NCBI GenBank assembly: GCA_951406725.2
Contig: OX597817.1
Coordinates: 36,394,001-36,458,000 of the forward strand
From: Octopus vulgaris
Lineage: Eukaryota
Direction: 5' to 3'
Length of the DNA: 64,000 bases
The notes under the pieces were generated by a model. That model saw only the letters and a list, made by a program, of their open reading frames with translations, was not told where the DNA came from and made no database searches. Positions 1 to 64,000 of this stretch are shown piece after piece; within the stretch, counting starts at the first letter, position 1; each line of letters opens with the position of its first letter. The translations under genes were made by a program, and so were the position numbers.

Positions 1-126
1 ACATAGCCAGACACACTGATACTGTTTGGAGCCGTTACGGTAAGGGTACATGTGTTTGTTGAGCCCTGAGTTATGTGTATGCTATTTCAAAGACTTGGTG
101 GTCCAGTCGGTCCAGTTGATCATCGA

Positions 127-198
127 TTAAAGGCGGTGCTCCAGCATGGCCGCAGTCAAATGACTGAAACAAGTGAAAGAGTAAAGAGTAAAAGAGAG
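127..198 (+). mobile_element. 3' tail fragment of tRNA-derived SINE family A
   Basis: aaaggcggtgctccagcatggccgcagtcaaatgactgaaacaag plus a (gtaaaga)-type tail, essentially identical to the ends of the full copies at 17277-17671 and 49471-49883. Confidence 0.85.
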
Positions 199-1266
199 CA
201 TATATGTGTGTGAGCGTGTGTATGTGTATGAATGTGTATGTGTCTACGTGTGGATGTTTCTGTGGATATGTGTGTGTATGCGTGTTTGTGTGGATGCGTG
301 TGTCTGTGTGTATGCGTATGTGTGTGTGTATGCGTGTGTGTGTGTATGCGTGTGTGTGTGGATGCGTGTGTGTGTGGATGTGTGTGGATGTGTGTGGATA
401 TATGTGTGAGTGTGTGTGTGAGTGTGTATGTGTGTGTGGGAACTCGTCCAATGTACCACATGTAATGTTTTGAGGATTTGTAAATTCGAAAGCGTACCTT
501 GATGGAACTTGATTCTTCAACAAAGGTATTCTTTCTCTCAAGCCATTCAAACATCGCATTTAGAAGCAGCAGCCTCGATCTTTCGATTTTTCTAAAGACT
601 TATAATCATTTTCTTTCATTTTATGACATTAAATTTTAACTATTTTAACGCTGTTTGTTCTTTTTGAAATCCTATTTACACTTCTCTTCCCCTAGTTTTA
701 CACCAATTTCACTAGATTGCGTGTTGCAAATATGTTAAACACGTAGTGCTTAAAATAAAATAATAACATTTTTTTACTTCGAAATAATAAAAGAAAACTA
801 TTTTGGTAATGTCAAAATGTCACTGTTGACGAACAAGAAAATAAAGCTCTTTGCAACTACAAAGAATTTGTATCTCCTCACCTGACGTTTGTGTGCTTAA
901 GACCAAAAGAATAAATAAAAGAGAAAAGGAAAATGTTAAAAAGTATGTTAGATAAAAAAATTGAAGGAAGAAAAAATAAATATCTGTGTGAAAGAAGTAG
1001 ATTTCTGTATCAGTGCACGCGGAACCATAGTCAGACATACGCACGCAATATGGAGTACATTCTGATATTTACATAACCTACGTATATATATATACGTATG
1101 CATGTTAGCATAATAAATGAATACTTCATTTTATTTTATACATCCATTATTACATTGAGCTAGAAATGCATATGTATATATACTCACATATACATTCACA
1201 CTCACACGGGCGCGCGCATATATATATATGGTACAAACATGCCTTCATAAATACGCACATATATAC

Positions 1267-1328
<62 letters not shown>

Positions 1329-1891
1329 TAAGTAAGTAAGTAAAGTAAGTAATATATATATATATACATGTGTAAGCAAACACACAGATACGAACAAGTG
1401 TCTATATGTTATGACTATCGCGCATAGAAATTCAAAGTACATAACATTGAAATGTCTTCATATCTGTTTAGAACATTTAAAAAAAAATCTCTGTCTTTTT
1501 AATATTTTGCTTTGTGACACATATGAAAGTATATTGAAATTAAGTTAGTGTTTTTCTAATTTCGCTATTATTAATCAAGTCTTTCATTGAAAAGGAAGAC
1601 GTCTTCTTTTTTCTGTTTTTAAAATTGGATAATGGAAGTGTGGCTAAATGGATGTTGGATTTCTCTTTCACAATCTTCTCTATCTCTCTGTTTCTTTCTA
1701 TGCTTAGATACTGTTGTTGCGTTTGTGTATGTGTGTGCGTGTGTGTGTGTGTGTTTGTGTGTGCATGTGTCTGCGCGTGTATTTGGGTCTGGAAACAAGT
1801 ATCTGGGTATATGCACACATATGTGCGCATGTGTTTTCATACATATGTATGCATTCTTGCTGCACATATGAACTTGCAGACAGACGCAGAA

Positions 1892-1936
<45 letters not shown>

Positions 1937-1995
1937 CATACATTAAATACACATATATTTGTATACAAGTGCATAAATACGCACACATACAACAT

Positions 1996-2048
<53 letters not shown>

Positions 2049-2111
2049 AACACACACGTATATATATATATATATGTATGTATATGTATATGTATGCATA
2101 TGTATATGTAC

Positions 2112-2142
<31 letters not shown>

Positions 2143-2180
2143 TGTATGTATGTATGTATGTATGTATGTATGTATGTATG

Positions 2181-2218
<38 letters not shown>

Positions 2219-3812
2219 TATGTGGGTGTGTGTATATGCGTGCGTGTGTATGTGTGTGTGTATGTTTGTGTAAATATTTTGTGTAAATATTTGAGCGAAT
2301 ACTAGTTAATCTACATGAGAACGACGAGACTGCATTATAATGATTTTAATCAAGAATACAAAACATAAGTCAGATTGTAGAACAGACTATCTGTAAGCTT
2401 AATTGGAATTTTGTGGGCTTCAATTTTCTTCAGCAAGCCACCACTTTCTCTTTCTCGGTTCTATCTCTCCACTTCTCACATAATACACGTGCACGCTTCG
2501 AATAATTCTAATTAAGGTGAAATTTACGTTGAATATTTACAGCTGACGCCCAAAATCTTCGAAATTACCTGCACTGAAAAAAATGAAGAAATATGCACCG
2601 AAAAACTGATCTGTTTATAAGACAAGAATAATGAGACAGTAAAAATAAGACAGAAGGGAAATAAACGACACTATAATACCGAAATAATGGTTATGCAGAA
2701 TAGCAGAAAAACCAAGGTAACCGCATATTTGAAAATTGTGGAAGCTACTGGCACGCTCTTGATTGCTTGCATCTATTCTGCCATCTTTTAAACCGACTTC
2801 CGTTTAAAGATTACGCGAAACGTAATGTTATATTTTAGACATTATATTCATTGTCAGTCTTCTGATCCTGCTATCTAAAATGACTGAGAAAATACAAAGG
2901 AAAGCAACTATAAAGCAGGAGTAAGCAAGATATCATTATGAAAATAGAACGCAGCTTGAAAACGAAGTGAATTCCATATGGAATATGAAAATGGACCGCC
3001 GACTTTATATGACATTAAAATGTCAAAAACAGAGAAAAATAAGAGAAATATATGAAGAACAGCTTTTAGATTTTACCGCATGTTATGAATGCAATAATAA
3101 AATAGCAGACATGAAAAGACTCCTAAAACGGAGATGTGAAAATTCGTAGAAAATATTCCTCGAATGCATTTTCTTCAAGCAAACCTCAAATGTTTTGTTC
3201 AGATGCTTGGTTGAGTAGAATTAGAGGACGTCGTGGATTAAGAAGATTGGACACTGCTGGTGAAACATTATTATGGAAGTGCCTAAAGTGAGCGTTGTGT
3301 CACAATTATTGAAGGTTATTTAAGATAATGATTTCATAAATTGATTACATATATAACATCGATTTCATTATTTTACTTGAATTTTATGAAGCAATTAGGT
3401 GTGATATACGACATTACCCGAGAGGGCATACAGTATCCCTACATATACAAACATATACAAACACATGTGATAAAAAAGCAAGCACAAGATGAATGTTGGT
3501 GTGATATAAGCAAATCACATCAGCACTACTTTTGAACGAAAGGTCAAGCCACCATGTGGTTACTAGACATTCAAAACCTAATGGTTAGTTATACCTCAAA
3601 TCACTTTCTATTAGATTTAAGAAACTGTGTGTAACTAGACATTGCTAGATACTGCAAAAGAGAGGTAGTCAAGGCTACAGTCCTTGCCTTGGGGTGATTT
3701 CAAAATATATACAGCAGCAACAAAAACAGCATCTGCAATAAATAGCAGCAGTAACAACCACAACACAACAACAAAACCAGCAACAAACAACGACAGCAAA
3801 AACAACAGTAAT

Positions 3813-4217
3813 AACTAGAAAACCACTCGGAGGGCGCAGACTTCCGCCAAGCAGCTCATTTTAAGATAGATACGCGAGTAAAATTACTAATAGAGAAACG
3901 AAAATAAACTTTGGAAACAGCAACGCCGCCATAGGTTACGCGGAAACGATGAACGTGTTTTCAAGGGAGATAATCAAAGAACGTAGCATTGTAATACTTC
4001 ACGTAAAGTAAATATAACAAAAGAAAAATCCTTCAAGAATCCGTAAAAATTCCCGAATCACTACCAAAATTTAATCATTTGTACCTTGTGTCATTACCAA
4101 GGTACAGCAAGTTTCATCAAATACCGTCCACAAGATTTTGAGTTATTTTGCACAGAGAGGGACAGACGGACAAACTAACGCCGATGAAAACATAACCTCC
4201 TTTCTTGGCGGAGGTAA
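3813..4217. mobile_element. Non-autonomous Helentron-associated (HINE/DINE-1-like) element
   Basis: Subterminal inverted motif cttccgccaag (3841-3851) / cttggcggagg (4204-4214), terminal stem-loop acctcc...ggaggt, gacag/gacgg tract near the end, no ORF. Confidence 0.65.
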
Positions 4218-5173
4218 CTAGGGAGGTAACAACAACAGCAGCAATACGAAACAACTGTTAGCAATAACAGATATAGCAGCCGAGCAACAGCAGCTACGAC
4301 AGCAAAGAATTCAACAAATTCATTTAATGATACATTTGCGCGTATTGCATGCCAACATAAGTACATAAACAGAAATATATGAATGAGTAGATATAAAAAA
4401 TACATGCGGTCATACATACACACACTCGGGAGAGAAAAACAGAAAGGAAGAACAAGAGAGGGAGATAGACAGAAAAGAGATAGAATAAGTGTGCGTATTG
4501 TAATTATTGAGATAAAACTTTCTTGGAAATGGATGCGTAGCGTTTGAGTATATGATAATATATGCATGTATATATGCATACGTGTGGGTATGTACATGTG
4601 TGTATGTATATATGCATATATTTATATGCACATATAGACACTTACATAAGCAAGAAAAGCAATTACAGAACATCGTTTTGCGTGACATAAGAGTCGGTAC
4701 AGTAAAGCAACTGATTTGGCTCCGGGCTACCTACAACTAGGCATCACCGAGGAACTATAAAATATTCGATGTCCTACGTAACTTGATCACTATAGCAATA
4801 AACTATAGCAAATCTGGCAGGAGATTTATTAGTTAATACATATTCTTTTTAATTGTATGGAGAGTTTTGTAAACAATTACGATTATAATTAATCTTCATC
4901 ACCTGAATATGTCTCCTGTTTAACAAGCACAGTTAATGTATTGCATATTTATATAGTATTCCAGTGCGCCATTTCGTTATGTAGGGATTGTTTATAGAAT
5001 ATTAATGCCAGAATAGTTTTTCTATACATATGAACGACTATAAAGTTCGGTAATATATTTATGTCGTTAATATCCTATTAATATTTATAGCAAATTTAAT
5101 TCAAAATTTCCTCTCGTTAACTCTCTGGAGTCATGGGTGTGTATATTACGTTTACATCTATAGTTCTCGGACT

Positions 5174-5272
<99 letters not shown>

Positions 5273-5347
5273 CTTTCCATTTATCTATCTAGTTATCTGT
5301 CTGTCTATCTGCCTTTCTCTCTCTCTCTCCTGTATATATATATACAA

Positions 5348-5404
<57 letters not shown>

Positions 5405-5429
5405 TGTATGTGTGTGTGTGTGTGTATAT

Positions 5430-6404
5430 ACACAGCAAGACACCGGTGCCAGCGAAGCTGCTATTTTTTAACTCTGGCCAGAAAGTCGGTTTCCGTAAGG
5501 GAATCAAGGACCATTTGCGATTCGCTCTTGATTTCGACAGCTGTGTTCAAACGGTGATATTTGAGTTACATTTTCATCTTGAAGAAGAGATGGAAATCTC
5601 CAGATGCTAAATCTGGTGAATTTCGCCAGATTTAGCATCTGACTTAAATCGGGTGCAGAAGCGAAACCGTGTTGCTTTTGGCGAGCAACTCACGAGCAAG
5701 GAGAGCTCCGTGACGGTGTGCATTGACCTCGTGAAGAATTCAGAAGGACACATACATCAGACCAAGAAGATCAGCAATGTCGTTGCTTGTCTTCCGACGA
5801 GCCTCATGCACAAGCTGATGAATATTCTCCTCCCCATATCCGGGAATGACGCTCCTGGCAGGTCTTCCCGATCGTTCATCGTCTCCGAGGGACGTTCTTC
5901 CGCTTTTGAAGCGCCCGTACCATTCAAAACATTGAGTACGACCCATTGCCTCGTCGCTGTAAGTTTGCTGAGCATGCTCAATGTCTCTCTAAAAAGAAAG
6001 TAAAAAAAAGGAAACAAGCAAAATTACATTGATGTAAATGTACGTGCACACGCACGGAAGACTATACTGTATAGTAATACAGTTAATACTAAAATATTTG
6101 CGTTGGTTTTGTAGGTATACGAGTGTATACCTACAAGTGTATACGAGTGTATACCTACAAGTTTGATGCAAAATTTCACGTTGGCCCTTTGTTCCAACTT
6201 CCTGTCGATAACGGAAATCGCAGACTTCAGCACACACGTGATTATAGTAACAGAAACTTCACGACTGGTGCAGTAAACACAGCTATGTCACTCTCCACAC
6301 TGCCTCATGAAGGTCACTGCTACCTTTGAATGCGCACGCAACCGTGTGCTGCCATCTGATGGCGTGCTAAAAATCTAGTCTTGGAATTTTTTGATGCCAC
6401 CTCC
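5430..6404 (-). mobile_element. Degenerate, internally deleted mariner transposon
   Basis: Minus-strand peptides LEQRANVKFCIKL, MGRTQCFEWYGRFKSGRTSLGDDERSGRP and SPDLASGDFHLFFKMK; one TIR-like end (ggaattttttgatgccacctcc|ta); unrelated insert at about 5983-6160. Confidence 0.88.
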
Positions 6405-6458
6405 TAAACATACAAAATACACACGCACCTGTAGGGCTACACACACACCTTTGTGTAC

Positions 6459-6511
<53 letters not shown>

Positions 6512-7026
6512 AACAAACACATACACACGTGGACCACTCGACGAGGCAACATTAGCTGCTACACAGAAACGTTAGTACACACACACACACACACATTCAC
6601 AAATGATAGCTTCGCACATATACTATATACAGCATAACACACATATACTCATGTCTAAACGCGCGCTCACACACACATACACACACACAAATAGTTACAC
6701 GAAACGCAGATCACTCTACAGAATGCACGCAGCATGTTACTCACACCCATATTCACACACGTTACCATAGGCGCATACACATGTCCACATAATTAAAGAA
6801 TCGCCAACACATACATTCACACGCGCTCGCCCCATTTCACGCATACACGCTCATAGGCACCACTCTTACATATGTACATACGCTTGCGCACCCTTGTTAA
6901 GCCGGATCGCCGTTATTACTTCCCTTCCCCTCAGCCTGTTTCTCCCGGTCATTTCATCATGTTGTACTGTTAAGCCCTACTCATATTCTCTCTCTCCTAT
7001 TTCCCTCCATTTCTTTCATCCCAACC

Positions 7027-7062
7027 CTTTCTGTTGAAGAACATAAGCCCGAAACGTCAAAG
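7027..7062 (+). ncRNA. Degenerate minimal type I hammerhead-like motif in a Penelope-type repeat relic
   Basis: cttt CTGTTGAA gaac ataa gccc GAAAC GTC aaag; stem I intact, stem II decayed; homologous to 56108-56143. Confidence 0.5.
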
Positions 7063-7152
7063 AATGTCATATTTTTTTCCCGAGCGTCAAAGAGTTACAC
7101 CAGCTTCGAGTTATGTTCACTGAAAATTCGATATATATATATATATAATACG

Positions 7153-7203
<51 letters not shown>

Positions 7204-7364
7204 AGACAAGTAAGTAAATATATTAATATGGTTTCCTTTTCATATATAATGTACAAAAAAAAGCACAATATTTCTTGTATTTCCACTTTCCCAGCTGACA
7301 TACGTCGCTAACTTATTAATATTACATAAGATGTTGACATCGTTATAATCACAATCATCCTCAT

Positions 7365-7452
7365 TGTTGTCGTTGTCGTCGTCGTCATCGTCATCGTCGT
7401 CATCGTCATCGTCGTCATCATCATCATCATCATCATCATCGTCGTCGTCGTT
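7365..7452. repeat. (TCG/TCA)n compound microsatellite
   Basis: Direct reading; source of the poly-Asp ORF. Confidence 0.95.
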
Positions 7453-7645
7453 ACTAACGTTATTGCCGCAGTTGTCCTTGGATACACGTTGAGACACGGA
7501 TTTACATAGACAGTCGCTAATATTCAATCGTACTGAAATGCATTTACCAGATACCATAGTAACTCACTCATACATAGCATGAAAGTGACGTTGTACCTAA
7601 TAAGACTGCAATACACTCGGAGATAGGCCTGCGACCGCATACACA

Positions 7646-7720
<75 letters not shown>

Positions 7721-7937
7721 ACACACGTACAGACACACACACACGCACACATACACACGCACACACACAAGCTGGTTAAAAGATCCTGAATGAACTTGCA
7801 CAGAAAATAATGACCGGTTGCATATGCAATTGATCGTACTCTATGCAGTGTAGGTCGTCGTAACCATAGAAATAAGCTGTATGCTATTTTTGAATAAAAG
7901 GAAATAAATTTTGAGAATGTACCAATTTACATATTCC

Positions 7938-8330
7938 TTAGGGTCTCCGTCGGTCATGGCTGACCATGGATGATGTCATCCACCCGTTGAGTTGTCTATT
8001 CACTTTTTCCAACGCCTCCTGTGGCTGTAGAGACCGATGCGAGAATGGCAGTCTCATTTGCAGAGGTCGCACCTATACATTGAATCCGATCTGTTGGCTG
8101 TCATTTCTTTTCTGCGGGCTTGGTTTTCAGCTGCCGCCACCCTCAAATCCTCTTAGCCGGTCTGCAGTAGTTTGTGAAGAGTGCCTCTCCAGCTGGTTCG
8201 ATCGGCTGCGAAAATCTCCCAGCAATTGGTGTTGATGCCAAGTGCCTTCATATCCATCCTGCACACGTCTCTGTACCTCAGCTTCGGGCGGCCAATGTTT
8301 CTCCGCCCTGCGAAAGCTCTCCGAAGGGGA
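7938..8330 (-). mobile_element. 5'-truncated RTE-clade LINE, 3' end
   Basis: Minus-strand peptide GRPKLRYRDVCRMDMKALGINTNCWEIFAADRTSWRGTLH, then CDLCK*DCHSRIGLYSHRR and a short 3' UTR with a GGTCA/TGACC hairpin. Confidence 0.85.
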
Positions 8331-8894
8331 CATCTTCATTATAATTATAATTATTGATTACACACACACACACACACGCACACACACACACAACACGCAC
8401 ACACACTCACACACACACACACACACACGCACACACACACACACACACACACACTCATACACATTAATTTTGCAGTTGGTCATACAACATATAGTTACAG
8501 CTCCTAGCACGTATATCTGCTGCACACGTGTTTCTGAGAACCCTCATTCATGAAGGTGCACAGAAGATTATGCTGGGTGGCATGTGCATATACTCTGTGC
8601 AGTAAAAACACGTGTCGGTCATTGTTACCAAATAATTATGCTGTACAACCAACAGTAAAATTAAAAGAAAAAAATCCGTATTTTTTATAATTGTTGGAAA
8701 TTTACTCTCCTGATAATATCCATTATCCACGAAAATGAACTTGGAATTACCCATCGGAAGAATTACAGCGAGATTGCTAACACTTAGTGACCATTGACAC
8801 TTCGTACCACTTGATGCCATTAGCCGTAAACACGAATTTAGCAGAGAGCTACCACGGTACCCACCTGGATTACTTTATCCCTTTACACTCACAT

Positions 8895-8897
<3 letters not shown>

Positions 8898-8966
<69 letters not shown>

Positions 8967-9004
8967 GTAATAATAATAATAATAATAATAATGATAATAA
9001 TAAT
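8898..9004. repeat. (TAA)n microsatellite
   Basis: Direct reading. Confidence 0.95.
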
Positions 9005-9173
9005 TGTGATCATACATATTCTCCGATTTAAAAGGGCATTTATATATCAACAAATTGACTGAGGAACTCACATATCAACGCTTACATGGCTACATACGCG
9101 TCCGTTGAGCCGAACGCTCACCTACCAATTTCAGCCAAACTTTACGTATATATACTTAAACAATCTAATCCTT

Positions 9174-9477
9174 ACATATAATATTTATAAACAAAACGGA
9201 AGGCTTTGTAAGTTACGGAGAGAAAGCGACTATGGAAGATTATTAGTACAATAATAAATATGATAATATATCAATATGATAATATATCAAAATGATAATA
9301 TATTCTCCCATTTAAAGCGACATTTATATATAAACTGACTGAAAAATCTCGCTTTAAATCGGAGAATATATTATTATTATGATATATTATCATTGTTATT
9401 ATTGTGCTAATAGACTTCCATAGTCGCTTTCTTTCCGTAACTTACAAAGTCTTCTGGTTTGTTTATAAATATTATAT

Positions 9478-9479
<2 letters not shown>
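9174..9479. repeat. Long imperfect inverted repeat (fold-back)
   Basis: Arms about 9174-9320 and 9349-9479 are reverse complements (ctttgtaagttacgga / tccgtaacttacaaag; aaagcgactatggaag / cttccatagtcgcttt). Confidence 0.9.
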
Positions 9480-9524
<45 letters not shown>

Positions 9525-10856
9525 GTTTATGTGTGTGTGTGTGTGTGTGTGAGTATGTGTGTAAATGTGTGTATGTATATACGAAAATGAATGATGAACC
9601 CGTACATAAATAACTATGCTTATGCATTCATAACAGTCAGATTTCTATCTTAATACTGACCATAAGAACCCAGCCATAAAGAAATAGAAGCAGAAGCAAA
9701 TAGATTTTAGACTCTCTCACTTTCTATCAGTCTCTCCTCCCTGTTATTGTGTCTGCATTTTGTTTTATGGTCAGTAGTAGCATAATATTCTGTTCGTGCT
9801 TTAAGTATGCTTGTATTTAGCTGTTCATATAGGGGTTCTACATACAAATCTATACTGAAAGTTAAGTATTCAAAAACAAATATTTTCGACAGTGATCTTT
9901 TCCATATATATATATATATATAAATGCTTTCCATTTTTAAAGTTTTGAGAAAGCTATAAGGTGCTGCGCAAGCGCTCAGCTCTGAGCGCATCACACCTTA
10001 TAGCAGAAACAGATGTCAGCTAGTGAAGTTCATTGCATAATTTCCAGTTGCCTTTTTCAATTATTTAATTTCATGCTAGGATCTGTATTCTGTTTCATCA
10101 GTCAACAATCCTGCGGGTATCAGGTAATTGAGTGCTGAAAAGTGGACAGTTTTCCTCAAAGGCATACAAACTGAAAATCTAAGGATACTCTATCGAGGTT
10201 TAATATACTGTAATTTCAAGAATGGAGGTGATGTCATGACATTTAGTCCTTCATGTTTATATATATATATATCGGATTGTTAAAACTGTGACAGAATATC
10301 AAAGAATCACGAATGAGTTTCCCTATTTGGTGTTTTCGTTTTTCAAACTACAGAAGTATTTGAATTACTTTTTTGTTGTAATAATAAAATGATAAGGTAG
10401 TCCCGGCTGGAATTATTATATTATATGACCGCGAGCTCAAGTTTGACTTTGATTTACATACAACAGCAACCACAATACTTTGCATCGTTTGCTCATAAAA
10501 ACCATGAGGATCATATTCAGAGAATATATGCATTTGTAATTGTAATAGAAGAAACAGTAGGGAAAGTGCAGCTAGAGAGTTAATGGATGATAAGGATTAG
10601 AGAGAAAGAGGGAGAAAGAGGGAGATAGATAGATAGATAGATTGATAGATAGATAGAGAGAGAGAGAGAGAAAGAGAGTGACAGACAGACAGAGAGCTGG
10701 AGACAGAAATCGAGAGGTGTGAGAGAAAGAGAGAGAGAGACGAAGGCTACTAAAATTCATGTTTATATAACTAATGAATGTTTTTTGTTTGTTTCTGGAG
10801 TAGAAAACCAAAGCAGAGTTTCATTTAATTCACTTTTCCTTGTCAGGGTTCGATAT

Positions 10857-10888
<32 letters not shown>

Positions 10889-11287
10889 TACACACGCACG
10901 CACACACGCACACACACACACACGCACACACACAAACACACACACATACACACACACACACACACATATATATACATATGTGTGTGTGTGTGTGTGTTTA
11001 AGTATGTATGTATTGATATGAATATGGTAGTACTCCGGAGCCAAACAGCATACATTCCTTAAATCCCAAGTCATCTTTAAAACATAGCATAGGTATGGGA
11101 ATGATAAATCCTTACGGGTTGAAGTTAATGAATACATAAATTAATTATTGTTTCCCTCTGGACAATATCATTTTGCCTCTCTGTTAAGTAACAAAAAAAT
11201 CAGTAGTTTATTAATTAATGTGATCATAATCATCGTGAAGAATTCTTCAAGAGCATGTGAGTGTAAGTATGCGTGTATGTAAGTATA

Positions 11288-11374
<87 letters not shown>

Positions 11375-12450
11375 TTTCCAGACGGGACACCACTCCATAT
11401 TTGTACGTTTGTATGTATGCATATATGTATGTGTATGTGTGTGTGTACGCGTGTGTGTGTTTTTACCTCTCTCTCTCTCTCGTTTTCTCTTTACATCTTT
11501 GGGCTTAATTTATAAAACCAGTGATATATCTCTAGAATTTTACTTTGTATGGAATGGTTTCCTTTAAGGAGAATTGTCAACTGATATGTACTCTTGTAGC
11601 TGGTATTTGCCGCAGTTCTGACCTAGGAAACAGCTCGGATTTCAAAATCTCCTTTAATCTCATATATAATGTATTCACGTTTAAAGATGATGGAACACGT
11701 TCAATAGATACACGTACGACTTCATACATATAAGATATTGATGGATAAACATCATAGCGATAACAGAGCCCTAAGAAGAATATAATGTATCATACATTTG
11801 ATAAATGATATTAGAATAAAAGAAAATGTACAGAAGGAAGAAAGGGAAAGCAAACACTGAAGCACTGATTTGAAATTAGACTATTAGATATTACAAATGT
11901 TTCCTTTTCAAATCGAATATTATCAAATCGCAGGAAATATTTTCGTCTGCCAAAGAAATCCGTGTTATCATCTAAAAGCGTCAGTTTTTCGCTTAATTCA
12001 ATTGCTGGGAATGAATGATGTATAATTGAGATTTCTCCCGTTGAGGTAGATCCATAAAGATGTTTTGATTCCCTAATTAAGTAATTTCATTTCACTAAGA
12101 TCATTTTTGCTGTCGGAAATATTCATCAACAGCATCAATATCTTCCACTTGCAGAAATTTTAGCTATGAATGGTAGTAACGAAATATAATGTATGAAATT
12201 TTATACTTTAATTGTTGCGAAGAAATCTTAGCTAGAATTGGTTGCAATATGGCATTGCATTAAACAAACAAGAAAATAAATATTGTGGGTACCAGCTTAG
12301 AGGATTTCTCATTTACCAGAGAATTTCAGAGTAATTCTAGAACTTAAGAATAAAAACTAGCTCTTCTCTGCGACAATTTGGTATAATCTCATCAGAAATG
12401 TGCCCCGGAATCGCTGACTTCAATGAATTTGGAGTTAAGATATATATTTC

Positions 12451-12701
12451 TTATTTCTTTATTGCCCACAAGGGGCACAGAGGGGACAAACAAAGGCAGA
12501 CAGACAAAGGGATTAAGTCGATTACATCGATCCCCCGTGCGTAACTGGTACTTAATTTATCGACCCCGAAAGGATGAAAGGCAAAGTCGACCTCGGCGGA
12601 ATTTGAACTCAGAACGTAGCGGCAAACGAAATACCTCTAAGCATTTCGCCCGGCGTGCTAACGTTTCTGCCAGCTCCCACCTTCGATTCTGCCATCCCGC
12701 C
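12451..12701 (-). mobile_element. tRNA-derived SINE family B with 17-bp TSD
   Basis: Reverse complement of the 26802-27033 copy; perfect flanking direct repeat gttaagatatatatttc at 12434-12450 and 12702-12718. Confidence 0.9.
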
Positions 12702-12934
12702 GTTAAGATATATATTTCACGTGTTTAGAGATACTGTTGCAGTAAATTCTGAATGGCGTGGATTGACTTTTGTTCTTACTCGCAATCGTTTTTGCATTAA
12801 AGGTATTAAGTGTATTTTTCGTTGTTTTCTGTTTTGTCTTTTAACCAAGATCACTTATGGCAATGATGGAAACATGAACGTCGGAAGGTACTACTTCAAT
12901 TTCTTTACAAACATATACCCCTGTGCTTCAGCCA

Positions 12935-13262
12935 TAGGAGGCACTCCGTCGGCTACGGCGACAAGGGTCCTAGCTGATACGATCAACGGAACAGCCTGCT
13001 CGTGAAATTAACATGGAAGTAGCTGAGCACTCCACAGACTCGTGTACCCTTAACGTAGTTCTCGGGGTAAATTCAGCATGACACAGAGTGTGACAAGGCT
13101 GGCCCCTTTGAAATACAGGTGCTACTCATTTTTGCCAGCTGAGTGGACTGGAGCAACGTAAAATAAAGTGTCTTGCTCTAGGACTCAACGCGTCGCTGGG
13201 AATTGAACTTTCGACCTTACGATCGTGAGCCGACTGCCCTAACCACTAAGCTACGCGCCTTC
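12935..13262 (-). mobile_element. tRNA(Arg)-like-headed SINE family C
   Basis: Minus-strand A box (tagcttagtgg) and B box (gttcaattcc); second copy at 55135-55460. Confidence 0.88.
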
Positions 13263-14241
13263 TACCATGTATAAATAAATAAATAGCTATGTGCTTGAAT
13301 AAATAGCCATATCACTATACTGTAATAAAATGTAATATTCATTTCAAGAAATCTTCCGCCAAATTTTAGGTAACATTTATTTACTTACATATTCTTTGAC
13401 TGCAAGTTCGAAAACAAGTACTGAGGGGAGAAAACATCGGGAGTGTTCGCGAAATAGGAACCAGTGTGAGGAATTCAGGTATAAATTATTGGGCTGGCAT
13501 TTAGCCCAAGCTTCTACGGTTGATATTTGATATCTTACTTGTCTCTGACAAATGGTCTGCGTATTAAACAAAATCACCACTAGGTTCAACTTCATTCTGA
13601 GCAATTTTACGCAACACTGAAAACTAATGAAACTTTAACCATTAAACAGTATTCCTACTGCATATATTCTCCATTTATATATTTACATTTTACATATAGA
13701 AGGGCATTCTGGTTCTTTCCTGATCTTCTGGTCACATGATCAACAGAAATACTGTTGACAAATGCGATCAAAGCGCATCATCAATACATGCGATTATCTT
13801 ATGATTATCAACGTCTTAATTTTAAGTGGATATTACCTTCCTGTTCTCATTTAAATATCTTTCTCTTTCCACCTGTGTATCGATATATCGATACATCCAC
13901 CGATGTATCGATGTAAAGGATTATATACAAACTGAAAAAAATAAAATAAATAGCACAATAAACATGAACAACTTGCTTTTTGTGTTTATGCGCATACTCT
14001 TCATGTTATATCTGTACTTTTTTTTATTTTCAAATCCCTTTGTTTTAATGTCAGTATTCTGAAAAAGAATGTTAACACCAATTTTACAAAATTTACAATT
14101 TATGAATGGTGTTGTGACTATTAAGAATATAAAGTTTCTTCTCGGTAATTTGCATGAATAACGTTACTCTAATCAGAATGTAACCACAAGTAAAAAGTAA
14201 AAAAAACAAAAACAAACATTAATTTAGAAGTGGGGGTTATA

Positions 14242-14803
14242 TTGGGTTGTCCGGAAAGTTCGTGCAGATTTATAGTAGCTTACCTTTTGACTTACTTTAG
14301 AACATGGTTGAGTCCATAAAATAGAATTTGACTTACACCTCCATTTAGAGCACAGTTTAAGCTTTTCGTGGAAGAAGGTTATGTTCCTATAACCTGTGTT
14401 AATTTTGTATCTCTTTAAAATGGAAGATAAGAAAGTTCATTTTCGGCACTTGATGCTTTGGGAACCAGACAAAAATTGCTTCAACTCCGCTGGGATGTGT
14501 TACCCCACCCTCCATATTCACCAGATATTGCTCCTTCGGATTCTCACTTATTCAGGTCTCTGCAGAATAGTCTTAATGGTAAAAATTTCAATACCTTGGA
14601 TGACGTAAAAAGATACCTTGATCAATTCTTTTCCATGAAACCACCTCAATTCTGGGAAGAGGGTATTTTCAAGTTAAAGGAAAGAGGGAGACGGATTGTG
14701 CAACAAAATGGTTCATATTTGGTTAATTAAAAATGTAATGGCAAGTATTTATTGACCTTTTTCTTTCCTTTAAATATCGGCACCAACTTTCGGGACAACC
14801 CAA
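14242..14803 (+). mobile_element. Non-autonomous mariner deletion derivative
   Basis: TIRs ttgggttgtccggaaagttcgtgc / gcaccaactttcgggacaacccaa, TA on both sides, MEDKKVHFRHLML start joined to the WDVLPHPPYSPDIAPSDSHLFRSLQN C-terminus. Confidence 0.95.
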
Positions 14804-15351
14804 TACAAATCTTCAAATCACACACTACCAACTTAATCAATGAAGCACACAATTGACTATACAAAAAACTGATACAGAAAAAGACAATATGGGGGATGGT
14901 GGTTATAGATGGAACATCTATGATATTAGGTATTCTAGATTTAAAGCTGACCTGAGGCTAAATAGAGGAAGAACAACAAAGAATGAAATATTATGTAAAG
15001 TATTTCTAAATGCCACAGCTAAAAAGATAGGAACGTCTCAGTTGGAATGCTTTTGATCATAGATTTCCCCAAATTGGGCTGGCCTGAGGTTAAACAACAA
15101 CAATAATACTTGTTCGTAGCGTTTTGCATCCTCAGAGAAGATGCAATGTTTGAAGTAAGAGACAGAAAGTAAATTAAGCTCCGTCAGTTTCAACGATTAG
15201 CTTTCTATTGTTGCACTAAATGAACTTCTTGTTCGATGAAAGAAAGCGACTGAGTATACCTGAGACGTAATTCTCTGTTGCTACTAACATAACACAATTA
15301 GTGGGAAGGTTAGGATTTGTATTATGGGAGCAATCAATCTAACTCGTTCCA

Positions 15352-15497
15352 AACAGCTTCTCTTTGCCTGATTTTACTCACAAGTGTTGGTTCGACCGAG
15401 GCAATAGTAAAGGATAGGTTGTGAAGATGCCACGCATTGGAATCGAATCTGAAATCTCGTAATTGCGAAGCATGAACTTCTTAACGATACAACCATC
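15352..15497 (-). mobile_element. Old, diverged 5' part of a family A-related SINE
   Basis: Degenerate match to the head of family A (actcacaag...gccacgcattggaatcgaatc). Confidence 0.55.
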
Positions 15498-16437
15498 TTG
15501 CCAGCATATAACGATAAGGAAGAAAAGAAATAAGTAGAGATAATTAGAGAAAGTGAGGGAGAAATAGAAGTGTGAGAGAGGAAAACAGACAGAAAGCAAG
15601 AGAAAAAGAAAGACAAAATGTGGTGGGGAGAAAAAGGGAAAGAAAAAGAGCAAAAGAATCAGAGAACAGAAGAGAGAAAGGGAGGGAGAGAGAGAAAGAG
15701 AGCAACATAGAGAACGAGAGAGTGTTTGTAATTAGTGCACCGCAGGATTCTAATCAACTTTCAAAATGGGTGAATGCAACTCACTCTATTAATTCTCTGT
15801 TTAATTCTATCTTGTATTCATTTCCTCTCTTGCAGAACATGAAATCCCTAAGAACACACAACAATTTTGAACGAGTTATCTATTCGTAAAAAGGATCTTT
15901 TCGCCTGAAAAACTAGATAAAGTAATACACAGAAGAGAATTCCAAATCATATTAAATATATTACGACAAACAGACAAAAACAAAAAAATAATAAAATAAA
16001 ATAAACATGCTATGAAATAAAACTAATATAAAACAAGCATGTATATAAGCCAGTAAGAAACATAAACACGGTAGGCTTTTATCTTTTATTTTTATTGTTT
16101 TTATTTCCCGTTTCCATTTATTCCCTTACATAAGTGATATATCTGTGCAAGAAGAGCTATTCAAAATGAGAACCGAACCGACGTTATAGACCCAACAACG
16201 GTGAGATGAGGAAACATCGGTAAAATTACATTTCCTAACGTTTAAAATATGTAGAATGTTCATAGAAATTTCATCCAAAGAAGTATGACGCAATGAAATG
16301 ATATGAGGTGAAGTTAAGTATAGCTAACACCTCCTCTAAAAGATTACGAATGGATTGAATAAGTATTTATATTAATGACAACAGCTAGTGAATATTATAA
16401 AATATATAGATGGGCTTCTGTATGTGTATATGGGTAT

Positions 16438-16616
16438 ACGAGTCATTCGGAGTTTTCTATCCTCAGTCGAGTTCCCGAAATTGCAAAGGTAGAGGATAGA
16501 AAACTCCGAAAGACTCGTCCTTGTTTTCTGGGTATCGTCTGCCTGGATGTTTTGTAGTCCCTTTTTTGTATCATTTAACTGTCTGGATGTTTTGCGTTCT
16601 TGTCCCATTTTTGTAT
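16438..16616. repeat. 27-bp hairpin followed by a T-rich tail, probable Penelope-type terminal relic
   Basis: acgagtcattcggagttttctatcctc / gaggatagaaaactccgaaagactcgt with one mismatch and a 27-nt loop; tail ends in (TA)n. Confidence 0.55.
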
Positions 16617-16737
16617 ATATATATACATATATATGTATGTATGTACACATACCTGCCTCCGTGTGTGTATGTGTGTATGCGTTGTGCGTATGTGTATGTA
16701 TACACGCAAACACATTTTTTTATCTCATTCTGTTAAT

Positions 16738-16825
<88 letters not shown>

Positions 16826-16898
16826 CCAGATAGGTAGATAGATAGATAGATAGATAGATAGACAGACAGATAGATAGATACATACATACATACATACA

Positions 16899-16930
<32 letters not shown>

Positions 16931-17276
16931 GTATACTCTTTAAAAGGTTTTCGATACAATGAGAGATAAATATCATTTAAAGAATACATGAATTATACGC
17001 ATGCTACTTCAGTTTTGATGCTCGTGCATTATACGGATGGGATTTATCGCGTACCATGCTTGATCCGGTCAACGTTCCGGCTGGAGTGATTCAACGATTG
17101 CCCAATTGTGCACAATACGCTATACAAGCCCACACGATCACTGCTATTCACGTAAGAAACGGGATGTAGCCCCGTATAGTTCCTGTCTTCATTGAATCCC
17201 ACACATACGCACAAACACACATACACGTATATACATATGCACAAACACATACACACACCCACACACAGATATTCTT

Positions 17277-17671
17277 TTATTCTTTTATTCTTTTACTTGT
17301 TTCAGTCATTTGACTGCGGCCATGCTGGAGCACCGCCTTTAGTCGAGCAAATCGATCCCGGGACTTATTCTTTGTAAGCCCAGTACTTATTCTATCGGTC
17401 TCTTTTTGCCGAACCGCTAAGTGACGGGGACGTAAACACACCAGCATCGGTTGTCAAGCAATACTAGGGGGACAAACACAGACACACAAACACACACACA
17501 TACATATATATATACATATATACGACAGGCTTCTTTCAGTTTCCGTCTACCAAATCCACTCACAAGGCATTGGTCGGCCCGGGGCTATAGCAGAAGACAC
17601 TTGCCCAAGATACCACGCAGTGGGACTGAACCCGGAACCATGTGGTTGGTTAGCAAGCTACTTACCACACA
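17277..17671 (-). mobile_element. Near full-length SINE family A
   Basis: tRNA-like head, internal (CA)/(TA) tract and conserved tail; colinear with 49471-49883. Confidence 0.93.
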
Positions 17672-17875
17672 ATTATGAATATTATAACATTTACATGTTT
17701 AAAATATATTAATCTAAAATATATATTTCCCCAGGATACATATGTGTGTATGGATGTAGTGTATGTGTGCGTTTTTATATGGATGTGCGCACTCCCTTGT
17801 GCGTGTACGTGCATGGAGGTGCTTGTGTCGTGTGTTGTGTAGGCGAATACGTACATATAAAAAAATATATGTGTA

Positions 17876-17955
<80 letters not shown>

Positions 17956-18806
17956 CGTCTGTCTGTCTATCCGGCTATCCATCCATCTGTCTGTCCATCC
18001 GTCTGTCTGACTGTCTATCACTCACGTATGTATATGTTTACGTACACATGTATATTCCTGAATATACATATGGGGGCAATATTTTATCATGTTATGAGTT
18101 ATACAGCTTTACAGCTCATGAGTTAATTGTTTAAACATGTTTGTTGACGTTCTATTTGGTCGCTTGCTTCGCTATTTAAGTTTACTTCACGCAATTTAAA
18201 TTTACTATAAAATAGATTGTAAAGTTTTATGAGAAATTTCACGGGTGATACATCCTTGGGTTATATTTTCATTTTACACACAAAACTCCCAAATCTTCAA
18301 CGATCATATGAAGCAAGTGATTTATCAAATGATAAATTTAATATTTCCGCGCTGCTGGGTTTAATTGTCAACGTATAATTCTGTATACATGGCAATGTTA
18401 TAAAAAATAATATCATTTTATCACGAAAGGTGGCTAAATTGATAAACTTAAAATCCAGTATTTCGATATTTCTATGATATTTCTATAATATTTCTCCTTT
18501 CATTTCTGCGCTCTCAATGACATATCGAAATTTTACAGGTGACTTATCATTAATACATACGTATATACATACACACATATGCATAGGTACATAGATAGAT
18601 TAGATAGATAGATACATACGTACATACATTCATACATACAATATATACATAATGTATGTGTATGTATACACACATATATATATATGTGTGTGTGTGTGTA
18701 TGTATGTATACGTGTATACATATCTATATGTACATAGATACAAACTTATTCACAAACTGATTCGCACACACGCACACACACATATTTATGCATATGGAGA
18801 GAGAGT

Positions 18807-18887
<81 letters not shown>

Positions 18888-19030
18888 ATGTATACATACA
18901 TAAAATGTACCGGATAGTAAAAGATAACAGGCTTTGAAGTTTCTCTTGGTCAGCTTATCAAATTGTGTGAGGGAAAGTTAAGTACTTTCCTCCACATTCA
19001 CACACAGACACACACACACACACATACACA

Positions 19031-19069
<39 letters not shown>

Positions 19070-19379
19070 GTATACACACACTCGCATACACGCACACACA
19101 CTCACACGCACATACCACACACATGCACACACATATAATCTATATATTTGGGTTTTGTAAAATGGATGCATACATTAATGGAGCATAAAATTCGCTTCGA
19201 ACTTATTCAAGCTGGAGTATTTATAGTTCGAGAACTTTTATGTTTCAAACTCAATCTATAAAATCTAAAGGCATTATATGCCTTTGGTTGAATTTCGTAA
19301 AGGTCTTAGCTATACGAATTAAAATTATTGAACTGTAATGTATTCTTTGGCCTTATAACAGTATAAGTAAGTACAGTCT

Positions 19380-19560
19380 CGAGTCATAGAACTCATAGAC
19401 TCGGTTACCTGGCTTCCGGAGTGTATAAGTGATCAAGCTCAAAATATCCTCTTTACACGTGACGTCAGTCGGCCACAGGGGTACTCGTAACTAAATTAAT
19501 TGGCGCAATTTGGAATGAAGTGTTTTACTGAAGTGCGCAACACACTACCCTGTCCGAGGA
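19380..19560 (-). mobile_element. Highly diverged SINE relic related to families C/D
   Basis: Degenerate core (ggcgcaatttggaatgaagtgttttactgaag). Confidence 0.35.
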
Positions 19561-19621
19561 AAGGAGCTTTAACCTCGTAGCAACGTGTCTTCGCTTTTAA
19601 AACCTTTGGAGATGAAATAAT

Positions 19622-19866
19622 ATTTTTCTCTCTAGTTTCAGCTCAGAGCTGCGGCCATACTGATGCACCACCGTTTTGCTACACTGTTATTACTAAGATC
19701 CTCCTCTAATATGTGGCATTTGGTGAAGAATGGAGTTTGATACAGCTACCCTCATTTGCACCTCTTGCCATGAGGTAGGTTCATCTGGGACTCTCAACAG
19801 GAAGAGGTTCTAGCTTTGATTTCAAAAACCCTACATCTACTTTGTGCAAGTTCCTCAGACTCTTAT
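19622..19866 (-). mobile_element. 5'-truncated CR1-type LINE, 3' end
   Basis: Minus-strand peptide LRNLHKVDVGFLKSKL / LFLLRVPDEP and tail ggtggtgcatcagtatggccgcagctctgagctgaaactaga. Confidence 0.75.
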
Positions 19867-19996
19867 TTCTCTCTATTATAATAATGTATTAATTTTTTTA
19901 TAGTTATTTAAGGCGGCTTGCTGATACTCCTTTCAAAAGAAGAGAAATAAAATTCTCAAACTCGAGAAACAATGACAACTAGAATGACGCGCGCGT

Positions 19997-20044
<48 letters not shown>

Positions 20045-20601
20045 AGTGTGTACGTATGTGTCTACATGTCTTTGTTTCTCTGTGTGTGTGTTTCTGTAAG
20101 AGTATGTGTTTAAAATAACAGTGTAAGTACAATTTTTTGTATAGTATTGAGGTGCAGCTAAGGGACAGATATACGATAGATTGTTTCATAGTGTGTTGAG
20201 TGTTTCTCAGAGAAGACACAATCAGTACTACCGATCAGCCATTATATGAAGCGGTCATAACATACGTCAGGCTTCTGCTGGATTGCCACATTTTCATATT
20301 TGAGCATTTGGCGGCTCGTTAAACACTATAACATATTAGTCACGCACATCGCAGTATAAATCAGAAGAACTGAAATAGAATTAAAAAATGCAGTGTCTCA
20401 CTGTTATTGCATCTGCTCTCTCAAGGATGTAAAGCATGATGATTGTACAATAAGTGTTTCCTCATACAAATACTATTGTACCGCGACACTTTTAACAATT
20501 GTCATTTTTGTAAATATATTGGAAACTTACGAAATGGTGATCTCTGAATACACAACGTGCAAACAGTTCTTTGTAAAGAAAATGAAATGAAGCTTGCAAT
20601 A

Positions 20602-20666
<65 letters not shown>

Positions 20667-20669
20667 AAG

Positions 20670-20700
<31 letters not shown>

Positions 20701-20853
20701 CAGATACACACACACACACATATATATATATATACATATATTATATATTATATATATCGATAGATAAATAGATATAGATATAGATACATATACATATCTA
20801 TATCTATATCTATATCTATCTATCTATTTATCTATCTATCTATCCATCTATCC

Positions 20854-20915
<62 letters not shown>

Positions 20916-21292
20916 ATATATATATATATATATAAAACATGCATATGCATTTGTATATGTATACGTAAACTGGCATGTGTGTATGGGGAAGTCTATGATT
21001 ACATATGGCGGAAATATTCAAATATAGTTTAGATATCAAGGACGAAATTTAAGTAACAGATGGAAATAGCAAAAGGCAATAAAGCTTCAAAATGAAACTT
21101 TAAATAGTGTCACAGGGGGAAATGACATAAAATTGAAATCTGTTAGTGTTTAGAATTACAATATATAGAATAGAAAACCGAAAGTTAATCATCGCAAAGT
21201 GAACACTGTGTTATTGAAAACTGTAGAAAATTTTAGTGGGTTTCTATGTATGTATGTATGTATGTATGTATGTATGTATGTATGTATGTATG

Positions 21293-21326
<34 letters not shown>

Positions 21327-21640
21327 TGTATGTATGTATGTATGTATGTATGTATGTATGTATGTATGTATGCATGTATGTTTGTATGCATGTCCTCCTC
21401 TGTATGAGTGGCAATGTCGCAATAAGTATGTATGTACGTACGTACGTATAGATGTAAGCATGCATGTATATATGTATGTATGTTTCTATTTATCTACCTG
21501 CACGCGTACAAAAATACACACACATTTGTGAGCGCGTATGTGTGTACATGTTCATACATACATACATACATACATACACACGTACACACAAATATATATG
21601 TAAATATGAACTATCTATATACATGCATATATTTACATGC

Positions 21641-21807
<167 letters not shown>

Positions 21808-21814
21808 AATTAAC

Positions 21815-22218
21815 TAATATCAACGGCAGGTTACAATGTTTCGCCAAGACGGAGAATTATAATTGCCACTAAATGTGACTATGGTTAACTAGGGTGTTTA
21901 CAAACACCTACATTGCTAGAAATAAGTGCTAAAATGCACATCTGCTGTAGCTAACGCAGATGAACGAAAAACATATACACTAACAGAGAGCTCAAAAGTC
22001 TGAAAAATGCCGATCGAGAATTCTTAATATTGACTTCAGTTAAGCTCGCTCGATTCTTCGGCATTTTCTGGACTTGCTTTTCTATTAGATTATATGATTT
22101 CGTGATGCACATTAATGGATGACTTAGCGATTCGCTAATGTGTATGAATAATATAAACAACAGGTTGCAATGTTTCACCCAAAAGGAGAATTATAATTCT
22201 TACTAAATAATGTGACTA
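21815..22218. repeat. About 334-bp structured unit with terminal direct repeats, embedded in microsatellite
   Basis: Imperfect direct repeats at 21815-21881 and 22149-22218; several internal hairpins. Confidence 0.65.
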
Positions 22219-22260
22219 GGATACAAACATTCATGCATACATACATACATGCATGCATGC

Positions 22261-22349
<89 letters not shown>

Positions 22350-22410
22350 TATATGCATAAACACTTATTTGCTTCTACAGCTATATCTATTTAACTCTCT
22401 ATATTTATAT

Positions 22411-22443
<33 letters not shown>

Positions 22444-22471
22444 CATGTATATATATACATATACATATATA

Positions 22472-22558
<87 letters not shown>

Positions 22559-22581
22559 TCATGTATATATATATGTATTCG

Positions 22582-22628
<47 letters not shown>

Positions 22629-24348
22629 TATATACATATATATGTATACATACTCACACAGAAACACACATACACACACACATATATACATACGGAACGA
22701 GCACATTTATTTTTTGTGCGTATATATCATTGAATAGCTTCGTAATGACCGCTGCTTCGGAGCGAAGGGGATCGATACATATAACCGGAATTTTAAATAC
22801 GATATACACGAAAGAGGGAAACTTTTATGTTCAACCACTTTCATACACCTCCTGAATCTGTATTTTATATATGTAGAAAATACTGCAGGTAAATATTGAC
22901 AACGATTCGTCTGCAGTATATTAAACTGAAACTCTTGTTTGTGCAGACACTGTTGAAGAACTTCAAAGAGTGAATTTTATTTGTACCAATAAAAACGTTA
23001 CAGGAGCTTGTCTGAAAAACGAATGTAAATGATATTTCTTGACACCTAGAAGTAAGATTTATAAACTCTTAACTGTTAATCCGAATGACTGTGAAACTGG
23101 ACGTATTCTGTGTTTTGACACTACCTGTTAGTGTTGACGTCCGCATCCATCTTTGTGTATCGGAGGCGCATATTTTAGTTCTGCCAGATGAATGCTACAC
23201 AGCCAACAAAAGATGCTATATTTATGATAAATATTATGCTAACTTTGTCATATGTCCATTGCTCATAACGAGAAACTGGTTTTCCTTACTCTCAGTCTGA
23301 GAGAGTTACTAGTGACATTATAAGTACTTGGATGTTGGCGATGTAATTGGAGAGTGGCAACAATGTGGAAGGAAGGCGAGTGCATTTCACAACTACATAT
23401 ACTGATTTTACACTACTCGCATTTATACAACTCTTTCGAAAAGGTTCTAGGGTTCTGTATTAATAATTAGTCTTAATTCGTCTACTTTTCGAGCTAATTC
23501 ATTCCCCCTTTATCTTCTATATATCCATGTTCAGAATGTTCCTCATTAACGTTTTCTTTTCTTTTTCTATACTAAGTATTTTTTTTATAAATCCAGTTTT
23601 CATGTTGTAATTATAAATGCTTTGAAAGTGTATTAACTAAAACTGACTTTATCATACATTCCATTTTCTATAACGACATGGCATAGTCTGATTTTCTTCC
23701 TCTGATAATACTCATATATGCAAATATAAAGTATCAGGTTGAAAAATCCCAAAGTCAGCATATTTATATTTGATTGAAACTTATTCTGAACTTGTAGCTC
23801 CAATACCATAACATAGCGCATGCTGTGTCAACAAGAACAATACGCAACACAATATAACTTACATAAACAACCATTTCCTTTGATATTCAAGGGATAATAT
23901 CTTTTAGTTCTGAATTTTCTAATATAGTTTCAAGGGAAAGTAATTACCTTAGAAGAAAACCATTTGACTTAATCTGTGAACCAGACTGGAAGTTATAAAG
24001 AAATTTGAGGTCCTTGCTATGGGAAGCGAATATTTGCAGAGAGTATGACTTTATAAAGCAAAAAAATTATTGACTGAGGATAAGGGCAAACGGCCATTGA
24101 AATATAATTCTGGTGCAATCTCTAAACCAGCTTCTATTCGTGTGAGAGCTGCGAAATATAGAAATATTGAGGACGGCAATGCGAAATTTTTATCCACTAA
24201 CGATCGGGTGGTAGTTAAGCTTTGATGTTGAAACTCAGCTTTTGTTGCCTATGTAGTTAGGTCCTACAAATTTGAGTAGAGGCAAATGGCGCATGTGTCA
24301 CTTCATAATAACAATTATCATTGGCTGTGTGGTAAGTAGCTTGCTTAC

Positions 24349-26200
24349 TTCCGGTTAACCAGAATGCAACACTAGTTGGTCTGGACTGTTACAGTGAGAA
24401 AATGTGAGTTTCGGGTCCGTGAATAGAAAAAAAGAACAAAAAGAAAAATTGTCAAGTATGGAACGCTATAGTGAGCAAAATACTGGGTTCTCATCACCGT
24501 AACGGTGATTTGAGAATTTTTGCTTGAAAATTCTTTTTGTAAATTCTGGTGGGCGTATCTCGCCAGAAAAATAAGAATAAGCCCATTTGGATTACCTTTT
24601 TGGAGTATTATACAAAGGATTCCCTGTCTATGCTATTTGTGAGGTTTTTCTTTTACTTTTCCCTTCTATTTTTTCTTTCTTTCTAAATTTTGGTTCCTTC
24701 TTTTCATTACTTTAATTTCAGTTTCCTCCCCTCCTCTTTTATTTTGTTTTATTTTTATTCGGTTTAATTTTTTGGCAGACTGTCTTTTGAACTACTTTTG
24801 GACTGTTTTTTGACATGGCAGAGAAGGAACTTAAAAAGAAAAACACTGTCTTAGAGTGGGAAATTAACCCGCCTAAGCAGAGGTTAAAAGATATGGAGGA
24901 GAAGACGATGGTACTTAGAACTTATTCTAAAGTTCTTAATTCCATCACCGTCTTCCCAAAACAAGTCATAAAAAATGAACTTAAAGAATATTTGTCCTCT
25001 TTAAAATATATATCCCGTGGTGTCAAACATGCAACCGTATGGTTGCTGTTTGACAACGGGGAAAAGGCTCGCCAGTTTGCGAGTCAGCCTTTGGAAGGCA
25101 AGGAAATTCTGTTCCTTCCGTCATATTGTGGAAGAAAAGTACCCCCAGGCACCGAAGCAGATTGGATTCAAGATACCATCCGACAGGGACTGGGGGATGG
25201 CGGGCCCAGGCTCTTAAACGTAAGGGTATTGCCGGCGGTCGATTGGGAAGGGTCAAAAGCGATTTTGACCCTGTGGACCCCATCGGCCGCAACAGATCTG
25301 GTTTTTCCAGATTTCTTGAAAATGGCTGGCTGCAGGTATCCGGTGATACTTGAGGAACGTCTCTCCAAGTGTCACTTGTGCCTGCAGCCAGGCCACATTA
25401 AAAGGGACTGCCCCCAGGACCATGGTAAGATCCTGGAACAGTCACTAGATGCCACCTCCCCTACCCGGTCAAAGGGAGAGGTGGATGTGGTCGAGGAGGC
25501 TTCAGCCTCCTCAACTCAAAAGGATTAAAAAGGAAGAAGGCGGGCGACAATAGTTGCCCGCCGAAGGAACCTAAGGTTTCGGGGGCGGGGGAGGGTCTCC
25601 GGACAAAGCGGAAGATCTCCCTCCCGAAGCCAGAAAGAAAAGAAAAAAAAGAAGGAAGAAAGACGGGTCATCTCAGCGGGAAGATGATGTGCCGTCTGCA
25701 TGTCCCGAAGTTGTGCCACCCACGGTGGAAGAAACCACCCCACTCTTAAAGATGATCAATTATCTTTTTCTATAAGGGCGGGGAGGTGGAAAAATAGTAG
25801 AAGAACATAAAGAGACAGTAGATATGCCCTTCACACGGGATCCCGAATGGCCTCCGCAGATAGCGATGGATATATCGAAGAGTAGGAGGTGAAAGACCCT
25901 CGTTATAGGGTTTGAAACCTCATCTTATTGTATTATTTGTAGTGGTCTATAACCTCAATTGTGTGTTTAAAAAAAACATGTTAAGTAAGAGGTTTTAGTG
26001 CCTCCTTCTTGTAAGAGGTTTGAAACCTCATGTGGATTTTTAAAAACGAAAATATGTTTTCGAGAAAAATCCAATCGGTGGGTGTTGGGTTTCGTCTCTC
26101 ATCTATTCATTCTATTTCATTTTCATTCATTAATATATTTGTCCAGCCCGCAAAGCTACACACTCTTTGTACTGTCTATGATGACAAATTTTATGAAATA
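24349..26200 (+). mobile_element. ORF1-only non-LTR retroelement of L1/Tx1 type (HAL1-like)
   Basis: 15-bp TSD aagtagcttgcttac (24334-24348) / aagtagtttgcttac (26201-26215); AATAAA at the 3' junction; a single gag-like ORF; no endonuclease or RT remnant seen. Confidence 0.8.
24815..25528 (+). CDS. L1/Tx1-type ORF1 protein with CCHC zinc knuckle (C-terminus probably frameshifted)
   Basis: 237-aa non-repetitive ORF containing CHLCLQPGHIKRDC (CX2CX4HX4C); a basic low-complexity tail continues in another frame to about 25749. Confidence 0.8.
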   Translation: MAEKELKKKNTVLEWEINPPKQRLKDMEEKTMVLRTYSKVLNSITVFPKQVIKNELKEYLSSLKYISRGVKHATVWLLFDNGEKARQFASQPLEGKEILFLPSYCGRKVPPGTEADWIQDTIRQGLGDGGPRLLNVRVLPAVDWEGSKAILTLWTPSAATDLVFPDFLKMAGCRYPVILEERLSKCHLCLQPGHIKRDCPQDHGKILEQSLDATSPTRSKGEVDVVEEASASSTQKD

Positions 26201-26801
26201 AAGTAGTTTGCTTACCAACCACATGGTTCTGGGTTCATTCCCACTGCGTGGCACCTTGGGCAAGTGTCTTCTACTATAGCTCCGGGTCGAGCAAAGCTCT
26301 GTGAATTGATTTGGTAGACAGAAACTGAAAGAATCCCATCGTATATATATATATGTATTATATGTATATGTGTATGTGTGTGTGTGTGTTTATGTGTTTG
26401 TGTTTGCCCCCCAAACATCGCTTGACAACCGATGTTGGTATGTTTACGTCTCTGTAACTTAGCGGTTCGTTAAAAAGAGAACGATTGAATAAGTACTAAG
26501 CTTACAAATAATAAGTTTGGGGTCTCGACTAAAGGCGATGTTCCAGCATGGTCACAGTCAAATGAATGAAACAAGTAAAAGAGTAGCACTGGTAAAAAAT
26601 AGCTACCTGGTTTTTTTTATAGTTTTGTTATTCTTAATTATGATTAGGTACATTGTACATTTTTGTAATATTGTGTACGTTTACAATAATTACTCATGCA
26701 CATGTTTGATAATCGGCTGAAACTGCCCGTAGGTTTGACAAGGTTTCTCTAAATTATATTTCTCTGGCAGAGCTATATATATTTCTCTGGCAGAGCTATA
26801 T

Positions 26802-27033
26802 AAGGCGGCGAGCTGGCAGAAACGTTAGCACGCCGGGCGAAATGCGTAGCCGTATTTCGTCTGCCGTTACGTTCTGAGTTCAAATTCCGCCGAATTCGAC
26901 TTTGCCTTTCATCCTTTCGGGGTCGATAAATTAAGTACCAGTTACGCACTGGGGTTGATGTAATCGACTTAATCCGTTTGTCTGTCCTTGTTTGTCCCCT
27001 CTGTGTTTAGCCCCTTGTGGGTAGTAAAGAAAT
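26802..27033 (+). mobile_element. SINE family B
   Basis: aaggcggcgagctggcagaaacgttagc head, B-box gttcaaattcc; flanked by repeats of tatatttctctggcag. Confidence 0.92.
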
Positions 27034-27686
27034 ATATATTTCTCTGGCAGGAATAATTTGTGCTAAAAAAAACACATGTAATTCGTTGTTTGTCTTAAAC
27101 CACTGCAGTACGATATTGAAGTACAACTCATGGTTCAGGTTCTAGACATGTTGTCAACTGAATACTACCATTGGATCAGAAGTGTAGACAAAATGGAAGC
27201 AAATAATCTGCCATGACACTCTTCAGAATATTAAATAAGAAAGTGAAAGTATCAAATATATCAATAAATACTTACTGAAACGCCCCTTACATTCACAGGG
27301 TAAACATGCAACCTCCCAACCAAGATATTGATACTAGATAATCTGCATCGTACATGTCGAAGTAGTTTTCCTTGCACACACACTCACACACACGCCCGCA
27401 CGCACGCACACACTCACACACACACACACACACACGCACAGACACACACCCCCACACACACGCACACGCACAGAGAAAGGTATGCAAGTTACTTCAGAAG
27501 ATCAAAGTTATGTAATGGGAGATATTGTGGATACTCACACAACTTGATATGAACCTTCGAAAGTAATTTGACATGGAATCCACAATATGGATTAAAGAAT
27601 TTAATATTACAGAATACTCTTGTTAAAAATATTGGGCTAGAAATATGTTAGCTTTTATCATCAGTTTATTTATTTATCTTGGTTTT

Positions 27687-28020
27687 GCATGGCTCAGTGG
27701 TTAGAGCGTCGAGCTTACGATCGTGAGGTTGTGAGCTCGAATCCCGGACCGGGCTGCGTGTTGTGTTCTTGAGCAAGGCACTTTATTTCACGTTGCTCCA
27801 GTTCACTCAGCTGTAGAAATGAGTTGCGACGTCACTGGTACCAAGCTGTATCGACCTTTGTCTTTCCCTTGGATAACACTGGTGGCGTGGAGAGGGGAGG
27901 CTGGTATGCATGGGCGACTGCTGGTCTTCCATAAACAACCTTGCCCGGACTTGTGTCTAGGAGGGTAACTTTCTAGGTGCAATCCCATGGTCATTCATGA
28001 CCGAAGGGGGTCTTTACCCT
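27687..28020 (+). mobile_element. tRNA(Arg)-like-headed SINE family D with RTE-like tail
   Basis: A box tggctcagtgg, B box gctcgaatcc, core shared with family C, tail matching the RTE end at 7945-7969. Confidence 0.88.
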
Positions 28021-28109
28021 TTATTATTAAAAATTGATAACAGCCGAAGCTTTTCTTATTGAGAAAAGAGTCTAGTTGCTTAATAATATGTGACATAACT
28101 CTGTTGTAT

Positions 28110-28290
28110 TAATACAGTTCTATATTTAAGAGATGAGGAATTACGTACATTGTTTACATTATTTACAATTGACGGATATTTGTCCTCATCTTGTCTGTTG
28201 TTAACACAACGTTTCGGCTGATATACCCTCCAGCCTTTATTAGGTGTCTTGGGGAAATTTCGAACTTGGGTTCTCATTCCTAAGGTATTT
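28110..28290 (-). mobile_element. Penelope-type terminal repeat relic with hammerhead motif (28203-28248)
   Basis: Minus strand GACAC CTAATAAA GGCTG gagggtatat CAGCC GAAAC GTT GTGTT: stems I and II intact, core carries two G>A changes. Confidence 0.65.
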
Positions 28291-28291
28291 T

Positions 28292-28411
<120 letters not shown>

Positions 28412-28992
28412 TTCAGGTCACTGCCTGAATCGAATTTGGAATTTGGGGTTAGCGGTTAATGTGCGGACTACTAACCCCAAGATTCTGTTGTATTAGTTTT
28501 AAGGAGCCTACAATTCTCTATATTTGAAACTTGTCATTTTCACGCCTTGGATTAAGTTTTGTTAGCGCTGTATATAAACAAAGATTCATAAAATAAAAAG
28601 ATCTTCAAATGCTGTTTTACTTAAGTACGTTGCATAGTGAATAACTGCCATGACATCGGTTTGTTTACAAACGAAAAATAGCAGAAAAATGCATGCAGGA
28701 ACATTGTGCTAAACTTGGACATCGGTCAGCGCAGAAAAACGTTTTTAGTGGATGCAAGGGTTCTTCCTCTTATTAAATGATTTATCTATAATCTATCCCA
28801 TTCTTGTCTATTTTAGGCATGCCTGCAATATATAAAGACAACTTATAATATTTTAACATTTTATGACACTGTTCGTTAAAATTATGGGAAAGCGGTAAGA
28901 AAATGAACAAACTAAAGAATTTCAATAAAAGTATATTTCGTTTTTGGATTTGGTTTGCAAGACTCTTTATATGAGTTCGTGTGTTGAAGAAT

Positions 28993-29243
28993 ATTCTGTT
29001 GTGTCTGTGGAGAGCCATTTTCTTTCTGTTCCTCACATTCACCGGTAAAATTTTCACTTATTTCTTATTTTTATTTTCCTAAAAGACTATTGAAAAAGGT
29101 TGCAAGACGCAACGAAATTATTGGGACAGTTTTTACGAAAATTTTAGGGAAATAAAAATAAGAAATAAGTGGAAATTTTACCGGTGAGCGTGTTAAATTA
29201 TAAGGCACAAAAAGAAAATTACTCTCCCCAGGCACAACAGAAT
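28993..29243. repeat. Inverted repeat with a hammerhead-like half motif in the spacer
   Basis: Arms 28993-29084 / 29142-29243; spacer holds GTTGC aagac GCAAC GAAA. Confidence 0.8.
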
Positions 29244-29502
29244 CAAAATGTACAATTTCAGTAAATATGTACAAATGTGCAAATGTTCCGATGTTTACGG
29301 TACATAAATTGAATTATGAGTGACAGATTCTAGTAAGAAACGTACAAAATTCGAACAAACAAATATCAATGACTGGTGTGTATATTTATCCTATTATATA
29401 TATAATTAATAATATCAGGGTAATAAAAATTTTAGAAATGTTTACTACCTGTGGCCTAGCGTTTAGAAAAATTAGTCAATAGACTATATATTATTTATAT
29501 AA

Positions 29503-30145
29503 AAACAGTGTATATTTAAACACATAAGAGGTATCTGTCATTAGGATTCCTTTCACGCTAGAAGGTACAGCTAAAGTCCAAACCACTATTAGGGATAAAA
29601 ACTCGAAGAGAATAAAAAATAGAAACATTTACTATCAATCTCCTGGACCATGATTTCAGACTTTTTTTAGCAAAGAAAATAATTTGCTAGGCGAAGTCTT
29701 CTTCAACAGGTACGCCTAGATTAAACATAAGTACTAGAAAAATCCAGCATGTGCCTCTTGCTTATACACTATAATTTTTCAAATCCATCGTGCAAGCGCA
29801 GTATTTTGTCAGGAGCCAAAAAAAAATAACAACAAAAATACCGACATTTCTTTGCGGTGGATTTGAAAATATATAATGTATAATCAAGAGGCACATGCTG
29901 GATTTGCCACGTACTTATATACTTAATCTAGTCGTACCTGTTGAAGAAGACTTCGCCGAGCAAATTATTTTATTTGCTAAAAAAGAGTCTGAAAACATGG
30001 TCCAGAATTTTGGTGGTAAATGTTTATATTTTTCATTCCTTTCGAGTTTTTATCCCTAATAGTGGTTTGGACTTCAGCTGTTTCTTCTAGCGTGAAAGGA
30101 ATCCTAATGACGGATACCTCTTACGTGTTTAAATGTACATTGTTT
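29503..30145. repeat. Long inverted repeat, about 290-bp arms
   Basis: Arms about 29503-29796 and 29850-30145 are reverse complements (taggattcctttcacgctagaag / cttctagcgtgaaaggaatccta). Confidence 0.93.
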
Positions 30146-30928
30146 ATATATATATATATATATGCATGTATGTATGTGTATATATAATATTTACATATAC
30201 ATATATATACATACACATATAAACATGCATATATGCCCACGCACAAACACACACACACACTTTTATATATACATACATATATATATTTGCATGTATTTAT
30301 GAATCTATCTCTATCTATATGTGTGTATATCCTTCCGGTTATTTATGGCCTTGCCCAGGTTTATTAATGCCTAAAATAGATACAATCAGAAGAATTCGGT
30401 ACATTTCGGGTAAATTACTTTAAAAAGATTCTGTCAATGTTCAGCTCGTCCAAGCATATTGATTCACTCAGATATGTTGTATAGAAGCATTCCAAAAATG
30501 GTTCAATCTGAGCTTCATGAGAAAGGAGCGAAAATACAAAACTAAAATACACTTATAAAATACAAAATACAAATACAAAACACAGATTCTGCAATGAAAC
30601 TCATATATTTTTTACTTTCTAGGAAAACATGTTTCTTCCCAAAATACTTTACTGCATTACATAATTACAATTAATGTATATTTCTATATTCAGTAACATT
30701 TTTCCATGATTTATTGCAGCGCTTGCAGTGCAATAGGATATTATTAGTTTCTCTGTATCGAACTAAAAGAACAAATTTCAGGGAAAGTGACTTAACCTGA
30801 AATGTACTCCATGAAATAACATGCGTCTATGCAAAATTCCAGCTACGTAGAAGCAAAACTGTGGCCTTAAATTTGGGCCATATACACTTATATTTTACTA
30901 TTGCTGTTTCTGTATACACACACAGACA

Positions 30929-30960
<32 letters not shown>

Positions 30961-31074
30961 TACGTATGCATGCCAGCTAGCATATATGCAGATATACAAA
31001 CTGCATTCCAGAAGTATTGGGACATTTTTTTACGAATGGCAGTAATGATTTTTCTTAGATTATTGTAATTTTCA

Positions 31075-32006
31075 CCCCTTAATGGATCAATTATTTTGAC
31101 ATGGTGTTTCATTTCAGAGCATATTTTTTTATTTCGTTTTTTAATCATATACACAGTGTTAATTACAAAAAAGTTTTTTTTTTATCTTGTTTCCTTTATT
31201 TTTTATTATAGTAATTAAAATGTACTTTTACTCATTTGGATTTAAATGAGTTAACTCGGACATTGAAAAATACATATAACTTAACTATCTTCGATTTTTT
31301 ATAAGCCGTATTGCTTTTAAATCAAAGGAAATTTTTTTTTTAAATGAAATAGACAGTTTATTTAGAATGATAATTTTTTAAAACAAGGAGTTACACACAA
31401 AATTATCTTGCAGACATCACACATGTATCTGCTTTCTCTTCGAATCTTCTTTCCTTTAGCATCTCTCTTCTCTGCGCATTTTGCACACTGTCTTGTCAGG
31501 ATCTTTTTCTTGTCACTTGGTGGTATTTCCATGGGAAAGTGACCAGCTGGGGCAAATCTTGTTGGATGTGGGATGTTTAATTCATCTCCAGAGCTTTCCA
31601 GATCGTGAAATGAAAAATCGCTTTCATGATCGCTGAATATATCTAAATCTTCATCCATTTTGAGAAAAGAAAATACGTAAATAATTCTCTTATTTGTATA
31701 TATAATAGAGAATCAAAACGCGACGGTTCTAAAATGACATCAACCTCCTCCTGAATCTGAATATGCACTGAAGTAAAAGTTCAAAACCCAGAAGCATAAA
31801 TTCTTTGAAATGGCGCCCGTATATATGTGCTGCCAGGGGTACCACAACGCGAGTAAATTCGTGATTGCTCAAAAATGAAACGACACAAAACAAATAAACT
31901 CGTTTAAGTGCTAAAATTAAAAGTAAATTTTGACCGAGTATACCCGTCTGGTTCTAAAAGATACATTTGCGATGCACGAGTAAACTCGGGATAATCCATT
32001 GAGGGG
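31075..32006 (-). mobile_element. piggyBac internal-deletion derivative
   Basis: TIRs ccccttaatggat / atccattgagggg, flanked by ttca (mutated) and ttaa; encodes the piggyBac cysteine-rich domain. Confidence 0.88.
31362..31658 (-). CDS. piggyBac mini-ORF: acidic N-terminus fused to the C-terminal cysteine-rich domain
   Basis: 98 aa; MDEDLDIFSDHESD...; HFP...RQCAKC...RRESRYMCDVCKIILCVTPCF; expression unknown. Confidence 0.6.
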   Translation of the reverse strand: MDEDLDIFSDHESDFSFHDLESSGDELNIPHPTRFAPAGHFPMEIPPSDKKKILTRQCAKCAEKRDAKGKKIRRESRYMCDVCKIILCVTPCFKKLSF

Positions 32007-34230
32007 TTAATAACTCGTTACTGTACATCTAATAAGTTGAAAGACCAATTGATTTTTTCTTCCAGGTTGAAGGGAACGGCTGTAACAGCACTTTGGACGC
32101 ACTCTGCTAAACACTGCTTCTCACAATTCCATACTAGCTATTCACAGAGATGGGCGTCAAAACTGTTCCTCACCCTCCCTACGGTCCAGAACTTGCTCCC
32201 CGTCACGTCTGATTGTTGCCAAGTTGAAAAAGAAAATGAGGGGCAACCATTTTGATGGAACTGAGAAGATAGAGGTTGTGACAAGGTTCCTGGACACTCT
32301 CAAATTAGAGGACTTCCGAGAGACTGGAGGGCTACAAGTGAATTAAAATCAGAAAATACTACTTTGAAGGAATAGAGTTTCGTAATTCCTTGAAATAAAT
32401 AAATGTCACCCCTGAAAAAGTATCAAAACTTCTGGAATGAACTTCGTACATGCATACATGCATAGATAGATAGATAGATAGATAGATACATTCATACATA
32501 CATATATACATACATAGACACATACATACATATGTAGGTAGGTAGGTAGGTAGGTAGGTAGGTATATAGATAGGTACGTACGTACGTATGTATGTCAGTC
32601 AAATCGTATTATTTAAAATTTCACAGAACTAAGAGAAATATTTCCGATCATTCGGATGCCTGGTTGCAACTCGCAGAGTCAAGCATGCGAACGACTAAGA
32701 ATGCTTTTCACTCATCTGTTTAGAATTTGAATTAAAATAGCATTACTTGAAGTAATATTATTTTGACTGAAACTAATACATATGATTATGTATTACGTAA
32801 CATGAAATATCATTTTCCATTTTTTATGTTCCTATACACGGGTATTTCATATGTGACACATAACAGTCAAATACCCATGAACATATTCACTCCTGAAAAA
32901 AAAAACAGCACAAAATATACTACTAACTATGATCTCATCTAGAATGAGTCTCTTCATGGCTGTCCTATATTTGGCCAACCTGTCGCTAAATGAAACCCAG
33001 AACAATAAAATCTACGTATTTTATAGAAATATTCTTCATTAATATGAGCAATTGATTATAAAATCAATAAGATAGCATAGATATTGAACTTGGAATTATT
33101 TCTGACATTTTTACAAGATAAATTAGAGAATTTTATGCTTTTTATGTGAAAATAAAAAGGAAGATACGTAAAAAAAAATAGCTGTGTATTTACAAAATGG
33201 TCGTTCAAATATTTTGTAGAACATCTTACCGTGCGTTTCAGAGAACTCCAGCTACTTTGGCTAATGATCACCTAAAGAATGTGAATTAAAGGTAGAGTAC
33301 ACCTCTGCATTGCGATAGAAAACTATTTCTGATCATAAAAATGTGTTGATTTGTAACTTTGAGAAATTGGAGGGAAACAACACTAATTAAAGATTTGAAA
33401 AAGATAGGAGAGTAATCGTAAATATTTTGAATTAAAAGAGACTATTTGAAGCTCAACCTTATTGCATGAGAAAATGCTTCTTGCAACACCAATTTGTACA
33501 GAAAATGAATATTGCAAAAATAAACTAATTGGTAGTTATTTCATGCATTCTGCTCTTTGTAACTCTGACGATTATCACACTACACCACACTTAATGTAAT
33601 ATTAATTAACGCTTTCAACCCCAACGCCCTCTAGCCTTTTCTGTTTTTTTCAAAGCCTTTAATTTTACATTTTTCAGCTAAATTAAATTTCAGCTCTTTT
33701 TTTTCTTTGCAACAATAAATAATGTTCTTTGAAGGCATCTTAGAATTTTGCACACGAATAAATCTAACTTTATCCTCCACTTGATCCTGATCAAATGTAT
33801 CTAAACACGTCCTTGGCAATTTTAAAATACATTTATAAAGGGAATGTTCTTCATATCAATACTTTACTCTGTGTATTCGTTCCGATTAATGAATACTCGT
33901 TCTGAAAATATGGTTATCGTATGTTTGGTTATCATAACAGATGTGTTTTTATGCTGTATGCGATTAAAGACATACTCTATCACAGTGTATTTTCTAAGGC
34001 CTGAAATCCAATTCAATTATTGAATGAAATGAAATCATGCAAACAAGAATAAATGAATAAAGCTGCATCGATGACTTACACGCCGAAATTGTTTCAGATA
34101 TCTATAGTGCAATAGCAAATACATTTGTACTGTCATACACACATGATACATACATATATACACACATAAATACATACATACATGCGTGCATGCATACATA
34201 CATACATACATACATACATGCATACATACA

Positions 34231-34768
34231 TGGTGGCTGCCCCCTCATTATCGAGTATGGCCATTGCCCGAAGCTTAATCAATGTTGTTATCGTGCAATG
34301 CCTGTGGAAGAAGATTTTTTTTAAAGTGAGGAAAGGCTGTGCACTGAGTCAATCCCACTCACTAAGCAACAGCAGCCATAATCCGAAAAGAAGAACAAGT
34401 CAACATCATCGGTAACCACTGAGCCGCAGATTTTATGTCGGAGTTATCCCAGTTACCTTCTCCTCAAGGGATGCCCTAACAAAGTCCTTCACTCCCAATG
34501 GTTTAACCGCGCTATCGGGTATTCAGTGCGATTATTTCTATGTCCCCGCGCATGATACAGCCCTAAGACATTTATTGGATGGCCGTTGACTCTCAAGAGT
34601 TCCTCCGCCCTTTGACGGGTTTTGTTTTTCATCCCGCAGGGTGTCCAATAAACACTCTCCTCACCAAGCAAGCTTGGTGTGGTTTCCGGTTTAGTCGCCG
34701 ACGACCCGACCATGCAACAGGTTGTACTGGGTTACATGTTACAAGTAGCACTGGAAAGTGACCTGACA
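34231..34768 (-). mobile_element. Non-coding retroelement with RTE-like ends (family E)
   Basis: Reverse complement of 58254-58933; no ORF; flanked by (TACA)n on both sides. Confidence 0.75.
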
Positions 34769-35921
34769 CATACATACATACACACATACATACATACATA
34801 CATACATACATACATACATACATACATACATACATACATACATACATGCATACATACATACATACATACATACGTACGTACATACCATGCATGTAAATTT
34901 TTGGTCAAGCTGGTGGTAAGTAAAAACAACATGTACGTATTTAAAAGTAATATTCTTCATCAATGTGAGCCGTTGATTAGAGAAGCAATATGATAGCGTA
35001 GAAATGGCACATACATGCATGCAGACGTTCGTACATGTGACGTCATGTATTGTTAAGCGGGAATTAGAGGGTAACGCTATTCTTTCGTATTATGAATACT
35101 GTCCCCTAAAACAGTGTATTCAAGCCATGTCAAAATAAAATTTAAGAAAAAGATTCTTTATGTTTTTCAAACAAATGGAAACAAGCACCATGTTGGAAAT
35201 GGTCACAGTGAGCCAACTCAGCTACTGAAAAAATAACACAGATTACAATTGCATAGATCATGATAAGATAGGAATCCGGAATCAGCTGTCACAGGTCGTG
35301 AAGTTACAAAGAGAATTCCCACTAAACATTCAAACTGAATCAAGTTCTTGAGATTGGGTTCATGAAAAGCATAAATAGCTCGAGGGATGTAATAACCAAT
35401 AAATTGCATTTACGGCGAAGAAACATGCTGCTTTACTTAGAAAAAAATCTGTCACCAAAACATGCACGATAAATAAGTGTGAACAAACCAGCAGATTTTT
35501 CACTTGGGGAAATAGCAAAAAATATGGGAGAACACGAAGGTGAAAACCGTAAATAATAAGTCACTGACAGAACTGTCAACATTGCATGGACACGTAGAAA
35601 TGAGTGAAAAGTATAAATAGTTCAAACACAACTCATAGCATAATTTATGCACAGCATCACGAATTACATCAACACATTATTCTATGAAAGGAATGTTATA
35701 ACACGAGTGGTCAGAAAAAACCTACTGATGAATGTTGTTACTGATGAATGTTGTTAGGTACTAAAGATTACATAGCATATGACATCACCAATAAAACGCT
35801 TCTAACGTTTGTCGCTCAACTATCATTAGGAAATCGTATACGTGATGTACGATAGTCGGTTGTACACTTAAATAGCTCTTATTGTCCAGTAAGTATACGC
35901 ATAGAAATGTATATACACACG

Positions 35922-36065
<144 letters not shown>

Positions 36066-36068
36066 CGA

Positions 36069-36150
36069 GAGCAAGCACATAAATGAAACAAGGTGGAAAA
36101 AATAGTACTCGAATACCAGAGGCAGAGTAATATGCTTTATTAAAATAAAG
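36069..36150 (-). mobile_element. Fragment of the hammerhead-bearing repeat at 49947-50095
   Basis: aagcacataaatg..aaacaaggtggaaaaa..gagtaatatgctttatt shared with 49955-50019. Confidence 0.7.
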
Positions 36151-37994
36151 TATGTATATATATATATAATCCTTTTCCTCTTCGTCTGTCCACAATGCAT
36201 TCTCAAACGACTCAACCAAATCAAATGAAGTTTTACATGATGATACTATCATTCCTCGTGAGTATCAACATGTAACATTTTTTGTCATTTGGATTAAAAC
36301 AATGCAACATTGGCACTGGTTCGGTATTATGTGTCAAAAGCCAAAGAATAACAGTGAAAAATAAGATCTATTTTGTAATGTGATATATTGTTTCAGTTTT
36401 ATACCTTTACTTTTCTTCCTAACCATGACGACGAACACGTCACATTTTGTATATAACTGTGTATCTGTCTGTGAGTGTAAGAGTGTGTATATATTTCACA
36501 GTGTGTGTCTTTCCACGTTAGATACGTTATTAAACATACTACATCTATGTGAGGGCTGGTCAGTGTCAAAAGGAAATTTTCATTTCGATTAAAACAATAT
36601 AACATTCCATAGAGATAATTTTTCTATTGTCAACAGGACATATTATACCACGACGACAACGATATCACATTTTGTACCTGACTGTGTATCTGCCTGTGGG
36701 TGTATGTGTATAAGATTCTAAATTCAACACTTCATGAATGACGTAATGATGGTGTTGATTGAAGGGCAGTCAAAATAGTAGTTTTATGGCCGAAAGGTTA
36801 AATTGAAACACTATGGAAAAATGTTTGCAAATACGTAGACACATGCATATGTATAAAGTTTTATGAGTAGGGATGTATACATATGCGTGTATGTATATTC
36901 ATGTATACATAAAATTACACTCATACACAGGTTCATTTGTATTCACACACTGATGCACGTAATCCAATATTATACAGAAATAAAAAAATTGTTTTTATGT
37001 TTTTTGCTAGGTTTTAGTTCAAACAGCACATTGTTGTGACAAAATATTTCAACTTATGAACCGTTAGACATAAGCCCTTGTACCCGAGGAAAAGAAAAAG
37101 AAACTTTCAGTGGCATCTGATTTCTTGGGGGCACAAAATGGAAGAATTGTGATCATTAGGTTACTAATATTTTACAAATAAATTGTCACCAGTTGTGATG
37201 ACTAGGAAAACGAAAGGAACTTCACATATACATACACTTATGTATAGAGGAGATGCACATAAAAGCCACATACACACTTACACTCGAAAAAGTATGAGCC
37301 CCCCCCCCCCATACACGTATATTTACATACGCAATCAAATAAATACAAACAATTCGTTTAGAAACGGCCGTAAAGCTGAAGTTATGAATGGCATGTTTTC
37401 ATTAGATCTCATTCTACCACAAAAATATTCCTCTATGTGCTTTCGTATTACCATGACTCCCTATGTCTTTTTCTCTCTACAATTCGCTCTCACCACCACC
37501 AGCCACTTTAATTTAATCTCTCTCTCAGATATATATATATATATATTGATATGTCTATAGCATAAACGTATGTATATATACTCAAGCAAATTTGGGAATA
37601 AGTAAATTAGACAGATCAATAAATAAGTATATCAAATACATGAAATACAAAATATGTATATATTTACATATATAAAACGGCCTAGCTGATACGGAGTACA
37701 TATGATATAGAAAATTAAAAGGGTGGACGAAACCCGATGCTGTTTCTGGAGGCTCGACAATCCATTATAATGTTTGTAGATTATTTTCATCGGCGACTAC
37801 AGCCGTATGGATGCATTTAACATAGGATGAGAACGTTTAGATCTCATCTGTGAACAAAACATATATATACATACACATACGAGCCTTCGCAATGAGAATT
37901 GGCTGAATCTCGAAACGTTAAGAAATAATTAAGCATATTTCAGTTTCTCCTCATAACTTTGGGTTATTTCTACATACGCACTTGTTCGAACACA

Positions 37995-38061
<67 letters not shown>

Positions 38062-38279
38062 TCACACACATGCTCGCAGTCACACACATACACAAACGGA
38101 CGGTATACCACTTGAAAAATATGCATTATCCACGTGACGTTGTAATGGTCTTATGATTTACTTTATATTTACTTGTTTCAGGCATTAGACTACAGCCATG
38201 CTGGAGCATCGCTTTGAAAAGTCTTTTAATCAAATTTATTTCCCATATAATTTGCATTTCATACTCATGACTCCAATGT

Positions 38280-38337
<58 letters not shown>

Positions 38338-38844
38338 TACACACACAAACACATAAATATATACCTTATGCACGTATATATTTACACATGCATAAATACA
38401 TGCATGTTATTACATATACAAATTATCCCTTTAATCTTAGTTTTATGTCCCACTCCCACTGTCCATCACGCCTCCTCTCTAGATGTGTGTGTGTGTGTGT
38501 GTATGAATAAATATATTTTATTTTAGATACACGGTATCAAAAACACCTAAAGGCTTATATCTTAAACGAAACATACATGATTTTGAGTGGAACAGCTTCG
38601 TGTTTCTAGTTGTACCATGTAAATTAAAACAACTCCTTTTCGGTTTTTGTGCCGGAAGACAAATAGAAGATATTCGAATCATACAACGTATTTTACGAAG
38701 AACGAAATGCATACAATACATGTAAATATTAAATGGATATCTTCTTCCTTTTAAGTCTTTTCGGAGCGTGCGCATAAGATATTGCACGAACCTGTTTCAT
38801 CAAAGTCAGATTTAACGTGTGTTTGACACTATAAATTTATTATA

Positions 38845-40098
38845 ACAGGTCATCCCATGAGTTATGTCCGATCTTACCTTTTTTAAAATTGAATGAAATT
38901 TAATAGTATTTTAGAATGTCTAATGGAATTAAAAATGCTTTTATGCTTCTGTGTACATTTAAACGAATTAAATATTATTTTACAGAATAATAGAATTAAA
39001 ATTTCTTTGATTAAAACCCTTTCTAGCATGGCGGTATCCAAAGAGCATTTGAGGCACATAATGATTTATGAGTACAAAACAGAAAGCGACTCGAAAAATA
39101 CACTCAGTTTATTGGAAAGAATGCTTGAATGAAAGAATTTGCAGATGGTTTGCAAAATTCAGAAGTGGAGATTTCGACCTTGAAGATGAAGATCGAAGAG
39201 GACGTCCAGTTAAGTTTGATGATAAGCTCCTCGAGGCATTACTTGAAGAAAATCCTGCATTATCAGTTAAAGAATTGGCAAGAATGCTTAGTTCATCGTC
39301 ATCTTCAACAACTTGGAAAGATTCCTAAACTTGGAAAATAGGTGCCTCATGAATTGTCTGAAAGCAACCGCAAATCCTGAGTTGACATATGTTCTTCTCT
39401 CCATTCTGGCGAACTCATTTTACCCTTTTTGGATAGATTTGTGACTGGTAACGAAAAATGGATCTTCTATCGAAATGTTAAATGTCGTAAACAGTGGCTT
39501 GGTGAAAGGGAAAAAGCTCAACCACAACCGAGAAGGGTACTTCATGGGAAAAAGGTTATTCTCTCTATCTGGTGAGATTGCAAAGGAGTAATTCACTTTG
39601 AATTGTTACCACCTAATGCAACAATCAATGCTCAAGTCTACTGTCAGCAATTAGAGCGTTTGAACCAAGCTTTGAAGGAAAAATGACCCGCTTTAGTGAA
39701 TCGAAAAGGAGTGATGTTTCATCAGGACAATGCCCGACCCCACTCTGCAAAGATCATATCACAGAAGGTCGAAGAGCTTGGTTGGGAAAAAATTCGTCAT
39801 CCACCTTATTCTCCCGACCTTGCTCCTTCAGACTACCATTTGTTTCGTAGTTTGCAGAATAATGTGGTTAGACATAACTTTCGCAAGCCAAGAGGAGGTC
39901 GAAACTGACATTTCAGAGTTCTTCGCTTTGAAACCAAAAGAGTTTTACATTGATGGGATTAAAAAGCTTATAAATAGATTGAAGGAAGTCATAGATAATC
40001 AGGGAAAGTACATTGATGATTAAATTTGAATTAAATATAACATTTGATCACTTATTTTCTTTATTCAAAATTCGGACAGAACTTATGGGATGACCTAA
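38845..40098 (+). mobile_element. Near full-length mariner (DD34D) transposon, inactive
   Basis: TIRs aggtcatcccatgagttatgtccga / tcggacagaacttatgggatgacct, TA flanks, 1254 bp. Confidence 0.96.
39028..40023 (+). pseudogene. Mariner transposase pseudogene
   Basis: MAVSKEHLRH, WFAKFRSGDFDLEDEDRRGRP, VTGNEKW, HQDNARPH, YSPDLAPSDYHLF; several stops and frameshifts. Confidence 0.95.
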
Positions 40099-40354
40099 TA
40101 ACTGTTACTGTCAGTCATTTTATTGAGAGAGGATTAAGTCGTTACCATCGGATCTAGGACTCGACAGATATTTTTTTTCTTTATTAACTCCAGAGTGTAA
40201 ATGCAAATTTGAACGGCAACGTTTACATTTGAGGGTTTTAATATAGAATATAAATCCTGAGCAAGTGGATATCAATTTTCCCAACGTTCTAACGACTCTA
40301 CCCGATGAGCTGCTTTCATAATGGTGACAATGATTCAAGACTTTGAAATAATCA

Positions 40355-40891
40355 TTCTTCTTCTTCTTCTTCTTCTTCTTCCCCCTCCTCTTCCCCCTCC
40401 TCTTCCTCCTCTTCCCCCTCCTCTTCCTCCTCCTCGTTCTCCTCTTCTCCCTCCTCTTCCTCCTCGTTCTCCTCTTCTCCCTCCTCGTTCTCCTCTTCCT
40501 CCTCCTCGTCCTCCTCTTCCCCCTCCTCTTCCTCCTCCTCGTTCTCCTCTTCTCCCTCCCCTTCCTCCTCGTCCGCCTCGTCCCCCTTCCCGTATTCTCC
40601 TCCTCCCCGTCCCCCTTCCCGTCGTCTCCTCCTCCTCGTTCTCCTCTTCTCCCTCCTCTTCCTCCTCGTCCTCCTCGTCCCCCTTCCCGTCGTCTCCTCC
40701 TCCTCATCCCCCTTCCCGTCGTCTCCTCCTCCTCGTCCTCCTTCCCGTCGTCTCCTCCTCCGTCTCCGCCTCCCCTCCACTCCTCCTTTTTTGTCTTGCT
40801 ATTATTGTTATTGTTGCTCTTTTTCTTCTTCTTCTTCTTCTTCTTCTTCTTCTTCTTCTTCTTCTTCTTCTTCTTCTTCTTCTTCTTCTTT
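40355..40891. repeat. Polypyrimidine (CTT/CCT) low-complexity tract with cryptic 21-42-bp higher-order units
   Basis: Repeating cctcctcgttctcctcttctc and cccttcccgtcgtctcct units; (CTT)n at both ends. Confidence 0.9.
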
Positions 40892-41071
40892 CTTATTATT
40901 TATGGTTTCCTTTCATTGTAACCTTATTTCAGCTGTCTTTTTACCGGCCACTTTTGTTTTGCTATGAATGCTAAAATTATCGCCACATTTATTCCATTTT
41001 AGATGGAGAGTGCTTTCCGTAGTTATAATTTTTGTTGCTGTTGTTATCATTGTTGTTGTTGTTGTTGTTGT

Positions 41072-43922
41072 TTTGATTCTCGTTTTCTATTTGCGGTTGT
41101 TCTTTGCTTGAAAGCAGGCAATAACAAGTCACTAAAGGTTTCGAATAGTGCCTTCTGTGACTCAAAGAGACAATACTCTCCTTAGAATGCGAGCTGTATC
41201 CAACAATGCTGACTTCTGGATCACTTCGAACCTGACAGCAGCTCCAATATTCTTAACGTATTTTTCAAAGCTCTTGGAAACTGCTCCTAATGATCCAATT
41301 ACCACCGGTATCACCATTACTTACATCATGCCCAATAAATTCCCTATTTCGTCCCGCAGTGGCTGGTATTTCTCACTCTTATCTGTTTCCCTACATTTCA
41401 CCCTCGAATTGCCTGGTATTGCAGCATCTGTTATCTTTGCTTCTTTTTCAAGAGCGCTGCACACTAATGCCTCAGTGGTCCCTTTTAAGTCCCCTTTCTG
41501 CAGCTACTGCCATGTTCTATTCCAATCAATCTCATCTTTAATCTTCAAGTAATGACTGTCCATTTTCTTGTCCTGCCAAATTTTCTTCATCTGTTCTCTC
41601 TGATCTTTCTTAAATCGTTTTGAATCTACGCCATCGTTCACTTTTAAGGTTCCCTGTGTTTTTACTGCTTCAGTCATTTCTTCTTTACTCCCCTTGACAT
41701 ACCAAGCCAGGCTATTCTCCTCTTCCCTTACACAACCTTCACAACAAAATAATCCCCGCCCTCCTTCTTTCCTCTTTACATACAATCCTGACACATCACT
41801 CTTGGGGTGTAGTTCCTTGTTCATTTTCATTAGTTTACGTGTTCTCCAGTCTATCTCTTGTAATTCATTCTTCTTCCGAGATACCATTCCTACCCCATAT
41901 CTCATCAAGGCAAACTACCTCGTGTTCATTGCTTTAATCTATAATTTAGCTTCGACTGGAGCACAAGCCGAGTTCTCAAATACTCTTTCCTGTACACTTC
42001 TTTCATATTGTGTTCATTCATTTTATCTCTTTCAATGATACCCAGCTACTTATATCCTTCCTCTCCGACTTCCTTTGTAGTTTCGCCACTTCCCAGCTTG
42101 ATCCCATAGCTTTTACTGATTTTCCCCTTTTTTGAGAATCATCATACCGCATTTCTCGATCCCAAATTCCATGCCAATATCTTCGCTAATCATCTGCTCA
42201 GTTGCCATCAAACTCTCAAGTTCTTTCTCAGTACTTAGCAAATACCTCTAGGTCATCCATAAACCACAGAATCTTTGCATTCACCCTGCCTAGCAAGTAC
42301 CCCACACGCATCTTTCTTAAGATATTCAGGATATTGTGGGAGACCTTAAGCAGTTTAAGGCATTCAATCACCACAAGTCATATGCTTTCCTGTAGTTCAC
42401 CCATGTCATCGCCAAATTTTTGTGCCTCTTCTTGCAGTTAGCCAGGATAGTCTTATTGATTAGTAATTGAGCCTTCGTTTGTGTGCTCTTACGTCTACAT
42501 CTCTTTTCTTCCACTGGTAGTAGGTTGTTCTCATTAGGTACTTATAGATGTTGTCTGATACGATGCCCGTCATTAGTTTCCACATCAATGGTAAACAAAA
42601 TATTAGCCGGAAATTTCCAACCGCATTCCCTTTACTTGAGTCCTTCTGGCATAGTACCGTTCTTCCTTTTGTCATCAAGGCCGATATTTGGATGTCACTA
42701 TTTCGTCCAGCTGTCTCGCAATTCTCCTATGCAGGGCTCTCAAGTTTTAAAGCCAAAAGCCCTGAACCCCATCCGGGCTAGGCGCTTTCCAGTTAGAAAT
42801 TCTCTTGAACTGTTATCTAATCATCTCCTTGATTATTCACAAATCCTCCTGCTGATAATCTCCATTCTCCTCTTTGAGTGTCTTTAACCACTCTGCTTCA
42901 GTTTCGTGTTGTTTCTCCTGAGACCATATTTTTGCCCAGAATATTTTGCTTTCTTTAGCATCCAGCACGGCTTTTACACCATTTTCTTTCCCATCCAGTT
43001 CCTGATAGAGTCATTTCTGATTTTATTCGAAAAGTCTGTTTAATCTGTATTGCTCAATTCTCTGTTCATATCTCTTTAGTTTATGTGCTTTAGCTTTTAA
43101 CCTTGGGTTTTATTCCTCAATCACAACATTGATTCCCTTTCTCTTCACTCTATGCTTCCTCTCTAGCGCAACATATTTGTCTTGCTGAGCTTCATTTCCT
43201 TATATTTCCGTTCCGGAATATCAATATGCTTTCTGGTCTCGTTAATAGACTGCGTTATTCTCCTTTTTCACCATGGTTCTTTCAGGCTATGTTAACATTT
43301 ACCTTTGACTTTTAAACCTAACTTCTGTGCTATAAATATCAAGGTTGCATTTATCAGATTGTTGGTGCCTGTGATGTTGTCAGTCCTGATATCACCAGTG
43401 ATATCCTTTATCTTCCGACCCATGCATTAAGTTTCTTTCTGTCTACTTCTTTAAACCCCGTATAAAAGCTCTGTTCACCAGAGGTCCATATAACAATAAT
43501 TTCAAATAAAAATGGATATCTGTACCTCAGTTTTCTCATCGCTTTCCTGATCAATAACCTCAGCCTCATGCTCATTTTCTTTCTCCAACTCTACTGCCAT
43601 AGTGTCACTGTTCGCATCCTCTTCCTCATCATTCCGTTCACCGCTGATCTTACTATACCTAAGCACCAGTCTCTTAATGCTTTCTAGTTCAACTGGAGAT
43701 AACTATTCATTATTTCTGCTAGCTCTAGCTTGGTCACACAGATTTTGCTCACTTAATTCAAAAAGGCCCCTGTCGCTCCATGCCCTGTGCATACTTTTCC
43801 TAAATCTCCTTGCTGGTACTTCATTATTATTTCTCGGATTACCCAGAAAGTAGCACTCCAGTCTTCTTGCATGTATGCCACTGTCTCGTTCCAAGTCCTA
43901 CACGCTCTACATTTTTTGACAC
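41072..43922 (-). mobile_element. Nearly full-length, degenerate R4/Dong-clade LINE (RT plus restriction-like endonuclease)
   Basis: Minus-strand peptides EQNLCDQARA, NFRLIFCLPLMWKLMTGI, WFMDDL, LHPKSDVSGLYVKRKEGGRGL, VIPVVIGSLGAVSK and IQKSALLDTARILRRVL; abuts (TAA)n at the 5' side and (CAA)n at the 3' side. Confidence 0.88.

Positions 43923-43991
<69 letters not shown>
43923..43991. repeat. (TTA)n microsatellite
   Basis: Direct reading. Confidence 0.95.
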
Positions 43992-44378
43992 CATTGAGTG
44001 GGAGAGCAGTGCATGCTATCAAAGTGACAGTGAGGTAAAATATACGAAGCCCAGTATACCCATCATAATTACCCGTCTGATAAGGATACACCTAGCACAT
44101 GCATCACAACCATATGTGTGCGACCTGGTGGGGGCCCAGTTAGAATTTTTTTCAGGTTGAGTAGCCCATCCCACTCAATAGGTCCCTAAATAAGGGTTGT
44201 TTAAGGATGTTGAACGAAACACTCATGTTTCCAAAGGTGAATGATCCAAACTCCAAAGAATTCATTTCAGCACATGGCTATGATGCTCCCCCACTACTTC
44301 TGATCGTGATCAGAGATGCACATATCGTCAGCCACTAAGGGACATGCTGAAGTCCTTAAGGGTAAACAAATGACAAGT
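43992..44378 (-). mobile_element. Probable 3' UTR of a second R4/Dong-like family
   Basis: GC-richer non-coding block running on the minus strand directly into (TAA)n; recognised as a common octopus repeat from memory, not verified. Confidence 0.5.
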
Positions 44379-44389
44379 AATTTTTTTTT

Positions 44390-45560
44390 TTTGTTCCACA
44401 TTTTCCTGATTTCTATCTCTAAGTCCTTGTATTTAGCTACTTTGATTGAGATATTCGAACAGCTGTTACTGTCATGTCTATTAGAAAACAGGTATTTTGT
44501 CTATGGTTTTTTACAATAATATATGGACTATTGGCATTTATTTGTATGTTAGTATTGATGGTAAAGTCCCACGGAATAGTAACTGAATTACCATCTGTAA
44601 TTGGTTTCTAGTGGTATTCATACCGATTTTCGGATGCGGTATGTCATAAAGACAACAGATTTTCCAATGTAAGTACTTCTCTATTCAGTCATGTCAGGTT
44701 TTATACATGGTCATTGTGAGTTTAGAGCAGCCAGCCACAATGTGGTCGATGGTTTCAATAGTATTATCTCATAGTCCACAGTTTGGGTGAGCATCATTGT
44801 AGAGGATGTTTGCTCGGTAGTTTGTTGTGAGTAGTGATTAATCTGAGTCGCCATTATAAAAGCTCGAGTTTATGTTTTAGACCTGAAGAGTGCAACTACT
44901 GATGTGTTGTTTATGTATCTATAGCTGCTTCACTCGTTCGTTTGGGATACTGACAATGGAGAGGGTTCTCTTGTCATTTATCTATAAGCTTTCTAGGGCC
45001 TTCTTTCCTGTTCGCCGTGTTTTGCTGCTTCTGTTCGTATTGCAGCTTTGTCATTAAAATTTACACCTAACCTTACTTCTCTTTTATACTTCTATTCCTC
45101 TTTAATGGCAGAATGTAACTTGTTCCCTTCGTTTTGATTTACTAACTGTGTCATCCAGTCGTATTTATTCTGGATGTATGAATTAAGTCCTATTGCATTG
45201 GTCTTGTACGATAATTCTAGATGGATAAGACCTCTCCAACCTATTTTCGGGAAACGTAGATTCTATGAATATCAGTCTTTAAATAATGCATCTTGTTTGC
45301 CCTCATAAGTGTTCTTGTTTTCGCCTTCATTCGTTGGAGTTCATTTAAACCACTGGGACAGCTAGTGAATTAATGGTTTGAATTTTATTCTGGGAATTTA
45401 GTTCCATTTTTATAATCAAACATAACCTTGTATAATACTTTTTGCATGATTTATTCCCTCATAACACTGTGTTGGATCGCATTCTCCTTATTTGTTATCG
45501 GGTACTTATATATTCCATCTTGGTCTCATTATTCAACAATATTGTTGTCATTTAGCGCAA
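44390..45560 (-). mobile_element. Older, 5'-truncated R4/Dong-like LINE relic
   Basis: Minus-strand remnants HLKTDIHRIYV, CGL*DNTIETIDHIVAGC, WDFTINT, ANSPYII and KYKDLEIEIRKMW. Confidence 0.8.
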
Positions 45561-45922
45561 TGGGAGATGTAGAAACGAGTTATTATTGCTGTCGTTGTTA
45601 TGGTTGTTGTTGATGTTGTTTGATTTGTTGTTGTTGTTGTTCTTGCTGCTGCTGCTGCTGTTGTCCTTGTCGGTGTTGATCTTGTTCTTGTTATTCATTA
45701 TGAAAAGCTGATTCTGCATGAGAAGCTACTCGAGGTTTCTCGTTCCTGGTTCTGACGTAGATTCAATTTTGAAAATATACTGTTATTCCACTCCACCGAA
45801 CAACGGCTTTCAGTATTTTTTCACTTAATTGCAGTTCATAGCAGTGTGAAACCACAATCTCCTCTCCCTCCCCCTTCTCCCTCTCTCCTCTCTACCCCTC
45901 TCTATCTCTATTTGTCTCGCAT

Positions 45923-46030
<108 letters not shown>

Positions 46031-46065
46031 CTGTCTATCTACACACACACTCGCATATCTGTATA

Positions 46066-46111
<46 letters not shown>

Positions 46112-46489
46112 TCACTCACTCACACACACGCAGACACACACACAAACACACACATATAAGCACACACACATATATATATATATGTATGTATATGAAATGT
46201 TCGGTGATGTTTGGTTTCATAAATTACAGCAGTAATTATATATCGTCCTTGACGTCATTCATCTCCCATCGGCTCTAAGTTTCTATCTGATTACAAACAT
46301 ATGTGTGCATTGCTTGCATTGTTTCGTGAATAAATCTTTGAGAAACAAATTACTTAATCTTTGATTATAATACATCTCGATAAACGCTATTAGCAGTTAA
46401 TCGTCTATTAGAGTTCATTATATATGTAATTTATCCTTACTTTTAGTTGTTGAGAAGTCCATGCGTAGATTTCCTTCTAGCAAATACCA

Positions 46490-46955
46490 AATAGCTGTGG
46501 TGCAGGAAATTTGCTTTTCAACCAGATTTTTTCGGTTTCCGTCTCATTGCTGGGTACCTTGGGCGGGTGCCTTGGGCGGGTGCCTTGGGCGGGTGCCTTG
46601 GGCAGGTACCTTTGGCGGGTGCCTTCTATTATAACCACAAGCCGACCAAAGCCGTGTGAGGGGATTTTGTAGATGGAAACTGAAAGCAGCCCGTCGCACA
46701 CACACACACACATAATGTGTGTGTATGTATGTGTGTGTTTGTGTTTGTGTGTGTGAGTTTGTGTTTGACCCCCACCCCCCACCCAATCTGTTGAAAACCG
46801 TTGTTGCCTCATTTGCGTCTCCGTAATTTCGCGGCTCTGCACAAGAATAAGAAGCAGGCTGAAAAAAATAAGTACTAGGGTCGTTGAATTCGACTAAACG
46901 CTTGAAGACAGTGCCCAAGCATGGCTGCAGTCCAGTGATTGAAACAAGTAAAAGA
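46490..46955 (+). mobile_element. Diverged SINE family A with internal 13-bp tandem amplification
   Basis: Colinear with family A; (ccttgggcgggtg) about 5 times at 46553-46625. Confidence 0.8.
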
Positions 46956-47819
46956 TACAATATATATTTTAATATAGCAAAACTTAGACTAATAGAAAAT
47001 GACATCTTTTGAGTTAAATAACAAGGTTTGGTGGTTACCTGCTGTGCACTTGTTTCCAGAAATATTCTGTGGTTGGTCTTATACAGAATGTATACAGATG
47101 TGTGGTCGACTCGGTATTTGTTTTGTGGCCCCTTGCTGTTATTCACAGGGGTATTTCGTTTGGTAGTTTTTAATTTCCAGAAAGTTATATTTCCCTAAAA
47201 TATTAGCATTGTGTAGATGAACAGAAAGCTGTAATATGAGCTAACTAGAAGCGGGATGGAGGTTTTGATGTAATGGTGTGAATAATTTTTCAACAAAATC
47301 TATATCATATTTAATTTGGACGCATTTGACTTTAATACAAAATATGGGGGAAAAAATAAATGAATCTTTTCAATGTTGAAGAGATAAGCATATGTGTGTA
47401 ATGTTAGCATACTAGAATGATACGTCAAAAAAATTACAGTACAATACTTTATGTAAATTTAGAATCCAGTTTCAACCAGAGCTGAAATAGTTTCTCTGTT
47501 TCGAAAGCCATTAAACAGCAAAAAGAAGATAGTATAGCGAAGAAACGCGAATATAAAATAAATGATGTTCGCATTCTATGTGAAATTTTGAGGGGCAGCT
47601 TATTGAGTATGTGTTATCATTTCATAGTACACTTAAAATGGAACAAAAATACCAACATAAAACTGCACGAAAACGCAGCAAATACAAAAAATGACTGCAT
47701 TGGTATTCAAGGAATATACAATATAATTCAGTATAATTTAGTAAGAATTTTATATTGTATCGTGTGTATCGTATATAATTCACTGTATTCTTCAATTCAG
47801 TAAAGAGCTTTTGCATAAT

Positions 47820-47913
<94 letters not shown>

Positions 47914-48208
47914 GAATAAATATTAACTCGGCCAATACATGTTTTAGGGACGATGCCCACTATACTAATATTAATCGTGTAGGTTGTGTTCAGCAAACCA
48001 AGACACCGGGACCGACATAATCACACTATCTTCACAAGTCCACTGGTAATAGGCCAAGAGGCAATGAAGAAAGGTACAAGATTGTACTTGAAGTCTCTCA
48101 GCTTTGACCCGACACACAGGCGGTCGTAGAATGATAGTCGTCTTCCTCAAGCCTATACTACGCAGCTACGGATGTCTATGTGTTGGTATATTTGCTTTGT
48201 GAGAAGTA

Positions 48209-48774
48209 TTGGGTTGTCAGGAAAGTTCGTGCCGATTTATAGCAGCTTACGGTTCGACTTATTTTAGTACGTGGTTGAGTCCATAAAATAGGATTTGACT
48301 ACACCTCCATTTACAGCACAGTTTAATCTATCTTTTCGTGGAAGAAGGTTTATGCTCCTATAACCTGCGTTAATTCTGTAACACATAAAAATGGAAGATA
48401 AGAAAGTTCATTTTCGGCACTTGATGATTTGGGTACCAGACAAAAATTGCTGCAGCTCGCCTGGAATGTGATACCTCACCCTCCATATTCACCAGATATT
48501 GCTCCTTCGGATTTCCACTTATTCAGGTCTCTGCAGAATAGTCTTAATGCTAAAAATTTCATTTCATTGGATGACGTAAAAATATACCTTGATGAATTCT
48601 GTGCCATGAAACCACCTCAATTCTGGGAAGAGGGTATTTTCAAGTTGAAGGAAAGATAGAGACGCATTTGCGCAACAAAATGGTTCATATTTGGTTGATT
48701 AAAAATGCAATGGCAAGCATTTATTGACCTGTTTCTTTCCTTTAAATATCGGCACGAACTTTCCGGAAACCCAA
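48209..48774 (+). mobile_element. Non-autonomous mariner deletion derivative, same family as 14242-14803
   Basis: Same TIRs, TA flanks and the same internal junction. Confidence 0.95.
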
Positions 48775-49316
48775 TACGTAATTACACACACATACATGCA
48801 AACACATGCACTCACATATACACACATAGACGCCTGCGCGCGCGCAAACACAAATGCGCTCACACGCCTTCACATACGAAACGACAAAATAAAATTCATG
48901 CACGTTAATAATTCCATATTAATAATTCTAATATAGTAAATAAGTTTTCGGATCGATGTCGAAAAAGTTCCAATTTATTATTCGATATCGTTAAGAAATG
49001 TACGTCATTCAATATTCTGTCTTTTAATACTTGACGAATCCATTAAATATATATTCCAATATTTCCATTTTATTTATTCCTTAAATTGACAGACTCTACA
49101 CAGCTCTGGCAACTTTTTATATTTTCTCTCGTGATTTAATTTTATCAATATATTACTTTTAGTTTTACATTTAATTTGGGAGGAAAAATACTAGTTTCAT
49201 ATTCTAATGCGCTTTAGATGTTTTAAAAATAAATATTTATGCTTGTGACTCATATATTTACACTTGCACGCATTATGGTTCGCAGAAACATGCAAGCGCG
49301 TGCTAATGTACATTAC

Positions 49317-49403
<87 letters not shown>

Positions 49404-49470
49404 ATGTATATATAGATATATTATAGATACTTATATATATTCATGCGTACTTATATGTGTGTATGCACGT

Positions 49471-49883
49471 GCGTGGCTGTGTGGTAAGTATCTTGTTTAC
49501 CAACCACATGGTTCCGGATTCAGTCCCACTGCGTGGCACCTTGGGCAAGTGTCTTCTACTATAGCCTCGGGCCGACCAAAGCCTTGTGAGTGGATTTGGT
49601 AGACGGAAACTGAAAGACGCCTGTCGTATATATGTATATATATATATGTGTGTGTGTGCATGTTTGTGTGTCTGTGTTTGTCCCTCTAGCATTGCTTGAC
49701 AACCGATGCTGGTGTGTTTATGTCCCCGTTACTTAGCGGTTCGGCAAAAGGGACCGATAGAATAAGTACTGGGCTTACAAAAGAATAAGTCCCGGGGTCG
49801 AGTTGCTCGATTAAAGGCGGTGCTCCAGCATGGCCGCAGTCAAATGACTGAAACAAGTAAAAGAGAGTAAAAGAGACTAAAGA
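49471..49883 (+). mobile_element. Full-length SINE family A
   Basis: tRNA-like head gcgtggctgtgtggtaag through to the aacaagtaaaagagag tail. Confidence 0.94.
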
Positions 49884-49940
<57 letters not shown>

Positions 49941-50046
49941 TATATATACCGGAGTAAGCACATAAATGTAAAACAAGGTGGAAAAAAGAGTGCTCAGAGG
50001 TAGAGTAATATGCTTTATTTAAAAGCAGCAGTAATATAACAAAAAG

Positions 50047-50084
50047 CTGTTACTTAGAGTTTCACGGTCCTGTTCGTCGGACAG
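50047..50084 (-). ncRNA. Minimal type I hammerhead-like motif
   Basis: Minus strand CTGT CCGACGA ac-aggacc-gt GAA ACT cta AGT A ACAG: stem I 4 bp, stem III 3 bp, GUA site, core U4C. Confidence 0.6.
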
Positions 50085-50095
50085 TTTTGTTAAAG

Positions 50096-50170
<75 letters not shown>

Positions 50171-50420
50171 ATATATATATGTTGCTGCGTATATATGTAT
50201 ATGTACGCACACACATACTTAATTATGAAATTATATACATATGTATATATATGTTTGCATACAAATGTATAATGCATTATATTTGCGTGCATGTATAATT
50301 GTATTTGAATATATATATATTGTTGTATTTCGGGACGGTCATTTTTTGTCAAATAAACACACGCACTGTATATTTGTTCTTCACTTATTTATTACTGTTC
50401 ATATTCTAACTCATGTCCAT

Positions 50421-50466
50421 TGTCCCGAAATATTTCGTCACACATCTGTGTCCTCTTCAGAGACAC
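50421..50466 (-). ncRNA. Minimal type I hammerhead-like motif
   Basis: Minus strand gtgtct CTGAAGA ggacac agat gtgtgac GAAATATTTC gggaca; canonical core, palindromic stem III region, imperfect stems I and II. Confidence 0.6.
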
Positions 50467-50608
50467 TTTGCTTCTTCGTGTGTGCTCTTGCTCCACTTAT
50501 TTACATCAGGAGACTTAGAACACATATTTATAAACGTAAACACACACACACACATACACACACACACACACACACACATATGTATATATATATATGTACA
50601 TTACGCAA

Positions 50609-50674
<66 letters not shown>

Positions 50675-50702
50675 ATATAGATATATTATAGATACTTATA
50701 TA

Positions 50703-51260
50703 TACCGGTTTAGTAAATGTTTTTATCTTCATTTCACTTAATTTATCAAGCTTCTGTATTCCTAGCACATATTTCGCCTTAATGTACTGATATATGAAAA
50801 ATATATGGCTTGTGTTAGTAATACCAGCGATAATAATTATTTTTATTTTATCGCAATTTGATTTGTTTACATATTTCTCGATTAATTACGAGCGCCAGGC
50901 GATATACCAGAATTCCCTAGTTTTGTCGGGACGTTCGGAGTCTGCGCAGTGATATGATTAGTTAGGGAGAGTAAATCATTAGAAGCACATGCTTCTAGTG
51001 AGTTAGGATCCCAGAAAGACAGGGTCTCACTGAAGAATTCTCCCTGAGCAAATAAATTATCTTTATTGCTGAAAAGAAAGAAACTGCAGTCTGAGAATTA
51101 CCGGTTTAGTAAATGTTTTTATCTTCATTTCACTTAATTTATCAAGCTTCTGTATTCCTAGCACATATTTCGCCTTAATGTACTGATATATGAAAAATAT
51201 ATGGCTTGTGTTAGTAATACCAGCGATAATAATTATTTTTATTTTATCGCAATTTGATTT

Positions 51261-51265
<5 letters not shown>
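50703..51265 (+). mobile_element. Retrozyme-like or Penelope-derived non-autonomous element: 396-bp unit in about 1.4 copies
   Basis: Apparently identical 167-bp direct repeats at 50703-50869 and 51099-51265; hammerhead at the unit junction; TA-rich flanks; no ORF. Confidence 0.8.
51025..51096 (+). ncRNA. Type I hammerhead ribozyme
   Basis: TCTCA CTGAAGA [stem II 51037-51079] GAAAC TGCA GTC TGAGA; perfect 5-bp stem I, canonical core, predicted cleavage after C51091. Confidence 0.8.
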
Positions 51266-51299
<34 letters not shown>

Positions 51300-51308
<9 letters not shown>

Positions 51309-51630
51309 GGCAGTTTGTCTGTCTGTGTGTCTGTGTGTCTGTCAGGTTGTACCCTCACCCTGACCATGGCTTTCAACCGATTCTGATGAAACTTGACACA
51401 CACATAGCCCAATGTCATAATTCAAAACTAACGCAGCGAAAATTTTGAAAAGTTCCCCCAGTTCTGAAAAAACTCGATAAATTCGACATGGGGTCGACAA
51501 TCAGAAACACAAACCACAGACTGTCTAGGGGACGCAACTCGACCTTTTTACTTCTCAAAAAAAAACTCTCTAAAAATGCTTTATAGTTATTTCCCTTACA
51601 AACCCGAGCAACGCCGGGTGATACTGCTAG
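51300..51630 (+). mobile_element. Non-autonomous Helitron
   Basis: Starts in (TA)n followed by a (tgtc) tract; 3' hairpin acccg..cgggt about 8 nt before CTAG|T. Confidence 0.78.
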
Positions 51631-52494
51631 TATATATATAAATGTAAGAACCAGAGATTAAGGTGTAGGAAGAAAGTTAGCTACAAGCAATCCGTAGAAA
51701 ATCTAAAAACAACTTTCAGAAACAATAGTGGTTTATTGAGACTGAAGGTTGTGGATTCTTTTTTCTATCGATGTACAATAAACTGAAAAAAGTTCATTTT
51801 ATATTTCACGGTAGGTACCAGGGTTGCCGGGTATGCGAATAAATATGCAATAGCTACGGAACGGAGTAGAAAAGATTTGCTCGATTCTGATTGGATCTCC
51901 CATGCGTTAAGATGTACCTCCTTAAGACAAAGTAAACTTTCATTTAATCAAGATATCCTTGGCCTGAAGTGTAGCCTGTGGTATACACCTCGCTTGGATA
52001 TTTACCACTTCTGAAGTTCCGCTTGCTATGAAACATATGTAGTCCAGTATGTAGCCTGTTTCTTATCTATCCCATTCCCTAACTATGGTGTACACACACA
52101 CACATATATAAGTGTAAGAACTTACTGTGGACAAGGTTGCGTAGTGTTCAATTTTAAATAAATAAAGAAAAAAAAATACACATTAAGTACCTGACTTCAC
52201 CGATGAGTGAAAAATGCGTAACTTCGAATGAACAAGCAACAACAGAGTGGACGTACTACTGCGTTGAACAGTCGGCGAAGACAAACATTAAGGGCCGTTA
52301 GGTCAAGTCGAATTCTAGTGGGTAACGCCTGAGAGAAAGTTTGAAAGAATAAGGATAAGGACAGAGTCGCAGAAATTGTATATAAATGTAAGAAGTTATA
52401 GATATGTGTGTGTGTGTGTATGTGTGTATGTGTGTATGTGTGTGCGTGTGTGTGTGAGTGAGTATGTGTTTATGTGTATATGTATGTGTATGTT

Positions 52495-52640
52495 ATTGTT
52501 TAGGGTGTTCCACTGCTGATCTTAAGATTATGGTTTCGATTCCTGCAGTGGGCGATGCGTTGTGTGCGAGCAAATTTTTCACTTCTCTTTAGAGTCCACT
52601 CAGCCAAGAAGAATAAAAGATTCTGCAATAGAACGGTGCC
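52495..52640 (+). mobile_element. Degenerate SINE head and core (family C/D-related)
   Basis: B-box-like ggtttcgattcc and agtccactcagc core remnant. Confidence 0.45.
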
Positions 52641-52989
52641 CTGTCCAAATTACTATATAATAATATGATACACCTTCTCGAATACGAGTTGCTGATGTTA
52701 CCTTAGACAAAACCAATGAAATTTTTCCCTCCGATCAGAACCGGATCTTCAGAAAAACAAACAGTGTCATCTTAGGGTAACCAACCAAACGGAACGGTAG
52801 ATAACCCTCAAACAAAAACTAATTACCGAGCCCCCTGCAGGGAAATCAACCAAGCAGAACGCAGAACTTGATTATAACAAAAATAGGTTGTCCGAAACGG
52901 AAAATATTCGTGATGAAAATAAAGTGACGCCATGAAACCTACAACCAATCAAAACTTGTTCCTTGACCATGGTCGTCACCAGTAAGACA

Positions 52990-53150
52990 ACCGACTCAAA
53001 CACTAAAATTTGCCAAAACAAAAATATATTCTTTGAGCATATACATTCACGAGAATAGAATAAGACATCATCAAAATTACAAGGAATCAAAAATTAGATC
53101 CTTTCCCGTAAAAACATATATGTATACACTAAAAGATAGAACACAAAGTA
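52990..53150 (+). mobile_element. Possible ancient LINE endonuclease remnant
   Basis: Frameshifted QESKL-like and YTLKDR-like motifs at APE-domain spacing; very degraded. Confidence 0.25.
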
Positions 53151-55134
53151 CCTCCCGAATCCACAAGCGGTGAAAGATGAAGTGACCAATACACTGACAC
53201 TGTAATTGAAAAAAAGAACTACACGCTCCACCACGACAGTAATTGTACAAACAAAAAATCATTTTTATTTCTCTCTTCCATTTTTCTCTCTCTTCTCCAC
53301 TTATTTCATAGAAGCTCAGTGTGACTGAACTTTCAATAATGTACATTTGTTATGAACTTCGCCGAACATTAACATTGATACTACTATCTATCCCTTTGAA
53401 ATTTCTGTGAACGTTTGTACACTTGATGGTTTAAAAAATGTTTGTGCAATTCTTACCTTGTAATTTTGAACTCTCTTAAATCGTCCCCATCCTTTTTTAA
53501 ATATATATTTGTACCATTCATAAGCAAAAAAATTGTCGAAGCTAGTTTGGTATGTGAATAAATCTATTTAAAAACGATTACACATGCATTTTCAATGACT
53601 CAAGTGCATTTTCAAAGGAAGGTCTTTTCAAACCGACAACACGGCGTAAATGCTTGTACCTTTGATGACCCCGCTAAAGCTACCTCATGTACCAGGTGGT
53701 GGTGTCAAACTTGGGACAGAATACATCTACGAGGCAAGTAGGCTATGGTTGAATTCTAAAACTTACAAAGAGCCACTGATTTGCTTTAAAGCATGCAGTC
53801 CGCTGTTGCTACAGTTCTGTCAATTCACCCGGTCTAGATTGGTATTTGTATCGACCCCGAGAAAGATGAAAGGCGAAGTTGAGATCATTGGATTCTCTAT
53901 TCAGACAGGGAGAGAGGAATGATATAACATTATGCCTGAAAGTGTAAAGAGCTGATATTATATAAGGATATTACATAGTTTATGTTCACCAAGTTCATGA
54001 ATTTTAATGAACGCAAATATAAAACTGTTTTATGTATATATGATATTATTGAGAATTAAGTGTGTCTTCATTTTGAAATTACCTCTTTTCATACTTAAAA
54101 GGAACATTCTAAGCTATTATTAAATTCAAATTTTGCTCAGAGTAACTAATATATTTGCATTTTTAATTTTAAAACACTATTATGAACTAATTTAGTCTTG
54201 GAAGCTTGTCATCATTTTATTAAACACAATCTTAAAGATATATTTAAAATATAAAATATTAATTCTTTTCTCCTCTTGGCAAGAGTCTCTTGCCAACGTG
54301 AAATTAAAATAATCCAGCCAGTATGATGCTACACTAATAATATACTGGATGATAGTTTAAATTGGACAGCATTTTTTAAATCAAATAATTATGTGGATTT
54401 ATTAAATATAATGTCAATAGCTTGTCTAAGAAATATTTTTTCTAATGGGTTCTTCAAGTAATATCAAAGCAGCAATCATTTTCCAATAGAGATTAATTTA
54501 TTATTCTTAAATATATCATTCGGGAATTATTATGATAAGTTTTATATCAAAAGCTTCGTAATGGATTTCTCTTTTATTATTCCACTGTAATTAATTAGTT
54601 GAATTTATTGGAATGCTTCATGTAAAAGAATGCTGCTAGTCAATGATAGGTTCTCCCTCTGGTCATGGATAAGTATTAGGGAACATCAACACATATTACA
54701 AAATCAGTGCTGATACATTATGAGAAGTAGCTATAATATTTTGCCGAGTGAATCAATATAATTGACAGTTTCATCCAACGGATTTTCGTTATTCTGCTGC
54801 TGCGGCTGTTGTTGCTGTTTAAAATACAGTCCAATAGAAAGGTCTTCCATCACTGAAGATTAACACTTTTTGTATTACAAGACCTACATTTTCCACTATA
54901 GTTATTTGAGAGAGGTTTTTCTACTCTCTCTGGCAGACAAAATGAGTACCAAAATCACTTGATGGCTGTTATGAAGCCTATGCGTAAGATATACTCCCCA
55001 TCTTCATGGATTACAGGATGTTCATGATAGTAAGACAGAAATATTACATTAGAAACATTGCAAGTATCACACTAGGAAAAAAGACGTAATTGCTTAAATA
55101 CATGTATGTCTGACTACTAATATATAAAACTTTT

Positions 55135-55460
55135 GAGGAGCACTCCGTCTGTTGCGTCGACGAGGGTCTCAGTGTGATACGATCAACGGGACAGCTTGCT
55201 CGTAAATTAACGTGCAAGTGGCTGAGCACTCCACAAACACGTGTACCCTTAACGTAGTTCTCGGGGAGATTCAACGTGATACAGTGTGTGACAAGGCTGG
55301 CCCTTTGCGATTCAGGTACTACTCATTTTTGACAGCTGAATGAACTGGAGCAGCGTAAAATAAAGTGTCTTGCTCAAGGACACAATGCGCCGCCGGGAAT
55401 TGAACTCACGACCTTACAATCATGAGCCGAATGCTCCTAACCACTAAGCTACGCGCCTTC
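55135..55460 (-). mobile_element. SINE family C
   Basis: Colinear with 12935-13262. Confidence 0.9.
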
Positions 55461-55780
55461 ACATGCATAACTACCTACAGGGATACATTTGAAATTTTCT
55501 GTATCAGTATGCATTGGTGCAAGAAAATGTACCCACATATTCATATAAATAAAGAGCACTTAATAATCGCAGATAAATAAGCCATTGTGTTATTAGATAT
55601 GGTAGATATATTCTACATTAGCGATGTTGTTTTTATAGTGATTAAGAACAAAGATGTTTTCAAGTAATAACATTAACGCTTTAAAAAGCGTCTCCAACTA
55701 TATACATAGGAGCAAATCTTACGTTACATATATATATATATTTTTTTATTTATCTAGTTTCAGCTCACAAGCTGTGGCCA

Positions 55781-55861
55781 TAACGTAAATAAGTAGTGTT
55801 ATGTTTGGAATTGTTGGAGATACTGAAGCCTTTCCAAACATAACGCTACTTATTTACGTTA
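55781..55861 (+). repeat. 30-bp hairpin adjoining a short CR1 3' tail (about 55749-55781, minus strand)
   Basis: taacgtaaataagtagtgttatgtttggaa / ttccaaacataacgctacttatttacgtta with a 21-nt loop. Confidence 0.85.
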
Positions 55862-56026
55862 GAGGTGAATCACACTTGCATTGTATTGGTATTATTGTAG
55901 CTATGCAAGATGTTAAGTTGCCTTGGTTTTATTTCTTTATATCACAATTCGTGGAAGTCGAGCACTGACTGATTTAGAGTATCTCTACTCTAAGTTTTCT
56001 AGTATGTGTATATACATAAATACCTA

Positions 56027-56066
<40 letters not shown>

Positions 56067-56107
56067 TTTTTTCTCTCCTTGTTTCTCTCCTTGATTTTTC
56101 TGTGTCC

Positions 56108-56143
56108 CTTTCTGTAGAAGAGCGTAGGCTCGAAACGTAAAAG
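56108..56143 (+). ncRNA. Minimal hammerhead-like motif in a Penelope-type repeat (about 56062-56237)
   Basis: CTTT CTGTAGAA GAGC gtag GCTC GAAAC GTA AAAG. Confidence 0.6.
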
Positions 56144-56372
56144 ACTTTTTCTATTCCTAAGCGTTATACTAATACATCTGTTTGTTTTGTACACCACCTG
56201 TCTTCGTCTTTTGTTTTTTTCGTAAACTCTCCCTATATACATATACATATTTATATATATATATATATATATAGTTAATCCAAACATGAAAGCACAAAGA
56301 GAAAACACAACAACACGAGGACGTGGAACAAGTATAGTGTTATTGGACGCTCAGGAAAAGAAAGAAAGAAGG

Positions 56373-56412
56373 AGGATTTAACGTTTCGAGCGGAGCTTTT
56401 CGTCAGAAACCT
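56373..56412 (-). ncRNA. Minimal hammerhead-like motif in a Penelope-type repeat (about 56274-56482)
   Basis: Minus strand aggttt CTGACGAA aagc tcc gctc GAAAC GTT aaatcct. Confidence 0.62.
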
Positions 56413-57029
56413 AGGAAAAGGAAAGATCCAAGGAAGGGAAGACGGAGAAAAAAAATCGTCAACGATACACACGTGGTCACATATTATATATATATATGTG
56501 TGTGTGTGTCTGTGTCTGTGTGTGTGTGTGAGTGTGTGTATGAGTGTGTGTTTGTACATAAATATATATATACAATATAAAAAAAAAATTCCTCACGAAA
56601 ATATATATGCCTAAAATTGTTTCGTATCAAAATATATGTAAATATATGAAATCTGACAGTTTACAATCGTTTCACGAAACTATTGTCATTATTATAGAAT
56701 TCATTGTTGATAGACATTGCTAGACAATACATCTGCTCGTCAGAGGTGGAGAAGATAAAGATTTTATAATATGTTGAATATTATAATTAGACGCGCTGGT
56801 ATATACATGTATTTGCAATCACACACACGCGCGCGCATAAGAAACTTCTGCTTATTAGATTTGTTTCTGCTTATTAGATTTGAATCCCATGATCACATTG
56901 GTTGATTCGCTGTGTTTATGGTAAAAGCCTTTGAACACAGGGATTGGTCTCAGAATTATGTGACAGCAAAACAATCTTCCTAATCACAGAAGCACGCCAG
57001 CATGCAGGAAAAAGTTTATAGTTTATATA

Positions 57030-57200
57030 TTGGGTTGGTGCATAATTATTGCGACCTTTTTTCAACAAATTTTATTCAACAAAAACAATAGCAACATATA
57101 AAAACAACATCTTTAAATTATTATTTCGGAGTATATTCACCATCTACTTCAATTACTACTTCCCATTTTCTTGGCAGACTGTCAGAACGTCATCTAAAAA
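57030..57200 (-). mobile_element. 3' end fragment of a mariner
   Basis: ta|ttgggttggtgcataattattgcg TIR; minus-strand LPRKWEVVIEVDGEYTPK*. Confidence 0.8.
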
Positions 57201-57569
57201 TGTTATGCCATGTGAAATTGTTACTGTTGCTATTATTGCTGTTGTTGTTAAGTTTGTTGCTGTCTTCTTCTTCTTCTTCTTCTTCTTCTTCTTCTTCTTG
57301 CAACCAGGACTCACGCCATTAGCCTCAAAGATTAGTCTCTAATTGGAGCCTACTCTAAGTAAGTAAGAATGCGTGTGGGAACCCACCACACGCGATAGAC
57401 TGGCGGTTGCACGGGCGCCAAAGCTACGTTGTTATCCTCATTCCGTAAACGGTGGCTTTTAACGTGTGGAGTGCTGAACCATCCGGGGGTACAGCGGATT
57501 CGCAATCTAGACTGGGGTCTGAAAGTTTGCCACACCATAGTGGGTTACACCATGGTTCCTCTGCTTTGT

Positions 57570-57721
57570 GGCAGAAGTAGGAAGAAAGAGTGAGAGAAAG
57601 TTGTGGTGAAAGAGTACAGCGGTGTTCATCCCCTCCCCGCCGGATTTCGTGGAGCTTGGGGGGTTTTGCTCAATAAACACTCAAAATACCCGGTTGGGAA
57701 TCGAAACCGCGTTCTTACGAT
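57570..57721 (-). mobile_element. Partial tRNA-derived SINE
   Basis: Minus-strand B-box ggtttcgattccc followed by a gtgtttattgagcaaaacc core. Confidence 0.6.
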
Positions 57722-58162
57722 ACGATATGCTATAACAATATGATGAAGGCAAAATACCCGAAGACAATATTCTGCATATTATGCGCAAAAATCGTACGAT
57801 ATTGAATATAAGGAACTGAAGAACTTGCAGCTTAGCATATTGGAATGCGCATAGAGATTACAGTAAATAAAAAATCACTGGTCATTTTAGATTATCCAAG
57901 CAATTACTAGACAAAACCCCTTATTGAGTTGTTCATAATATAAAGACATGAACGTAATTATATAGCTAAATATAGCCCGAGGGGTTAGGGAGTAGTAAAA
58001 GGGAACAGATGCAAGACGTATGTATATGTTTATGTACACCGTGATGTGTAAAATGTTTCTAGTTTGCTTATATGTATTATAAGATATCTGTATATATGAG
58101 TATGTGTGTATATATAGATATACATTATGTATACATTATATATATTATCAGTATATACGTGA

Positions 58163-58195
<33 letters not shown>

Positions 58196-58253
58196 TGTAT
58201 GTATGTATGTATGTATGTATGGTATGGATGGATGGATGGATGGATGGATGGCA

Positions 58254-58933
58254 TGTCAGGTCACTTTCGAGTGCTACTGGTAACATGAAACCCAGTACAA
58301 TCTGTTGCATGGTCTGGCCGTCGGCGACTAAACCGGCAACCCCACCAAGCTTACTTGGTGAGGAGGGTGTTTATTGGACACCCTGCGGGATGAAAAACAA
58401 AACCCGTCAAAGGGCGGAGGAACTCTTGAGCGTCAACGGCCATCCAATAAATGTGTAATATTTTTTTCTTAACGCTTAAGGCTGTATCATGCGTGGAGAC
58501 ATAGAAATAATCGGGCTGAATACCCGATCGCGCGGTTAAACCATTGGGAGTGAAGGACTTCTAGCCTTTGTTAGGGCATCCTGCTAGGAGAAGGTAACTC
58601 AGGTAACTGGGATAACTCCGACATAAAACCTGCGGCTCAGTGGATTACCGATGATGTTGACTTGTTCTTCTTTTCGGATTATGGCTGCTGTTGCTTAGTG
58701 AGTGGGATTGACTCAGTGCACAGCCTTTCCTCACTTTAAAAAAAATCTTCTTGCACAGGCATTGCATGATAACAACATTGTTCATGATTGTTGATGGTGC
58801 TGTGAGTCTCAACTGAATGGCTGGTTGTAGCCTTAAAAAGTAAATAAAAGTCACATTCGATCACAGCACCAATAAGGGTTAAGCTTCGTGCAATGGCCAT
58901 ACTCGATAACGAGGGAGCAGCCATCATCATCAT
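58254..58933 (+). mobile_element. Non-coding retroelement with RTE-like ends (family E), longer copy
   Basis: Matches 34231-34768 plus about 95 extra bp near the 3' end; (CAT)n tail; atggatggatg on both flanks. Confidence 0.78.
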
Positions 58934-59594
58934 GGATGGATGTCATTATTCAGTTTTATTTCAAGATTTCTTGCCAATAGAGAAAGAACCGGTTTCTAAC
59001 TTAGATCTCAGGCACCTTCATTGGAATTTCGACATCAACAACAAGGTATTTTTGTATGTATGTATGTATGTATGTATGTATGTATGTATGTATGTATGTA
59101 TGTATGAATGTATGTATGTATGTATGTATGTATGTATGTATGTATGTATGTATGTATGTATGTATGTATGTATGTATGTATGTATGTATGTATGCATACG
59201 TGCAGATTTGTATATTTTGTTTTATGTATGTCTTCTCATGCATTTACTTGTAAATGATAAACTTCAGGAAAGTTTCCCAAATTTTACAGTTCCAGTGATG
59301 ACTTGTATCTTCGAATCAGGTTTCTCCTTTCCGGTTTTGAGAAGCCCAATTTAGGCAGTGCGTTACATATCCCAGTGCCGCAATAATTACATGTATAGAG
59401 TAACTGAAAATTTTTCAATAGTTCAGGCATAGGTATCCTCTCTTTCCTTGATCTTCAGCTTTACGTTAACTTCTGCTGGGCAGCTAATTTCCACAACTGT
59501 GCACAGTTTCTCTTCTCTATCTCAAATCATTATATCAGGTCTATTGTGTTTACATTACATGTATGTTTGTACATGTATTACACACACACATGCA

Positions 59595-59647
<53 letters not shown>

Positions 59648-59689
59648 CCACACTCACAAGCGATCGCGCTTAAGACTTGTTTTAACAAA

Positions 59690-60140
59690 ATTTACCTGAA
59701 TCCCACCCTCTTGACAAAACTAATTGAAACTTTTCCTAGAAAATTTAATAGTAACCACTGACTTTGGTGTATCTTTGACTAATAACCTGATATATTTCAT
59801 GCCTTTAACACCTACATTTATACATATCATTGTTTATGGACCCTCAAATAACAAATGCTAAATTGTAACCCCTAACATTTTCAAATGCATAAAGATTTCC
59901 GAAAAGAACCGAAGAAATGTTCGACTAACTCATTATGACCAGAATAAGATATGTCGTCCTAGCAAATGAACGCCTATAGCAATACAAATGTTAATACCTT
60001 GCACAAACAAGCTCATCTGCACTCAAATACGGACAACTATCCCGCTCACTAAATTTAGATAACTTATTAATTAATATCACTCGAACACAAAACATTCTTT
60101 TGTCAAATCAGAGACATTAGCTCCACCAACTTTTTGCCTC
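59690..60140 (+). mobile_element. Possible ancient CR1/L2 RT C-terminal relic
   Basis: DFGV and ERL...TL-like remnants only. Confidence 0.25.
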
Positions 60141-60277
60141 TATATGCAAATGCTTTCTTTTCTTTGTTCATTTTCCTTCTTAAACAACAACGTTTTTCTG
60201 CTAGCAACCACACCTAAGTTTCGCATACGTCGCCCCATCCACCATATGTTCTCAAGAACATATATATATATATATAA

Positions 60278-60330
<53 letters not shown>

Positions 60331-60333
<3 letters not shown>

Positions 60334-60470
60334 TGCCTTCGAAACACGTCCGAGTTAACTAGCGACAGCTGATGATGGTGGATTTTTACTTGTGTAGCCT
60401 GTCCTGTACTTGTCGTAAAAATTTTTTGTTTTTCCCGTTTCTACGTCTTGTTGTGGCGTCCTGTACTTAC
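60331..60470 (+). mobile_element. Penelope-type terminal relic with the 3' half of a hammerhead
   Basis: c GAAAC ac GTC cgagtt, then a T-rich tail like those at 16520-16616 and 56150-56237; begins at a (TA)n tract. Confidence 0.4.
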
Positions 60471-60568
60471 GTATATTTATTTATATATGCATGTATATAT
60501 ACATGTAGATATAGGTACGTACATATATGTTTGTATGTATGCATATATTTTTATTTATCACACACACA

Positions 60569-60608
<40 letters not shown>

Positions 60609-60855
60609 GATGAAAAATCATACCTGTTAACCATCCTTTCTTCTCTATAAACACAGACTTATTTCATCTCTTTGTCCATCCTCTTTATTACATAATGTTT
60701 CCTCCTTTCGCCATACAAAATCATTGACACCGCACCTAATTTGCATATACGCGCTCAACACACAGCATGATCCTCTGTCAAGAGAAAAGCTAAGTATTCC
60801 AGTCTGAAAACAGCTTGTAAAGCCGATACTTGCAAATGACTCATGATTGTTAACC

Positions 60856-61134
60856 ATTTCCTGGTAAAATACACGGTGAGCAGTAATAAAATCACAGGAG
60901 AAAAAGTCACAGTAATCATGTCACAATTTTGGCTTGGAAAAATGTCACAATTAATTCACAGCGGCCCATAATGAAGTCACAGAAAAAAGTCACAATTGAT
61001 TTAGGTGATCCGGACAAGCCCCTCCTCCAGGAAAAAACTGCCTCGGACAAAACCCATGTGATATTTTTCCTGTGATTTTATTAACTTGACTTTTCCTGGG
61101 ACTTTTTTACCTGTGAATTTTTTTTACCTGGATT
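60856..61134. mobile_element. MITE-like DNA element with subterminal repeats
   Basis: Repeated aaaagtcacag in the left half and inverted ctgtgatttt / ctgggactttt in the right half; ends cctggtaaaa / ttttacctgg. Confidence 0.6.
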
Positions 61135-61438
61135 CAAATACATATACTTATGAATGTAACTACACATTCTAATCCTGTTACAAACCGTGCGAGCGTTCTG
61201 TCTGTTCGTGCTCAACATGGTATCTAGTTTGGAATTTTATTTCATGGCAGTTCAAAAGAGCTTACTAGATAACATCATATTCCATTTTATGAAGCTGAGA
61301 TAAATATTTTAGCAACTTTTCAGAGGGCAGTGTCACCGATGACGGGATAATGTAATAGGAAGGTATATAGATAGATAGGTAAATATATATATATATATAG
61401 ATAGGTAGATAGGTAGATAGATAGATAGATAGATGGAG

Positions 61439-61495
<57 letters not shown>

Positions 61496-61663
61496 TGAGT
61501 ATCAATCGTGACAACCAACTGGTTCTTTATTATAAACCAAGGAAGGATGTAGAGCACATGCAGCTGCAGTGGTATTTGAGCTCTAAACAAAAAGAGTGGT
61601 GAGAATTATCGCAAACCATGTTCGACTACAATCGATATATCGTGTGTGTACGATGTATACATA

Positions 61664-61739
<76 letters not shown>

Positions 61740-61849
61740 CATATATACATATATGTATATACATATACATATATATACATATATATATATATACATATAT
61801 ATATATACATATAGTAAAGAGAAAAGCACCTCTTTGACACAATCATGTT

Positions 61850-61887
<38 letters not shown>

Positions 61888-62552
61888 CTTTTCAATGTAT
61901 TTGTCTCTGTCTTTGTCTGTGTGTACCTGTATTGTGTGCATATAAGTATACGTATACCAATCCATATAGATGTACATAACTTATGTATAAGTGTTTGTGT
62001 GTGTGTGTGTGTGTGTATGTGTGTGCACATATATATGTGTATATGTGTGAGTGTGTGTTTGAGTGTGTGTATTCCTGTATGTGTTTCTTTCGTGCGTATG
62101 AGTACGTCTACGTGTAAGCTTTGTCGGTATTTTCAGTCTTATAAAATTGGGATATGTGGGGCTGTCAGGCTTGCTTAACAATACGCAATTTGCTATACAC
62201 AAATATTACTTATTTGTGATATCAAAAAAATAAAGTGTATACACTTCTAAAACACCAACAGAACAAAAAATGGCCGCGTATCCTTTCTTCTCCGTCCGTG
62301 ATATACTTGTGATAGGATGAAACGCGCAAAATACAAAAGGATACAAAAAGAGACCCAGCTTTGTATACATCTTACAGAACTATTTACAGTAACCTATTTT
62401 GGGAAAATACACATGATTAAAGCATCGAAATCTCTCATTCTTTTCTCAGTTACTGTTGTTTATTTTCTTGTCTGTTTTTCTCTCCGTCTCTTCACATCTT
62501 TGTGTCTCTATCGCCTGGCTGTCTCAGTATCCCTGTTTTCATATACATACAT

Positions 62553-62615
<63 letters not shown>

Positions 62616-62616
<1 letters not shown>

Positions 62617-62850
62617 TAGCAGAGATACCCGGCGTTATCCGTGTTACATACAATTGAAGAATTAGACTTTTCTGTTATATTTTCTCTAGTGAACTGGAAT
62701 ATCCGTTTCGAATTTCATCAAAATTGCAGATGAGGGTTATTTCCCTCTTTACACCCCCACCCCCAATAATTGTAATCGTGCCACATATATCCCATACTAC
62801 TGAGTTTTATGCGCATATTCCAAAATTCCAGTCTTATTGAACCTGTTAAA
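62616..62850 (-). mobile_element. Helitron 3' end
   Basis: Minus strand acggataacgccgggtatctctgCTAG|T, same end motif as 51602-51630; far boundary uncertain. Confidence 0.65.
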
Positions 62851-63918
62851 AAGATTTTGCTCCTGAAAAATGAATGTCATAGACCTCTAAAATGTGAGAG
62901 GTAAGGCTCCTGTTGGGGTGGGGGGTGGGCATCTTAATGTCAACCAGAGAAGTTGAATTGTTGAGAATCTTTTTTACTTGGATCTTATATCTAGTGTTTG
63001 AATTTCTTTCAAATAGGAAATATATGTTCATTGGGTTTGTAAAAGAAAGCAAAGCTACAGGAAACCAAAAGACGAATGATCACAATAAGCAGTCAGTTAC
63101 CCTACCCTAGGCGTTACCACTCCCAATGTAGGATTCCTCAACATCCAGATGACAGGCACAGCCGTAAGATGCATTACGAATCTATAGCAATTGGAAGGGC
63201 GTGACCCAACTGAAATAAACATTAACAACTGTTTGACGTGAGGGCTAAGGAGAAATGAAAGTTGAAGTTTGCAAATGACACTATACTGATATGTAACTGG
63301 ACAGAATAAATTTACAATCTATAAATGTCTTTGAATAACCAGTCACTCATCTGGGAAGGCCTTGAAATCAATGTTACCATCTGGGGACTATGTGTGACCG
63401 AGTGATAATAAAAAGACTGAAAGGAGGTCTGCAATCAAATAACTTTACTCAACACTTTGCAACTGAATCAGTGCCTCTCACTTACTTGACAATTTATGCA
63501 TCACATTGCAGAAATCACAATGTAAGTGTATGCCAAAGCAAACTCTTACACTTTTGTACCATTGAATTACAAATAATGCCCAACTTTTATGCTCGAGTAA
63601 CCCTACAGCTTCCAAGAGCTCAACTGTATTCGTTTTTGCTTTGATAAAATGACAAAATTGTGGGTGTTAAGTCCTCATGGTGGGGTCTTTATAACTTGTA
63701 AGAAGATGAAATTTTATAAATATTACTTCATTTGTGTCTAATATCTATGGTTAAAATTTCCTCAGCAGCAAAAATATATGAATTGTCATGGGGGTTATGG
63801 CCCTTATGGATAGAATATAATTTTCAAATTTCATAACATCCATTCAGTACTTTTGACCTAGTTTTGGATAAAAAAAGAAATGACTAAAATTTGTGAGTTA
63901 AGGCTCCCATTAGGGTTT

Positions 63919-63994
<76 letters not shown>

Positions 63995-64000
63995 AAATCC

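Follow-up and report, generated by a model that had tools for sequence, protein, structure and literature searches.

A SINE in the genome of Octopus vulgaris is interrupted by an insert with one open reading frame, which raises the question of what this insert is, how it reached its position and which enzyme copies it. The window analysed here is a 64,000-nt stretch of contig OX597817.1. Its first-pass annotation had described a SINE split by a 1852-bp insert between duplicates matching at 14 of 15 positions, and this description holds: the insert spans 24349-26200 (+) within a SINE copy and is flanked by AAGTAGCTTGCTTAC (24334-24348) and AAGTAGTTTGCTTAC (26201-26215), which are 14/15 identical. 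We consider it highly likely that this is an ORF1-only insert at a fixed SINE site, copied by a helper of the L1/Tx1 group that has the same site and tail. The features of the locus, with the evidence for each, are the following.

24322..24333, +: remnant of the host SINE head, A-box-like TGGCTGTGTGG at 24322-24332 (sequence; motif at the same offset in 21/30 empty SINEs)
24334..24348, +: 5′ target duplicate AAGTAGCTTGCTTAC (sequence)
24349..24814, +: 5′ UTR, 466 nt, opening with (C)TTCCGG, first T5 run 168 nt in (sequence)
24815..25528, +: ORF1, 237 aa in the window copy, with two predicted RRMs and one CCHC knuckle (Pfam; RRMs from the sister-family ORF1 model and fold search)
25367..25417, +: CCHC zinc knuckle, aa 185-201 (Pfam)
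25529..25863, +: frameshifted rest of ORF1, basic low-complexity portion (sibling comparison)
25864..26200, +: 3′ part and 3′ UTR, start approximate (sequence)
26173..26186, +: predicted 3′ hairpin TGTC-TATGAT-GACA (tail comparison)
26201..26215, +: 3′ target duplicate AAGTAGTTTGCTTAC (sequence)
26216..26585, +: remaining host SINE, B-box-like GGTTCATTCCC at 26232-26242 (sequence)

Most of the internal structure had also been read correctly at first pass. The ATG lies at 24815, behind the claimed 466-bp 5′ UTR, the AATAAA said to end the 3′ UTR is found at 26197-26202, where it overlaps the 3′ target duplicate, and the insert contains no endonuclease or RT match and no transposase match by Pfam. 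The single CCHC ORF was likewise confirmed, its zf-CCHC match (E 1e-4) exceeding the Pfam cut-off; open ORF1s of sister families measure ~410 aa. Alignment with four siblings shows two gaps in the window copy, one of 24 nt (after 25138) and one of 169 nt (after 25863), besides the loss of several single bases, so both the 1.85 kb and the 237 aa are products of decay. The window insert is a decayed member of a multi-copy family of ~2.05 kb; the copies do share a uniform unit (anchor-to-end length 1992-2073 nt in 24/27 measurable siblings), at that length and not at the 1.85 kb first proposed. We take the (C)TTCCGG at the start of the 5′ UTR to be an ETS-like motif, and 5′ UTR starts presumably resemble ETS and NRF1 motifs. 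Contigs from four runs, one of which was merely guessed to be RNA, cover the window family, and the unique-flank contigs end at 24346. Repeat finding across the whole window was dominated by microsatellites, and positions 40001-46000, where GC skew and AT skew are both strongly negative (to -0.43 and -0.37), are probably a pyrimidine-rich repeat tract.

The empty site is represented in the window by intact, uninterrupted SINE copies at 49480 (+) and 17669 (-). The insertion site falls between the A-box-like and B-box-like motifs of the SINE, so the insert does part the two box-like motifs, much as had been claimed; among 30 empty copies the commonest spelling of the A-box-like motif occurs in 21 and that of the B-box-like motif in 20. 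With Rfam, the SINE head matched no tRNA at E<=10; the earlier label "tRNA head" rests on these motifs. OK, OR1 and OR2 are names of octopus SINEs, and our literature search found no paper for their consensus.

Is the position of the insert an accident? We searched the 2.8-Gb genome (G000) with the insert, scoring the best 40 of 2356 candidates and obtaining 30 loci, window copy excluded, that are 88-94% identical to the window insert. The SINE head lies directly upstream in 28/30, its place being taken in L003 and L015 by another element's tail and a duplicated motif, and the 3′ end runs into SINE body in all 27 loci that have one (3 lack a 3′ end). A second query, the last 145 nt, gave 30 fetched loci from the best 40 of 1057 candidates, with the site motif in 30/30 and the SINE body in 28/30. 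Either query contained at most 2 nt of flank. Because the site motif is present at 60/60 family loci, counted over two sets of 30 that overlap in part, the site is fixed beyond chance, and random flanks, which would have told against the first-pass reading, are not what the copies have. The expected recurrence of one SINE position was thus found, whereas the expected 15-bp duplication turned out to vary from 7 to 17 bp.

The family also lacks a polymerase of its own. All fetched loci together gave 136 matches to the ORF1 lineage at 113 places, of which 111 could be assessed. In agreement with the claim of an ORF1-only element, ORF2 followed this ORF1 before the terminus at 0/111 assessable places, in searches that took the best 40-150 of thousands of candidates and that a rare ORF1+ORF2 element or off-target copies may escape. 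The terminus lies 611-1397 nt past the knuckle in 106/111 places, and none was seen in 5/111. Two rows with an apparent ORF2 before the terminus proved to be the helper's own knuckle (one locus, twice) and were removed by a length filter. The family is a multi-copy ORF1 unit without ORF2 and shows the TSD and 5′ truncation that target-primed reverse transcription leaves behind, and in both respects is HAL1-like. We also observed four loci (L066, L072, L082, L084) where a window-family ORF follows a family-C-type 5′ end, an apparent exchange of 5′ UTRs between families, and one unit of ~100 nt at the site (L206) in which a family-B 5′ end is fused to the tail, a bipartite non-coding derivative.

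An autonomous partner with the same 3′ end had been proposed as a check, and a 5.44-kb element that encodes both ORF1 and ORF2, found in arrays L093 and L102, answers to it, with the same site in 12/12 and a 41-nt tail in common. Its domains are Exo_endo_phos, RVT_1 and zf-RVT, with zf-CCHC in ORF1, and its best PDB sequence match is human L1 ORF2p (E 8.5e-67). With an APE endonuclease, an RT and a C-terminal zinc motif, the helper belongs to the L1/Tx1 group. It shows two Tx1-clade traits, target specificity (12/12) and a type I ORF1, and is probably a Tx1 within that group; its protein and structure-cluster matches included no named Tx1 reference, and the ESM Atlas placed ORF2 among unnamed APE-RT clusters. 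The helper endonuclease had >70 matches at 97-100%, and 12/12 full-length copies, picked because their ORF2 is open, are bordered by the SINE head on the upstream side and by SINE body downstream. L202, an older relative (76%), uses the same SINE site, and in the other seven of eight more divergent relatives no junction was detected. The 3′ ends of L196 and L200, whose ORF2s are 60-69% relatives, share another flank, CCTTTCGG..AGACCTTTTAAGGTCTAG, which suggests a sister lineage with another target.

Window insert and helper align only over their last 41 nt (83%, E 2e-4, a score reached by 0/1000 shuffles). A predicted hairpin, TGYC-N5/6-GRCA, is common to both tails; helper and sister families read TGCC-N5-GGCA and the window family has the compensated TGTC..GACA. 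In this stem of only 4 pairs, 93% of cells are paired and 2/4 pairs show two-sided changes, which amount to 3 cells, 2 of them from the window's family, and a slide of -3 gives 0.111 vs 0.114; the pair count modestly supports the hairpin. Separately, the tail of a second SINE family, at 26802-27034 (+) and near 12505 (-) of the window, matches the helper 3′ UTR over 27/28 nt. This family ends in TAAAGAAAT, as do the divergent ORF2 relatives L196, L197 and L200, and with an L1/Tx1-type LINE it likely forms a SINE/LINE pair.

The ORF1 protein is predicted to consist of two RRMs and a CCHC knuckle. An AlphaFold model of the sister-family ORF1 core, made with 10 sequences, reached a pLDDT of 82.8, and the modelled core matched the folds of the tandem-RRM proteins Raver1, hnRNP A1 and HuR (E 5e-5 to 1e-3, TM ~0.3). 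Pfam found zf-CCHC in 6/10 ORF1s and Transposase_22 in 0 of the 10. The cores of families A (window), B, C, E, F, G and H are 57-74% identical to one another, with E, F and G known from one or two copies each and the terminus of H not found. The ORF1-only families, at least seven, form one clade on a long branch (support 100/100, tree row H_L105 being only 23% filled) that includes an Octopus sinensis protein. The helper ORF1 can be aligned to the tandem-RRM ORF1s, is 22-28% identical to those of the ORF1-only families and falls outside their clade. So does that of type D, a unit of ~1.5 kb without ORF2 whose ORF1 is 40% identical to the helper's, which likely marks a second, separate ORF1-only origin. 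The dN/dS comparison called for at first pass gave 0.05-0.33 over 36 pairs of natural copies, with dS near saturation in many, and ORF1 is under purifying selection. A word-based protein search found one relative; a profile search found 800 proteins, and the named relatives (5/10 looked up) come from Octopus and Argonauta. Five ORF1 relatives (P0001, P0026, P0028, P0029, P0036) are listed as host genes in octopod databases, and one relative carries the host-gene label "EPM2A-interacting 1-like". A ZCCHC3-type ORF1, an ESM Atlas lead (0.90) among other CCHC clusters, was dropped, as Pfam gave no support for ZCCHC3 domains; our literature search found no paper tying ZCCHC3 to Tx1.

The inserts might instead be passengers of another, unseen autonomous LINE with a close ORF1, as deletion products in the manner of HAL1, the 5.44-kb element being merely co-sited. 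The distance of the helper ORF1 and its place outside the clade fit this explanation, as does the fact that the genome searches covered the best-scoring candidates. We regard it as unlikely, in view of the absence of ORF2 behind this ORF1 at every assessable place and of what occupies the site. In a sample of 50 filled junctions chosen by site alone, the first 30 of 265 and the first 20 of 211 listed for the two site variants, each classified from its last 1.5 kb, 37 have ORF1-only-type tails, 12 have autonomous-type tails, all of the helper's kind, and 1 is unclassified; moreover, the young ORF1-only families B and C occur in the same arrays, and at the same GCTAAC target variant, as the young helper. 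We infer that helper ORF2p may mobilise the ORF1-only elements in trans. The first-pass model of an ORF1-only element with a borrowed ORF2 is supported, the SINE being a putative safe harbour. Judged by sequence comparison, the ORF1-only elements are not simple deletion products of the helper found, because their ORF1s are so distant, form a separate clade and accompany a sequence of which the last 41 nt alone align. As the window family predates the youngest helper, an earlier relative probably served as its own helper.

Neighbouring units in a stack are separated by the motif; one array contains at least six ORF1-only units and then a helper, and at L039 a window-family unit lies upstream of a truncated helper-type tail. 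At three loci (L091, L092, L097) family C is followed by B inside one SINE; the B units of these pairs, at 98.8-99.7%, are no closer to one another than to solo B copies. Such a repeated C+B pair, together with top-scoring copies that are near-uniform in length and have the same junctions, would be expected if one insertion had been amplified later as a composite of SINE and insert, by hitchhiking or duplication, so that the specificity is only apparent. Nine 5′-truncated copies oppose this, joining the site at differing points with 7, 8, 10, 10, 11, 12, 15, 15 and 17 target-matching bases (L095, a reference artefact, was left out). Flanks have also diverged more than inserts, with identities of 94.7% vs 99.2% for the helper (n=12) and 89.3% vs 94.8% for the window family (n=23 of 27, four with rearranged flanks omitted). 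Unrelated families and the helper share the site, and runs of at least four T, which terminate Pol III, number 25 in the insert, the first 168 nt in, and would halt transcription of a composite. Amplification of a composite is therefore very improbable, and the truncated copies and more diverged flanks argue for independent insertion. Least probable of all, in our judgement, is that a site-specific DNA-level element or recombination placed the units. Dada DNA transposons do target small-RNA genes, according to the parts of two studies available to us (PMC3706591, PMC8869645), and a long poly(A) is absent here, but there is no transposase match in the insert, 5′ truncations occur with intact 3′ ends, and the tail is shared with an RT-encoding element.

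The duplicates likewise speak for independent insertion. Of 40 copies, 5 carry C-to-T at target position 11 in both duplicates, 5 in the 5′ duplicate alone, 1 in the 3′ duplicate alone and 29 in neither (p=0.002); the variant is common to both duplicates beyond chance. Three young copies over a GCTTA target, namely two helpers in GCTTAC sites (L224, L225) and L094, have a 5′ junction that reads (T)GCTAAC or TCTAAC. Because of these junctions and the 5′-only variants, part of the apparent 15-bp duplication likely comes with the element RNA.

The two site variants are about equally abundant, with 28,609 GCTTAC and 28,847 GCTAAC empty sites by exact pattern; the corresponding filled 3′ junctions number 265 and 211 (~0.8% occupancy). 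Old inserts favor GCTTAC and young ones GCTAAC: the window family sits almost wholly at GCTTAC, and 12/12 young helpers sit at GCTAAC (p=0.0005 vs 50%). L124 and L125 indicate that GCTTAC sites remain in use. Tentatively, and with slightly more doubt than confidence, we suggest that a long-lived guild may exist at one SINE site, in which an ORF1-only lineage would outlast its helpers, keeping its own RNA-coat protein under selection and a ~40-nt tail for successive helper enzymes, outnumbering the helper by ~3:1, having followed it from GCTTAC to GCTAAC, and joining full-length 5′ ends via a few RNA-borne target-like bases.

We propose the following cycle. Pol II would transcribe the element from its own 5′ UTR, its own two-RRM/CCHC ORF1p would coat the RNA in cis, and helper ORF2p would recognise the 3′ hairpin tail in trans. 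L1 endonuclease prefers a TT/A nick, and the helper endonuclease would nick the bottom strand at TT/A within 5′-GCTACTT/ACCAC-3′, where the A's of the tail could prime target-primed reverse transcription. A variable second nick would yield the 7-17 bp duplication, and, with SINE head and duplication surviving upstream, the site could be reused and mixed tandem arrays could grow.

Each ingredient of this system is known singly. HAL1 (half-L1), HeT-A and Ag-Sponge are described, in the portions consulted, as non-autonomous LINEs that encode only ORF1p and have several independent origins (PMC5753468, PMC5786205), and the octopus element resembles them in this. Type I ORF1p combines RRM and CCHC, the mammalian HAL1/L1 type being Transposase_22 (PMC5203782, in part). 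The octopus ORF1 is of type I, its element is site-specific, its ORF1 is far from that of its helper, and its tail is a short hairpin with AATAAA in place of a long poly(A). It works like HAL1, yet lies outside the strict mammalian sense, which is excluded by the lack of Transposase_22, the tandem RRM fold and the lack of an internal-deletion relation to the helper. Tx1 families are target-specific in the sections seen of PMC4494074, which place Tx1L in Tx1D and Tx1-Mar in Mariner-N4_AMi and also cover Keno, Kibi and Koshi; the helper is likewise an APE-RT element specific for another repeat, its type I ORF1 fits a Tx1 placement, and the related lineages L196 and L200 seem to have another target. 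The targets named there are DNA transposons, LTR elements, snRNA, 5S rRNA, satellites and microsatellites, and no SINE is among them. The same source describes SINEU and Tx1-Mar, where non-autonomous passengers share the target and tandem insertions sandwich the TSD, hitchhiking being rejected through truncated copies; that passenger is a non-coding SINE in a DNA transposon, whereas the octopus passengers encode ORF1p and target a SINE. Stringent-type LINE/SINE 3′ stem-loops (PMC3747384, in part) likewise pair a helper and a passenger through a short conserved hairpin with compensatory change, although the octopus hairpin has only 4 pairs and its recognition is proposed here. The octopus repeat papers, as far as accessible, count L1-Tx1 without target or ORF1-only data (PMC13282606, PMC8967140); extracts of PMC4758252, PMC8869645, PMC9004415 and PMC3747384 completed the comparison. 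In the literature searched, beyond which subscription papers or Repbase may hold entries, we found no SINE-targeting L1/Tx1 element, no ORF1-only Tx1 passenger and no such guild.

As a reason for HAL1-type elements to keep ORF1, PMC5786205 suggests co-multimerisation with the helper protein. In the octopus system the ORF1s of passenger and helper agree at only about a quarter of their positions, young intact copies of both exist and both use one defined site, which makes action in cis versus co-assembly directly testable. With this finding a SINE joins the targets of site-specific LINEs of the APE type, as a niche that counts at least 57,000 exact empty sites and is <1% filled, and the finding also explains some of the genes mis-annotated as "CCHC" or "uncharacterized" in octopod annotations.
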